Below are positions 1 to 64,000 of a stretch of DNA of 64,000 nucleotides, piece by piece; the first letter of the stretch is position 1; each line of letters opens with the position of its first letter. The notes below the pieces were generated by a model. It was given only the letters and a program-made list of their open reading frames with translations. It searched no databases and was not told the origin of the DNA. This DNA comes from Alphaproteobacteria bacterium. Lineage in GTDB: Bacteria; Pseudomonadota; Alphaproteobacteria; GCA-2731375. The position numbers and the translations under genes were made by a program. Location of the stretch: NCBI GenBank assembly GCA_965232515.1, contig CBDDPY010000002.1, forward strand, positions 704,001 through 768,000, written 5' to 3'.

Positions 1-1
1 C

Positions 2-910
2 GGCGCCGATGTACATTCGCGCACCTCCGGCGTGACCGACCACTACGCCGTTAACGACCATCATGCGCTGTCGATCGCCCGCGATATCGTCGCCGATCTG
101 AACCGGCCGAAGCATCATTCGCTGGAGGTCCGACCGCCGGCGCCGCCGGCCTATGACCCGTCCGAGCTCTACGGGATACTGCCGGATGACGTGCGCATTC
201 CCTACGACGTGCACGAGGTGATCGCCCGCATCGTCGACGGAAGCGACTTCGATGAATTCAAGAAGCTGTACGGCCAGACGCTTGTGTGCGGCTTCGCGCA
301 TATCTGGGGCTATCCCGTCGGCATCCTCGCCAACAATGGCATCCTGTTCTCGGAGTCGGCGGTGAAGGGCGCGCACTTCATCGAGCTCTGCAGTCAGCGC
401 GGCATCCCGCTGCTGTTCCTGCAGAACATCAGCGGCTTCATGGTCGGCAAGAAGTACGAAGCCGGCGGCATCGCCAAGGACGGCGCCAAGCTCGTTACCG
501 CGGTCAGCACCACGTCGGTGCCGAAATTCACCGTCGTCATCGGCGGTTCTTATGGCGCCGGCAACTACGGCATGTGCGGCCGCGCCTACGGCCCGCGGAT
601 GCTCTGGATGTGGCCAAGTGCGCGTTTGGCGCTGATGGGCGCCGAACAGGCGGCGGGGGTGCTGGCGACCGTGCGCCGCGCCAACATCGAGGGCCGCGGC
701 GAGACTTGGAGCGACGAGGCCGAGGCCGAATTCAAACAGCCGATCATCGACCAGTTCGAATCCCAAAGCTCGCCTTACTTCGCCAGCTCGCGCCTCTGGG
801 ATGACGGCATTATCGATCCGGCGGAAACGCGAAACGTGCTGGGGCTGGCCATCTCGGCCGCATTGAACGCGCCGATCGAGCCGACGCGGTTCGGCGTCTT
901 CCGCATGTAG
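2..910 (+). CDS. mccB: Methylcrotonoyl-CoA carboxylase beta (carboxyltransferase) subunit, 5'-truncated by window
   Basis: Frame is open from base 2 ([16 protein letters not shown]); motifs [36 protein letters not shown]; ends FGVFRM. Confidence 0.92.
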
Positions 911-963
911 AAGAAGCGGTAAGCAAATGAGCGACAAAACCGCCCTGAGGGGGAATTGATAGC

Positions 964-2988
964 GTGTTCGGCAAGATCCTGATCGCGAACCGGGGCGAGA
1001 TCGCCTGCCGCATCATCCAGACCGCGCGTCGGCTTGGGGTGCGCACGGTTGCCGTCTATTCGGAGGCCGATGCGCGGGCGCGGCACGTGGCACTAGCCGA
1101 TGAGGCCGTGCTTATCGGTCCGGCAGCGGCGCGGGAGAGCTATCTCGTTGCCGAGAAGATCCTCGACGCGGCGGCTCGCACGGGCGCCGAGGGTGTGCAT
1201 CCGGGTTACGGGTTTCTTTCGGAGAACGCCGCGTTCGCGCAAGCCTGCGCCGACGCCGGCCTGACCTTCATCGGGCCGCCGGCCGATGCGATCCGCGCCA
1301 TGGGCGAGAAGGCCGCGGCGAAGGCGATCATGGAGAAGGCGGACGTACCGGTCGTGCCGGGCTATCACGGCGACGATCAGGACGATGCGCGTCTCGCCGG
1401 CGCCGCCAACGACGTCGGCTATCCGGTGCTGATCAAGGCGGTTGCCGGCGGCGGCGGCAAAGGCATGCGACAGGTGGATGGGGCCGACAAGTTCGAGGCC
1501 GCCCTGAAGAGCGCACGACGCGAGGCCAAGGCCGCGTTCGGCGACGACAAGGTGTTGATCGAACGCTACCTCTCGAAGCCGCGTCACGTCGAAATCCAGG
1601 TCTTCGCCGACAGCCAAGGCAATGCCGTGCACCTGTTCGAACGCGACTGCTCGGTGCAGCGTCGGCACCAGAAGGTGCTGGAGGAAGCGCCGGCGCCCGA
1701 CATGCGGCCGGAGATGCGGCGCACCATGGGCGAGGCGGCCGTCGCCGCGGCGAAGGCCATCGGCTATGTCGGCGCCGGCACGGTCGAGTTTATCTGCGAT
1801 GTCACCAACGGCCTGTCTGAAGACGCGTTCTTCTTCATGGAAATGAACACGCGGCTGCAGGTCGAGCATCCCGTCACCGAACTCATCACCGGCCAGGACT
1901 TGGTCGAATGGCAACTGCGGGTCGCCACCGGCGAACCGCTGCCCCTGGCCCAGGATGACATCGTCATCGACGGCCATGCGATCGAAGCGCGGATCTATGC
2001 CGAAGACCCGCAGAAGAAGTTTTTCCCGTCAACTGGCACGCTGAAGCGTCTGCGGCCGCCGGCAGAAGACCCGCATCTGCGCATCGATACCGGTGTTGTC
2101 GAAGGCGACGAGGTCTCGATCCACTACGATCCCATGATCGCCAAATTGATCGCCTGGGACCGGGACCGCAATGCCGCCCTGCGGCGGCTGCGGGCCGGTC
2201 TGGAGGCCTATGAGATCGCCGGCGTCACCACCAATGTCGCGTTCCTCGCCGCCGTGGCGGCGCATCCGGCCTTCGTCGCCGGCGATCTGGATACCGGCTT
2301 CATCGACCGGCACAGCGCGGACCTGATTGCCGACCGGGGTCCGGTGCCGGACCGGTTCCTGGCGATCGCCTGCATGGACGTCTTGTTACGGCGGAATCGC
2401 GCTGCCCAGGAAGAACGTCAGGCGACGGCAGATCCGCATTCGCCGTGGTCGCACCTCGTCGGCTGGCGCCTGAACGACGAAGGCCACGACGATCTGCAGT
2501 TCATCGATGGTGAACAGGAGCACCGGGTGCTCGTGCACTACCGATCGGATGGCGGTTACGTCTTGGACCTGCCCGGCGGCTCGGTACAGGCAAATGGCGT
2601 GCTGGGCGAGGATGGCGAGCTGACCGTCGATCTTGACGGCCTGCGGCTTTCCGCCGCCGTCGTACACCAGGGCATGGAGATGACCGTGCTGGCCGGCGGT
2701 GTCAGCCATCGCCTGACCCGGCACGATCCCATGGCCGACGTCGCCGAGATCGATGTCGAGGAGAGCGGGCAGGTCAGCGCGCCGCTGCCGGGCAAGATCG
2801 TCCAAGTGCTGGTCGAGCAAGGCGCCAACGTGAAGAAGGGCGCGGCGCTGCTGGTCCTCGAGGCCATGAAGATGGAGCACATGATCGCCGCGCCCGCCGA
2901 CGGCGTCGTGGAGCGGGTCAATTTCGGCGAGGGCGATCAGGTCGAGGAGGGCGCCGTACTGATCGCCTTCGAAGCGGCCGGTGCCTGA
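964..2988 (+). CDS. mccA: Methylcrotonoyl-CoA carboxylase alpha subunit (biotin carboxylase + BCCP)
   Basis: KILIANRGEIA, HPGYGFLSEN, ERDCSVQRRHQK, EMNTRLQVEHPVTE, biotinyl motif EAMKM; follows mccB. Confidence 0.9.
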   Translation: MFGKILIANRGEIACRIIQTARRLGVRTVAVYSEADARARHVALADEAVLIGPAAARESYLVAEKILDAAARTGAEGVHPGYGFLSENAAFAQACADAGLTFIGPPADAIRAMGEKAAAKAIMEKADVPVVPGYHGDDQDDARLAGAANDVGYPVLIKAVAGGGGKGMRQVDGADKFEAALKSARREAKAAFGDDKVLIERYLSKPRHVEIQVFADSQGNAVHLFERDCSVQRRHQKVLEEAPAPDMRPEMRRTMGEAAVAAAKAIGYVGAGTVEFICDVTNGLSEDAFFFMEMNTRLQVEHPVTELITGQDLVEWQLRVATGEPLPLAQDDIVIDGHAIEARIYAEDPQKKFFPSTGTLKRLRPPAEDPHLRIDTGVVEGDEVSIHYDPMIAKLIAWDRDRNAALRRLRAGLEAYEIAGVTTNVAFLAAVAAHPAFVAGDLDTGFIDRHSADLIADRGPVPDRFLAIACMDVLLRRNRAAQEERQATADPHSPWSHLVGWRLNDEGHDDLQFIDGEQEHRVLVHYRSDGGYVLDLPGGSVQANGVLGEDGELTVDLDGLRLSAAVVHQGMEMTVLAGGVSHRLTRHDPMADVAEIDVEESGQVSAPLPGKIVQVLVEQGANVKKGAALLVLEAMKMEHMIAAPADGVVERVNFGEGDQVEEGAVLIAFEAAGA

Positions 2989-4405
2989 TGCTTCCAGCGG
3001 TCTGAGCCGGCAGTCCGGGTTCATGGGGGCCTTTCGCGTTTCGCACGCGATCGCCGTGCTTGTCGTCCTAGCCGGTGGCCTGCTCGCGCTTTATCCGCCG
3101 GCTGCCATGTCTCCTGAAATGGCGCGGGCCACCGGCCTCGGCATTGCCACAGTCGGTCTGCTGGCAACGGCCGCGTTGCCAGAACATGTCACGGCGATCC
3201 TGTTCTTTCTCTTTGCCGTCCTGTTCGCGGTGGCGCCGCCGGAAATCATCTTTGCCGGCTTTCATTCCTCCGCCTTCTGGCTGGTCTTCGGCGGCCTGAT
3301 CATCGGCCTCGGTGTGCGCCGGACCGGTCTCGCCGAACGCCTTGCCCACGCTATCGCGCGCGGCCTCGGCACCAGCTATGCCGCCATCATCGGCGGCATG
3401 GTGGCGATCGGCGTCGCGCTCGCCTTCCTGATGCCGTCGACCATGGCGCGCGTCCTGCTGCTGTTGCCGATCGTGATGGCCATGGCGGAAGGCTTCGGCT
3501 TCCAGCCCGGCTCGAAGGGGCGCGCCGGCATGGTGCTGGCGGCGAGCTTCGGCACCATGCTGCCGGCTTTCACCATCCTGCCGGCGGCTTTGCCGGCCGT
3601 GATCATGGCCGGCACCAGCGAGACGCTTTACGGCATCGCGCCGATCTACGGCAATTTCCTGTTGCTGCACTTCCCGGTGCTCGGTTTCCTGAAGGCCGTC
3701 ACCATCGCCGTGATGATCGTGCTGCTGTTTCCGGATACGCCGTCAGTTGCGGGCAAGAGCATTGAAAAGCCGAAGCGGATGCGGCGCGACGAACGGATCA
3801 TGTCGCTGCTTCTGGCGCTGGCGCTGGCCCTCTGGGTGACGGACTTCCTGCATCACGTGTCGCCGGCCTGGGTTGCGCTCGGCGTGGCGTCGATCCTGTT
3901 GTTGCCGGCCGTCGGACTGGTGCCGGCGCAAGCGTTCAGTGAAAAGGTCAACTACGGCTCGCTGTTCTACGTCGCGGGCGTTCTGGGGCTGGGCGCGCTT
4001 CTGAATTACAGCGGGACCGGCGAGCTGCTGGCGCGGGCGGCGCTCGACGTGGTTGCGCTCGAACCCGGCGACACGGCCAAAACCTTCGGTTTCGTCGCCG
4101 GCCTCGGCGCGCTGATCGCCATGGTCGCGACCCAGCCGGCGGTGCCGATCATCATGACGCCGCTCAGTCAGACCATCGCCGATGCCGCGGCCCTGCCGAT
4201 CGAAACCGTGCTGATGATGCAGGTGGTCGGATTCTCGACCGTCGTGCTGCCTTATCAGACGCCGCCATTGGTCGTGGCCATGCAGGTCGGCAACGTGCCG
4301 ATGTCGCAGGGCAACAAGCTCTGCCTCGCCGTGCTGGCGGTCACCATCTTTCTGTTGATCCCGCTGGATTTTGTCTGGTGGTGGGTGCTCGGCCGGTTTG
4401 GCTGA
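2981..4405 (+). CDS. SLC13/DASS family anion permease
   Basis: About 12 hydrophobic segments, LMPSTMAR and LPYQTPP hairpin-like motifs; start uncertain (ATG near 3023 possible). Confidence 0.75.
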   Translation: MPDASSGLSRQSGFMGAFRVSHAIAVLVVLAGGLLALYPPAAMSPEMARATGLGIATVGLLATAALPEHVTAILFFLFAVLFAVAPPEIIFAGFHSSAFWLVFGGLIIGLGVRRTGLAERLAHAIARGLGTSYAAIIGGMVAIGVALAFLMPSTMARVLLLLPIVMAMAEGFGFQPGSKGRAGMVLAASFGTMLPAFTILPAALPAVIMAGTSETLYGIAPIYGNFLLLHFPVLGFLKAVTIAVMIVLLFPDTPSVAGKSIEKPKRMRRDERIMSLLLALALALWVTDFLHHVSPAWVALGVASILLLPAVGLVPAQAFSEKVNYGSLFYVAGVLGLGALLNYSGTGELLARAALDVVALEPGDTAKTFGFVAGLGALIAMVATQPAVPIIMTPLSQTIADAAALPIETVLMMQVVGFSTVVLPYQTPPLVVAMQVGNVPMSQGNKLCLAVLAVTIFLLIPLDFVWWWVLGRFG

Positions 4406-4432
4406 GCCGGCGGATGCGATAGGTTTCGAAGC

Positions 4433-4870
4433 ATGGCCTTACATATTCTGAAGATGTGCGTCGGCGTCGACGAAGTCGAGCAACTGGTCGAATGGCAAGC
4501 CCGACGGCGCGAGGAATATGCCGCGCGCGGCGAGGAGCCGGTGAACCGGCATTACACCCGACACGTGCCAAGACGGGCCACCGAGATCGAGGACGGCGGG
4601 TCGCTCTACTGGATCATGAAAGGCTTCGTGCGCGCGCGGCAGCGGATCATCCGGATCGACGTGCTGCGGGATCTGGTCGACGGCAAGCGCTGCGCCTTTG
4701 TCCTGGGTCCCGAACTCGTGCGCACAGAACTGCAGGCGCGTCGGCCGCATCAGGGCTGGCGATATCTTGAACCGAAGGACGCGCCGGCAGACCTGCCGGT
4801 CAGTAGTTATCGCGACGATGCGCTGCCGCCGGAGATGGCGGCCGAGCTGCGGCAGCTCGGCCTGATCTGA
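4433..4870 (+). CDS. DUF1489 family protein
   Basis: LHILKMCVG, GGSLYWIMKG, HQGWRYL..DAPADL and LPPEMAAELRQLGLI family motifs. Confidence 0.85.
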   Translation: MALHILKMCVGVDEVEQLVEWQARRREEYAARGEEPVNRHYTRHVPRRATEIEDGGSLYWIMKGFVRARQRIIRIDVLRDLVDGKRCAFVLGPELVRTELQARRPHQGWRYLEPKDAPADLPVSSYRDDALPPEMAAELRQLGLI

Positions 4871-5947
4871 TCAGACGACCTTGCGCAAGCTGGGGCGCCG
4901 CTGGGCGGCCGCGCGGGCGCCGGCGAGACGCTCCTCGGCCAGACGGTCGGCCATGACGTTGGTCGTCACGCCCTCGCGGTCGGCGCGCTCGAACAGGTTC
5001 GACAGCGTGTCGAAAATGCCGGCGCAGTGGTCGAAGGCCTTGGCCTTATCGTAGTTCGCGCCTTCGTAGGCGATATTGATGATCCCGCCGGCATTGATCA
5101 CGTAGTCCGGCGCATAGAGGATCCCGCGCTCACGCAGCGCTGCTCCGTGCCGGTCCTCGGCCAGCTGGTTGTTGGCCGAACCGGCCACAACCGTCACTTT
5201 CAGCCGCGGCAGCGTCTCGTCGTTGATGACCGCGCCCAGCGCGTTCGGCGCGAACACATCGGCCTCGGCGTCATAGATGTGATCGACATCGACCGCCTCG
5301 GCGCCGAAATCGGCTTTCGCCTGGGAGATCCGGGCCTGGTCGATATCCGTCACGATCAGCTTGGCGCCCGATTTGTGCAAATGCTCGGCGACATGCCAGC
5401 CGACGTGCCCCAGACCCTGCACCGCGACCTTGACGCCGGCGAGATCGTTCTTGCCCAACTTGTGTCGCACGGCCGCGCGAATGCCGTGGAACACGCCCCA
5501 GGCCGTCGCCGGTGAAGGGTCGCCGCTGCCGCCCTCGGCAATGCCGACGACATGCCGTGTCGTGCGCCGCGTATGCTCCAGATCCGCCGGCGAAATGCCC
5601 ACATCTTCGGCCGTAATGTACCGCCCGCCGAGACTATCCACGAACCGCCCGAACGCCTCGAAAAGCGCCGGGCTTTTTTCTGTTTTCGCGTTGCCGATGA
5701 TCACCGCCTTGCCGCCGCCCCAGTTCAGCCCTGCCAGCGCGGACTTATAGGTCATGCCGCGGGAGAGGCGGAGGACGTCGTTGAGGGCCTCGTCGTCGGT
5801 GGCGTAGTTCCACATGCGGCAGCCGCCGAGTGCCGATCCCAAAGTGGTGTCGTGGATGGCGATGATTGCCTTCAATCCAGATGCAGTATCGTTGCAGAAA
5901 ACGACCTGTTCGTGGTTGCGGAACGCGGGCGAGGCGAACACCGACAT
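4871..5947 (-). CDS. ldh: Leu/Phe/Val dehydrogenase
   Basis: AIHDTTLGSALGGCRM, LSRGMTYK, GGGK, TAEDVG, VQGLGHVG, GSANNQL, PDYVINAGG. Confidence 0.92.
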   Translation of the reverse strand: MSVFASPAFRNHEQVVFCNDTASGLKAIIAIHDTTLGSALGGCRMWNYATDDEALNDVLRLSRGMTYKSALAGLNWGGGKAVIIGNAKTEKSPALFEAFGRFVDSLGGRYITAEDVGISPADLEHTRRTTRHVVGIAEGGSGDPSPATAWGVFHGIRAAVRHKLGKNDLAGVKVAVQGLGHVGWHVAEHLHKSGAKLIVTDIDQARISQAKADFGAEAVDVDHIYDAEADVFAPNALGAVINDETLPRLKVTVVAGSANNQLAEDRHGAALRERGILYAPDYVINAGGIINIAYEGANYDKAKAFDHCAGIFDTLSNLFERADREGVTTNVMADRLAEERLAGARAAAQRRPSLRKVV

Positions 5948-6150
5948 GGCGCGAAGTCTCCTGATTTCAGCCTTTTTTGCTGACCTAGAGATTGCGCAGT
6001 TTGTCTTAACTTACAATGACTTACATCACGTCTCTGAAAGAAAGACGTATTCTTGCTTGGCACGCCGACGGCCGGGTTCGTTTCATGCGACGACGCGATG
6101 CGGATGCGCAACGAAACGCCGATGGGTCAGTCCGTTTGACGTGTTAGCAG

Positions 6151-6166
6151 GTGCAATATATTGCAC
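6151..6166. promoter_or_regulatory. Perfect 16-bp palindrome GTGCAATATATTGCAC, candidate operator upstream of ldh
   Basis: Read directly; lies in the AT-rich intergenic region 5948-6185. Confidence 0.4.
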
Positions 6167-6185
6167 AAAATTCGCATGCCATGAT

Positions 6186-7355
6186 TCATATCGCCAGATC
6201 GCCGGCGATCGCTTTTTCGTAGAGCGGCACGTAGTCGCGCGCGGTGACGGCCCGCGGATTCGTCGTCGTCAGGATATCGGCCTCGGCCTCGTCGGCGAGC
6301 TGTGGCACCGCATCCGTCGGCACGCCGAGGTCGGCGAGCGTGTGCGGAATGCCGAGGTCGCGGCGGAGCGCCAGCACCCACTCGAGGACGGCGTCGAACG
6401 ACGCCTCGGCCAGACCGAGATAGCGCGCGAGCACGGCCATCTTGTCCGCAATCTCCGGCCGGTTATAGAGCAGCACGTAGGGCATGACGACGGCGTTGGT
6501 CAGGCCGTGGTGGGTGTCGTAGTGGGCCGAGACGGGATGGCTCATGGCGTGCATGGCGCCGAGACCTTTCTGGAAGGCGACGGCACCCATGCTGGCCGCC
6601 ACGAGCATGTGAGCACGGCCCTCGATATGGCTGCCGTCCTTGACCACGACAGGCAGCCATTCATCGATCAGCCGCATGCCCTCGAGCGCGATGCCGGTCG
6701 ACATCGGGTGATAGAAATGCGTCGAGTAGGCCTCGAGGCAGTGACTGAGCGCGTCCATGCCGACGGCCGCGGTGATCTCAGGCGGCAAGCCGACGGTGAG
6801 CGCGGGGTCCGAGATCACGATTGGCGGCAGCATGCGTGGATGGAAGATCAGGCGTTTGATCTGCGCCTTCTCGTCGGTGACCACGGCCGACCGACCCACT
6901 TCCGAGCCGGTGCCGGCGGTCGTCGGCACCGCGATGAGCGGCGCCATGCCGTCGACGTTGACGCGCTTCCAGTTGTCGCCCTCGTCGACGAAGTCCCATA
7001 GCGGCCGATCCTGACCAACCATCAGCGCGATGTTCTTGGCCGCGTCCAGCGCGCTGCCGCCGCCGAAGGCGATGACGCCGTCATGCCCGCCGGCCTTGAA
7101 GGCGGCGACGCCGTCATAGACGTTGCTCTCGACCGGGTTGCCCTGCACTTCGGCGAACAAGGTTGTCGGCAGGCCGGCGGCGTTGTTCGCGTCGATGGCC
7201 GAATGCACGATCTCGGCCTGCGCCAGACCCCGGTCAGTGACGAACAAAGGGCGGCTCATGCCCAGCTCGCGGCAGGCGTTGGCCAGCTCGGCAATACGGC
7301 CCGCGCCGAAACGCACGGACGTCGGATAGCTCCAGTCGGCTCGCAGATCGGTCAT
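6186..7355 (-). CDS. Iron-containing alcohol dehydrogenase
   Basis: FGGGSALD, PTTAGTGSE, GMDALSH, GAMHAMSH, HHG metal ligands. Confidence 0.92.
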   Translation of the reverse strand: MTDLRADWSYPTSVRFGAGRIAELANACRELGMSRPLFVTDRGLAQAEIVHSAIDANNAAGLPTTLFAEVQGNPVESNVYDGVAAFKAGGHDGVIAFGGGSALDAAKNIALMVGQDRPLWDFVDEGDNWKRVNVDGMAPLIAVPTTAGTGSEVGRSAVVTDEKAQIKRLIFHPRMLPPIVISDPALTVGLPPEITAAVGMDALSHCLEAYSTHFYHPMSTGIALEGMRLIDEWLPVVVKDGSHIEGRAHMLVAASMGAVAFQKGLGAMHAMSHPVSAHYDTHHGLTNAVVMPYVLLYNRPEIADKMAVLARYLGLAEASFDAVLEWVLALRRDLGIPHTLADLGVPTDAVPQLADEAEADILTTTNPRAVTARDYVPLYEKAIAGDLAI

Positions 7356-7397
7356 CCGCCAGATTCCTTGTTGATGATATTGAGCGGGGAGGGGCGC

Positions 7398-8789
7398 TTA
7401 GCGTCCGGTGCGAAGATGAAACGACTTCGGCCGCGTCAGGTGCTCGTAGCCCAGGCGCGACAGCGTGCAGCCGCGACCACTGTCCTTGACGCCGGTCCAG
7501 GCCAGCGCCGGATCGAGATAGTCGCATCGGTTCATGAACCAGGTGCCGGTTTCGACCTGCGTGCCGACGGCAATGGCGGCATCCTCGTCCTGCGACCAGA
7601 TCGAGGCGGTCAACCCGAAGTCGCTATCGTTCATCAGGGCGACGGCCTCGTCGTCGTCGTCCACCTTCATGATGCCAATGGCCGGGCCGAAGGTCTCGTC
7701 CCGCATGATCTGCATGTCGTGCGCGACGCCGGTCAGCACCTGCGGAGCGAGATACGGCGAGCCGTCGACCGCCGCCGGAAACAGAGCAGGATCGATCAGC
7801 GCCTTGGCGCCCCTGGCAACGGCGTCCGCGATCTGGCCGCGTACATGCTCGGCGGCCGAGGCCCGTACGAGCGGACCGAGGCTCACATCCTTGTCGAGGG
7901 GGTTGCCCAGGCGATACTGCTTTGCCGCCTCGACCACGCCCTCGACGATGTCGTCGTAAACGTCGGCATGCGCGTAGATACGTTCGATGGCGCAGCAGGA
8001 TTGGCCACTGTTGTAGAACGCGCCGTCGGCGAGGTTCTCGACCGTCGACGCCAGATCGCAGTCCGGCCGCACGTAGGCCGGGTCCTTGCCGCCAAGCTCC
8101 AGGCCGACGCCGATGAAGCGTTCGGCCGCGGCGCGCTGAATAGCGCGGCCGCCGGCGACGGAGCCTGTAAAGGCGACATAGGCGATCCGCGGATCGCGGA
8201 TCAGGCCCTCGGTGTCGGCGTGGCTGAGCGTCAGATCCTGGAACACGCCATCCGGCAGTCCGGCTTTCGCGAACGCTTCGTTGAAACGTTCGGCGCAGAG
8301 CGGCGTTTGCGCCGAGTGCTTCAGCAATACGGCATTGCCGGCCATGATCGCCGGGACAACGGAATTGACGGCGATCAGGTAGGGGTAGTTCCAGGCCGCA
8401 ATGGTCAGCACGACGCCGAGCGGCTCGCGGCGAATGAAGCGGTTGAAGCCCGCTTTTTCGCCGGCGTCGATATCGGCCAGGGCGTCACCGGCGATCTCGA
8501 CCATATGATAGGCGCGTTCTTCGAAGCCGCGTAGTTCGTTCGGATTCTGCCCGATCGGCCGGCCCATCTGCCAAGTCAGTTCCTCGCAGACCGCGTCCGC
8601 GCTGGCCAGCATGACCGTCACGAAGCGGCGGCAGATCGCCGCGCGTTCGCGGATCGGCGTCAGCTTCCATTCGGCCTGCGCCCGGCTCGCCCGCTCCAGC
8701 GCCGCGGCGATCTGCGCCGGCGCCGCGAGCGGCCGTTCGGCATAAATCGACCCGTCGACCGGACTCACGACTTGCAGGATGCTCTTCAT
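7398..8789 (-). CDS. NAD(P)-dependent aldehyde dehydrogenase
   Basis: AWNYP, FTGS, LELGGKDP, NSGQSC, ETFGP. Confidence 0.92.
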   Translation of the reverse strand: MKSILQVVSPVDGSIYAERPLAAPAQIAAALERASRAQAEWKLTPIRERAAICRRFVTVMLASADAVCEELTWQMGRPIGQNPNELRGFEERAYHMVEIAGDALADIDAGEKAGFNRFIRREPLGVVLTIAAWNYPYLIAVNSVVPAIMAGNAVLLKHSAQTPLCAERFNEAFAKAGLPDGVFQDLTLSHADTEGLIRDPRIAYVAFTGSVAGGRAIQRAAAERFIGVGLELGGKDPAYVRPDCDLASTVENLADGAFYNSGQSCCAIERIYAHADVYDDIVEGVVEAAKQYRLGNPLDKDVSLGPLVRASAAEHVRGQIADAVARGAKALIDPALFPAAVDGSPYLAPQVLTGVAHDMQIMRDETFGPAIGIMKVDDDDEAVALMNDSDFGLTASIWSQDEDAAIAVGTQVETGTWFMNRCDYLDPALAWTGVKDSGRGCTLSRLGYEHLTRPKSFHLRTGR

Positions 8790-8802
8790 GCGACCGCCGT
8801 CC

Positions 8803-10179
8803 TCAGATGATCTCGAAGTAGCGTTTCAGCTCCCAATCGGTGATCGCGCGCCGGAACTCGCGCTCTTCCCATTCGCGGGTCGCCGCGAAGTGATCCACGA
8901 AGGCATCGCCGAACAGATCGCGCGCCGCCTTCGACCGCTTCAGGCGTTGCGCCGCATCCCATAGCGTGCGCGGCAAGTCAAGTTTGCTCGGCGTCTTGTG
9001 GTCGTAGGCATTGCCGGCGATGGGCGCGCCCGGTTCGATCTTGTGCTCAATGCCATAAAGACCCGCGCCGAAGGCGGCCGCGAGCGCCAGATAGGGATTG
9101 GCGTCGGCGGCGCCGATCCGGTACTCGACCCGCAAGGCTTCAGGCGGCCCAGTGACGACACGCAGCGCGCAGGTGCGGTTGTCGACGCCCCAGGTCGCCG
9201 CCGTGGGCGCCCAGAAGCCCGGGATCAGCCGGGTGTAGCTGTTGACCGTCGGCGCAATCATGGCCAGAAGCTGGGGCATCAATTGCTGCTGGCCGCCGAT
9301 GAAATGGCGCATGGCCGTACTCATGCCGTGATCGCCCTTGGCGGCCGCGAAGACCGGTTTGCCGCCACGTTTCGCGCGGAGCGACATATGGATATGTCCG
9401 CTCTGGCCGGGGTAGTCCGGCGACCATTTCGCCATGAAGGTCGCCATCAGGCCGTTTTTTTGCGCCAATACCTTGCTGAAGGTCTTGAACAGGGCGGCCT
9501 TGTCGGCGGCGGCGACCATGTCGTCCTTGTCGATCGCCGCCTCCATGACCCCGGGCCCGGTCTCGGTGTGCAGGCCTTCGAGGGGAAAGTCCATGGCCTT
9601 GGCAGTCGACAGCAGTTGCTCGTGAAATTCCGTCCACACGGTCGCGCGCAAGACCGAATAGCCGAAGTTGCCGGGACTGATCGGGGTCAGATCCTGGAAG
9701 CGTTTTTCGTTCGCCGTATGCGGCGTTTCGTCGAACAGGAAGAATTCGTACTCCAGGGCGGCGAGCGTGTCGAAGCCCATCCCATCGGCTTTCGCGGCGA
9801 TGCGCCGCAGCAGTCCGCGTGGGCAGATCTCTTCGGTCGTGCCTGCGAACTCGCCCAGGAACATCAGACCCTTGCCGTCGAACTCGAACGGCAGCTCGCG
9901 GCAGGAATCCGGAATGATCCGCACCTCGGCATCGGGATAACCGGTGTGCCACCCGGTGTGGGTCACATTGTCGTAGAGCTGATCGTTGCTGTCCCAGCCG
10001 ACCACGACATCGCAGAAGCCGAAGCCCTTCGACAGGGCGGAGAGAAACTTCTCCCGCGCCATGAACTTGCCGCGCAAGATACCGTCATAGTCGAAGACCC
10101 CGACCTTGATATGGTCGAGATCCCGTTCCTGGACGATGCGGCGCGCATCCGCCGCCGTTCGGACCTTGGCCGCCTCCAT
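8803..10179 (-). CDS. Glutamine synthetase-like gamma-glutamyl ligase
   Basis: GILRGK, EYEFF, HTETGPGVME, TFMAKW, SGHIHMS, NSYTR, WGVDNR, RVEYR, DANPY; GS-like subfamily rather than GlnA1. Confidence 0.88.
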   Translation of the reverse strand: MEAAKVRTAADARRIVQERDLDHIKVGVFDYDGILRGKFMAREKFLSALSKGFGFCDVVVGWDSNDQLYDNVTHTGWHTGYPDAEVRIIPDSCRELPFEFDGKGLMFLGEFAGTTEEICPRGLLRRIAAKADGMGFDTLAALEYEFFLFDETPHTANEKRFQDLTPISPGNFGYSVLRATVWTEFHEQLLSTAKAMDFPLEGLHTETGPGVMEAAIDKDDMVAAADKAALFKTFSKVLAQKNGLMATFMAKWSPDYPGQSGHIHMSLRAKRGGKPVFAAAKGDHGMSTAMRHFIGGQQQLMPQLLAMIAPTVNSYTRLIPGFWAPTAATWGVDNRTCALRVVTGPPEALRVEYRIGAADANPYLALAAAFGAGLYGIEHKIEPGAPIAGNAYDHKTPSKLDLPRTLWDAAQRLKRSKAARDLFGDAFVDHFAATREWEEREFRRAITDWELKRYFEII

Positions 10180-10213
10180 CTCGTTCCGCCTCCCAGCCCT
10201 TTGCGGGCTTCTT

Positions 10214-11020
10214 CTAGAACCGATAGCCCAGCATGGCGCCGCCGAAGAACTGGGTATCGGACTCGCTCAACGGGCTGTCCCCGGCGTCGCCGATCAGCAG
10301 GTTCGCGCGGGCATCGAAGGCGACATAGACGTTCTTCGTGACGTCGTAGATGATCTGGACGTAACCGCCGACGTCGCGGATGCTGGCCTCGGCCGTGAAC
10401 GCCTCCCGTCCGGGACGTACCTGATCGTCGGCAACGCCGAAAAAGGATTCTGCGTAGGTGTCGCTCATATAGGCCACGTTGGCGCCGATGATCAGGCTGG
10501 AATTCGGACCGAACCGGCCGCCATAGGCGGCATCCGCGCTGGCCAGAAAGCCTTCGTGTCCGGTGCCGACGTCCTGGGCGAAGCTGAGCTGCAGCCTGAA
10601 AGGTCCGTTATAGAGCTCGCCGAACAGTCCGACCTCGATCGCGGGATCGATGTCCGGAATGCCTTCGAGCGCATCACTGCCGCCGGAATCACGGCCGTAG
10701 TCGACCGTAAGCCGCGGCCCGAAACGGATGTTGCCCTTTTTATAGAAGGCCCAGCCGAGGCCGCGCTGCGTGCTGAGGAAGAACTCGCCGCGATACTCGA
10801 CGTCGGCCAGCAATAACGGCTTCAGCTCATACTGGTCGCCGCCAAGGTATTCCGGCGCGACACCCGCGCCGGCCGCGATGTTCGTTCGGAACGCTTCCGG
10901 TGTCGCGGGCTTGACCGCATTGCCGCTGGACAGCCAGTTCCCCCAATCGAGGTATTCGCCCGACCATGCCGGCGTCGCAACGACGCAGACAAGTCCGGCG
11001 GCCAGCAGCAGTTTTTTCAT
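10214..11020 (-). CDS. MipA/OmpV family outer membrane protein
   Basis: Signal peptide (MKKLLLAAGLVCVVATPAWS), PEYLG, YMSDTYAESFFGV, C-terminal YRF; ATG 11020 has an RBS. Confidence 0.85.
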   Translation of the reverse strand: MKKLLLAAGLVCVVATPAWSGEYLDWGNWLSSGNAVKPATPEAFRTNIAAGAGVAPEYLGGDQYELKPLLLADVEYRGEFFLSTQRGLGWAFYKKGNIRFGPRLTVDYGRDSGGSDALEGIPDIDPAIEVGLFGELYNGPFRLQLSFAQDVGTGHEGFLASADAAYGGRFGPNSSLIIGANVAYMSDTYAESFFGVADDQVRPGREAFTAEASIRDVGGYVQIIYDVTKNVYVAFDARANLLIGDAGDSPLSESDTQFFGGAMLGYRF

Positions 11021-11098
11021 TCGCCTCACCTTTACGACGGCGGCGGGAAGGTATCCGGTGGCTGCTTGGTGCGCAAGGCGGGCGAGCTAGGTTTTGTT

Positions 11099-11134
11099 GA
11101 CATTCAAGGGATTGCTTCTGCGGCGGATTTTGAC
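11099..11134 (+). repeat. Diverged direct repeat, copy 1 (left flank of cassette)
   Basis: GACATTCAAGGGATTGCTTCTGCGGCGGATTTTGAC; core 11111-11134 matches 13242-13265 at 23/24. Confidence 0.75.
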
Positions 11135-11189
11135 TTGGCATCCTACCGGCCTAGTTGAGTATCCTGGCAACCACCGATAGCATTCATGG

Positions 11190-12014
11190 ATGGACGGTCA
11201 CGAAACAGACGTGCCGATAGATATCGACTTTGCCGATATCGAACTATATCCACGTTTCCTTGGCGGTATATTTGGTGGTGATGGCGTTGCCCCAACTCGA
11301 GGCAACAACTTTCCGGTTGACTTCGAGCTTTGCTGCGAACTGCAGTTCACGTCGGTACTGCCACCCTTGGACCTCGGAGACATCGAAGTCCAAATTGAGT
11401 TGAAGGCGGCCCGGCTGACCCTTGAACTCACAGACTGTGAGATGCCGCTTTCGCAGCAGAATTATAGAGATCTCGCCCTTGAGAAGGCGTCATTAGTTCA
11501 TGCGCGACAGAGTCGGTCATTCGCCAAGTTGGCAGCTTCTCTAAGGGCAAAGCTCGGGCTCTCTTTAGGAGGCCCTGAAGCAGAAGTCAGCGCAGGACAC
11601 GAACGGGAGTTTGAAACCCAACTCAAAGCCGAACTTGTGCGCCATGTGGTGAATCGCGGTGTAAGGGGGCAAGGCTACCCGAACTATCTCATCGCAGATC
11701 CGCTTGGTCGACCTTTGACGGGCACGGTGATTCACAAAGACGATCGCGAAAACGGGGTGCTTGGAGCGTTGACCAACAGGTCGCCTACGGCTTGGCAAGT
11801 GAAACCGATGCTCGAGATCTCGCTGAGCATCAAACGGATAACGGAGCGGCAAGGAGGCGCATTGCAGGTCCTGAAAACGAACGCTAGGCATGACATCAAA
11901 CAAAGGCGTGCCATGACACAGTTGCAGCTTGTCCAACGCGTGCTTGAAAGGAAGGCTGTCAGGCAACGTCCTTTCGATCCGTGCAAGGCAAGTGATCACC
12001 TGCGGGAAGTCTGA
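11190..12014 (+). CDS. Hypothetical protein, lower GC, with candidate amphipathic beta-hairpin
   Basis: 274-aa ORF with many A/T-ending codons; 3 bp from next gene; no family recognised. Confidence 0.7.
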   Translation: MDGHETDVPIDIDFADIELYPRFLGGIFGGDGVAPTRGNNFPVDFELCCELQFTSVLPPLDLGDIEVQIELKAARLTLELTDCEMPLSQQNYRDLALEKASLVHARQSRSFAKLAASLRAKLGLSLGGPEAEVSAGHEREFETQLKAELVRHVVNRGVRGQGYPNYLIADPLGRPLTGTVIHKDDRENGVLGALTNRSPTAWQVKPMLEISLSIKRITERQGGALQVLKTNARHDIKQRRAMTQLQLVQRVLERKAVRQRPFDPCKASDHLREV

Positions 12015-12017
12015 TCC

Positions 12018-13085
12018 ATGCGCGTTCCTGACCAAGTTGCCATGGCCATCAATGAAATCTTGAAGGACGAGCACAATGACTTCCTTGGCCTCGTAGCAAA
12101 GTCCAACCTAGATCCTGCCAGCGATTTTCGGTCGGCGGATTTGAGCGGTTCGGATCTCTCAAGATGCGATCTGAGCCATTTTGATTTTGCTGAGGCCGAT
12201 CTGCGCGCATGCGACCTCACAAAAACGAGGCTGCCGTCGGGTATTGCTGTCGAACAGATCAATGGTTCTGTGCTGAATGACACCTGGATTGGCGACCAAC
12301 CGATGCGGCCCGAGGACTTGCCCAATTTGGGTTCGTTCCAGGAGGCGGAATTCGCGCCGGAGATGGTGGTAATCCCAGCGGGTCGGTTTTTGATGGGGTC
12401 GCCGGAGGATGAGGAACGGCGCCGTGATAATGAAGGCCCGCAGCATGAAGTGACAATTGACTACCGGTTCGCTGTCGGTCGATACGTGGTTACGTTCGAC
12501 GAGTTCGACATGTTCTGTTCGTTGACAGGACGAACAGGGTCGAATGACGAAGGCTGGGGCCGCGACCGGAATCCTCTGATCTACGCCAGTTGGGAGGATG
12601 CTCAAGCCTACCTCAACTGGCTGAACTTGAATTTGACGCGGGCCTTCTCGTCGCCGCCCTATCGTCTGCTATCTGAGGCCGAATGGGAGTATTGCTGCCG
12701 GGCGGGTTCGGAGAAACCGTTTAGCTTTGGCGAAAAGATTTCGAAGGACCAAGTGAATCACGGAGGCGTCCTTACCCTTACTGGTGTACAGGGGAATTCC
12801 TACCCGACTCGGACGTTGCCAGTTGGTACTTTGCCTGCAAACGGCTGGGGCCTTTTTGAGATGCATGGGAATGTCTGGGAGTGGGTCGATGACACGTGGC
12901 ACAATAGCTACGAGGGTGCGCCAACAGATGGCAGCGCCTGGACCGATGGAAAAGGAATGGGGCGTGTCTTGCGCGGTGGTTCCTGGCGCGAACCTATCAG
13001 AGGTGTTCGTTCTGCCAGCCGCACCGGGCGCATTTCTGGCGAGAGGCGCTTTGACATCGGTTTCCGCGTTGCCAAGACGCTCTGA
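12018..13085 (+). CDS. Pentapeptide-repeat + FGE-sulfatase (SUMF1/CLec-fold) domain protein, non-catalytic
   Basis: Repeats ADLSG/SDLSR/CDLSH/FDFAE/ADLRA/CDLTK; FLMGSP, EGPQH, YRLLSEAEWEY, EMHGNVWEW, RVLRGGSW, IGFRVA; lacks the FGE CxxxxC cysteines. Confidence 0.88.
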   Translation: MRVPDQVAMAINEILKDEHNDFLGLVAKSNLDPASDFRSADLSGSDLSRCDLSHFDFAEADLRACDLTKTRLPSGIAVEQINGSVLNDTWIGDQPMRPEDLPNLGSFQEAEFAPEMVVIPAGRFLMGSPEDEERRRDNEGPQHEVTIDYRFAVGRYVVTFDEFDMFCSLTGRTGSNDEGWGRDRNPLIYASWEDAQAYLNWLNLNLTRAFSSPPYRLLSEAEWEYCCRAGSEKPFSFGEKISKDQVNHGGVLTLTGVQGNSYPTRTLPVGTLPANGWGLFEMHGNVWEWVDDTWHNSYEGAPTDGSAWTDGKGMGRVLRGGSWREPIRGVRSASRTGRISGERRFDIGFRVAKTL

Positions 13086-13143
13086 CTGAAAGAATCGGTT
13101 GCCACCGTCGTCGATCCTGAATAGCCATCCATTGACCAATCCG

Positions 13144-13191
13144 AGCTTCAAACGTGTCTCTGTGGCGCGCCACGGAGACACGTTTGAAGCT
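13144..13191. repeat. 48-bp near-perfect palindrome (hairpin/cruciform)
   Basis: AGCTTCAAACGTGTCTCTGTGGCGCGCCACGGAGACACGTTTGAAGCT; arms complementary except one T.G pair; no U-tract. Confidence 0.9.
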
Positions 13192-13230
13192 ATCTATATT
13201 CGTTGCGCAGCCGTCGCATTGGGGCTTCTA

Positions 13231-13265
13231 GACATTAAGCAATTGCTTCTGCGGCGGCTTTTGAC
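13231..13265 (+). repeat. Diverged direct repeat, copy 2 (right flank of cassette)
   Basis: GACATTAAGCAATTGCTTCTGCGGCGGCTTTTGAC. Confidence 0.75.
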
Positions 13266-13322
13266 GACGCCGTGTGTCTGGTCGCGGCATGCGGGTGGGG
13301 ATGCATTGGGGCCACCAGAAAC

Positions 13323-14150
13323 GAGTCTAGTCACGAGGGCCGGAGTCTGAATTCAAGGCTGAAAACTGGAGGCAAGCCGTAAACCGTGGCTTACTTGACG
13401 ACGAGCAATGGCAGCGGATCACCCCGCTGCTTCCCGGCAAGCCCGGTGGTCCGGGCCTCTCCGGCGACAACAACCGGCTATTCGTGGAAGCTATCCTGTG
13501 GGTGGTGCGCGTTGGTGCCCCCTGGCGTGACCCGCCGTCACATTTCGGCAACTTGAGCTCCGTGTGGAAGCGGTTCCGGCGCTGGGCCGAGAAACGGCGT
13601 GTTCGAGTGCATCTTCAGCGAACTCTCGCGGGATCCGGACTTCGAGTACGCCCCCGTCGTCGGCACCATCGTCAAGGTCCATCGCCACGGCTGCGGCGGA
13701 AAAGAGGGGGGCTCAAAATCAGGCCATCGGCAAATCGCGTGGCGGGCTGACCACCAAGATCGTCGTCCTGGCCGATACGCTTGGCAACCTGGCCCTCCTT
13801 GTCCTGCTGCCCGGCCGGCGCCACGAAAGCATCGGCGTCGAGCCGCTCATAACCAGCCTCGATGTCGATGCCATGATCGCTGACAAGGCTTTCGACAACA
13901 ACGCCGTGCGGGCCAATCTGAACGAGCGCGGCGCGGCCGCCGTGATCCCCTCCAAGGCAGATCGCAAAATCCACATCCCGCACGACACCGAGATGTACAA
14001 GTGGCGCCACCTGGTCGAGAACCCGTTTCAGAGATTCAAGGATTTCCGCCGCATCGCCACACGATAAGACAAGATCGACACAAGCTACGCCGCCGCAATC
14101 CAACTCGTCGCGGCATTGCTCGCCTTGAAGTGAACGTCTACAGACCCTAG
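13323..14150 (+). mobile_element. Degenerate IS5-family (IS427-like) insertion sequence
   Basis: Transposase remnants; right end TGAACGTCTACAGACC-CTAG is typical of the group; left end is eroded and its position approximate. Confidence 0.8.
13378..14133 (+). pseudogene. IS5-family transposase pseudogene
   Basis: LLDDEQWQRITPLLPGK, NRLFVEAILWVVRVGAPWRD, GKSRGGLTTKI, IADKAFD, YKWRHLVEN..FRRIATR; start appears mutated (GTA), extra frameshift near 13595, premature TAA 14065-14067 where Tyr is expected. Confidence 0.85.
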
Positions 14151-15262
14151 TCGATGCCGAGCTTGCGGCCGGCGAGTTCGGCAATTGCCAGCGACGAGGT
14201 CAGGCCGGGCGATTCGATGCCATAGAGGTTAACCAGGCCATCGACGCCATGGACCTCCGGTCCCTGAACGACGAAGTCCGCGGCCGGTTCGCCCGGCGCC
14301 TGAAGCTTCGGGCGCACGCCTGAATAGGCCGGTTGCAGGGCGCCGTCGGCGAGATCCGGATAGTACCGGCGTACCGCCTCGTAGAAGTCATCGGCGCGGG
14401 TCGGATCGACATCGTAGTCGATGCCGTCAATCCATTCCTGATCGGGCCCGAAACGGACCTGCCCCGCCAGATCGACGGTGACATGCACGCCGAGGCTGGC
14501 GCTCGCCGGCACGGGGTAGATCAAGCGACCAAAGGGCTGACGGCCGAGCAGGGAGAAGTAGCTGCCCTTGCAGAAGTATTGCGCCGGCACGCTGGCCGTC
14601 GGGATACCGTCGATGCTATGGGCGACGTTCTGTGCATGCAGGCCGGCTGAATTGACCAGCAGGTCGCAGGCAAGCCGCGTTTCAACACCCTGATCGTCGG
14701 CGACGCGAACTTCGATACCGTCGTTCGAAATCTGTCCGCCAACAATCCGGCTCATGAAAGCGATCATGGCGCCGTGGTCTTCGGCGTCGCCCTGGTAGGC
14801 CAGCATCAGGCCGTGGCTGTCGATGACACCCGTGGATGGCGACATCAGAGCGGCCGTGCAACGCAATGCCGGCTCGAGACGATGCGCTTCGTCGGCATTG
14901 ACGAAGTAGAGGTCGTCGACGCCATTCACCGATGCCCGGCGTTTGATGTCTTCGAGAACGGCGACCTCGTCGTCGCTGGTCGCGACGATCAGCTTGCCGC
15001 AGCGGATGTGCGGCACGCCGTGGCTGGCGCAATAGTCGTAGAGCGCGTGCTTGCCGGCGACGCACAGACGGGCCTTCAGGCTGTCCTTGGCGTAGTAGAT
15101 GCCGGCGTGGATGACCTCGCTGTTCCGCGACGACGTCTCGGTGCCAATGGCATCAGCCGCTTCCAGCACGACGACCTCGATGCCGCGCATCGCCAAATGC
15201 CGGGCCACCGCCAAGCCAACGACGCCGGCTCCGACGACCAGACACTGAACCCGATCGGTCAC
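14147..15262 (-). CDS. FAD-dependent oxidoreductase, L-2-hydroxyglutarate oxidase (LhgO)-like
   Basis: [48 protein letters not shown]; probable GTG start at 15262. Confidence 0.87.
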
Positions 15263-15445
15263 TTGAGCGTTACAAGGCCAGGCCCGGCAATGCCGCCGAA
15301 CCCTGATTTTGGCTTGATTATGGGCAGAAACATGGCGGCATCCTACCGGGATTGCCGGCCGAGGCAAATCGCACGGTCAAGTAGCTGTGATTTGCCTCGT
15401 CCCGGTATCCCGACGACGATTGCCGGGGCCGAGAAAGGACATCGA

Positions 15446-16429
<984 letters not shown>

Positions 16430-16594
16430 CGACGAATTCGTAATGCCCGGCAGGCGCACGCCATCGGCCGCGCGCCTGCGACGATTGCGACCAATCGGCC
16501 CCGAATCTAGCCACTGGACAGCGGCAATTCGAATACAATCTAATTAGTTAGCTGAAACACTGTCGCGTCGGCAAGGCACGGGATCGAGAGCGAG

Positions 16595-17302
16595 ATGGCT
16601 CAAGACAAACGACCGGTTCCGAAGCAAGATGATGACACCGACGTCCGCTCGTTCTTGAACAAGGTGGCCGCGACGCCGGTGGTCAAGGCCGCAGGCGTGC
16701 GCGGACGGCTGCTGTTCGGTATGGATGCGACGGCCAGCCGCGAGCCGACTTGGGATACGGCCTGTCAGATTCAGGGCGACATGTTCGCCGAAACCGCGTC
16801 TCTGGGCGGTCTCGACGTGCAACTCGCCTATTATCGGGGCTTCCACGAGTTCAGAGCGACGCCCTGGGTATCCAGCTCCGCCGACCTGATCCCCTATATG
16901 ACCCGCGTCCGGTGCCTCGGCGGACATACGCAGCTCGAGCGCTTGCTGCGTTACGCCGCGAAGGAAACGAAACAGAAACGGATCAACGCCCTGGTGTTTA
17001 TCGGCGACGCCTTGGAGGAGCAGGTCGATTCCGTATGCGCCGTGGCCGGGGAATTGGGGATGCTGGGCGTGCCTTGCTTCATGTTTCACGAAGGGCACGA
17101 CCCTATCCCATTGCGGGCTTTCAAACAGATCGCAACGTTGACGAACGGCGCTTACTGCCGGTTCGATGCCTCCAGCGCGGCGATGTTGAAGGAGCTGCTG
17201 AGCGCCGTGGCCGTCTTCGCCGCCGGTGGCCGGCCGGCTCTGGCCGACTACGGCAAACGCCGCGGCGGCGCCGTGCTGCAACTCGCGCATCAGGTGAAGT
17301 GA
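16595..17302 (+). CDS. VWA domain-containing protein
   Basis: MIDAS-like [19 protein letters not shown]. Confidence 0.8.
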
Positions 17303-17318
17303 CCGCGCTGCTCGACGA

Positions 17319-18068
17319 ATGATCGGCTTCTTTATCCTCGGTATCTGTCTGATCGCCGCGATATTGCTGGCGGGCAAGTGGTTCGTGAACGCCGATCCGG
17401 CCAAGCTGGCGAAGCTGGTCCGCTACGTGCCGGCAGGTATCCTTGGCGCGGCGGCCCTGTTTCTGATGGTGACCGGCAAGTTTTTTGCCGGCGTGCCGCT
17501 GGCCGCGCTGGCGCTGAGCTTGATCCGGGGCTGGCGGCTGCCGGGTTTTCGGTTTCCCACCGGCGCGGGCCCGGCGTCCGGACAGTCATCGAACGTCGAG
17601 ACCGAGTATCTGCGGATGACGCTGTCGCACGACAGCGGCGTGATGACGGGAACCGTCTTAAGAGGCGCCTTCGCGGGTCAGGAACTGGGCGAACTGAACA
17701 TGGATCAGCTTGTGGCGTTGATGTCCGAGTGCGCCCGCGAGGACCCGGGATCGGCGCAACTGCTGGAGACGTATCTGGAACGCACGGTGGGGCCGGACTG
17801 GCGCGACCAGGCCCAAGGGGCCGCGGCCGGGGAGGCGGCGGGAGACGCGCGGTCCTCGAAATGGGGCGGCAGCGCGGGCGCGAGCGCCAATACCCCCATG
17901 ACCAGCGAGGAGGCCCGGGAAATACTGGGCGTGGCGCCCGGCGCCAGCAGCGACGAGATCAAGGAAGCGCATCGGCGGCTGATGCTGAAAGTGCATCCCG
18001 ACCAGGGCGGGTCGACCTATCTGGCGGCAAAAATTAACCAGGCCAAGGATATATTGCTGGGCGTATAA
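17319..18068 (+). CDS. Membrane-anchored J-domain protein (Pam18/Tim14-like C-terminal J domain)
   Basis: N-terminal TM helices; [43 protein letters not shown]. Confidence 0.85.
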
Positions 18069-18281
18069 CTGGCCGAAGCCGAGGTAGCCGCCGTCCGTGA
18101 CATTCCTGGGTCTGTGACCGCTGACACTTGCGCGGTGATATCCGCCATGGCAAAACCGCGCCGACGTCGCGGAAATCCGAGTGTTTTCGAATAGTTGCGC
18201 GTCTGACACGTTGCTGTCGTCGATACCGTATTAACCATAAATCCACACGCCTCCACCACGCCAAGACCTGCAAGGAAATCA

Positions 18282-19154
18282 ATGAAAGTTCGCAAAGCCG
18301 TCTTTCCCGTGGGTGGCCTCGGCACCCGGTTTCTGCCGGCGACCAAGGCGCTGCCGAAGGAGATGCTGCCGATCGTCGACAAGCCGCTGATCCAATACGC
18401 CGTGGAGGAGGCCCAGGCGGCCGGGGTCGAGGAATTCATTTTCGTCACGGGCCGCGGCAAGAGCGCGATCGAGGACCACTTCGATTTCTCGTTCGAATTG
18501 CAGGAGACGCTCAGTTCCAGGGGCAAGACCGAGGAGCTGGATTCGATCAGCCATTGGCTGCCGCCCGCCGGACAGGTGGCCTATACCCGGCAGCAAGAGC
18601 CGCTGGGCCTGGGCCACGCCGTGTGGTGCGCGCGTCATCTGGTCGGCGACGAGCCGTTCGCGATTTTCCTGGCCGACGACCTGATCCTGAGCAAGACGCC
18701 GGCACTGAAGCAGATGGTGGAGGTTTTCGCCGAGACCGGCGGCAATGTGGTCGCCGTGATGGACGTGCCAAGAGAACATACCCAGCGCTATGGAATCCTC
18801 GATGTCGCCGCCGACGATGGCCGGCTGGCCGAGATCAAAGGGCTGGTCGAGAAGCCGCATCCGGATGCGGCGCCGTCCACCCTGTCGGTCATTGGCCGGT
18901 ATATCCTGCTGCCCGAGGTGTTCGAGTATCTGAGCGCCATGGAGCGTGGCGCGGGCGGCGAGATCCAACTGACCGACGCCATGGCGAAACTGATCGGCAA
19001 GTCGCCGTTCCACGGCCTGCGGTTCGAAGGCCGGCGTTTCGATTGCGGCGACAAGCTGGGATTTCTGCAGGCGACCGTGGCCTTCGGTTTGGAACGGGAC
19101 GACCTGCGTGACGGATTGAAGGAATTTCTGACGGAAGTAGCGACGGCCGGTTAG
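18282..19154 (+). CDS. galU: UTP-glucose-1-phosphate uridylyltransferase
   Basis: GLGTRFLPATKALPKEMLP, LGLGHAV, VEKP, GEIQLTDA. Confidence 0.95.
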   Translation: MKVRKAVFPVGGLGTRFLPATKALPKEMLPIVDKPLIQYAVEEAQAAGVEEFIFVTGRGKSAIEDHFDFSFELQETLSSRGKTEELDSISHWLPPAGQVAYTRQQEPLGLGHAVWCARHLVGDEPFAIFLADDLILSKTPALKQMVEVFAETGGNVVAVMDVPREHTQRYGILDVAADDGRLAEIKGLVEKPHPDAAPSTLSVIGRYILLPEVFEYLSAMERGAGGEIQLTDAMAKLIGKSPFHGLRFEGRRFDCGDKLGFLQATVAFGLERDDLRDGLKEFLTEVATAG

Positions 19155-19204
19155 CCGCAACTATCGGGGCGCCGGGCTGATATCGTAAGAAGGAGAGGGC
19201 CGCT

Positions 19205-20554
19205 ATGCGTGTGGCGATGATTGGAACCGGATATGTCGGCCTGGTGTCCGGCGCGTGCTTTTCCGAGTTCGGGCATGACGTGGTCTGCATCGACACCGAT
19301 GAGACCAAGATCAAGACCCTGAAAGACGGCCGTATCCCGATCTACGAGCCCGGCTTGGACAAGCTGGTGGAGAGCAACGTGCGGGCGGAACGGCTGTCGT
19401 TCACGACCGACGGCAGCGAGGCGGTGGCGCAGGCCGACGCGGTGTTCATCGCCGTCGGCACGCCCAGCCGGCGCGGCGACGGCCACGCTGATCTGAGCTA
19501 CGTGCATCAGGCGGCGCGCGACATCGCCAAGCATCTGGATGGCTATACGGTCGTGGTGACGAAATCGACCGTGCCGGTCGGCACCGGCAGCGAAGTCGAG
19601 GGCATCATCCGCCAGGCCCGCCCGGAGGCGGAGTTCGACGTCGCGTCCAACCCGGAATTCCTGCGCGAGGGCGCGGCGATCGAAGACTTCATGCGGCCCG
19701 ACCGCATCGTCGTCGGCGTCGACAGCGAGCAGGCGCGCGAAGTGATGCGCGAGCTTTACCGGCCACTCTATCTGCGCGAGACGCCGTTGCTGTTCACCGG
19801 CCGGCCGACGGCCGAATTGATCAAGTACGCCGCCAACAGTTTTCTCGCCACCAAGATCACCTTCATCAACGAGATCGCCGATCTCTGCGAGCAGGTGGGC
19901 GCCAATGCGCAGGAAGTGGCCAAGGGCATCGGTCTGGACGGGCGCATCGGCTCGAAGTTCCTGCACCCCGGTCCTGGCTACGGCGGCAGCTGCTTCCCGA
20001 AGGACACGCTGGCGTTGCTGCGCACCGCCGAGGCGGCGGGCACGCCGCTGCGCATCGTCGGCGCCACGGTCGAGGTCAACGACGACCGCAAGCGCCGCAT
20101 GGCGGACAAGATCGCGGCGGCCTGCGGCGGCTCCATCCAAGGCAAGACCATCGCGGTGCTGGGGCTGACATTCAAGCCCAACACCGACGATATGCGCGAC
20201 TCGCCCAGCCTGGAAATCGTGCCGGCGCTGCAGCAGGCCGGCGCGACGCTCAGGGTCTACGACCCCGAGGGCATGGAGGAAGCCAAGAAGCTGCTGAAGG
20301 ATGTGATCTGGTGCGACAGCGCCTACGAGACCATGGGTGGCGCCGATGCGTTGACGATCATCACCGAATGGAACGAATTCCGGGCGCTCGATCTGGATCG
20401 CGTCAAGGCGCTGATGCGGGAACCGATCATTGTCGATCTGCGGAACATCTATCCGCCGGAGCAGATGATCGCCGCCGGCTTCCGCTACGAGTCGGTGGGT
20501 CGGCCGCTGAACAACGACGCCAACGACGTCGTGTCGAGCGATGCAGCGGCATAA
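19205..20554 (+). CDS. ugd: UDP-glucose 6-dehydrogenase
   Basis: [42 protein letters not shown]. Confidence 0.93.
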
Positions 20555-21923
20555 CTTCGACGCGACCGTCCTCCGCGAATACGACATTCGCGGCGTTGTC
20601 GGCAGCACGATCGGTGAGGCGGATGCCTATGCCATCGGCCGCGGCTTCGCGACCATCGCCGGCCGCAACGGCGGCAAGCGGGTCTGCGTCGGCTATGACG
20701 GCCGGCTGACCTCGCCCGGCCTGGCGGACGCGCTGATCGAGGGGTTGCGGGCGGCAGGCGCCGACGTGCTCAGGATCGGCCGCGGCCCGACGCCGATGCT
20801 CTATTTCTCGGTCTATCACCTCGGCGCCGACGGCGGCATCATGATCACCGGATCGCACAATCCGCCGGACTATAACGGCTTCAAGATGATGCTGGGCAAG
20901 GGGCCGTTTTTTGGCGATCAGATCCAGGAGATCGGCCGGCTGGCCGCCGGCGGAGATTGGGCCGACGGCGCCGGCGGGCTCGAGGATGTCTCGGTGTTCG
21001 ACGCCTATGTCGACGAGCTGGCCGCGGCCTACACGGCGGACAAGCCGCTCGCGGTTGCCTGGGATTGCGGGCACGGCGTCACCGGCGACACCATGCCGGC
21101 CCTGATCGGGCGGCTGCCGGGCCGGCACTCCATGCTGTTCGAACGGGTTGACGGCTCGTTTCCGGCGCACCATCCGGACCCGACGGTCGAGGAGAACCTG
21201 GTCGACCTGCAAAAGGCGGTCGCCGACGAGGGGCTCGATGTGGGCATTGCCTTCGACGGCGACGGCGACAGGATCGGCGTGATCGACAATCTCGGCCGGA
21301 TCCTGTGGGGCGATCAACTGCTGGCGCTGCTGGCCCGCGACGTGCTGCGGGACCGGCCCGGCGCGACGATCATCGCCGATGTGAAGGCGAGCCAGGTGCT
21401 GTTCGACGACATCGCCAAATCGGGCGGCACGCCGATGATGTTCAAAACCGGTCATTCGCTGATCAAGAGCAAGATGGCCGAGATCGGCTCGCCGCTCGCC
21501 GGCGAGATGAGCGGTCATATCTTCTTCGCCGACAAGTATTACGGCTTCGACGACGCGCTCTATGTGGCGGTGCGGTTCCTCGATATCGTCGCACGCAGCG
21601 GCAAGAGCGCGGCCGAGCTGCGCGATACGCTGCCGCAGGTCGTGAACACGCCGGAAGTGCGGTTCGACTGCGACGACGCCACGAAATTCAGCATCGTCGA
21701 GGACGTGAAGGCGCGTCTTGCCGAGCAGCAGGCCGATGTCAACGATATCGACGGCGTCCGCGTGACGACGCCCGACGGCTGGTGGCTGCTCAGGGCGTCG
21801 AACACGCAACCGGTGCTGGTTGTGCGTTGCGAGGCGGCGGACGAGGCCGGGCTCGGCCGGCTGAAGTCGGCGGTGAAGGACGCGCTGGCGCCGAGCGGCA
21901 TTGCCGCGCCGGCGGGTTTCTGA
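20541..21923 (+). CDS. Phosphomannomutase/phosphoglucomutase
   Basis: REYDIRG, TGSHNP, FDGDGDR, GEMSGH, RASNT. Confidence 0.93.
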
Positions 21924-21926
21924 GCT

Positions 21927-22109
21927 CTACGGCGCCGCGCGAAGGAGGCGCGCTTCGCTCGCGGTGATGATTTCGGGCGATGCGGCTTTGTCGCCCGAGG
22001 CGGCCGGTTGCAGGGGCAGGGACAGCACCAGCGCGATTAGCGTCGCGGCGGCCGCCAGGCCGAGCTCGATGAACAGGTTGCGGCGCTTGGCGCTTCCGAA
22101 TTTGAACAT
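21927..22109 (-). CDS. Small hypothetical single-TM/secreted protein (60 aa)
   Basis: Basic N-terminus then a hydrophobic helix; GGAG upstream; fills the intergenic gap. Confidence 0.45.
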   Translation of the reverse strand: MFKFGSAKRRNLFIELGLAAAATLIALVLSLPLQPAASGDKAASPEIITASEARLLRAAP

Positions 22110-22209
22110 TCCAAATAGGCTCCCAGGGGGACAAGGTTCCGTGTCTGACGGTCATTTTTGGGGCGTTAACTTTTCCGCTTGATGTCCGTATCGGGGAAAA
22201 ACGTTTCGC

Positions 22210-23427
22210 TTATTTCCGTTTCGACCAGGGCGACAGGTACCAGGCGAGCGCCAGGGACTGGGTCGTGATCGTGGTCCAGAAGGCGGCCATGTAGGCGGCG
22301 GCCGGGTAGGCGCCGCCGGCGTCGGGCGGCCAGAGGTCGATGATGGCGCCGAGGCCGGCCTGATAGCTGAAGGCGGCCGAGAACACCATGACGTTCGCCG
22401 CCGTGTTGGCGCGGCCGATATGGGTTTCCGGGAAATGCTGGGCCAGCGCCGCGAACACCAGCGACGTCAGCGTCGAGAGGAAGCCGTAGGCGCACCAGAG
22501 CAGGTAGGTCCGATCGGTGATTTGCAGCACGATGGCGACCTGCGAGAGCACGAACAGCGCGGCGCCGAGGCCGATGGTGCCGCTCAAGGACAGGCCGAGG
22601 CGCTGCATGAGGCCGGCGACGGCGCCGGAGGACGCCATGCCGATGGTCAGCGCCACGGCCATGAACAGCAGGTGGCGGGCGACCTCGCCGCTGTCGTAGC
22701 CGCTGACGTCGGCCAACCATGGCCCGGCCCAGAGGCCTTGCACGGCCATGTTCGACGACGAGCAGGTGAACATCAGCGGCACGATGCGCCAGAAAAACCG
22801 GTCGCGGTAGATCGCGCCGAGCGCCCGCATCTGGACGCGGAAGGTGCCGCCGGACGCGGTGCCTGGCTTCTCCGGCACGGCCACGAAGATCAGGCAGGCC
22901 ATCACGAAGGTACAGGCGCCGAGGCCGAGGAACAGCGTCCGCCAGTCAATGATCCCCAGCAGGAATTCGACCGGCACCGTCGAGCCGATGGCGCCGAGGC
23001 CGCCGCTGGCGAGATACCAACCGTTGACGAGCGCGATGCGGTTGCGCGGGAACCAGAGCACGATGGCCTTCAGCGCCGCCATCAGACCGCCCGAGACGCC
23101 GGCGCCGATCAGCGCCCGGCCGAGCGTCAGCGTGGCGGCGCTGTCGCCGAGCGCGAACGTGACGGCGCCGAGCGCCGCGACCGAATAGAGCGTCGCCTGC
23201 ACGCGCCGCGGCCCGAACCGGTCGAGCAGCATGCCGAGCGGGATCTGCGAGGCCGCGAAGGTCAGGAAATAGGCTGAAGTGAGAAAGCCCAGCTCGGCCG
23301 CGCCGAGGCCGATATCGGCCCGCAGATGCGGCGCGACGACGGCATTGATGGTTCGGAACAGGTAGGAAAAGAAATAGCCGCAGGCGAACGGCAGGAACAC
23401 GACCAACATGGCGCGCGCGAACGTCAT
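22210..23427 (-). CDS. MFS transporter
   Basis: About 12 TMs, motif A GMLLDRFGPRR. Confidence 0.9.
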   Translation of the reverse strand: MTFARAMLVVFLPFACGYFFSYLFRTINAVVAPHLRADIGLGAAELGFLTSAYFLTFAASQIPLGMLLDRFGPRRVQATLYSVAALGAVTFALGDSAATLTLGRALIGAGVSGGLMAALKAIVLWFPRNRIALVNGWYLASGGLGAIGSTVPVEFLLGIIDWRTLFLGLGACTFVMACLIFVAVPEKPGTASGGTFRVQMRALGAIYRDRFFWRIVPLMFTCSSSNMAVQGLWAGPWLADVSGYDSGEVARHLLFMAVALTIGMASSGAVAGLMQRLGLSLSGTIGLGAALFVLSQVAIVLQITDRTYLLWCAYGFLSTLTSLVFAALAQHFPETHIGRANTAANVMVFSAAFSYQAGLGAIIDLWPPDAGGAYPAAAYMAAFWTTITTQSLALAWYLSPWSKRK

Positions 23428-23432
23428 CGGGA

Positions 23433-24488
23433 TCAGGCGGCCTCGGAACGTCGCGGCGCGAAAACCTCGACCGGCGCCTGGCGTCCGCGTAGCTCGATGC
23501 TGCCGAGGCTCTGCGCGTCGATGTCGGCGGGTAGATGCAGCCGGTGGCGCAGGTCGGCGGACATCAGGACCGGCTGGCCGAGGTCGCGGCAGGCTTCTTC
23601 CAGGCGCGCCGTGGTGTTGACGGTATCGCCGAGCACGACGATCTCCTGCTTCTGATCGCCCATTTCGCCGACGACGACCAGGCCGCAGTGAAGCGCGGCG
23701 CGAAACTCGGGCGCCACGCCATATTTGCGCAGGTAGGCGTCCTTGCGATCCGCCAGATAGTCGAGCATGTCGAAATAGCAGGTCAGGCAGCGCGCCCGCT
23801 CGACGCCGACGGCGAGCGGCCAGGTGACGATCACCTCGTCGCCGACATAGGTGTAGATCTGTCCGCGCGCGGCCTGGATCGGCTCACTCAGATCGACGAA
23901 GAAATCGTTGAGAAGAGCGTGAAACCGGACGGGCCCGATGCGCTCGGCGATCCGCGTCGAGCCGATCAGATCGACGAACAGGAAGACGCGTTCCTCCTCG
24001 CGCGGCCGGTGGTAGCGGCCGGCGACGAAGTTGGCGAGAACGTTCTGGCCCAAGAGCCGGTTGATCTCGATCAGCAGATTGACGACGAAGGCGATCAGCA
24101 GCGAAAGGACAAAGGTGATCAGGAACTCGGTGCTGCGGATATTCCAACCTTCATCGCCGTGATAGGCGGCGAAAACCTCGGACCAGACGATCAGGTTGAG
24201 CAGGACGCCGAATACGTAGTAGCTGGTCTTGGCGGCGATATGGATGCTGAACGGCGCTCGCCGCACGCTTCGGAACCAGGGATGGTCGGCCAGGATGAGA
24301 TCGTAGCCGGCGCACCAGGCGCTGATGCAGGCGCCGGTGATCGCCCCCTGGGCGATGCCGGGCCAGTGCAGCTGTTCCGCCAGCGACGAGCCGATCAACA
24401 GCCCATAGATGGCGCCGCCCACCGTCGCGCTGGCGACGATGACAAAAAACAGGCGAAGCTCGCTTTTCCGGCGGGCGCTGCGCGACAT
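23433..24488 (-). CDS. Membrane-bound class III nucleotidyl cyclase
   Basis: 4 N-terminal TMs; FVDLIGST, YVGDE, GDTVNTTARLE. Confidence 0.88.
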   Translation of the reverse strand: MSRSARRKSELRLFFVIVASATVGGAIYGLLIGSSLAEQLHWPGIAQGAITGACISAWCAGYDLILADHPWFRSVRRAPFSIHIAAKTSYYVFGVLLNLIVWSEVFAAYHGDEGWNIRSTEFLITFVLSLLIAFVVNLLIEINRLLGQNVLANFVAGRYHRPREEERVFLFVDLIGSTRIAERIGPVRFHALLNDFFVDLSEPIQAARGQIYTYVGDEVIVTWPLAVGVERARCLTCYFDMLDYLADRKDAYLRKYGVAPEFRAALHCGLVVVGEMGDQKQEIVVLGDTVNTTARLEEACRDLGQPVLMSADLRHRLHLPADIDAQSLGSIELRGRQAPVEVFAPRRSEAA

Positions 24489-24565
24489 GTGGAACCGTTG
24501 TGGCAGGGCGTTGACCTGGGGCGCGCTATACTATGCGCCAGAGCAGTATTGAGAAAGGCGTGACA

Positions 24566-25486
24566 GTGGCAGTGACCGGCGACGGATCGATCGATGTTTC
24601 AACTGACGTCCGCGCGGCGCTCGACGCGGGCCGGCCGGTCGTGGCGCTGGAATCCAGCATCGTCGCCCAGGGCTTCCCGCAACCGCAGAACCGCGAGGTC
24701 GGCCTTGGCATGCTGGCGGCCGTGCGCGACGGCGGCGCGGTGCCGGCGATGACGGCCGTGATCGACGGCCGGATCAAGCTTGGTCTGGACGAAACGGCGC
24801 TCGACCGGCTCGCATTCGAGGACAGCATCAAGTGTTCGGCACAGGACCTGGGTATGGCCATGGCAAGCGGCGTTACCGGCGCCACGACCGTGGCCGCGAC
24901 ACTGCGCATCGCCGCGACCGCCGGCGTCCGGGTCTTCGCCACCGGCGGCATCGGCGGCGTGCATCCCGGCACCGGGGCGCCTGACATCTCGGCCGACCTG
25001 CCGGAGCTGGGACGCTGCCCGGTCGCGGTGATCTGCAGCGGCGCGAAATCGGTGCTCGACCTGCCGGCCACGCTGGAGCGATTGGAGACCGAGGGCGTGC
25101 CGGTGATCGGCGTCGGCTGCGACGAGCTGCCGGCTTTCCACACGCGCAGCAGCGGCCTGGCGCTGAAGTACCGCATGGACGACATGGGCGAGCTGGCCCG
25201 CGCCGCGACCGCGCACTGGTCCCTGCCCGGCGCCGGCGCGGTTCTGGTCTGCAATCCGCCGCCGGCTGACGCCGCGTTGGACCGGGAAGAACTCGATGGC
25301 CTGGTCGCGGAAGCCCTCGCCGAAGCGGGCCGCGACGGCATCCGCGGCGATGCGGTGACGCCCTATGTATTGGCGGCGTTAAATCGCTTGTCGAACGGCC
25401 GCACGCTCAAGGTGAACCATGCGCTAGCCGTCGGCAATGCGGCGCTGGGCGCGCGCTTGGCCGTGGCGATGGCAGCGGCCGATTAG
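24566..25486 (+). CDS. psuG: Pseudouridine-5'-phosphate glycosidase family protein
   Basis: PVVALESS, GATTVAAT, FATGGIGGVH, DISADL, SGAKSVLD; start uncertain (24533-24572). Confidence 0.85.
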   Translation: MAVTGDGSIDVSTDVRAALDAGRPVVALESSIVAQGFPQPQNREVGLGMLAAVRDGGAVPAMTAVIDGRIKLGLDETALDRLAFEDSIKCSAQDLGMAMASGVTGATTVAATLRIAATAGVRVFATGGIGGVHPGTGAPDISADLPELGRCPVAVICSGAKSVLDLPATLERLETEGVPVIGVGCDELPAFHTRSSGLALKYRMDDMGELARAATAHWSLPGAGAVLVCNPPPADAALDREELDGLVAEALAEAGRDGIRGDAVTPYVLAALNRLSNGRTLKVNHALAVGNAALGARLAVAMAAAD

Positions 25487-26778
25487 CCTTTCGAGACAGG
25501 ATCGGTGGAAGCGAGAGCGGCCGGCGGCACCGGCACACAGCCGATCCGCTTGCGCTCCAGCGCCGCGCAGGCATTCCGGGCTTCGTCTTCGTCGTAGCCG
25601 ATAAGCCGGGCGCGATAGAGGCGGGCGTCGCCGTCCTGGAACGGTTCGATCGAGACGGCGCTGTGGGTCAGGTCGTCGGGCAGGACGCCAGCTGCTCTCA
25701 GGACACGTTTTTGCGCCGACTCGTATTGCTTGAAGGCGCCGACCTGGACGGACCATTGATTGTCGACATTGGCCGGCGCAAATCGGAACGAGGTCTTGCT
25801 GCCCTGCTCGACCGGCAGTTCGGGCGCCGCCTCGTCGCCGCTCGCGGTCTCGATCGCAGCGACCACGTTGCCGTCGCCCGGCTGCGGCCGAAACGGTGGA
25901 GCCGGCACCTTCATCAGCGCGGCGATGGCCTGCTCGCGCTCGATCTTGCGGAAGGCCTTGTCGAGCAGGCCGCGCATATGCCGATCGCGGCTCGTTGCCG
26001 TGCGGCCGCCGATCACGACGCCGATCACGCGGTTGCCGTTGCGCTCGACCGACGAGACCAAGTTGAAGCCCGACGCGCGGGTGTAGCCGGTCTTGATGCC
26101 GTCGGTGCCTTTGTAGCGGCTCAGAAGACGGTTGTGGTTGCGGAACGTACGCTTGCCGTAGCTGAACTTACGGCGCGAGAAGTAGTGGTAGTACTGCGGG
26201 TGCGCGGCCTGTATCGCCTGCGCCAGCGTCGCCATGTCGCGCGCCGTGCTGAGCTGTCGCCGGTTCGGCAGGCCCGACGCGTTGCGGAATGTTGTCCGCT
26301 TCATGCCCAGATCGCGGGCCTTGCGGGTCATCATCTGCGCGAACTGGGACTCCGTGCCGCCGAGATGCTCGGCAAGGACAGTGGCGGCGTCGTTGGCGGA
26401 CTTCGTGACCAGCGCCAGAATGGCGTCCTCGACGCGGATCGTCCGTCCGGCGCGGAGCCCGAGTTTGGAGGGCGTCTGGCCTGCGGCGCGCTTGGACACC
26501 CTCAGCTTGGTGTCGAGCGTGAGCTTGCCCGACTCGAGCGCCTCGAAGGTCAGGTACAGCGTCATGATCTTGGTCAGCGAAGCCGGATAGACGCGCCGGT
26601 CGGGATTGCTCGCGTGCAGAACGCGGCCAGTCTCGCCGTCGATCACGATCGAGGCGTAGCGGCGGGCGTCCGCATTGTCGGAGAACGTCAAGCTGGCCAG
26701 GAAAAGGACCAGCGACAGGGCCGCCAATCTCAGCGCCCGACAGGCCGACGGCGCGAAGCTTCGATGGTGATCGATCAA
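25483..26778 (-). CDS. D-alanyl-D-alanine carboxypeptidase (S11) with C-terminal SPOR domain
   Basis: PASLTK, SAN, KTG motifs; WSVQVGAF..YRARL SPOR domain; TTG 26778 preceded by GAGG. Confidence 0.9.
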   Translation of the reverse strand: MIDHHRSFAPSACRALRLAALSLVLFLASLTFSDNADARRYASIVIDGETGRVLHASNPDRRVYPASLTKIMTLYLTFEALESGKLTLDTKLRVSKRAAGQTPSKLGLRAGRTIRVEDAILALVTKSANDAATVLAEHLGGTESQFAQMMTRKARDLGMKRTTFRNASGLPNRRQLSTARDMATLAQAIQAAHPQYYHYFSRRKFSYGKRTFRNHNRLLSRYKGTDGIKTGYTRASGFNLVSSVERNGNRVIGVVIGGRTATSRDRHMRGLLDKAFRKIEREQAIAALMKVPAPPFRPQPGDGNVVAAIETASGDEAAPELPVEQGSKTSFRFAPANVDNQWSVQVGAFKQYESAQKRVLRAAGVLPDDLTHSAVSIEPFQDGDARLYRARLIGYDEDEARNACAALERKRIGCVPVPPAALASTDPVSKG

Positions 26779-27044
26779 GACTACCTCACGCCCGATACCA
26801 ACATCATCGGCCTGATACACACGCGGAACGAAATCTTACGATTCGAACCAAAGTGTAGAAAGACGACATATAAGCCTACAAGTCAAATGTCGTCTTCAGG
26901 CCCAACGTTGACTTACGCACCGACACCATCGGACGACACCAACTTCAGCCCGACGCCGAGCAATGCCTCACAGGTCTCGGATGCTCTCAAACCGTGGTTA
27001 ATATTGCCTTGAAACCAACCGTTTACCCTGCCAGTTAAAATGCA

Positions 27045-27746
27045 ATGCTTCGGAACCTCCTGTCACTTCTTTTGTTCGTGAGCGTGGCGTCCGGCTGCGC
27101 CAGCCGTGGGGCCGTCGACGATCCAGTCGTTCGCAGCTTTACCTGGTATTCCTACGTCGGCGGCGAGGACATCAAGGCCGTCTGCGCGCCGGGCGCCAGC
27201 GACCGTTATCGCTTCGTCTACAACGGCGTCTGGGACGAGCAGGTCCGGACCTACGACGTCGCCGGCAGCGCCACGGGGCAGGGGGCCGTCGCCAAGGCGC
27301 GTGTATTTGGCGAGTTCGACTTAAGAAATTTCGCGCTAACGAGCCCGCAATCGGTCTGGCAAGGCGCCAGTTCGCGAGCCAGCCTGACCGAAGACGCCTT
27401 CGACACGCTGCGCCGGATCGTCGCCGAGAGCCCATTCGAGGGACCGACGCCCGACGGCAAGTTCCTGCGCTCGGACGAGTTCTACTGGGCGGTCAGCGCC
27501 TGCCGCGGCGGCCGGTTCCATTTCAATGCCTGGACCGGCGATATGGCCGAATTCGACGAACTGCCGTTCTTCGACCTGCTGCTGCCGCTGGACGGCACCA
27601 ACGTCGCCGTCAACCCGCCCCGACGGCTGTACCTGGGCCCGTTCCAGAACACGCCCCAGCGGTTTCGCACGGCCGGCAGCGCGACCCAGTACTTCCAGCT
27701 GCAGGTCGGCGAGAACGGCCTCCGCCTCGGTCCGACGCTCTTCTGA
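27045..27746 (+). CDS. Hypothetical lipoprotein
   Basis: Signal peptide with lipobox ASGC; codon usage like the host. Confidence 0.7.
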   Translation: MLRNLLSLLLFVSVASGCASRGAVDDPVVRSFTWYSYVGGEDIKAVCAPGASDRYRFVYNGVWDEQVRTYDVAGSATGQGAVAKARVFGEFDLRNFALTSPQSVWQGASSRASLTEDAFDTLRRIVAESPFEGPTPDGKFLRSDEFYWAVSACRGGRFHFNAWTGDMAEFDELPFFDLLLPLDGTNVAVNPPRRLYLGPFQNTPQRFRTAGSATQYFQLQVGENGLRLGPTLF

Positions 27747-27779
27747 TGTACGGTTAACGGCCCAAACGGGCCCACCGAA

Positions 27780-27871
27780 ATGCATCGCAGCATTTTTTGT
27801 TGCGGCGCACAAAATAGTCCTTGACACCCGACCGCTACTGCCTATTTTTACGTCATGTTGCACTGCAACAT
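27780..27871 (+). promoter_or_regulatory. Phasin promoter with three PhaR-type TGC-N3-GCA boxes
   Basis: TGCATCGCA (27781), TGCGGCGCA (27801), palindrome ATGTTGCACTGCAACAT (27855-27871); TTGACA at 27821. Confidence 0.65.
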
Positions 27872-27941
27872 CGGCAGGACAGCGTATTCGTCGTGCAGGT
27901 CTCGCGTACCAAGCCAACGCATAGGGGCTCAGGATTAGGAA

Positions 27942-28448
27942 ATGACGACTAAATCGACCAAAAAGACCACTGACACGGCATCGCAGACCGTCGAGGCCGT
28001 GGTCGCGGCCGGCCAGGAAGCCACCGAGAGCTTCGTGAAAGCCGCCACCGAGAATTACGAGAAGATGTTCACGACCGCGAAAGAGAAGGTGGACGAAGCC
28101 GTGAAAGGCTACGACCAGTTCGCCGTTTTCGGGAAAGAGAACGTCGAGGCCTTCGTCGCCGCCGGCAACGTCGCCACCAAGGGCATGGAGAGCCTGACGG
28201 CCGAGTGGATGACCTACGGCAAGCAGTCGATCGAGGACAGCATCTCGGCGACCAAGGCGATGATGGGCGCCAAGACCCTGCAGGAGCTGATCGACCTGCA
28301 GACGGCGTTCACCAAGAGCTCGCTCGACTCGTTCGTTAACCAGGGCACCAAGGTGACCGAGCTGACCGCCAAGGTCGCCCAGGACACCTTTGCGCCGATC
28401 AACGGCCGCGTGAATGCCGCCGTGGACAAGGTTGTAAAAGCCGCGTAA
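27942..28448 (+). CDS. phaP: Phasin family protein
   Basis: Ala/Lys-rich helical protein; FGKENVEAF, AKTLQELIDLQ, PINGRV; upstream of clpS. Confidence 0.85.
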   Translation: MTTKSTKKTTDTASQTVEAVVAAGQEATESFVKAATENYEKMFTTAKEKVDEAVKGYDQFAVFGKENVEAFVAAGNVATKGMESLTAEWMTYGKQSIEDSISATKAMMGAKTLQELIDLQTAFTKSSLDSFVNQGTKVTELTAKVAQDTFAPINGRVNAAVDKVVKAA

Positions 28449-28472
28449 CTGGCGCCGCCATAGCGCGGATTG

Positions 28473-28509
28473 AAAGGGCCCGGTACCTCCTCCCACCGGG
28501 CCCTTTTTT
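28473..28509 (+). terminator. Intrinsic terminator after phasin
   Basis: AAAGGGCCCGGT-loop-ACCGGGCCCTTTTTT. Confidence 0.85.
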
Positions 28510-28689
28510 AATGGGTTTATGGTAGACTGGGTCGATGTCGCCAATCGGCGTCCGCCGGCCCGGGTTTCCGGCATTCTGGCCGCCAAAACCGGCGGGATGC
28601 GGACAATTACCCATGGCCCCTTCCAATGGGCCTCCGATGCCCGATATTATGATGTGTGATTCAGACAGGCCTGAATAACTGTACCCACC

Positions 28690-29021
28690 ATGAGCGACGA
28701 GGAGCGAAATAACGGACCGAAGACCGGTAATACTACGGGGGTTGTCACCGCAACCAAGCCGAAAACCAAAAAGCCTTCAATGTATAAGGTGCTGCTTCTT
28801 AATGACGACTACACGCCGATGGAGTTCGTCGTTCACATTCTGGAGCGGTTTTTCTTCAAAAGCCGAGAGGAAGCCACCGAGATTATGCTGCATGTGCATC
28901 GAAGGGGCATCGGTATTTGCGGCGTCTACACCTACGATATTGCCGAAACCAAGGTCACTCAGGTGATGGAGTTCTCCCGAAAGCACCAACACCCGCTGCA
29001 GTGTACGATGGAAAAAGAATA

Positions 29022-29022
<1 letters not shown>
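28690..29022 (+). CDS. clpS: ATP-dependent Clp protease adaptor
   Basis: [31 protein letters not shown]. Confidence 0.95.
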
Positions 29023-31364
<2,342 letters not shown>

Positions 31365-31448
31365 GGGCATTTGAAACCGAATTGCGGTCGCGGTTTTTCC
31401 GCAAGGGCTTCGCAACCGAAATTCCAGCCGAGGCGAATAGGCCACATA

Positions 31449-31524
31449 TTCGTCATACCGGCGGAGGCCGGTATCCACGGCTCCGGTCGTGCCAATGGAC
31501 CCTGGCCTCCGCCAGGGTGACGAA
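31449..31524. repeat. Inverted REP doublet (alphaproteobacterial CGTCA-type)
   Basis: CGTCATACCGGCGGAGGCCGGTATCCA ... TGGACCCTGGCCTCCGCCAGGGTGACG between convergent genes. Confidence 0.75.
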
Positions 31525-31576
31525 ATTACTTTAGATTCAATGCCTTATTGAAGGGGCACGGGCGGCACTGTCGGCC

Positions 31577-32245
31577 TCAACCGTCGCGGGCCTTGCGGGC
31601 CCGGTTGGCCCACTCGACCGCTTTGTTCTCGTCGACCGCAAGCCCCAATTCGCCTTCGAGGTAGGCACGGCGAAGGCGTAGCATTGCGCCGTGATGGCCG
31701 GCGTCGGCGGCACGGTTCAACCAACGCACCGCTTGGCTGGAGTCTTTCGAGACGCCGGTGCCGCGTTCGTACATGCCGGCAACCTCGTCCATGGCGATGA
31801 CGTCGCCAAGCTCGGCCAGTCGCAGGGCGTAGCGAAAAGCCGGCGCCGACCGACCCAGATGCTGGTGCATGACCACGGCCAAGGCCAATGTATTGCGGTG
31901 ATCCGGATCGAGCGCCAGCGCTCGCTCGACATGCGGCAGGGAATCCGCATAGCGGTTGATCGTGCCGAGCGCCACCGCGAGCAGGAAATGCGATTGCGCA
32001 TCGTCCGGTGCGAGGGCGGCTGCCCGTCGGTACTGGCTAACGGCGTGCTCTTCGTCGCCGGCGCTCAACAGGGCGAGGGCGTAGTGCCGGTGAAGGGCGA
32101 CGTCGTCGGGTGTGGCGCGCAGGGCCTGTTCGCAGGCAGCCTTGCCGCCCTGCGCGGCCTCAGCGGCGCACCGCGCCGCCAAGTCGGCGGCGTGTGCCGA
32201 TGTTGAGACAGCAAGCAACACGACAAGCGCTAGATAGGCCCTCAA
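31577..32245 (-). CDS. Exported TPR/Sel1-repeat protein
   Basis: Signal peptide, TPR pattern (ALALDPD), Sel1 pattern (MYERGTGVSKDSSQAVRWLNRAADAG). Confidence 0.8.
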   Translation of the reverse strand: MRAYLALVVLLAVSTSAHAADLAARCAAEAAQGGKAACEQALRATPDDVALHRHYALALLSAGDEEHAVSQYRRAAALAPDDAQSHFLLAVALGTINRYADSLPHVERALALDPDHRNTLALAVVMHQHLGRSAPAFRYALRLAELGDVIAMDEVAGMYERGTGVSKDSSQAVRWLNRAADAGHHGAMLRLRRAYLEGELGLAVDENKAVEWANRARKARDG

Positions 32246-32664
32246 GACATGGCCTCGCGAATGCGGGCGGCCGTGGCCTCGATTTGGGTCATGTCGCCGG
32301 GATTGTGGCCCCAGTTCAATTGCGCGTTGTCGTCGAGCCGCCGCGGAAAGATGTGGAAGTGAAAATGGAACACTGTCTGTCCGGCGCCGGGGCCGTTGGC
32401 CTGGATGAGGTTGATGCCGTCGGGCGCGATGGCTTTCTCGACCGCGGCGGCGACGCGTTTGGCGGCGGCGACGGCAGCACCAAGATCGGCGTCCGGCGCG
32501 GCGAACAGGTTTTCGTAGTGCTCCTTGGTGATGACCAGACAGTGACCCTCGTTGAAGGGATTGACGTCCATAAACGACAGGACACGGTCGTCTTCGAAGA
32601 GCTTGAACGACGGGATCTCGCCCGCGACGATCTTGCAGAAAATGCAGTTCGGATCGGTCGGCAT
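32242..32664 (-). CDS. HIT family protein
   Basis: CIFCKI, GQTVFHFHFHIFPR histidine triad. Confidence 0.92.
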   Translation of the reverse strand: MPTDPNCIFCKIVAGEIPSFKLFEDDRVLSFMDVNPFNEGHCLVITKEHYENLFAAPDADLGAAVAAAKRVAAAVEKAIAPDGINLIQANGPGAGQTVFHFHFHIFPRRLDDNAQLNWGHNPGDMTQIEATAARIREAMS

Positions 32665-32755
32665 GCCGTGCGCCTCCGTGCCGTCGGCGAATGATGGTCC
32701 GGATTCTAGCGATTGAACGATTCTTGAACCAGCGCCGCGCGTTTATGGAGCGTCG

Positions 32756-33937
32756 CTAGCTGCCATCCTGCTGCCGCTCGCCTTTGCGGAACGGGGCGAA
32801 ATCGCTGAGATAGTCGATCTCGCGGTCGACCTCGCGGCGCTCCTGCTCGAGGAAGCGGTCGACGGCGTCGCGGAACGCCGGGTCGCGGATCCAGTGGGCG
32901 CTGTAGACATGCGCCGGCACGTAGCCGCGGGCGATCTTGTGCTGGCCCTGCGCGCCGGCCTCAACCTTGGCCAGCCCGTGCGCGATGGCGAATTCGATGG
33001 CCTGGTAATAGCAGGCCTCGAAATGCAGGAATCGGTGGTCCTCGATGCAGCCCCAGTTGCGGCCGTAGATCGTGTCGGTGCCGAAGAAGTTCAGCGCGCC
33101 GGCGATATAGCGCCCGGCCCGGCGGCACATGACCAGCGCGATCTTGTCGGCCATGCGTTCGCTGACCAGACTGAAGAAAGTGCGGGTCAGATAGGGCCGG
33201 CCCCACTTGCGGCCACCGGTGTCCATGTAGAATTCGTAGAACGCGTCCCAGTGTTCTTCGCGCAGATCCGAGCCGGTCAGGATCTGGATATCGACGCCGG
33301 TTTCTACGGCGCCGCGGCGTTCCTTCTTGATCGCTTTGCGTTTGCGGGAAGCGAGGTCGCTCAGAAACTCATCAAAGTCGGCGTAGCCCTTGTTGTACCA
33401 ATGAAATTGCTCGCCCGTGCGCTGCAGCATCCCGTGTTCGCCGAACCGGTTCCACTCGGCTTCGGTGGGGAAGTTGATATGTAGCGTTGAGACATCCAGC
33501 CGGCGCGCCACTTCCTTGGCGCCGGCGATCAGGTTGTCGCGCACCTCGTCCGCCTGCGGCCCGGGCCGGGCCAGCAGGCGCGGGCCGGTGGCGGGCGTGA
33601 ACGGCACGGCGACCAGCAGCTTGGGATAGTAGCGCCCGCCGGCGCGCTCGTAGGCGTCGGCCCAGCCGTAGTCGAAGATGTATTCGCCCTGGCTGTGGCC
33701 CTTCAGGTACATCGGCATGGCACCGAGCAGCCCGCAGCCCGGCTCTTCGACGACCAGATGATAGACGCCCCAGCCGGTCTTCGCCGACGCCGACCCGCTG
33801 TCCTCTAATGCACTGAGGAAGGCATGGCTGACGAACGGGTTCTCGTCGCCGGCGCAGGCGTCCCATTGCTCCGCCGGCACGTCGGCGATGCGGCCAATCG
33901 CCTTGATGACGACGCTATCGGGATCGGATTCGGCCAT
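32756..33937 (-). CDS. FemAB-like GNAT family protein (DUF482)
   Basis: HSQGEYIFDYGWA, YYPKL, PFTPATG, LHFEACYYQAI, GAQGQHK. Confidence 0.88.
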   Translation of the reverse strand: MAESDPDSVVIKAIGRIADVPAEQWDACAGDENPFVSHAFLSALEDSGSASAKTGWGVYHLVVEEPGCGLLGAMPMYLKGHSQGEYIFDYGWADAYERAGGRYYPKLLVAVPFTPATGPRLLARPGPQADEVRDNLIAGAKEVARRLDVSTLHINFPTEAEWNRFGEHGMLQRTGEQFHWYNKGYADFDEFLSDLASRKRKAIKKERRGAVETGVDIQILTGSDLREEHWDAFYEFYMDTGGRKWGRPYLTRTFFSLVSERMADKIALVMCRRAGRYIAGALNFFGTDTIYGRNWGCIEDHRFLHFEACYYQAIEFAIAHGLAKVEAGAQGQHKIARGYVPAHVYSAHWIRDPAFRDAVDRFLEQERREVDREIDYLSDFAPFRKGERQQDGS

Positions 33938-34000
33938 ATCGACAGTCTAGCACGCACATGTTCGATGACATTGTCCGACGCGCTGCGGAAACAAGTTCGG

Positions 34001-34744
34001 TCATGCGCGAACGGCCTCGAAAATCTGGTTGTCGGTGCAACGCCGCGCCAGGGCGAGCTGTTCGGGCGTGCGGACCGTCCAGGTCAGAAGCGGCCAGCCG
34101 AGGGTACGCGCCAAGCGGGGCGGCCAGAACGGCAGATCCAGGATGTCATATGCGATGAAATGCGGCCGTGACAGGATGCAGGTCAGCAAATGGGATGCGA
34201 AGAAGCCGGCGGCGCCCGCGCGCTGATCGGGATCGGTGCGGCTTCGGCGCGTCGCAATCTGTCCGCGGCAGACCTCGGGCGCGTGACGCCGGAACCAGGT
34301 CAGCGTCAGCGGATTGAATGACTGCACCGCGTAGCGGCCGTGATAGCCGGCGAGCGTCCGCCGGGTCGCCGCGGCCAGCGGGACAACGTCCCGGCCAATC
34401 TGCTTGATCTCCACAAGCAGTGGCGTCCGACCGTCGATCAGCTCCAGAATCTCTTCCAGCGTCGGGATGGTTTCGTCGCAGCCTGAAAGGCTTAGACGTG
34501 ACAGTTCATCCGCGTTGCGATCGGCCAACCGGCCGCTGGCCGTCGTTACGCGGTCCAGGATCTCGTCGTGGAAGACCATGACCGTGCCGTCGGCCGCAAG
34601 ACGGACATCGAGCTCGATGCCGTAGCCGGTCGCGATCGCGGCCTCGAAGGCCGCGCGGGTGTGCTCGGGCACGCCCGCATCGGCGTCATGCAGACCACGG
34701 TGCGCGAACGGCAGGTCCGTGAGCCAGTCCGGCGCACGCCTCAT
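34001..34744 (-). CDS. Glycerophosphodiester phosphodiesterase
   Basis: AHRG, IELDV, VFHD, VEIK, QSFN, WTV. Confidence 0.88.
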   Translation of the reverse strand: MRRAPDWLTDLPFAHRGLHDADAGVPEHTRAAFEAAIATGYGIELDVRLAADGTVMVFHDEILDRVTTASGRLADRNADELSRLSLSGCDETIPTLEEILELIDGRTPLLVEIKQIGRDVVPLAAATRRTLAGYHGRYAVQSFNPLTLTWFRRHAPEVCRGQIATRRSRTDPDQRAGAAGFFASHLLTCILSRPHFIAYDILDLPFWPPRLARTLGWPLLTWTVRTPEQLALARRCTDNQIFEAVRA

Positions 34745-35208
34745 GCAAACTCGAAGACCGCGTCGAGCTCGACGGAGATATTCATGGGCAGGCTCGGCGC
34801 AACGGTGACGCTGCGGGCGTGGCGCCCCTTGTCGCCGAGCACGTCGGCGAGCAGCCCGGAGGCGGCGTCGACAACGAGATGGGCGTCCTCGTAGCCCGGG
34901 ATCGCGTTGACGAGGCCGAATACCTTCACGCAGTGCCGGATCCGGTCGAGATCGCCGTCGAGTGCGTGATTGGCGTGCGCCAGCAGGTTCAGCGCGGTCA
35001 GCCGGGCGGCGGCGAGGCCGTCGTCGAAACTGACGTCGCGGCCGATCTTGCCGGCGCCGCGAAGCTCGCGCCCCCAGGTCGGGCCGACGCCCGAGACCCA
35101 GATTTGTTGGCCTGTGACGACATACGCCACATAGTTGCCGGCCGGCGGATGTTGCGGCGGCAGCTCGAGGCCGAGTTCGGCCAGACGTTCGGCGACCCGC
35201 TGACCCAC
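34741..35208 (-). CDS. RidA/YjgF family protein (paralog 2)
   Basis: GTG at 35208; PAGNYV, GRHAR, SVELDAVFE. Confidence 0.82.
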   Translation of the reverse strand: MGQRVAERLAELGLELPPQHPPAGNYVAYVVTGQQIWVSGVGPTWGRELRGAGKIGRDVSFDDGLAAARLTALNLLAHANHALDGDLDRIRHCVKVFGLVNAIPGYEDAHLVVDAASGLLADVLGDKGRHARSVTVAPSLPMNISVELDAVFEFA

Positions 35209-35209
35209 G

Positions 35210-35680
35210 TCAGGAAATCTCGAAGACCGCGTCGACCTCGACCGGGACGCCCCTCGGCAGCGCGTTGCTGCCGACGGCGAAGCGGGCGTGGCGGCCGGCA
35301 TCGCCGAAGATCTCGACCATCAGGTCCGAGGCGCCGTTCACGACTTCCGGGTGCTCGGTGAAATCGTCGGCGCAGTTGACGAAGCCGCCGAGCTTGACGC
35401 AGCGGACGACGCGGTCGAGGTCGCCGCCGCAGGCGGCCTTGACCTGAGCGATGATATTGAGGGCGCAGATCCGGGCGATGTCCTTGCCCTCGGCCACGGA
35501 ATAGTCCGTGCCGACCTTGCCCTTGTGCTTGATCTCGCCGCCCGTGAAGGGGATCTGCCCGGCGACAAACACCAGATTGCCGCTGATCACGAACGGCACG
35601 TAGTTCGCCGCTGGCGCGGGCGCATCGGGAAGGTCGATATCGAGTTCTTGCAGGCGCGCGTCGATTCTGCCGGCCACCAT
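35210..35680 (-). CDS. RidA/YjgF family protein (paralog 1)
   Basis: PAPAANYVP, NGASDL, GRHARFAVG, PVEVDAVFE. Confidence 0.9.
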   Translation of the reverse strand: MVAGRIDARLQELDIDLPDAPAPAANYVPFVISGNLVFVAGQIPFTGGEIKHKGKVGTDYSVAEGKDIARICALNIIAQVKAACGGDLDRVVRCVKLGGFVNCADDFTEHPEVVNGASDLMVEIFGDAGRHARFAVGSNALPRGVPVEVDAVFEIS

Positions 35681-35767
35681 TCGTCTCCTTGTTCGATCGA
35701 CGGAAAAACGCCGTAACCGGCGTTGTTGACGACTGCATCATAAACGCACGCCGCGAACGGCCAAGCC

Positions 35768-35782
35768 TTAACCAAGGTTTAA
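35768..35782. promoter_or_regulatory. CtrA-type box TTAA-N7-TTAA
   Basis: TTAACCAAGGTTTAA in the divergent ridA/cyclase intergenic region. Confidence 0.6.
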
Positions 35783-35854
35783 TGCTCGCAAGGAACGGAA
35801 CGCGCACATATGTTTCTTTCTATTGGATGTCATGACCATGAAGCGCGATACGAG

Positions 35855-37120
35855 ATGAACGACGTCAGCCGTACGCCCGAGATGAGCGCCGCGGATGCGG
35901 CGCTGGCCGCCAAGATCGGCGACTGGATCCTTGCCGAGGGGCTGCGCGGCACGGCCATCCGGGACCTGATGGAGGGCTTCTGCGATCAGCTGTCGACGTC
36001 GGGCTTTCCGCTGATGCGCGGGTTTACGTCGTTCCAGACCCTGCATCCGCTCTATTCGGGCTATGGTTTCATCTGGCGCCGCGCCGACGCGGATGTCGAG
36101 GAGAACAGCTTCCTGCGGCAGACGATTCCGTCGCCGGCCTGGACCGACAGCCCGTTCTTCTACATGTTGAATAACAACGTCCATAGGCTGCTGGCCTGCC
36201 TGGAGGGGCAGACGGACCGGGAGTTCCCGGTCTATGACGACTTCCGGGCCGAGGGCGCGACCGGCTATTTCGCGCGTCTTGTGGGCTTCGGCGAGCTCGA
36301 CATCAACAAGGACGAGCCCGGCGGCGTCGCCTATTCATTCCTGACCGACTGTCCCGGCGGCTTCTCAGCCTCGCATATCGCCATCCTCGAAAAGCTGATG
36401 CCGATGCTGTCGCTGGCGATCAAGGCGCGGTCGACCTATCAGATCGCCACGGAGATCCTGGGCATCTATATCGGCCACGACGCCGGGCGCCGGGTGTTCA
36501 GCGGCGCCGTCGAGCGCGGCGACGTGCAGACCATCGGCGCGGTGATCTTCTTTGCCGATCTCAGGGGCTTTACGCGGCTGTCGGAGACCATGGACGGCGG
36601 CGATGTGGTGGCCATGCTGGACGATTACCTGGACACGATCGCCCGGCCGTTGCTGGCGCAGGGCGGCGAGGTGCTGAAATTCATGGGCGACGGCCTGATG
36701 GCCACCTTCGAGATCGGCGACGCCGACGCGGCGGCGAAGTGCCAGGCCGCGCTGACCGCGACCTGCGGCGTGATGACGGGGCTGGCGGCCTTGAACGAGA
36801 CGCGCCGGGCGGCCGGGCAGCCGGCGATGGAGCTGGACGTGGCGCTGCATCTGGGCGACGTGCTCTACGGCAATGTCGGCTCGGAAAGCCGGCTCGACTT
36901 CACCGTCATCGGGCCGGCCGTCAACGAGGCGAGCCGCATGGAGGCGCTGTGCCGGCCGCTCGGCCACAGCCTGCTGGTGTCGGAAGCGTTCGCGAACGCG
37001 GCCTCGGACGATTGCCGCGGCCGGCTGATCTCGCTCGGCCGGCACGAGCTGCGGGATATACCCGGCGACCGCGAGCTGTTTACCGCCGAAGTCGCCGACT
37101 GCCCTGACGCCGCGCCCTGA
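35855..37120 (+). CDS. Class III adenylate cyclase with N-terminal GAF-like region
   Basis: FADLRGFT, LKFMGDG, LDFTVIGPAVNEASR (K/D pair implies ATP specificity); start uncertain. Confidence 0.88.
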   Translation: MNDVSRTPEMSAADAALAAKIGDWILAEGLRGTAIRDLMEGFCDQLSTSGFPLMRGFTSFQTLHPLYSGYGFIWRRADADVEENSFLRQTIPSPAWTDSPFFYMLNNNVHRLLACLEGQTDREFPVYDDFRAEGATGYFARLVGFGELDINKDEPGGVAYSFLTDCPGGFSASHIAILEKLMPMLSLAIKARSTYQIATEILGIYIGHDAGRRVFSGAVERGDVQTIGAVIFFADLRGFTRLSETMDGGDVVAMLDDYLDTIARPLLAQGGEVLKFMGDGLMATFEIGDADAAAKCQAALTATCGVMTGLAALNETRRAAGQPAMELDVALHLGDVLYGNVGSESRLDFTVIGPAVNEASRMEALCRPLGHSLLVSEAFANAASDDCRGRLISLGRHELRDIPGDRELFTAEVADCPDAAP

Positions 37121-37838
37121 TATTGGCGGGCGCGGCTGCATCGGCCAGGCGCGCGGCGCCGAGACGCTCGTGCTTGTTGGCGTACATGTCCTTATCGGCG
37201 CGCTGCATCAGCGTTTCGGGATCTTCCTTGTCGCCGTAGATGGCCGCGCCCATGCTCGCCCGGATCGGGATCGTGATGCCGTTGTGACGGGCGAACGAGC
37301 GGTTGAGGATCCGCTGCAGCGCCAGCGCGCGGTCGGCGCCGTGAGCGCCGTTCGCCTGCACCAGCACGGCGACGAACTCATCACCGCCGAGGCGGGCGAC
37401 GATGTCGCTCTCGCGCACGTTGGCGGCGAGTAGCGCGCCGACCTGCCGCAGGACGGCATCGCCGGCGGCGTGACCCAGGCGGTCGTTGATCGATTTGAAG
37501 TCGTCGAGATCGATGTAGGCGAGGATGCCGGAGCCGCGATGCCGGCTCGCCAGCGCCAGCGTGCGGCGCAGCGCCTGCTCGAAGCCGCGGCGGTTGGCGA
37601 GCCCGGTCAGTTCATCGGTCAGCGAGAGCGATTCCAGCTGCTCGATCCGGGCCGACTGGTCGGCGATGATGCGGCGCGCCTCCTCGGCGGCGGACAGCGC
37701 CTTTTGCAGGAGCTCCCAGGGATCGACGTCGTCGCCACGCTCGGCCGGCACCATGTTGGCCGGCGGCAATCCGGCAAGCAGCGCCGATTCGGACATCAGC
37801 TTGTCCTTCGGCAACGACACGGCGGCTTGACGGGTCAT
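37080..37838 (-). CDS. Diguanylate cyclase (coiled-coil + GGDEF)
   Basis: TDELTGLANRR, DLDDFKSIND, RLGGDEF; RxxD I-site RESD. Confidence 0.9.
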   Translation of the reverse strand: MTRQAAVSLPKDKLMSESALLAGLPPANMVPAERGDDVDPWELLQKALSAAEEARRIIADQSARIEQLESLSLTDELTGLANRRGFEQALRRTLALASRHRGSGILAYIDLDDFKSINDRLGHAAGDAVLRQVGALLAANVRESDIVARLGGDEFVAVLVQANGAHGADRALALQRILNRSFARHNGITIPIRASMGAAIYGDKEDPETLMQRADKDMYANKHERLGAARLADAAAPANIRARRQGSRRLRR

Positions 37839-37898
37839 CTCGTTCTCCCAAAACAGCGGTTAAGTGCGGGCTCTCGCAGGTGCGTCCATGTGCCAAAC

Positions 37899-37914
37899 TG
37901 CAACCGGCATGCCA
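37899..37914 (-). promoter_or_regulatory. Sigma54 -24/-12 promoter of the GGDEF gene
   Basis: Minus strand TGGCATGCCGGTTGCA fits TGGCAC-N5-TTGCW; 60 bp upstream of the ATG. Confidence 0.7.
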
Positions 37915-38099
37915 GCGGAAAAACCACGGGAACCAGGGGTTTTCGAAATTCTCGAGTGGAAGGATTTGCCCAAACCGACCGGATGGGCGGCAAAATCCGC
38001 CGCCTGCCGGGTGATCGCAATTCGTCCCGCGCTGCACCATATACTAGGGTTAATACCGGGTATAACCGACGGGCGCAGGGGGACGTGGAGCTTGTCTGA

Positions 38100-38900
38100 A
38101 TGAAGCTTTTTTATTCGGCTCTGGTTGCCGGTCTGCTGGCGTCGGCGTCCGTCCATGCCGCGGGCATCGCGCTGCAACCGCATCGCGCGATCTACGACCT
38201 GACACTTAAGCGCACCGCGAGCAGCAGCGGCATCGAGCAGCTCGATGGCCGATTGGTCGTGGAGTTCCAGCCGGACTGCGAGGGCTACGGGTTCAGCCAG
38301 CGCATCGTCATGCGCATGATGGATTCGGACGGGCAGGAAGCGGTGAACGACTTCCGCGCTGCGACCTGGGAGAATACGGCCGGCACGAAATTCCGCTTCA
38401 ATGTCCGCACCATGGTCGATGGCAATGTCATCGAGGAGAGCAGCGGGCGGGCGCAGCTGAAGTCGCCGGGCGGCGTCGGGTCCGTCGATTTCAGCGATGA
38501 CAAGGCCAGCGGCGTCGCCTTGCCGGCCGGCACGGTGTTTCCGGTCGCACATACGATCGCCATCCTGAAGACGGCGAACGCGGGGGGCAGCGAGCTGGAG
38601 ATCAAGCTGTTCGACGGGTCGGGCGAGGACGGCCGGTTCGACACGTTCTCCTGGATCGGTCCACGGGACGGCGACGACGCGAATGCCGGCGGAAAGTTCG
38701 AGATCATCGCCGGCATCGCCTCATGGCCGGTGCGCATGGCCTATTTCCCGTTCGGCGACCAGGTCGGCATTCCGGATTTCGAGATCGGCTTCCGGTTGTT
38801 CGCGAACGGCGTCTACGGCGACATCGTGCTGGACTACGGCGACTTCGCGTTGGACGGCACGTTGTCCCGCTTGGACCCCTTGCCGCGACCGTCCTGCTGA
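38100..38900 (+). CDS. eipB: Cell envelope integrity protein EipB (DUF1849)
   Basis: Signal peptide, [31 protein letters not shown], terminal Cys. Confidence 0.8.
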
Positions 38901-40195
38901 GCAACGGGTTCGCCCGCAGACTTACCCGCCTTGCCGGCGAGCGCCCGTCCCTTGGCGATGATATCGGCCCCGAACTTTTCCCGCACCGCGTCCACCGCGC
39001 GTTCCGCGCCGGCCCGGCGGCCGGCCATCGGATCGGCGAGATCGAGCGGATCGGCGTCGCGGGCGGACACGATGGTGCTGACCCCGACGCCGAGCAGGCG
39101 ATAGGCGGTGCCGTCGGCTTCACCGGCGAGCAACTCGTGCGCCGTGCGATAGAGAACGTCGGCAAGCTGTGTGGGGTTGGCCAGTTTGCGGTTGCGGGTG
39201 CGGATCCGGAAGTCGGCTGACTTGAGCTTGAGCACGACGGTTGCGCCAGCGAGCTCCGACCGCTTCAGCCGCGCGGCGACACGTTCGCACTGCCGCCAGA
39301 GGATGGAATCGAGCTCCCGAAGCGTGGAGATGTCGCGCTCGAACGTCGTTTCGGAGGAAACGCTCTTGGTGGCGGCGTGGGGGTCGACCCGGCGATGGTC
39401 CTCGCCGCGGGAGAAACGCGCCATTCGCTGGCCCATGGCGCCGTAGCGCTTGATCAACGTCGCTTCGTCGAGCTGTTGCAGCTGACCGACGCTGCGAATG
39501 CCGTCGGCAGCCAGCTTCCGCTGCAGCGCCTTGCCGGCGCCCCAGATAATGCTGACCGGCTGTTCGGCGAGGAACGACATGGCCTCGCCGCGGCCGATGA
39601 CGGCAAAGCCGCGTGGCTTGTCGAGGTCGGAGGCGACCTTGGCAAGGAACTTGTTATAGCTGAGGCCGATGGAGGCGGTCACGCCCACCTCGTCCTCGAA
39701 GCGCTTTACGATGGTCGCGAGTGTCGCGGCGGCGCTGCGCCGATGCAACGCTTCCGTGCCGGTCAGATCCAGAAAGGCCTCGTCCAGCGACAGCGGCTCC
39801 ACGAGCGGGGTGTACGCGCGCATGATGGCGCGCACTTCGCGGCTGACGGCGGCGTATTTCTCCATGTCGGGACGGATCACGACCGCGTCCGGGCAGGCTT
39901 TGAGCGCCTTGAACATGGGCATTGCGGAGTGCACGCCGTATGTGCGGGCGACATAGCAGGCCGCGCTGACCACGCCGCGCCGGCCGCCGCCGACGATGAC
40001 CGGCCGGCTCCGCAAGCTCGGATCGTCCCGTTTCTCGACGGTGGCATAGAAGGCGTCGCAGTCGATATGGGCGATCGACAGCCGGCTCAGCTCTGGGTGG
40101 CGAAGCAGGCGGGGCGACCCACACGCATCGCAACGGCTCGCCGCGTTTTCAGCGTCGGCAAGGCAGTCGCGGCAGAAGGCGTTCGCGTGGGTCAT
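38834..40195 (-). CDS. dinB: DNA polymerase IV
   Basis: N-terminal CxxC..Cxx[32 protein letters not shown]. Confidence 0.93.
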
Positions 40196-41118
40196 GACGC
40201 CTCAGCCGGCCACAGCCAGGCGGCGCCGCGTACGCCGCTGGAATCGCCGTGTCTCGCCGGCGCCAGTTGCGTGGAAACCGAGTCGGAAAAGACATATTCG
40301 GTCCACAGCGTCGGTACTGTCTTGTAAAGCCGGTCGACGTTGGACAGTCCGCCGCCCAGCACGACCATGTCGGGATCGAGAATGTTGATGACGACGGCCA
40401 ATGCCTTCGCCAGCCGACGCTCATAGCGTGCCAGGCTTGCCGCGCACGCGGCATCGCCCGCCAGTGCCAGATCGACGACCTCCTTGGCCGTCAGACTGTT
40501 TCCGGTCCCGGCAAGATGGTCGGCGGCGAGGCCGGGGCCCGACAGGAAGGTCTCGATACAACCGCGTTTGCCGCAATAGCAGGCGGGACCGGGAAGTTCG
40601 TCGGGCTCGGGCCAGGGCAGGGGATTGTGGCCCCACTCGCCAGCGATGCGGTTCGGCCCGATGTGGATCTTGCCGTCGATGGCAAGCCCGCCGCCCGTTC
40701 CGGTGCCGATGATGACGCCAAACACGGTACCGGCACCCGCACCGGCGCCGTCGACGGCCTCGGACAGCGCGAGGCAGTTGGCGTCGTTTTCCAAACGCAC
40801 GGGTCGGCCCAGCGCCCGCTCCAGATCGCGGTCGAACGGTCGGCCGATCAGCCATGTCGAGTTGGCGTTCTTTATCAGGCCGGTTGCGGGCGAGATCGCG
40901 CCCGGAATGGCAATGCCGATGCTGGCGATCTCCGTCCGCGCGTCCTGCGCGACGGCTTCGGCCAGCCGGCCGACGGCCGCAACTGTGGCGTCGTAGTCCC
41001 CCCTCGGGCTGTCTATGCGCCGCCGCGCCAACTCGTGGCCATCATGCCCGAGTGCAAGGGCCTCGATCTTGGTGCCGCCGAGGTCGACGCCGATCCGCGC
41101 GGCGCTTGGATTGCTCAT
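40192..41118 (-). CDS. ROK family sugar kinase (fructokinase Mak-like)
   Basis: [38 protein letters not shown]. Confidence 0.9.
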
Positions 41119-41161
41119 AACGCCAGATTAGCATCAGGCCCTCGCAGGGGTTAGGCCGCCG

Positions 41162-42058
41162 ATGAACGAACTAGTCCGCCGATCCAGCGCGCCGTGGTCG
41201 TTCAGACTGGCGAAGCTGCTCATCCGTTCCGGCATGCCGGGCGGCTACAGGCTGCTGGACATCGCCCGACGGCGCAGATGGCTGGATTGCCTGGTGCGAT
41301 TTCGGATCGGGGCCGGTGTCGGTATCGACGTGCCGTTGTACCGGCCCGAGAACCTCTGGGACCGGCGGGATGTGCTGGAATACGACCCGCCGCTGATCGA
41401 CGATCTGGTGCGCACGGCAGCTCACTTTCCGGAACCGCGCATTTTGATCGACTGTGGCGCCGACATCGGCACGGTGTCCATCCTGGTCGCCGCCCGCGAC
41501 CCGGGACTGGCGCGCCTCATCGCCTTCGAACCGAATGCCGACGCCTTCCCGGTTCTGAAAACGAATATAGAAAGCCTGCCGATAACGGGAGAGGCGCGTC
41601 AGGCCGGCGTCGGCGCAGTAGCCGGTCGCGGCACATTGCGCAGCCCGGCGCATGACCGCACCGCCCACGCCATGTACATGGAAACCATGCCGGATGGCGA
41701 CATCGAGATCGAGCGCATCGACGATCTGGCGATCGAACCGAACAGCAGTTTGATCCTGAAGGTGGATGTGGAGGGCGGGGAACTCGATGTGCTGAAGGGT
41801 GCGGCCGAGACCTTGCGCGCGGCGAGAGCCTTTGCGGTATCGTTCGAGGCTCAGATCGATCAGGCCGAACGCACGGGCATCGAACCGATGGAGATCCTGC
41901 GCTTCCTCTGCGCGATCCGGCCGTGCCGGTATCGCGTCAGCGACGTGCCCGGCTTGGAACTCGATCCGGACCGGCCGTTTTTCGTCCAGATCGAACAACC
42001 GCAGGCGTTCGGCTACAACATTCTTTGCTATACGGATTCGGCTGCAAGCGGCGGATGA
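41162..42058 (+). CDS. FkbM family SAM-dependent methyltransferase
   Basis: IDCGADIG, AFEPN, LKVDVEGGELDVLKGA. Confidence 0.85.
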   Translation: MNELVRRSSAPWSFRLAKLLIRSGMPGGYRLLDIARRRRWLDCLVRFRIGAGVGIDVPLYRPENLWDRRDVLEYDPPLIDDLVRTAAHFPEPRILIDCGADIGTVSILVAARDPGLARLIAFEPNADAFPVLKTNIESLPITGEARQAGVGAVAGRGTLRSPAHDRTAHAMYMETMPDGDIEIERIDDLAIEPNSSLILKVDVEGGELDVLKGAAETLRAARAFAVSFEAQIDQAERTGIEPMEILRFLCAIRPCRYRVSDVPGLELDPDRPFFVQIEQPQAFGYNILCYTDSAASGG

Positions 42059-42072
42059 GCGCCGCGCGGATA

Positions 42073-42315
42073 TCAGTTCAATAGGTCAATGACGCGGGTG
42101 AAGCGCCAGCGTTGATTCACCACGTAAATCGCCACCAAGCTGACCATCAGCAGCGTCAGTGACAGGGCGAACAGGACGTCCTCGGAAAACAACAACAGCG
42201 TGTCCAGCAGGTACAGGACAGTCGAACCGCCGAAAAAAACCACGATCCAAGGCACAAACCACACCAGAAAAATCAATAGCGGCCGGATCAGATGATACTT
42301 GATCGATAAACGCAT
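42073..42315 (-). CDS. Small lower-GC membrane protein (2 TMs)
   Basis: 80 aa, strongly hydrophobic; GAGGG RBS upstream. Confidence 0.6.
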   Translation of the reverse strand: MRLSIKYHLIRPLLIFLVWFVPWIVVFFGGSTVLYLLDTLLLFSEDVLFALSLTLLMVSLVAIYVVNQRWRFTRVIDLLN

Positions 42316-42563
42316 ACCGTGCCCTCGTTTTCCCTCTGATACGCCAACTTAATGGTCAATGTGCAGTCTGTAGACGCTGTCGTCCGCCACGCCGTGGGAA
42401 TTGCCGAGGATAGATACAATAGTTTGAAGAGCAGTCATATCACGGATGGTGGCTGAAGTAGGCAACTACAGATATTTCACTTTTGTTGATAGTTTTGCCG
42501 CAGAATTTTTATTTCTGCTTGTTGGTATCTTCTACAATATGTCGCGTGAATGTGTGACATGTC

Positions 42564-42579
42564 TGTGAGATCCGTCACA
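42564..42579. promoter_or_regulatory. CRP-family consensus box TGTGA-N6-TCACA
   Basis: TGTGAGATCCGTCACA. Confidence 0.5.
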
Positions 42580-42751
42580 CTATTTGATGCCCATAGGCGT
42601 TCGCGTCTGGAACCCTAGTCTGCTGAATCAGCCGACATTCCGTCTTGTTGCGGACGCAACACCATCGAACCTCCTTTGAAAAGCGAGGTTTGGACAGGTG
42701 CCGCGCACAGAGCCAAACCCGACTCGGTTGAGCGGGCAACCCGAACCGAAA

Positions 42752-43033
42752 TCACCCCGTCAGCGCGAAGCAGACGAGCAGCATCGAACAAATCGTCAGT
42801 CCCAACCCCATGAAGATCGGACCAAGCCAAATTCTCTGTTCGCTCCGGGGGACCGGCCGTCGCGAAATGCCGGTGGTCGATGTTATGACCACGCCCCTCG
42901 ATCGCCGTCGATCGTGGTTGCATCGACGAGAACGACGTTGCCGTTTGGCAGCCCGACGATCCGTGGAGCCGGCCGTGGTGCCGATTGTGTGGGCGACAAA
43001 CGCCTCGACGAGGATCCGAGGGGTATCGGTCAT
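42752..43033 (-). CDS. Hypothetical 93-aa protein with C-terminal TM helix
   Basis: AAAGGA RBS before ATG 43033; ends IWLGPIFMGLGLTICSMLLVCFALTG; upstream operator-like repeats. Confidence 0.4.
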   Translation of the reverse strand: MTDTPRILVEAFVAHTIGTTAGSTDRRAAKRQRRSRRCNHDRRRSRGVVITSTTGISRRPVPRSEQRIWLGPIFMGLGLTICSMLLVCFALTG

Positions 43034-43225
43034 TTGTTTAGTCCTTTGAACGTGTTGCTTTGATCGGAATGCGCCCCAATCCGATTGCCGGCAGGCGCAG
43101 TGGGAGGTTATTGGCTGAACGCGCGGTGGCACGCCGGCGGGCCCACCCGGCGCCGTGTTCTTGCGCGAACGCCGGGTGGGCTTACCGCAGCTGGGAGTGC
43201 GCTACGTGTTCGAGCCGATTTCCCA

Positions 43226-43261
43226 GCCGACCGTTGTCACCAGCGTTGTGCTGTCCGTGGC
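43226..43261 (-). promoter_or_regulatory. Three 12-bp-period direct repeats (C[A/C]ACG core), candidate regulator site
   Basis: Minus strand GCCACGGACAGC|ACAACGCTGGTG|ACAACGGTCGGC; matches the array at 45171-45215. Confidence 0.55.
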
Positions 43262-43398
43262 AATGACGCCGGAATGCCGTTGTTTTTGCGTTCGTGGTGG
43301 CTTTCGTAGCGAGCGAGCGACCCGGTTCGCTCACCGGCTTCGTACGTCCTTTGCACGGTGAGGCACACCTATGCCCGCGGCAAAAGTTCCCGAAGCGT

Positions 43399-45021
43399 TC
43401 AGATGCCGTGTTCGGCCAAAAAACTGCACACGGTATCCATGCAGGTTCGCCATGCGGGCTCATAGCCCACGAGAACGTGGTTGCGGCTCTCGAGCGGCAC
43501 GAAATGCGCGTCTGGGATGCCCGAGGCCACGGCGCGTCCGAGTTCAAGTGGAATGCGCTGATCTTCCTTTGAATGCAGGACGATCGTCGGCGCCCTGACC
43601 TGACCGAGCCTGTCGCGGACGTCGATGTCACCGAAGGCGTCCTGGAAGCGGGCGGCGTTTTGCGGCGAGGTGGTCAGGCGCTGGAATTCGTCGAACCAGG
43701 CGAGCTCCTCGGCCCCGGCATCTGGCATGAAGGTCTGTGAAAAGATATGCCGGTAGGCGGGGTTGTCCGTTCCCCAGCCAACCTCCGTCAGGGTTCGAAC
43801 CGCCTCGCGCCGGGCCTGCTCCTCGGGGCTCGCGAGGTGGCGCCAACCGGCGGCATAGCTGCCGATAAGGATCAGCCCCGAGACGCGCTCGGGATGCCGC
43901 ACGGCGTATTCGATGGACACGGCCGCACCCTGGGATATGCCGAGCAGGGGGAACCGTTCGAGCGCCAGCTTGTCGGCCACCACTTCGAGATCTTCGACGA
44001 AGGCGTCGAAGCTGAGGTCCTTCACCTCCCAGTCCGACAACCCGCAGCCGCGCTCGTCGTAACGGATGAAGGTCCGCGAGCGCGCGATCTCGGAAAAACA
44101 TTCGCCCCAGATCGGACTCGTCCAGTCGAACTCGAGATGCGTGAGCCAATTGGCGGCCTTCAGGAGCGGGGGCCCCGATCCGAGCGATGCGTAGGCAATG
44201 TTGGTGCCGTCCCGTACCTGGCAGAAGCCGATGCGTTGCGCGCGAAGCGCCCGTCCGCTCGCTTGCGATAGCGACAGATTCGCGTCGTTCGCGGCGATTG
44301 GCGCATGCGACGGCGCCGCGCCCGGAGCGACCATGGCCGTCGGCGGCCGCCCGGATATCGCGCTGATGCCGGGACCGGCCGTGGACCGCTCGAATTCCGC
44401 GGCGCCCTCCGGATCGGCGTCGCGCCATAGGCGCAGCCATTTCGACGCGGCGACCGCTGAGAGGTCGGGATGCATGGCCAGCAGGCGCAGGGCTGTGACC
44501 TGCGCCACGCGGGCGTCCTCGCGCTCGGCCGCAAGCCAGGACCCGAACGCCTCGTCACCAGCGCCGTCAAGTCCGTCGAGCAGCACCGTGTCCAATCGCC
44601 GCGCCATGTCCTCGAGGTCTCCGACCGACAGCTCTTCGGGACCCTGCCGCAGCCGCGTATGGGCCTCGCGAATGTCGATGTGAGCCCCCTCGGCATCCAG
44701 GGCGACGCGCTCGCGGTCGGCGATGATCCGGACCCGGTCGGGGCTGTCGACAACCTTGCGCAGCTTGCTGAGCGACCAGCGCAGGGCTGCCTTGGGGTCG
44801 TCGGGCAGATCCCAGAATAGCTCGCAGAGACGCTCCCGCCGGTGGGGGCGACCCGTTGCGACGAGAAAGGCCAGAAGTGCACGGGCCTTGCGCGATGCCG
44901 GAAGCGCAACCTCGGCGCCATGCCGGACCACGCGCAACTCGCCCAAAAGCGAGATCTCGAACTCGGCGGTTAGCGCCGGCTCTGGCGGTGAAGCCTCTGA
45001 TTTTGTTCGCATCGGTACCAT
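43399..45021 (-). CDS. SARP-like (wHTH + partial BTAD) regulator fused to an alpha/beta hydrolase
   Basis: ISLLGEL, RKARALLAFL, RERLCELFW, LRWSLSKLR; hydrolase GISQG, D(QRIP), NH. Confidence 0.85.
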   Translation of the reverse strand: MVPMRTKSEASPPEPALTAEFEISLLGELRVVRHGAEVALPASRKARALLAFLVATGRPHRRERLCELFWDLPDDPKAALRWSLSKLRKVVDSPDRVRIIADRERVALDAEGAHIDIREAHTRLRQGPEELSVGDLEDMARRLDTVLLDGLDGAGDEAFGSWLAAEREDARVAQVTALRLLAMHPDLSAVAASKWLRLWRDADPEGAAEFERSTAGPGISAISGRPPTAMVAPGAAPSHAPIAANDANLSLSQASGRALRAQRIGFCQVRDGTNIAYASLGSGPPLLKAANWLTHLEFDWTSPIWGECFSEIARSRTFIRYDERGCGLSDWEVKDLSFDAFVEDLEVVADKLALERFPLLGISQGAAVSIEYAVRHPERVSGLILIGSYAAGWRHLASPEEQARREAVRTLTEVGWGTDNPAYRHIFSQTFMPDAGAEELAWFDEFQRLTTSPQNAARFQDAFGDIDVRDRLGQVRAPTIVLHSKEDQRIPLELGRAVASGIPDAHFVPLESRNHVLVGYEPAWRTCMDTVCSFLAEHGI

Positions 45022-45170
45022 CCGTCCTTGAACCAGATAGCCAAAGTGGGATGGGCCTCCTCCAAAAGGCTGTGCCGTAACTGGCGCCCGCTTTTCGGGT
45101 GACGCCTTCGGCAGATTTCTGCCTTTGCGCGAGGGCTAGCACGATACGACGACGAGTCAATGTGAGAAAT

Positions 45171-45215
45171 ACCACACCCCTGACAACGCTCGTCACAACG
45201 CTCGCGACAACGCTC
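45171..45215 (+). promoter_or_regulatory. Direct repeats ACAACGCTC x3 (12-bp period) plus one degenerate copy, upstream of P450
   Basis: ACCACACCCCTG|ACAACGCTCGTC|ACAACGCTCGCG|ACAACGCTC. Confidence 0.7.
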
Positions 45216-45325
45216 AGGGTTCAATTCGCTCCGAAATGCCGCGACACGCCGGCGGCAGCCTACCCGACGCCCCCGGGAGCTGCGGCCACGTTTTTTGCGG
45301 CCGTAGCCACAGACCGGAGCAAACG

Positions 45326-46543
45326 ATGGACAAAGACACAAAGAACATCGCGACGAGTCCGCACTTTGTCGACCCCTGCGCGTTAAGCGCCGCGCCGCAC
45401 GCCTGGTTCGCTGAACTTCGGCCCGAGACGCCCTTCGTGCGGCTCGGCCCAAACCAGTACCTCGTGCTTCGCGGCGAGCCCGTTCAGTCGCTTCTGACCG
45501 ATCCGAGGACGCGCCAGATCGAGGGGCCGGAATTCGTGGCGTTGCATCAGATCCCCGATGGGATCACGGCGCGGTTCCTATCGGATATCTTCCTGTTCGC
45601 CAACGGCGACGCGCATCGTGGGAAGCGTGGCCTCTTCGCTCGCAGCTTTGCCCACCGGATCATGCGAGACGTGCGTGGTCAGGTCCGTGGCATCGCCGAC
45701 GGGATCGTCGCCAGCTTACCGCGCGGCGAGAGCTTCGACTTCGTGGATCGTATGGCTGCTCGCGTGCCCGCCGACATGATCGGCGCGATCCTTGGGCTTC
45801 CGGAGTCGGACTCGCGGTACTTCGCGCGGCTTGTCTACGACGTCGCCCGCGCGTTTACGCTGGTCTATCCGCACGATCATCACGACGCGATTGAGAGCGC
45901 GACCCAAGAGCTCTTCGACTATGTCCAGGGGCAGATGCGCATGCGCATCCTCGCCCCCAGGGACGATCTGCTCTCAGCCCTTGTCGCCGACTGGCGGACC
46001 GAGAAGGACATGTCGTTCGACAGCCTCGTCTTTCAGACCGTCGGATTGATCATCGCCGGCAGCGACACGACCCGGTCGGCCTTCGCCATGCTCGTCGCAC
46101 TGCTCCTGCAGCGTGATGTCGACTGGGCCGCGATCTGGTTCGATTCGACCCTGATTCCGGGCGCGGTCGACGAGGGGATGCGCTACGAACCCTCAGTCGC
46201 CTCCATTCCGCGCGTGACGACGGAATCGATCGAGATCGACGGTATCGGCCTGCCGGCTGGCTCGGTCCTGCATCTCAGCACCATGTCGGCGATGCGCGAT
46301 CCGGCGCTCTACGTCGATCCGGACCGTTTCGATATCCGCCGCGCCGATCATCCGCGCCTCCACATGGTCTTTGGCTTCGGCCCGCATCGCTGCCTCGGCG
46401 AGTTGCTGGCGCGGATCGAAATGGAGGAGAGCCTCGCCGCCGTCCTTGACGCGGTGCGCGGCATCGAACTGGAGACGCCGCCCCGCATGCTCGGCTTCGG
46501 CGGCGTCCGCCAGATCACGCCGATGCAGGTCCGCATCCCATAA
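45326..46543 (+). CDS. Cytochrome P450
   Basis: I-helix AGSDTT, ExxR (EGMR), heme motif FGFGPHRCLG; GGAG RBS before ATG 45326. Confidence 0.93.
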   Translation: MDKDTKNIATSPHFVDPCALSAAPHAWFAELRPETPFVRLGPNQYLVLRGEPVQSLLTDPRTRQIEGPEFVALHQIPDGITARFLSDIFLFANGDAHRGKRGLFARSFAHRIMRDVRGQVRGIADGIVASLPRGESFDFVDRMAARVPADMIGAILGLPESDSRYFARLVYDVARAFTLVYPHDHHDAIESATQELFDYVQGQMRMRILAPRDDLLSALVADWRTEKDMSFDSLVFQTVGLIIAGSDTTRSAFAMLVALLLQRDVDWAAIWFDSTLIPGAVDEGMRYEPSVASIPRVTTESIEIDGIGLPAGSVLHLSTMSAMRDPALYVDPDRFDIRRADHPRLHMVFGFGPHRCLGELLARIEMEESLAAVLDAVRGIELETPPRMLGFGGVRQITPMQVRIP

Positions 46544-46627
46544 CCGCAACCTTCAGGAAGAAGAAATTCGGAACTAGCGCCGGTCCCCGCGCGGCCGGTG
46601 CGGCGCAGTTAAGAAAAGGACGAGCCG

Positions 46628-47560
46628 ATGGCTTTTGACGTATCCGTCGTTGTGGTGTCGGACTATGCCGGTGGAGAGGCCAAATCCTGGGACGATCTTC
46701 GGAAGACCCTGAGCAGCCTGTCGCGGCAGGATTTTCAGGGAAAGGCAGAGTTCATCCTCGTTGAGGCCACCGCGTTTCACGACGCGACTCCGGCCGACCT
46801 GATGGAAATCATTCCAGACCTGCGCATTGTCTGGTCCCCTGCGACGTCGTCCTACGACATGAAGAATGCCGGCGGCCAAGCGGCGACGAGTGACATCGTC
46901 GCGATGTTGGATGCGGACTGCATTCCCTGCGAATCCTGGCTGCGTCATCTGGTCGAGACGATGCGCGCCAATCCCGATGCCGTGGCGGTCAGCGGCAAGA
47001 CCACCTATCCCGGACGAACGCTAGTCGAGCGCATCCTGGCCCTGATCGGCCGGTCGTTCCTCTATCGCCGCCAGACCGGCGACACCGATTCGATTTCGAA
47101 CAACAACGCCGGCTACCGCCGCGACATTTTGCGGCGGTATCCGTTGTCGAACGCCATCGGACCGTTCGGCGCCGGGCTGCAGAACACGGCCGTCGTCTGC
47201 GACGGCCATCGGGTGATGTTCGAGCCGCGCATGCTTGCCGTGCATGACTTCGAGGGTTGGGCCATGGAGTGCGACGTCCGCCGGAACGTCGGCTATGCGA
47301 CCGTGGCCGTGCGTCAGCATGAGCCGCGCATCAAGCAAGCCTGGTTCGTCAAACTGGGCGTTCTCAGCCTGCCGCTGTTCTACGCCGGGCGGGTGCTGAT
47401 GTCGTCGCGCCAGTGTATTCGCTATCACCGCGACTATGGCGTACCGGTCTACGCCCTGCCGATGGCGCTGGGCCTTGCCTTCATCGTCCACGCCATGGAG
47501 CTGCCCGGCATGCTGCGGGCGCTCCGTAACCGGCCGATCACCGAAACGGCTTACCGCTAG
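46628..47560 (+). CDS. Glycosyltransferase family 2
   Basis: VSVVV, LSRQDF, KNAG, MLDADC (DxD), C-terminal TM helices. Confidence 0.82.
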   Translation: MAFDVSVVVVSDYAGGEAKSWDDLRKTLSSLSRQDFQGKAEFILVEATAFHDATPADLMEIIPDLRIVWSPATSSYDMKNAGGQAATSDIVAMLDADCIPCESWLRHLVETMRANPDAVAVSGKTTYPGRTLVERILALIGRSFLYRRQTGDTDSISNNNAGYRRDILRRYPLSNAIGPFGAGLQNTAVVCDGHRVMFEPRMLAVHDFEGWAMECDVRRNVGYATVAVRQHEPRIKQAWFVKLGVLSLPLFYAGRVLMSSRQCIRYHRDYGVPVYALPMALGLAFIVHAMELPGMLRALRNRPITETAYR

Positions 47561-47683
47561 AAAATTTTCATTTTCGCGGCACCGGCCCGCGCGAGCGGAA
47601 GACGCGCTGGTCCGACGGCATCTGTGCCGTCACGCCAATCAACAGCCGGGCAAAGCAGCCCGGCAACATCGAAAGGGAACAAG

Positions 47684-48121
47684 ATGTTGCGAATTCTCAC
47701 CCGCACGGCCGTTACTTCGAGCGTCGGCCTCGGCATTGCGCTGTGGGCGGTTTCGGCTGAAGCCGTGCCGACCGCGGCCGCCTCCCGGGCCGACGTGAAT
47801 GCCGCGATCGGTGACGCGACCACCACGGCGGAAATGTTCGACCACGACTTGCCTGACGCGCGCTTGATCATCCTCGACTTGGGCGCGACGACCAAGGTCG
47901 GCGACGACGATCGCGGATCCCTCTTCGCCGACAAGGCAATGGCCTCCCAGAGTGACGTCGATGGCGTCGACGAGGATGATACGGCGGCGCCTACGACACT
48001 GACCGACGTCTTTCCTCTGCCTGTGATCGGCATTCTGCTTGCCGGACTCGGTCTCCTGGCCGCCCGACGTCGCTCGCGGGCGCGGCGGCGTGTGCGCGCC
48101 AGTACACCGCCGCCGTCCTAG
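47684..48121 (+). CDS. Exported protein with PEP-CTERM/VPLPA-like C-terminal sorting signal
   Basis: Signal peptide (..AVSAEA), acidic low-complexity body, VFPLPVIGILLAGLGLLAARRRS tail. Confidence 0.55.
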   Translation: MLRILTRTAVTSSVGLGIALWAVSAEAVPTAAASRADVNAAIGDATTTAEMFDHDLPDARLIILDLGATTKVGDDDRGSLFADKAMASQSDVDGVDEDDTAAPTTLTDVFPLPVIGILLAGLGLLAARRRSRARRRVRASTPPPS

Positions 48122-48315
48122 GCCGTTCGTGTCGGCCAATCCCAACGGGCGCCTCGGGTCGATCTCACACTTTAAGGTTATCTGGAAAGTGTCTGATTGG
48201 GAGGCCGTTTCTGGTACATCGGGGGCATCGCTCCACGAGCAAGTCATCTCCGGTGTTCGCCCTAAGGCCGACGCCGAGTCACCATGCGAAAAAATTTTAT
48301 CTGTGAATTTTCAGG

Positions 48316-48996
48316 CTAGTAGCCGCGCTCGGCCAGTTCGATTTCGATGAATTCGCGTGCCGTTGGCCAGTCGCCGCCATGGAAGTGACAGTCCTCGGGC
48401 GGATCGACGAGCCGGGCGAGCCTGGGGTCGGCGACGAAATGCATGCGGACGACGTCGGCGGACGCCTGGGCGACGGACGTGATGTTGTGCGGGATATCGT
48501 CCAGAAAGAAGGCTGGCGCCGTGACGTCGGCGACGATCTGCGCCACGGCCGGGCCTTTGACGCCGCTGTTGGCGACAACGGGAAAGTCCATGCCGTGTCG
48601 CCGCAGCGATCGCCGGCGGGCGTCGCGCTGGTCGAGCGGCACGTTCGACAGGATGACGATCTGGGCCCGGGCGGACAGTGCGCCTAGCGCCTCGGCCGCG
48701 CCCGGCACCGGCGACAGATGTTCGGTGCGTTGTGCGAAGAAGCTGCCCAGCAAGGCCTTCACGTCGACCGCGTCGACCGGCTCGGCCGTATCGCGATAGC
48801 GGATGTTGCCCGTAAGCGCGAAGGACGACAGGTCGAGAAACATCGGCCGAGTCTGCTCTTCCAGAAAGACCTCGAGCCCGGCGACGAATTGCAGTACCAC
48901 CTCGTCCGCGTCCGAGATGACGATCGGCCGGTCCGGCGCGATGTCCAGATCGGCGATCTGTCGGGCGACGTCGTCGTGCAGGTGGAGGTTTTTCAT
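48316..48996 (-). CDS. HAD-superfamily-like conserved hypothetical protein
   Basis: ISDADEVV, ILSN, KGPA, FLDD motifs. Confidence 0.75.
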   Translation of the reverse strand: MKNLHLHDDVARQIADLDIAPDRPIVISDADEVVLQFVAGLEVFLEEQTRPMFLDLSSFALTGNIRYRDTAEPVDAVDVKALLGSFFAQRTEHLSPVPGAAEALGALSARAQIVILSNVPLDQRDARRRSLRRHGMDFPVVANSGVKGPAVAQIVADVTAPAFFLDDIPHNITSVAQASADVVRMHFVADPRLARLVDPPEDCHFHGGDWPTAREFIEIELAERGY

Positions 48997-49003
48997 CACG
49001 CGG

Positions 49004-49273
49004 TCATTCCATCGTCGCGCCGGTGAGGCATCGATAGGCCGCCGCCGGCAGTTCGGGCGCCAGATCGTTGGCCTCGCAGAACGCGATCAGGTCCGGCTCG
49101 TTGGCCAACAGGAAGTCAAGCACGCCGGCGAGGCTGTTCGGGTCCTCAGCCGCGGCCCGCAGTCCGGCGACATCGAGGCCGCTCAGCGCCATGAACCGCG
49201 GCAGGAGTTTCTCGTCGCCAACGGTATAGCTCAGCGCCCGTAGCGCGATGGTTAAAGCCTGTTCAGACGTCAT
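49004..49273 (-). CDS. DUF3572 family protein
   Basis: IALRAL, RFMALSG, LAGVLDFLL..E; divergent from divK. Confidence 0.82.
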   Translation of the reverse strand: MTSEQALTIALRALSYTVGDEKLLPRFMALSGLDVAGLRAAAEDPNSLAGVLDFLLANEPDLIAFCEANDLAPELPAAAYRCLTGATME

Positions 49274-49283
49274 CACCGAAGAG

Positions 49284-49299
49284 TTAACTGATGTTTAAC
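49284..49299 (+). promoter_or_regulatory. Full CtrA box TTAA-N7-TTAAC in the divK/DUF3572 intergenic region
   Basis: TTAACTGATGTTTAAC. Confidence 0.75.
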
Positions 49300-49416
49300 A
49301 AATTGCCAAAAGACTGTGTCCGTCCGGCGCTTGGCCTGACCTTCATGAGATGGTAAGAAGTTATGGTTACTCCGGGAATTAACACCCCTGAAGCGAAATC
49401 CGATTATGTTGAGGGC

Positions 49417-49782
49417 ATGGCCAAGACCGTCCTGATCGTTGAAGACAACGATCTGAACATGAAACTTTTCCACGACCTTCTCGACGCGCACGGGTACCAG
49501 ACCCTGCAGACGAAGGACGGAATGGAAGCGCTTGCCATTGCCCGGGAAAATCGGCCGGACCTGATCCTGATGGACATCCAGTTGCCCGAAGTATCGGGGC
49601 TGGAGGTGACGAAATGGATCAAGGAAGACGATTCTCTGAAATCGATTCCCGTCGTCGCCGTTACGGCGTTCGCCATGAAGGGCGATGAGGAAAAGATCCG
49701 GGAAGGCGGCTGCGAGGCGTATATCGCCAAGCCCATCTCCGTCCAGCAGTTCCTCGAGACGGTCAAGCGCTTTCTGGACTAG
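49417..49782 (+). CDS. divK: Single-domain response regulator DivK
   Basis: 121 aa; [36 protein letters not shown]; precedes pleD. Confidence 0.93.
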
Positions 49783-49788
49783 GGTCCG

Positions 49789-51198
49789 ATGACAGCCCGT
49801 GTGCTCGTCGTCGATGACGTTGTCGCCAACGTCCGTTTGCTGGAAGCAAAGCTCGCCAGAGAGTATTTCGACGTCCTGACCGCGATGGACGGGCCCGAGG
49901 CGCTGGCCGCGGTCGAGCGCGAAGTCCCGGATATCATCCTGCTCGACGTCATGATGCCGGGCATGGATGGCTTCGAAGTTTGCCGCCGCATCAAGGCGGA
50001 TCCGCGCTTCATGCACATTCCGGTCGTCATGGTGACGGCGCTGAGCGATAGCGCCGACCGGGTGCAGGGCCTGGAAGCCGGCGCCGACGACTTTCTGACC
50101 AAGCCCGTGAACGATATCGCGCTGTTCGCCCGCGTGCGCTCGCTGGTCCGCCTGAAGATGATGATGGACGAGCTGCGCCTGCGGCAGCAGACGGCCAACA
50201 GCCTCGGGCTCAGCGAGTCGGTCGAGCCCGAGATCGACATATCCGGCGGGCATGTTCTGCTGGTCGAAGATCGCGACGTCTATGCCAAGTCGATCGATGA
50301 CACGCTGGCCGGCGAACACAATCTGACCGTCGCCAAGTCGGACGAAGAGGCCGTCGCCGTCGCCCGGGGCGGTCAGTTCGAGCTCATCATCGTCAGCCTG
50401 GCGCTGCAGGAGACAGATGCGCTGCGCCTGTGCTCGCAGCTTCGCAGCATGGACGAAACACGGCAGGTGCCGCTGCTGGTTCTGGTCGACGACACGCCGG
50501 ACGAGATGGCCCGTATGGTCAAGGGTCTCGACCTCGGCGTGAACGACTACCTGATCCGGCCGATCGATCGCAACGAGCTGTTGGCGCGCGCCCGCAGCCA
50601 GATCCGGCGCAAGCGCTACGAGGATCGGCTGCGCAGCAACTACGAGCTGAGCATGACCATGGCCGTGACCGACACGGTTACCGGCCTCTATAACCGCCGC
50701 TATATGGAGCTCCACCTGCAGCGCCTGGTCGAACGGTCGAGTCACGGCGGGCATCCGGTCTGTCTGCTGATCCTAGACATCGATCACTTCAAGACCGTGA
50801 ACGACACACACGGCCACGCCGTCGGCGACGAGGTTCTGCGGGAGTTCGGCGAGCGTATTGCCCGCGGCACCCGCGGCATCGACATGGCGTCGCGCTACGG
50901 CGGCGAGGAATTCGTCATCGTCATGCCGGACACCGTGCTCGACGATGCCGTCGCCGCCGCCGAACGGCTGCGCGAGTCGGTGGCGAACACGCCGTTCAGA
51001 GTTTCCGGCGAGGTCGGCGAGCTGGCGGTAACGGTCAGCATCGGCGTTGCCGAAACGACCGGCGGCATGACCGATCCCGACAGCCTGATCCGGGCCGCCG
51101 ATGAGGCGCTGTACGTCGCCAAGAACAACGGCCGGAACCGCGTCGTAACCGCGCCGAACGGCGACGAGCCGCTGGCGGCCGGGCAGGGCGCCAGCTGA
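49789..51198 (+). CDS. pleD: REC-REC-GGEEF diguanylate cyclase PleD
   Basis: MTARVLVVDD, ANVRLLEAKL, two receiver domains, RGIDMASRYGGEEF. Confidence 0.93.
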   Translation: MTARVLVVDDVVANVRLLEAKLAREYFDVLTAMDGPEALAAVEREVPDIILLDVMMPGMDGFEVCRRIKADPRFMHIPVVMVTALSDSADRVQGLEAGADDFLTKPVNDIALFARVRSLVRLKMMMDELRLRQQTANSLGLSESVEPEIDISGGHVLLVEDRDVYAKSIDDTLAGEHNLTVAKSDEEAVAVARGGQFELIIVSLALQETDALRLCSQLRSMDETRQVPLLVLVDDTPDEMARMVKGLDLGVNDYLIRPIDRNELLARARSQIRRKRYEDRLRSNYELSMTMAVTDTVTGLYNRRYMELHLQRLVERSSHGGHPVCLLILDIDHFKTVNDTHGHAVGDEVLREFGERIARGTRGIDMASRYGGEEFVIVMPDTVLDDAVAAAERLRESVANTPFRVSGEVGELAVTVSIGVAETTGGMTDPDSLIRAADEALYVAKNNGRNRVVTAPNGDEPLAAGQGAS

Positions 51199-51229
51199 CG
51201 CTTTGCTGCCCGGCCGATCGCTTTAGCGG

Positions 51230-52732
51230 CTAACGGCCAATATTGATCCAGGTCGTCTTCAGCTGCGTGTACTTGTCGAATGCATGGATTGAACGGTCAC
51301 GCCCGAAGCCCGACTGCTTGTAGCCGCCGAACGGCGTGCTCATGTCGACCGCGTCGTAGGTGTTGACCCAGACCGTGCCGGCCCGCAGTGAGCGCGCCAC
51401 CTTGTGCGCCGTCGAGATGTCGCGGGTCCAGACGGCCGAGGCCAGACCGTAGACCGAGTCGTTGGCGATCTTCACGGCTTCCGCGCTGTCCTTGAACGAA
51501 ATCGTCGACAGCACCGGACCGAAGATCTCCTCCTGGGCGATCTTCATCTTGTTGTCGACGTTGTCGAACACGGTCGGCGCGATGTAGTAGCCGCCGGTGT
51601 CGGTCAGCGAACGATCGCCGCCCATCTTCAGGGTCGCGCCCTCGGATTTGCCGGCTTCGATGTAACCGATCACGCGATCGGTCTGGCTGGCGTCGACCAT
51701 GGCGCCCATGTGAGTCTTCGGATCGAGCGGGTTGCCCGGCTGCAGCCGCTCGCCGACCGCCATCACCTTCTCCAGGAATTCGTCCTTGATTGAGTCCTCG
51801 ACCAGCAGGCGCGAGGCGGCATTGCAGACCTCGCCCTGATTGAAGAAGATTCCGAAGGCGGCCGACTTCGCGGCCGCGTCCAGGTCCGGCGCGTCGGCCA
51901 TAACGATGTTCGGCGACTTGCCGCCGCATTCCAGGCTGACCTGTTTCATGTTGCTGTCGGCCGAATAGCGCATGAACATCTTGCCGATCTCGGTCGAGCC
52001 GGTGAAGGCGACAGCGTCGACATCCATATGGCGGCCCAGCGCCTGGCCCGCGGTCTCGCCGAAGCCCGGCAGGACGTTGAAGACGCCCTCGGGAACGCCG
52101 GCCTCGGCGGCAAGCTCGGCGAGGCGGAGCGCACTCAACGGCGACTGCTCGGCCGGCTTCAGGATGACGCTGTTGCCCGCGGCGAGCGCCGGTCCGAGCT
52201 TCCAGGAGGCCATCAGGAGCGGGAAGTTCCACGGCACCACGGCGGCGACGACGCCCAGCGGTTCGCGGGTGATCATGGCGACGGCCGATGGATCGGTTGG
52301 CGCGATCTCGTCGTAGAGTTTGTCCAGCAGCTCGGCGTACCAGGATATGGCGCCGGCGGTGCCCGGGATGTCGACCGTCGACGAATAGCGGATCGGCTTG
52401 CCCATATCGAGGGTTTCGAGCAACGCCAGCTCGTCCCGGTGCTTCAGGATCAGGCCGGCGAACTTCTGCAGGGTCCGCTTGCGCTTGCCCGGGGCCAGGC
52501 CGGCCCAGACGCCGGCTTCGAAGGCCTCGCGCGCCGCCTTGACGGCCCGGTCGACGTCTTCCGTATCGCAGGCCGCGACCTGGGTCAGAACCTTGCCGTC
52601 GACCGGGCTGATGCAGTCGAAGGTCTCGCCCGAGGCGGCGTCGACGAAGGCGCCGCCGATGAATGCCTGGTTTCGGTAGTTCAGGGCGGCGGCCTGGCTC
52701 TGATAGTCGTCAAGGGAAAGGGCTGCGGACAT
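51230..52732 (-). CDS. Aldehyde dehydrogenase, PuuC-like (gamma-glutamyl-gamma-aminobutyraldehyde)
   Basis: LETLDMGKP, PWNFP, KPAEQSP, SNMKQVSLECGGKSP, FNQGEVC, EEIFGP. Confidence 0.85.
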   Translation of the reverse strand: MSAALSLDDYQSQAAALNYRNQAFIGGAFVDAASGETFDCISPVDGKVLTQVAACDTEDVDRAVKAAREAFEAGVWAGLAPGKRKRTLQKFAGLILKHRDELALLETLDMGKPIRYSSTVDIPGTAGAISWYAELLDKLYDEIAPTDPSAVAMITREPLGVVAAVVPWNFPLLMASWKLGPALAAGNSVILKPAEQSPLSALRLAELAAEAGVPEGVFNVLPGFGETAGQALGRHMDVDAVAFTGSTEIGKMFMRYSADSNMKQVSLECGGKSPNIVMADAPDLDAAAKSAAFGIFFNQGEVCNAASRLLVEDSIKDEFLEKVMAVGERLQPGNPLDPKTHMGAMVDASQTDRVIGYIEAGKSEGATLKMGGDRSLTDTGGYYIAPTVFDNVDNKMKIAQEEIFGPVLSTISFKDSAEAVKIANDSVYGLASAVWTRDISTAHKVARSLRAGTVWVNTYDAVDMSTPFGGYKQSGFGRDRSIHAFDKYTQLKTTWINIGR

Positions 52733-52835
52733 GACGGACCTCCTGCGAATTTCCGATTAGCTTGTTGTCATAGATAGCGGTCGGACCGGTTGAAGCCAAG
52801 CGGCTTGCGCCACCCGGACGATCGATTGCCCAATG

Positions 52836-52862
52836 AAAAAGGCCGCGTCCTGAACGCGGCCT
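52836..52862 (-). terminator. Intrinsic terminator after rpmG
   Basis: Minus strand AGGCCGCGT-loop-ACGCGGCC-TTTTT. Confidence 0.8.
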
Positions 52863-52884
52863 CCGTTTCCGGTCTTACGGCCGG

Positions 52885-53052
52885 TTACTTGATCTTGGTT
52901 TCCTTGAACTCGACGTGTTTGCGGGCGACAGGGTCGTACTTCCGCATGGTGATTTTCTCGGTCTGCTTCCGCGGGTTCTTCTTGGTCACGTAGAAGTAAC
53001 CGGTATCCGCCGTGCTCTCGAGCTTGATCTTGATGGTTGCCGGCTTGGCCAT
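52885..53052 (-). CDS. rpmG: 50S ribosomal protein L33 (not in the ORF track)
   Basis: Hand-translated [55 protein letters not shown]. Confidence 0.96.
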
Positions 53053-53177
53053 GGGACAAACTCCCGTCTCTTGTCTGGCGCCAACATACCCACCGGCGGC
53101 GGCAAGTCAACGTCGGACAGGCCCCGGCCGGCTTCAGGCGTGTATGGTCGGTCGAAATTCAATCTTTGAGGGAGCGG

Positions 53178-53795
53178 TCACTCATAGCGGACATTCGCCA
53201 CGCCGCGCAGGTAGCTGAACAGCGGCACGCCGGGTGGCTGCCAGCCCTGTCGCCGGCGCGATACCTCTCGCAGCACGAACTCGGTGACATCGATCAGGTC
53301 CAGCCGCAGCGCGTCCGACAGTCGAAACCACTGAAGATCCAGCAGTTCGCCATTGCCATTCAGCTCGCCATCGGCGGCGTCGGCGTCGGTCAGAAAGAAA
53401 CGAGCGTGGAAGCGGATGGGGCTGACCGGCGGCGTGATCGCCCGCGCCACGTAGTCCAGCCGATCAAGCGCCGGCCTGAGCTCGCCGTCCTCGACGCGGC
53501 CGACCGTCAATCCCGTCTCCTCGAAGGTTTCTCGGATCGCCGCCGTTGCGAGCGCCCGGGCGCGGCGTTCGGGCCATTTCCGCGTCAGCTTGGCGGCGAC
53601 CTCGGGACGCAGCTCGGTGGCGCAGGCGACGCCGGCGTCAGCGGCGTCCAGCCGGCCGCCGGGAAACACGAAGTAGTTCGGCATGAAACGGTGCCGGGGC
53701 TCGCGCCGCCCAAGCAGAACCTCGGGATCGGCGCCGTCGCCACGCAGCAGCACGAGGCTGGCGGCGTCGCGCGGCTTCACCGGCCGGCTATTCAT
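53178..53795 (-). CDS. NUDIX hydrolase (paralog 2)
   Basis: PRDAAS, FMPNYFVFPGG, AAIRETFEETG, RAITPP. Confidence 0.85.
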   Translation of the reverse strand: MNSRPVKPRDAASLVLLRGDGADPEVLLGRREPRHRFMPNYFVFPGGRLDAADAGVACATELRPEVAAKLTRKWPERRARALATAAIRETFEETGLTVGRVEDGELRPALDRLDYVARAITPPVSPIRFHARFFLTDADAADGELNGNGELLDLQWFRLSDALRLDLIDVTEFVLREVSRRRQGWQPPGVPLFSYLRGVANVRYE

Positions 53796-54480
53796 GGCTC
53801 ATGACGTGCTTGCCGTATTCGTAGCGATAGAACGGCACCTTGCCGCGCCGCTTGCCGCTTTCGCGCGCCGCCGTCAGCGCCTCGAGATTTTCGAGCACGT
53901 ATTTCGTGATGTTCGGCAGCGGCAGGTCCATGGCCTTCTTGACCGGAATCCAGTCGAGATGCAGCAGTTCGCCGCTGCCGTCGATCTTGCCCTCGACCTG
54001 GTCGCCGTTGGCGGCGAAGAAGCGCGCGTTGAACCGGCGCGGCCGATAGGGTGGCGTGATGGCGCGGCAGATATAGTCGAGGCCATCGAGGGCCGGCGCA
54101 TAGCCGGCATCATAGAACGCTCGCCACGGGCCGGAGGTACGGGGAGAGGCGCCGTTCAGCGGTTTGCCCAGGATCAGGCCGGTCTCTTCGAAGGTCTCGC
54201 GAATGGCGGCCAGCGCCAGGGCCTGCGCCTTGCCGGGGCTGGCCGACTTCTGCAGATGCTTGGCGACAACCTCCCGCAGCTGCGTCGCGGGTTTGGCGTG
54301 GTGATCGGCCCGGTCGACCCGGCCGCCGGGAAACACATACCGGTCCGGCATGAACACATGACCGGAATGGCGCTGGCCCATCAGGACGCAGAGCTTGCCG
54401 CGCAGGCGGCGGGTGAGCACGAGCGTGGCCGCGTCACGCGGCCGGAGGGCACGCTTACGTTCGTTCGGTTTGTCGGGCAT
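53788..54480 (-). CDS. NUDIX hydrolase (paralog 1)
   Basis: PRDAAT, FMPDRYVFPGG, AAIRETFEETG, RAITPP; ATG 54480. Confidence 0.85.
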   Translation of the reverse strand: MPDKPNERKRALRPRDAATLVLTRRLRGKLCVLMGQRHSGHVFMPDRYVFPGGRVDRADHHAKPATQLREVVAKHLQKSASPGKAQALALAAIRETFEETGLILGKPLNGASPRTSGPWRAFYDAGYAPALDGLDYICRAITPPYRPRRFNARFFAANGDQVEGKIDGSGELLHLDWIPVKKAMDLPLPNITKYVLENLEALTAARESGKRRGKVPFYRYEYGKHVMSHE

Positions 54481-54556
54481 GACCGCTGAATCGACTGACG
54501 ATGCGGCCAAAGATGCACGCGCCCGGCGCGCCTGTCCAGGGGGTGAGAACGTCAGG

Positions 54557-54976
54557 TTAGTCTTCGCTACCGCCGAAGCCGTGCATGCGTTGCGACCATT
54601 GCAGGCCAACCAGCGAGCCCTTGACGCGCGGCAGGAAGAAGAAGGTCAGCGCCAGCGTCACCGGCAGCCATATCGCCGCATGCACCCAGCTCGATGGCGC
54701 GTAAGCCTTTTCAAGGATCAGCACCAGCGGGATGACGATATGGCCGACGATGAAAATGGTGAAATAGGGCGGGGCGTCGTCGGCCCGATGATGATGCAGC
54801 TCCTGACCGCAGGCCGCGCAGGCATGGTTAACCTTGAGGAACCGATCGAAGATCCGGCCACGGCCGCAATTCGGGCAAAGCTGGCGAAACCCGCGTTTCA
54901 ACGCCCCGAACAACGGCCGGTGCTCGGCATCGCCGCCGAAATAGCGCGGCTCGCATGTCGGCGAATGATCGACCAT
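54557..54976 (-). CDS. DUF983 family membrane protein
   Basis: CPNCGRG, CAACG, RADDAPPY, KG..VGLQW..MHGF. Confidence 0.85.
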   Translation of the reverse strand: MVDHSPTCEPRYFGGDAEHRPLFGALKRGFRQLCPNCGRGRIFDRFLKVNHACAACGQELHHHRADDAPPYFTIFIVGHIVIPLVLILEKAYAPSSWVHAAIWLPVTLALTFFFLPRVKGSLVGLQWSQRMHGFGGSED

Positions 54977-55107
54977 GGACGGCCCCTGAATGTGATAATC
55001 GCTAGCATGTGGGCGCGGCCAGGCATTCGGCAAGGCCCCGGCGTCGCGGCAAACTGCCGCATGCCGGCGGTCGCGGGCGGGTGGCGCCGGGTGTATCCTG
55101 CGGCGTC

Positions 55108-55805
55108 ATGAACCTCGCCATCTTCGATATCGACGGCACCCTGGTCAGAAGCGACGCGCATGAGGATCGCCTGTACTGGCAGGCGCTGGAAACCGTGCTT
55201 GGGCTTGAACGCGAGACCTTCGACTGGGCCAGCTTTCGTCATGTGACCGACAACGGCATCGCGCATGACGTATACCGGCGCCAAAACGGGACGGCGCCGT
55301 CGGCGGACGCCCTGCAGGCAGCCGAGGACCATTTTGCCGAGATGTGGCGGGAAGCGCTGGCCGATATGCCGGCGCACGAGGTCGAGGTACCGGGCGCGGG
55401 TGCGTGGATACAGGAGTTGCTGGCGCATGACGGTTGGCAGGTCGCCATCGCGACGGGCGGCTGGCGGCAGTCGGCGACGGCGAAGCTGACGGCGGCCGGT
55501 ATCGATGTGGCGGCGCTGCCCATGGCCTGCGCCAACGACGCGCTGTCGCGCGAGGAGATCGTGACAACCGCCCGGCGGCGGGCGGAGGACACGCACGATG
55601 TCGAGGCTTTCGAACGGGTGGTCTATCTCGGCGACGGTGTCTGGGATGTCCGCGCGTGCGCCGCGCTTGAGATGCCGTTGGTCGGTATGGCCGTGACGGC
55701 GGCGGTGCGCGAGCGTCTGACCGGCTTGGGCGTCAGCCATGTGCTCGACGACTATCGGGACGTCGCCGCGGCGTTCGTCGCTTTGGAAACGGCCGAGGTG
55801 CCGGG

Positions 55806-55809
<4 letters not shown>
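55108..55809 (+). CDS. HAD family hydrolase
   Basis: FDIDGTL, ATGG, GDGVWD. Confidence 0.87.
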
Positions 55810-58037
<2,228 letters not shown>

Positions 58038-58040
58038 GGA

Positions 58041-60689
<2,649 letters not shown>

Positions 60690-60738
60690 ATAGGCGATCG
60701 ACCCCGTAGCACGATGATCGTTGTTTCAGTAACCGGAC

Positions 60739-61872
60739 TTAGGGCGTCGATACGCGGTTGCCCGGATGGCGCGCCAGTTTCCCGGCGAGCTCAAGTTCCA
60801 GCAAAATGGTTAAAACAACGGATGCTGTCAATTTGCTCTGTCGAATGAGCTCATCGACCGCCACCGGCGTGGGGCTCAGTATTGCGGCAATATGCGCCCG
60901 CGACGAATCCAATTCGGTGGCCTCCGTCAGGGCTTCTTCGGGCGCCATGGCGGGTCTGTCGTCCGGTTCGGCCCGATAGCCCGTCAACATCGGCGACACC
61001 ACCGCCAACACGTCGTCGGCGGTCTCCGTCAGCACCGCGCCCTGCCGGATCAGGCCATTGCTGCCGCGGCAGCGCGGGTCCAGCGGCGAACCGGGAACCG
61101 CGAAGACCTCGCGGCCCTGTTCCAACGCCAGTCGGGCTGTGATCAAGGAACCCGAGCGGAAGGCCGCCTCGACCACCACGATCCCGAAGGCGAGGCCGGC
61201 CACCAACCGGTTGCGGCGCGGAAAGTGACGCGCTTTCGGCACCGTGCCGGGCGGCATTTCCGACACCACGGCCCCCTGGGAAACAATGGCGTCGTAAAGG
61301 TCCTGGTTCTCGGGCGGGAAGATGTTGTCGACGCCACCCGCCAAGACGGCGACCGTGCCCGTATCCACCGCGCCGCGATGCGCCGCCGTATCGATGCCCC
61401 TGGCGAAGCCCGAGGTGACCACCAGTCCGGCGGCGCCGAGCCCACCGGCCAGCTCACGGGCAAATCGGACGCCCGCCGCGGAGGCGTTCCGTGCGCCGAC
61501 GATGGCGACCGAGGGCCGCGCCAGCATGTCCGGTTCACCGCGCACGTAAATAATCGGCGGCGCATCGGCGATGGCCGCGAGACGCACGGGGTAGGCGGCC
61601 TCTCCGAGTGTAAGAGGGTGGGCGGAGAGGGCCGCGGCGCTCTCAAGCTCCCGCTCGGCGAGTTCGCGCGGACAGATGCGGATCGGCGCGCGCCTGCCGC
61701 CCCGACGGGCCAACGTCGGTAGCGCCGACAGCGCCGCCGAAGCCGTGCCGAACCGCTCCATCAGCTGGCGAAAACCAATCGGCCCCACGTTCTCGGTTCG
61801 CGCCAGGCGAACACGCTCGATCCGCTCATCGTCACTCAACTTTTGATGTTGTTCATTCATGAGTAAAAACAT
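60739..61872 (-). CDS. dprA: DNA-processing protein DprA
   Basis: AIVGARNAS, SGFARGID, FPRRNR, SGSLITA, GREVFAVPGSP; start may be 61860. Confidence 0.94.
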   Translation of the reverse strand: MFLLMNEQHQKLSDDERIERVRLARTENVGPIGFRQLMERFGTASAALSALPTLARRGGRRAPIRICPRELAERELESAAALSAHPLTLGEAAYPVRLAAIADAPPIIYVRGEPDMLARPSVAIVGARNASAAGVRFARELAGGLGAAGLVVTSGFARGIDTAAHRGAVDTGTVAVLAGGVDNIFPPENQDLYDAIVSQGAVVSEMPPGTVPKARHFPRRNRLVAGLAFGIVVVEAAFRSGSLITARLALEQGREVFAVPGSPLDPRCRGSNGLIRQGAVLTETADDVLAVVSPMLTGYRAEPDDRPAMAPEEALTEATELDSSRAHIAAILSPTPVAVDELIRQSKLTASVVLTILLELELAGKLARHPGNRVSTP

Positions 61873-62075
61873 GCATTAGTTGCATGTCGTCCGTCAACCG
61901 CACTTCGTGATGACAAGCAGGCCACAAACCGGCAGGATCCGGTCGGGGATTTTCAAACGGCGGGTTAACGCGGGGGCAATCAAGAACCTTGTGTGTTTGT
62001 TAATTCCTGCGCCTCTAACATGGTGACCCTGGCGACAGACGCCAGTTTTCTCCATGACATGAACGGGCTTGCAAC

Positions 62076-62585
62076 GTGACTGGAAAATCTCGCCACGGTC
62101 GCCGTTTGTTCGGCGCACTTGCCACGCTGGGGCTGACGCTGTCCCTCGCGGCACCGGTTCAGGCCGCAAATTGCGCCAGACCGGCGGAGGAGGCCGCCGT
62201 TTACGTTCGCGTGCTGCAAAGCGACCTCATGGTGGCCGCTTTGACCTGTAATTCACGCCATCACTACAACGCCTTTGCAAAGCAGTTCCAGCCCGAGCTG
62301 ATCCGCCATGGCCAGGCGCTGAAGAGCTTCTTCAACCGCCTTCATGGTGCTCGAGCCGACGAGAAGCTGAACGCCTTCGTCACCTATCTGGCGAACGACG
62401 CGTCGGTGCGCAGCATCAACGGGGCTGGCAATTATTGCCAACGGGCCAATGCGGTCTTCAAATCCGTTTTGGCGTTGGATCCGGCGGAACTCGGCGCGTT
62501 CTCTGCCGAACGATTGGCCGCCTCGACGCCGCCGCGGCGGATCGCCTGCACGGCCAGCGAACGCATCGTCATCAGCGACGAATAA
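62076..62585 (+). CDS. Exported hypothetical protein with four Cys
   Basis: Signal peptide, LMVAALTC, YNAF, VTYLAN. Confidence 0.7.
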   Translation: MTGKSRHGRRLFGALATLGLTLSLAAPVQAANCARPAEEAAVYVRVLQSDLMVAALTCNSRHHYNAFAKQFQPELIRHGQALKSFFNRLHGARADEKLNAFVTYLANDASVRSINGAGNYCQRANAVFKSVLALDPAELGAFSAERLAASTPPRRIACTASERIVISDE

Positions 62586-62602
62586 TCACACGAAAAACGC
62601 AT

Positions 62603-62645
62603 TTGGGGCGCCGGTCCGTGTTCCGACCGGCGCCCCAATTTTGTT
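62603..62645. terminator. Likely bidirectional terminator
   Basis: TTGGGGCGCCGGTC-loop-GACCGGCGCCCCAA-TTTTG between convergent genes. Confidence 0.75.
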
Positions 62646-62663
62646 TGCGCCGTTGACGCAACG

Positions 62664-63554
62664 TTATTGGAAGTTGATCTCCACGCGCCGGTTCTGCGGC
62701 TCTCGCACGCCGTCAGGCGTTGGCACCAGCGGATCGGCTTCGCCGCGCGCGGCGACGTTGATCTGCACCGCTGGATAGCCGAGCGCGATCAGCGCGTCGC
62801 GCACCGTTTCGGCGCGGCGGAGCGACAGCCGGTCGTTGTAGGCGTCCGAGCCCGAACGATCGGCGTGTCCGACAACGGAAATGCGCCGAATTTCGCCGGT
62901 CTCGGCATTGTTGGCCGCGGTTCCGACAATCTGCTGTGCTTCCGGCCTCAGACTTGAGTCGTCGAAATCGAAGAACACCAGATAGGCTCGCGGCACGGGG
63001 GCCGGTGCGGGCGCGGGGGCAGGCGTCGGGGCCGGTCTTGCGGCCGGCTGCGGCGCGGGCTGCGCCGCCGGCACCACGGCAACCTCGACTTCCTCGATGA
63101 TCTGCAGATAGGCGTCGCGGCAGGCGGCGATGTCCTCGGGCTGGAAGTTCTCTTCCTTCTCCTGCATCCAGCAGTCGAACATCACCTGCGCCCGCGCGGC
63201 CTGCTGGGGCGCCTTGCTGCCGGCGGTCGCCGCGAGCGCGCTCACCAGCCGTTGCCGGGCCGGGCCGAGCTCGGCGACGCCGTCCTGCGGCAGATTGCGG
63301 TTGCCCAGCGTATCGGGCTCGACCGGATTGCCGCCCGCGGCGTCGATGGCGCGCAGCGCGAAGAAATCGGAATCCCCGTAGTCGCCTTCGGCGAACTCGG
63401 CGGACGAGAGATCGACATAGCCGTCATAGAGTGCCCGATCGAAGTCGGACCCGGTTGGCGTGACGCGCTGTGCTTTCTCCAGTTGCATGCCCGCGCATGC
63501 CGTCAGGGCGATGCAAATGCCGCCCGCAAACACGCTTTTCATAACTCCGCTCAT
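62664..63554 (-). CDS. OmpA family lipoprotein
   Basis: Lipobox LTAC, Pro/Ala linker, FFDFD, GHADRSG, LSLRRA, NRRVEI. Confidence 0.88.
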   Translation of the reverse strand: MSGVMKSVFAGGICIALTACAGMQLEKAQRVTPTGSDFDRALYDGYVDLSSAEFAEGDYGDSDFFALRAIDAAGGNPVEPDTLGNRNLPQDGVAELGPARQRLVSALAATAGSKAPQQAARAQVMFDCWMQEKEENFQPEDIAACRDAYLQIIEEVEVAVVPAAQPAPQPAARPAPTPAPAPAPAPVPRAYLVFFDFDDSSLRPEAQQIVGTAANNAETGEIRRISVVGHADRSGSDAYNDRLSLRRAETVRDALIALGYPAVQINVAARGEADPLVPTPDGVREPQNRRVEINFQ

Positions 63555-63631
63555 CGCAGTCTCCCTGATCGTTTGCCGGACCACCGGTCCCTTGGTTTGC
63601 ATCCGCCGTTGAAGGGCCGACGCCAATCTTT

Positions 63632-64000
63632 TCAAAGCCCGTTATGGCGATATTCGTCCTTTGAGATGACAAGATCGCCATTGGTGTCGAGGCGCATGAA
63701 CCGGACCGGTCCCAGCGCCCAGAACTCGACCGTGGTCAGGATGCCGTCGCGGTCTTCGTCGGCCTCGCGAAACTGCTCGGGCAATTCAGGTCCGCCTTCC
63801 GGCACCGTTCCCGCCCGCACTTTCGCGGCCTCAATCCATTCATCTGTTGTGATCTTGTGGTCGCCGTTCAGATCGAGGGTCTTGAACAGCCGGTGCCGGT
63901 AGGCATTCGCCTCGTCAACCGTGATCACGTCATCGCCGTTGCGGTCGATCCCGAGAAACTGCGCGACCGCGATATCGTTCGCGGCGGCTGACATTTGCCA
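63632..64000 (-). CDS. EF-hand protein (four motifs), probably 5'-truncated by window
   Basis: DRNGDDVITVDE, DLNGDHKITTDE, DEDRDGILTTVE, DTNGDLVISKDE; frame open to the window edge. Confidence 0.8.
   Translation of the reverse strand, partial: WQMSAAANDIAVAQFLGIDRNGDDVITVDEANAYRHRLFKTLDLNGDHKITTDEWIEAAKVRAGTVPEGGPELPEQFREADEDRDGILTTVEFWALGPVRFMRLDTNGDLVISKDEYRHNGL

What the first reader, a model, noticed from the sequence alone, without database searches (positions are those of the whole stretch)
11190..13085. Foreign two-gene cassette: unknown protein + pentapeptide/CLec fusion, a candidate undescribed sensor-effector system
Seen: two tightly coupled ORFs (3-bp gap) with visibly more A/T-ending codons than the host, bounded by direct repeats and next to an IS remnant. 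ORF2 has a short helical cap (INEILKDEHNDFLGLVAKSNLDPASDFR), about 7 pentapeptide repeats, then an FGE-sulfatase domain lacking the catalytic CxxxxC. Established: non-catalytic FGE domains adopt a C-type-lectin-like fold and act as ligand binders. Inference: the cap + pentapeptide solenoid is a constant adaptor that couples a swappable C-terminal sensor to ORF1 as effector, as in conflict or anti-phage systems.
Basis: partly seen in the sequence, partly recalled or inferred. Interest (0 to 1): 0.8.

Follow-up and report, generated by a model that had tools for sequence, protein, structure and literature searches.

The report
Two-gene sensor cassette with pentapeptide adaptor
A foreign two-gene insert encodes a rare unknown protein and a partner that joins a short docking module to a non-catalytic lectin-like sensor domain; relatives elsewhere keep the docking module but swap both the sensor and the partner, which points to an undescribed, still untested, modular conflict system.

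Summary
ORF1 (11190-12014) and ORF2 (12018-13085) are intact and 3 nt apart. Their GC3 is 0.57 and 0.63, against 0.77-0.83 in flanking genes. They lie between a 29-nt direct repeat, beside a broken IS5-family transposase.

ORF2 has a helical cap, 8 clean pentapeptide repeats and an FGE-sulfatase (FGS) domain lacking both catalytic cysteines. ORF1 belongs to a very rare family: 5 relatives among 1.84 billion representatives, with no Pfam, NCBIfam, PADLOC or PHROGs match.

I could inspect nine cap-pentapeptide loci.
- In 8 of 9, a same-strand gene ends within -8 to +3 nt of the cap gene's start.
- That gene is ORF1-like in 4. The cap protein's C-terminus differs among them: FGS, HEAT-like, and two with no family match and no detected similarity to the others.
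- It belongs to a second family in 3, one carrying a ThsB-like TIR domain.

A co-fold of ORF1 with ORF2 residues 1-110 scored 0.87, best control 0.00. It docks ORF1's C-terminal helix on the cap.

The adaptor idea is therefore supported. ORF1's role as effector and any defence function remain inference: its fold is unresolved, no defence island surrounds the cassette, and nothing was tested at the bench. I rate it a new variant of the known FGS-sensor conflict systems.

The parts
11106..11134 (+). Left copy of the flanking direct repeat, in the intergenic region between the MipA gene and ORF1.
   Evidence: Matches the right copy at 26 of 29 positions. The core occurs twice in the window, with 0.00 expected by chance. 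It extends to about 36 nt with one indel.
11190..12014 (+). ORF1, 274 aa, a member of a very rare unnamed family. The model is beta-rich with a poorly predicted middle (residues 94-152) and a C-terminal amphipathic helix.
   Evidence: Searches show 5 relatives in 1.84 billion representatives. AF2 with 7 sequences gave pLDDT 51.5 and pTM 0.43. Pfam, NCBIfam, PADLOC and PHROGs give no match.
11889..11960 (+). ORF1 residues 234-257, the C-terminal helix predicted to dock on the ORF2 cap.
   Evidence: The lowest-error contacts in the co-fold are ORF1 243-252 with ORF2 7-31 and 36-47. AF2 predicts a helix at 234-254.
12018..13085 (+). ORF2, 355 aa: cap, pentapeptide solenoid, linker and a non-catalytic FGE-sulfatase (FGS) domain.
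12018..12119 (+). ORF2 residues 1-34, the helical cap. F22, L25 and L31 are invariant in the family alignment.
   Evidence: Alignments A2 and A6. Cap residues form the interface.
12120..12299 (+). ORF2 residues 35-94: 8 clean and about 4 degenerate pentapeptide repeats, enough for two to three coils.
   Evidence: Pfam PF00805 covers 35-72 at 31.8 bits against a cut-off of 20.2. The repeat register was printed.
12354..13076 (+). ORF2 residues 113-353, the FGE-sulfatase (FGS, C-type-lectin-like) domain without the two FGE catalytic cysteines. PvdO is the closest solved structure.
   Evidence: Pfam 8.1e-50. PvdO 5hha scores 2e-47 and FGE chains about 1e-21, with both cysteine positions missing.
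13144..13191 (+). Terminator-like perfect hairpin closing the two-gene operon.
13237..13265 (+). Right copy of the flanking direct repeat.
13386..14067 (+). IS5/IS4-family transposase pseudogene, lying outside the repeats and not part of the cassette itself.
   Evidence: DUF4096 and DDE_Tnp_1 are in different frames. I read the frame breaks and the early stop.

Best explanation
The cassette is a horizontally acquired two-protein module of the sensor-adaptor-output kind.

ORF2 is the sensor. Its C-terminal FGS domain has lost the FGE catalytic cysteines and most likely binds a ligand rather than catalysing a reaction. Its N-terminal helical cap and short pentapeptide beta-helix form a docking platform.

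ORF1 is made from the same message. It binds that platform through its C-terminal amphipathic helix and is the output part. Its activity is unknown.

By analogy with the closest FGS relatives, which carry TIR or caspase domains fused directly to the FGS domain, ligand binding would change how ORF1 is held and so release or activate it. The most likely setting is conflict with phages or other mobile elements.

What rests on tool results: gene anatomy, foreign composition, recurrence of the coupled pair, swapping of both the C-terminus and the partner, and a co-fold that passes its controls.

What is inferred: physical binding, the direction of signalling, ORF1 as effector, and a defence role.
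For: 1. Coupling. In 8 of 9 cap-pentapeptide loci a same-strand gene ends within -8 to +3 nt of the cap gene's start: the window (TGAtccATG), L001, L003, L004, L005, L006, L007 and L015.

2. ORF1-like partners. The upstream gene is ORF1-like in the window, L001, L004 and L015.
- The A1 HMM gives E 2.6e-7 (L001) and 1e-7 (L004) among 129 neighbouring ORFs, with nothing else below 0.1.
- The A4 HMM gives 2.8e-12 for L015.
- hhalign probabilities are 64, 58 and 63%.

3. Different C-termini. The cap proteins of these four loci carry FGS, a HEAT-like domain, and two regions with no family match and no detected similarity to the others.

4. Co-fold of ORF1 with ORF2 1-110. The score was 0.87 (runs 0.87, 0.86, 0.88) and the best of 3 controls was 0.00.
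- That mark was reached by 58 of 80 solved complexes and 2 of 110 mismatched pairs.
- The runs share at least 77% of their contacts, and the partner's pLDDT is at least 83.
- My own alignments were used, so these counts hold only roughly.
- The interface uses the invariant cap residues L25 and L31.
- A profile of the ORF1-like family finds nothing in the PDB (best E 1.5), so a pass from memory of a solved complex is unlikely.

5. Link to conflict systems.
- Of the 119 listed non-self relatives of ORF2, by my reading of the table, 32 carry TIR, 3 caspase and 15 pentapeptide repeats N-terminal of the FGS domain.
- The partner in L006 has a TIR domain (Pfam TIR_2 2.6e-14, PADLOC ThsB 2.4e-17).
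- FGS is described as an intracellular invader-sensing lectin-like domain (PMC8195603, abstract and section 7 passages; PMC7159879 passages) and as a sensor of defence-associated STAND proteins (PMC13581612, figure legend).

6. Mobile settings. The related loci sit beside an IS remnant (window), plasmid repC (L001), a BrnA antitoxin gene (L003), a PD-(D/E)XK transposase (L006), an IS200 transposase and a terminase (L007), prophage-like genes (L005), and a plasmid region with an invertase and a PIN-like gene (L015).
Against: - No known defence family matches ORF1 or ORF2, even at E up to 1.
- The window is not a defence island. All 22 neighbouring ORFs scanned are housekeeping genes. The only two PADLOC hits are a generic nucleotide cyclase and a Clp-type AAA ATPase, 10-16 kb away.
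- ORF1's fold is unresolved: pLDDT 37 alone and 51.5 with 7 sequences. Foldseek gives nothing against PDB (best E 0.4, TM about 0.1) or BFVD (best E 0.09).
- The link between the window's ORF1 subfamily and the three partners with visible context is only moderate. hhalign gives 58-64%, and for L015 covers only 38 columns.
- All three of those partners were found by looking upstream of cap genes. Linkage was therefore never tested from the ORF1 side.
- The genomic context of the five closer relatives (P0122, P0123, P0124, P0126, P0127) could not be seen.
- L002 has a cap-HEAT-like gene with no ORF1-like sequence in the 349 nt available upstream.
- L005 pairs a 94-aa cap-only protein with a RecT-like gene, which fits a phage recombination setting better than a sensor-effector one.
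- No NTPase, protease or other switch is present, unlike most described FGS systems.
- Nine loci is a small sample, and it was selected by one peptide pattern.
Confidence: 0.5

Rival explanations
1. ORF1 and ORF2 do form a complex, but it serves the mobile element itself, for example as an addiction or toxin-antitoxin-like pair or in plasmid or prophage maintenance. It is not a host immune sensor.
For: The related loci sit on plasmids next to repC (L001), beside a BrnA antitoxin gene (L003), near an HTH-M78 gene, a PIN-like gene and an invertase (L015), and in prophage-like DNA (L005, L007). Tight translational coupling of two small genes is typical of such pairs. There is no PADLOC match.
Against: A ligand-binding lectin-like domain that is swapped for other large domains is not a usual feature of antitoxins. 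The closest FGS relatives are fused to TIR and caspase domains. No known toxin or antitoxin family matches ORF1 or ORF2.
Confidence: 0.18
2. The cap-pentapeptide part acts as a DNA mimic, as Qnr and MfpA do. The cassette would then be a counter-defence or anti-restriction device of mobile DNA that targets a DNA-binding enzyme, with ORF1 as a co-factor.
For: [quoted passage not shown] L005 has a 94-aa cap-only protein coupled to a RecT-like gene in prophage-like DNA. The nearest ESM-Atlas clusters to ORF2 1-95 are short pentapeptide-only proteins of 104-129 aa, scoring 0.94 (a lead only).
Against: Eight to twelve repeats give two to three coils, far shorter than Qnr-type mimics. The NCBIfam Qnr model scores 19.2 bits against a cut-off of 240. 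tblastn of the short cap protein and of ORF1 finds nothing in 50,697 phage records. This reading does not explain the large swappable C-terminal domains.
Confidence: 0.1
3. ORF2 is an enzyme, a PvdO/EgtB-like oxidoreductase of the FGE fold, that modifies a small molecule or ORF1 itself. The cassette would then be a small biosynthetic or protein-modification operon.
For: The best named matches are PvdO (NCBIfam 1.2e-56; PDB 5hha 2e-47). A cysteine (C83) is invariant within the closer ORF1 subfamily.
Against: The PvdO score of 191.8 bits is far below the 500-bit cut-off. Both FGE catalytic cysteines are absent. C83 is not kept in the wider family, and reading the sequences there is no CxPxR-like motif around it. 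ORF1-like partners also pair with cap proteins that have no FGS domain at all.
Confidence: 0.07
4. The cassette is a stranded, non-functional passenger left by an old insertion. It is intact by chance and not expressed.
For: The adjacent IS is a pseudogene. No sigma-70-like promoter was found upstream of ORF1 on the + strand in a simple scan. The family is extremely rare.
Against: Both frames are fully open (1 stop each, against 13-19 in the other + frames and 3-10 in the reverse frames). The start codons and the coupling are kept, and a strong terminator-like hairpin follows. Conserved positions are retained relative to relatives at 36% and 60% identity.
Confidence: 0.1

Closest known systems
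FGS-domain (FGE-sulfatase, PF03781) sensor proteins of prokaryotic conflict systems: TIR-FGS, caspase-FGS, STAND-FGS and vWA-FGS (PMC7159879 and PMC8195603, passages read; PMC13581612, figure legend read)
   Same: The FGS domain is C-terminal, non-catalytic and lectin-like, with all other parts N-terminal of it. The closest relatives of ORF2's FGS domain (52-57% identity over about 70% of ORF2) carry TIR or caspase domains. These proteins are also cytoplasmic and found in variable, mobile settings.
   Different: No NTPase (STAND, MoxR-vWA, GTPase or ParA) or peptidase is encoded next to it, and no reverse transcriptase was seen among the neighbours scanned. The output is on a separate polypeptide, held by a cap-pentapeptide module. 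I did not find that arrangement in the passages read or in the two full-text searches.
EACC1 two-gene conflict system (PMC7159879, section 33 passages)
   Same: Both have a 5' gene for a constant small component and a 3' gene whose N-terminal part is constant and whose C-terminal region varies widely between relatives.
   Different: EACC1 is a single-pass membrane protein and its partner starts with a caspase. ORF1 has no hydrophobic segment (maximum 19-residue Kyte-Doolittle mean 0.86), and ORF2 starts with a cap and pentapeptide repeats, not a peptidase.
Effector-associated domain (EAD) adaptor pairs (PMC7159879, section 30 passages)
   Same: The logic is the same: a small non-catalytic docking module links interchangeable effectors and sensors that are encoded by neighbouring genes.
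   Different: The passages read describe copies of the same EAD domain on the linked proteins. Here the predicted contact is between two different parts, a C-terminal helix and a cap plus beta-helix, and there is no sequence match to any named domain.
PvdO (PDB 5hha), the closest solved structure to the ORF2 C-terminal domain
   Same: Same fold, E 2e-47 over ORF2 residues 107-354.
   Different: ORF2 scores 191.8 bits against the 500-bit equivalog cut-off. It carries an N-terminal cap and pentapeptide module that the 286-residue PvdO chain does not have. There is no pyoverdine gene context.
Qnr/MfpA-type pentapeptide DNA mimics
   Same: Same repeat type (Pfam PF00805).
   Different: ORF2 has only 8-12 repeats. 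The Qnr family models score 12-19 bits against cut-offs of 240-480. ORF2 is also fused to a large second domain.

Membership tests
Catalytic formylglycine-generating enzyme (FGE/SUMF1) | FGE-sulfatase fold (PF03781) | tested here: met
   Pfam 8.1e-50 over residues 113-353.
Catalytic formylglycine-generating enzyme (FGE/SUMF1) | The pair of active-site cysteines (that they define catalysis is recalled) | tested here: not met
   In the alignment to FGE chains, one cysteine lies in a 3-residue stretch absent from ORF2 and the other aligns with Ile.
PvdO (NCBIfam NF051459 equivalog) | Score above the curated cut-off of 500 bits | tested here: not met
   191.8 bits.
Pentapeptide repeat proteins (PF00805) | Tandem five-residue repeats scoring above the gathering score | tested here: met
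   31.8 bits against 20.2 over residues 35-72. The printed register shows 8 clean repeats.
Qnr/MfpA DNA-mimic pentapeptide proteins | NCBIfam Qnr family model above its cut-off | tested here: not met
   19.2 bits against 240.
FGS-sensor conflict systems (Kaur et al. 2020, 2021) | FGS domain at the C-terminus with the other domains N-terminal, and relatives fused to effector domains | tested here: met
   for the architecture. Of 119 listed relatives, 32 carry TIR and 3 carry caspase.
FGS-sensor conflict systems (Kaur et al. 2020, 2021) | Linked NTPase switch (STAND, MoxR-vWA, GTPase) or peptidase | tested here: not met
   The neighbours are a MipA gene, an IS pseudogene and metabolic genes. None was seen next to the cap genes of L001, L003, L004, L006, L007 or L015.
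FGS-sensor conflict systems (Kaur et al. 2020, 2021) | Association with a diversity-generating retroelement (frequent, not universal) | tested here: inconclusive
   No reverse transcriptase appears among the 20 window ORFs scanned with Pfam. Template repeats were not searched for, and the rest of the genome is not available.
Known anti-phage defence systems (PADLOC-DB v2) | Match of either protein to a defence-system model | tested here: not met
   ORF2 has 0 families. ORF1 has only a chance-level hit at E 0.043. The cap genes and partners of L001-L004 and L007 also have none; only the L006 partner matches ThsB-like TIR models.
EACC1 two-gene system | 5' gene with a conserved single transmembrane helix and 3' gene starting with a caspase | tested here: not met
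   The maximum 19-residue hydropathy is 0.86 in ORF1 and at most 1.49 in the 12 upstream proteins analysed (P0126 was left out). ORF2 has no peptidase domain.
Beta-pore-forming toxins (leukocidin, aerolysin, ETX/MTX2), a lead for ORF1 | Sequence or fold match, and an amphipathic insertion hairpin | tested here: not met
   The ESM-Atlas named neighbours score only 0.84-0.87, and the tool itself flags the family as probably wrong. Pfam gives none. Foldseek gives none. The beta hydrophobic moment is not beyond shuffles in 7 of 8 family members.
ORF1-like family (unnamed; alignments A1 and A4) | About 250-330 aa, collinear match to the family profile, and a position directly upstream of a cap-pentapeptide gene | tested here: met
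   For the window protein: P0122 at 6e-29 and four others down to 4e-4. For the three context-visible members. Position could be checked only for the window, L001, L004 and L015.

The most novel reading that the evidence does not exclude
The cap plus two-to-three-coil pentapeptide beta-helix is a general docking adaptor for a family of small immune modules that work without any NTPase. It captures a C-terminal helix of a separately encoded output protein. That protein can be ORF1-family, a second family that can carry TIR, or others. The adaptor links it to interchangeable intracellular sensors: FGS, HEAT-like and at least two more. This gives two-sided plug-and-play exchange of sensors and effectors by gene shuffling. 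ORF1 would then be a new kind of effector with a new fold.
Probability: 0.33. Interest if true: 0.8.

Novelty: new variant of a known kind. Interest (0 to 1): 0.62.

Why it matters
FGS (FGE-fold) domains have been proposed as intracellular invader sensors. In the passages I read, they are described mostly as fusions to TIR or caspase domains, or as parts of NTPase-driven systems.

This cassette suggests a simpler wiring. The sensor and the output are separate proteins joined by a small cap-pentapeptide adaptor, and both sides can be exchanged.

If that holds, three things follow:
- a new adaptor pair for wiring bacterial immune modules;
- a function for short pentapeptide modules other than DNA mimicry;
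- a new and extremely rare output family whose activity is unknown.

It is also directly testable with two small soluble proteins and a predicted helix-to-cap interface.

Tried and rejected
ORF1 searches that gave nothing:
- The word-indexed search found only the protein itself.
- Pfam, NCBIfam, PADLOC and PHROGs gave no match.
- A profile of the ORF1-like family against PDB sequences gave a best E of 1.5.
- tblastn of ORF1, P0123, P0128, the L004 partner and the L015 partner against plasmids found nothing or only the query's own record.
- tblastn of ORF1 against phages found nothing.

ORF1 structure:
- The single-sequence model had pLDDT 37 and the 7-sequence model 51.5.
- Foldseek against PDB and BFVD gave no match with E at or below 0.001.

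Pore-former lead for ORF1. This came from ESM-Atlas named neighbours scoring 0.84-0.87. I rejected it as unsupported: the beta hydrophobic moment was not above shuffles in 7 of 8 members, and there was no Pfam or fold match.

A single partner family. I suspected the L003, L006 and L007 partners were divergent ORF1 homologues. hhalign of A4 against A3 gave a probability of 0.8%, so I rejected that. A shared C-terminal amphipathic helix across all partners is only a visual impression.

ORF2 N-terminus. The search with residues 1-100 found only ORF2 itself.

Loci dropped:
- L008-L012 from the genome scan. They are other pentapeptide proteins, including ion-channel and HTH fusions and a 1237-aa upstream neighbour.
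- L013 and L014 from the L007 N-terminus search against plasmids. They are 229-aa plasmid proteins with the repeats at the C-terminus.

Other negatives. Megablast of the whole cassette against plasmids gave no match. There is no tRNA gene in the window.

Calls that could not be made:
- The search for related loci with the ORF1 alignment A1 failed because no stretch was conserved enough.
As a result, the neighbours of P0003 and of P0122, P0123, P0124, P0126 and P0127 stayed unchecked.
Full report
**What is in the window**

ORF1 (11190..12014, 274 aa) and ORF2 (12018..13085, 355 aa) are both on the + strand, separated by TGA-tcc-ATG.

GC drops from about 0.64 to about 0.55 across 11000-13250. 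GC3 is 0.567 and 0.626, against 0.77-0.83 in five flanking genes. One further row of that call was mis-framed by me and was dropped.

The pair and a terminator-like hairpin (13144-13191) lie between two copies of a 29-nt direct repeat, at 11106-11134 and 13237-13265, matching at 26 of 29 positions. The core of that repeat occurs nowhere else in the window, with 0.00 expected by chance.

To the right, outside the repeat, is an IS5/IS4-family transposase with its domains in different frames. To the left is a MipA gene.

The wider region holds housekeeping genes: carboxylase subunits, dehydrogenases, a glutamine-synthetase-like gene, sugar-nucleotide enzymes and a Clp ATPase. None of the 22 neighbouring ORFs scanned is a convincing defence gene.

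The cassette is therefore a lone foreign insertion, not part of a defence island.

**ORF2**

Pfam finds Pentapeptide at residues 35-72 and FGE-sulfatase at 113-353. I count 8 clean repeats (35-74) and about 4 degenerate ones. Ahead of them is a helical cap (residues 1-34).

The nearest solved structure is PvdO (2e-47), followed by true FGEs at about 1e-21. Both FGE active-site cysteine positions are missing, and the PvdO equivalog cut-off is not reached (191.8 against 500 bits). The domain is thus a non-catalytic FGS domain.

Of the 119 listed non-self relatives, by my reading of the table:
- 15 combine pentapeptide repeats with FGS;
- 32 carry TIR, 3 caspase, 1 a kinase, 2 a peptidoglycan-binding domain and 1 PF07603;
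- 65 show only FGS.

The TIR-FGS proteins match ORF2's FGS domain at 52-57% identity. That is closer than most cap-pentapeptide-FGS proteins (42-49%), except P0003 at 60%.

The cap itself is conserved in the cap-pentapeptide-FGS proteins. F22 and L31 are invariant and L25, P33 and R38 nearly invariant in A2; F22, L25, L31 and R38 are invariant in A6.

**ORF1**

The word-indexed search found only the protein itself. The exhaustive HMMER search of 1.84 billion representatives found seven proteins at E up to 0.001:
- ORF1 itself;
- one repeat protein that I discounted (P0125);
- five collinear relatives of 205-272 aa: P0122 at 36% identity and 6e-29, and four more down to 4e-4.

It is a real but very rare family with no match in Pfam, NCBIfam, PADLOC or PHROGs.

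AF2 with seven sequences gives a low-confidence, beta-rich model (pLDDT 51.5) with a poorly predicted middle and a C-terminal helix. Foldseek finds nothing. There is no hydrophobic segment.

A language-model lead to pore-forming toxins was weak and failed my follow-up.

**Related loci**

A tblastn search with the ORF2 N-terminus found an Agrobacterium plasmid (L001). A 254-aa hypothetical gene there overlaps a cap-pentapeptide gene by 8 nt, and that gene's C-terminus is HEAT-like, not FGS.

It returned 11 loci. Six carry the cap (L002-L007). Five are other pentapeptide proteins and were dropped.

A further plasmid locus (L015) came from the short L005 protein.

With the window, that makes nine loci:

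| Locus | Upstream partner | C-terminus of the cap protein |
|---|---|---|
| Window | ORF1 | FGS |
| L001 | ORF1-like | HEAT-like |
| L004 | ORF1-like | No family match |
| L015 | ORF1-like | No family match; no detected similarity to L004's region |
| L003 | Second family (A3) | FGS |
| L006 | Second family (A3), with a ThsB-like TIR domain | FGS |
| L007 | Second family (A3) | FGS |
| L005 | RecT-like | None (94-aa cap-only protein) |
| L002 | None in the 349 nt before the contig end | HEAT-like |

In 8 of the 9 loci a same-strand gene ends within -8 to +3 nt of the cap gene's start. L002 is the exception.

Evidence that the partners in L001, L004 and L015 are ORF1-like:
- The A1 profile gives 2.6e-7 (L001) and 1e-7 (L004) among 129 ORFs, with no other hit below 0.1.
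- The A4 profile gives 2.8e-12 for L015.
- hhalign probabilities are 58-64%.

The L003, L006 and L007 partners share a different C-terminal region. It is unrelated to ORF1 by hhalign, at 0.8%. The L006 partner adds an N-terminal TIR domain that matches ThsB models.

The module therefore keeps the cap and the gene coupling, while both the C-terminal domain and the upstream partner change.

**Co-fold**

ORF1 (7-row alignment) with ORF2 residues 1-110 (17-row alignment) scored 0.87, 0.86 and 0.88. The best of three controls scored 0.00.
- The mark is reached by 58 of 80 solved complexes and by 2 of 110 mismatched pairs.
- The runs agree in at least 77% of their contacts, and the partner's pLDDT is at least 83.
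- My own alignments were used, so the calibration holds only roughly.
- The lowest-error contacts join ORF1 243-252 (the C-terminal helix) to ORF2 7-31 and 36-47 (the cap and the first coil). These include the invariant L25 and L31.
- No solved relative of ORF1 exists by sequence, so a pass from memory is unlikely.

This supports binding. It does not show it.

**Reading**

The best-supported picture is a two-protein module.
- ORF2 senses through its lectin-like FGS domain and holds ORF1 by a cap-to-helix contact.
- ORF1 is the output.
- A role in conflict with phages or mobile elements rests on three things: the TIR and caspase fusions of the nearest FGS domains, the TIR-bearing partner in L006, and the mobile settings of the loci.
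- It also rests on published proposals that FGS domains sense invaders (PMC7159879 and PMC8195603, passages; PMC13581612, a figure legend; bioRxiv 10.1101/2022.07.19.500537, passages).

Weighing against it:
- no defence-model match;
- no defence island;
- no switch NTPase or protease;
- an unknown fold and activity for ORF1;
- moderate homology statistics for the three partners with visible context, all found from the cap side;
- one locus without a partner, and one with a RecT-like partner.

I put the sensor-adaptor-output conflict module at 0.5. The rivals are an element-maintenance or addiction pair (0.18), a DNA-mimic counter-defence device (0.10), an enzyme operon (0.07) and a dead passenger (0.10).

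**Comparison with what is known**

By logic, it works like the FGS-sensor conflict systems and like the EAD and EACC1 'constant adaptor plus variable parts' arrangements of Kaur et al. It fails the defining features of each named system that I could test:
- no NTPase or peptidase partner;
- no transmembrane EACC1-like 5' protein;
- no same-domain EAD pair.

In two full-text searches and the passages read from five papers, I found no description of a cap-pentapeptide adaptor paired with an ORF1-like or TIR-bearing upstream gene. Supplementary tables of those papers were not read and may list such architectures.

I rate it a new variant of a known kind, with interest 0.62.

**Left open**
- Linkage counted from the ORF1 side.
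- Co-folds of the other pairs.
- All bench tests.

Noticed in passing
L006:3688-4917 with L006:4914-6032 (Azospirillaceae MAG contig JANQHG010000050.1): A 409-aa protein has an N-terminal ThsB-like TIR domain (Pfam TIR_2 2.6e-14, PADLOC ThsB 2.4e-17). Its stop overlaps the start (GTGA) of a cap-pentapeptide-FGS gene, and a PD-(D/E)XK transposase gene follows. This is the clearest effector-bearing version of the cassette.
   Followed up: partly
L005:3823-4968 and L005:4965-5249 (Shinella kummerowiae NZ_WUMK01000004.1): A 94-aa protein made only of the cap and pentapeptide repeats is translationally coupled (ATGA) to a 381-aa RecT-family protein with a long unannotated C-terminal half. The surroundings are prophage-like: DUF968, an IS605 OrfB/TnpB gene and a PAPS-reductase-like gene.
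   Followed up: partly
L015:2509-4934 (Beijerinckiaceae plasmid LR699074.1): An ORF1-like 331-aa gene overlaps by 4 nt a 477-aa cap-pentapeptide gene whose roughly 380-aa C-terminal region matches no Pfam family. An HTH-Peptidase_M78 gene and a weak PIN-like gene lie just upstream, and a DNA invertase gene is nearby.
   Followed up: partly
window 13144-13191: A 24-nt-arm palindrome with no spacer (96% complementary) lies between ORF2 and the right repeat. It fits a terminator-like hairpin but could also be a protein-binding or recombination site.
   Followed up: partly
window 13216-13232 and 13303-13319: A second short direct repeat (17 nt, 82% identity) brackets the right copy of the main repeat. 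Its meaning is unknown.
   Followed up: no
window 13386-14067: This IS5/IS4-family transposase is a pseudogene. The DUF4096 and DDE parts are in different frames, there is an early stop at 14065-14067, and no clear start codon.
   Followed up: partly
window 23436-24488 (-): A nucleotide cyclase (Pfam Guanylate_cyc 1.6e-11) gives a PADLOC PycC hit (5.9e-15). It sits among housekeeping genes, so it is probably a generic cyclase and not a Pycsar system.
   Followed up: no
window 16595-17302 (+) and 27339-28586 (-): Two host-composition ORFs, of 235 and 416 aa, have no Pfam match at 1e-6.
   Followed up: no
L013 and L014 (Novosphingobium pCAR3 and a Sphingobium plasmid), locus coordinates about 3111-3800: A conserved 229-aa protein with pentapeptide repeats at its C-terminus recurs on sphingomonad plasmids. 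On pCAR3 it lies near ssb, thermonuclease and MucR genes. It has a different architecture from the cap family and may be an anti-restriction-type DNA mimic.
   Followed up: no
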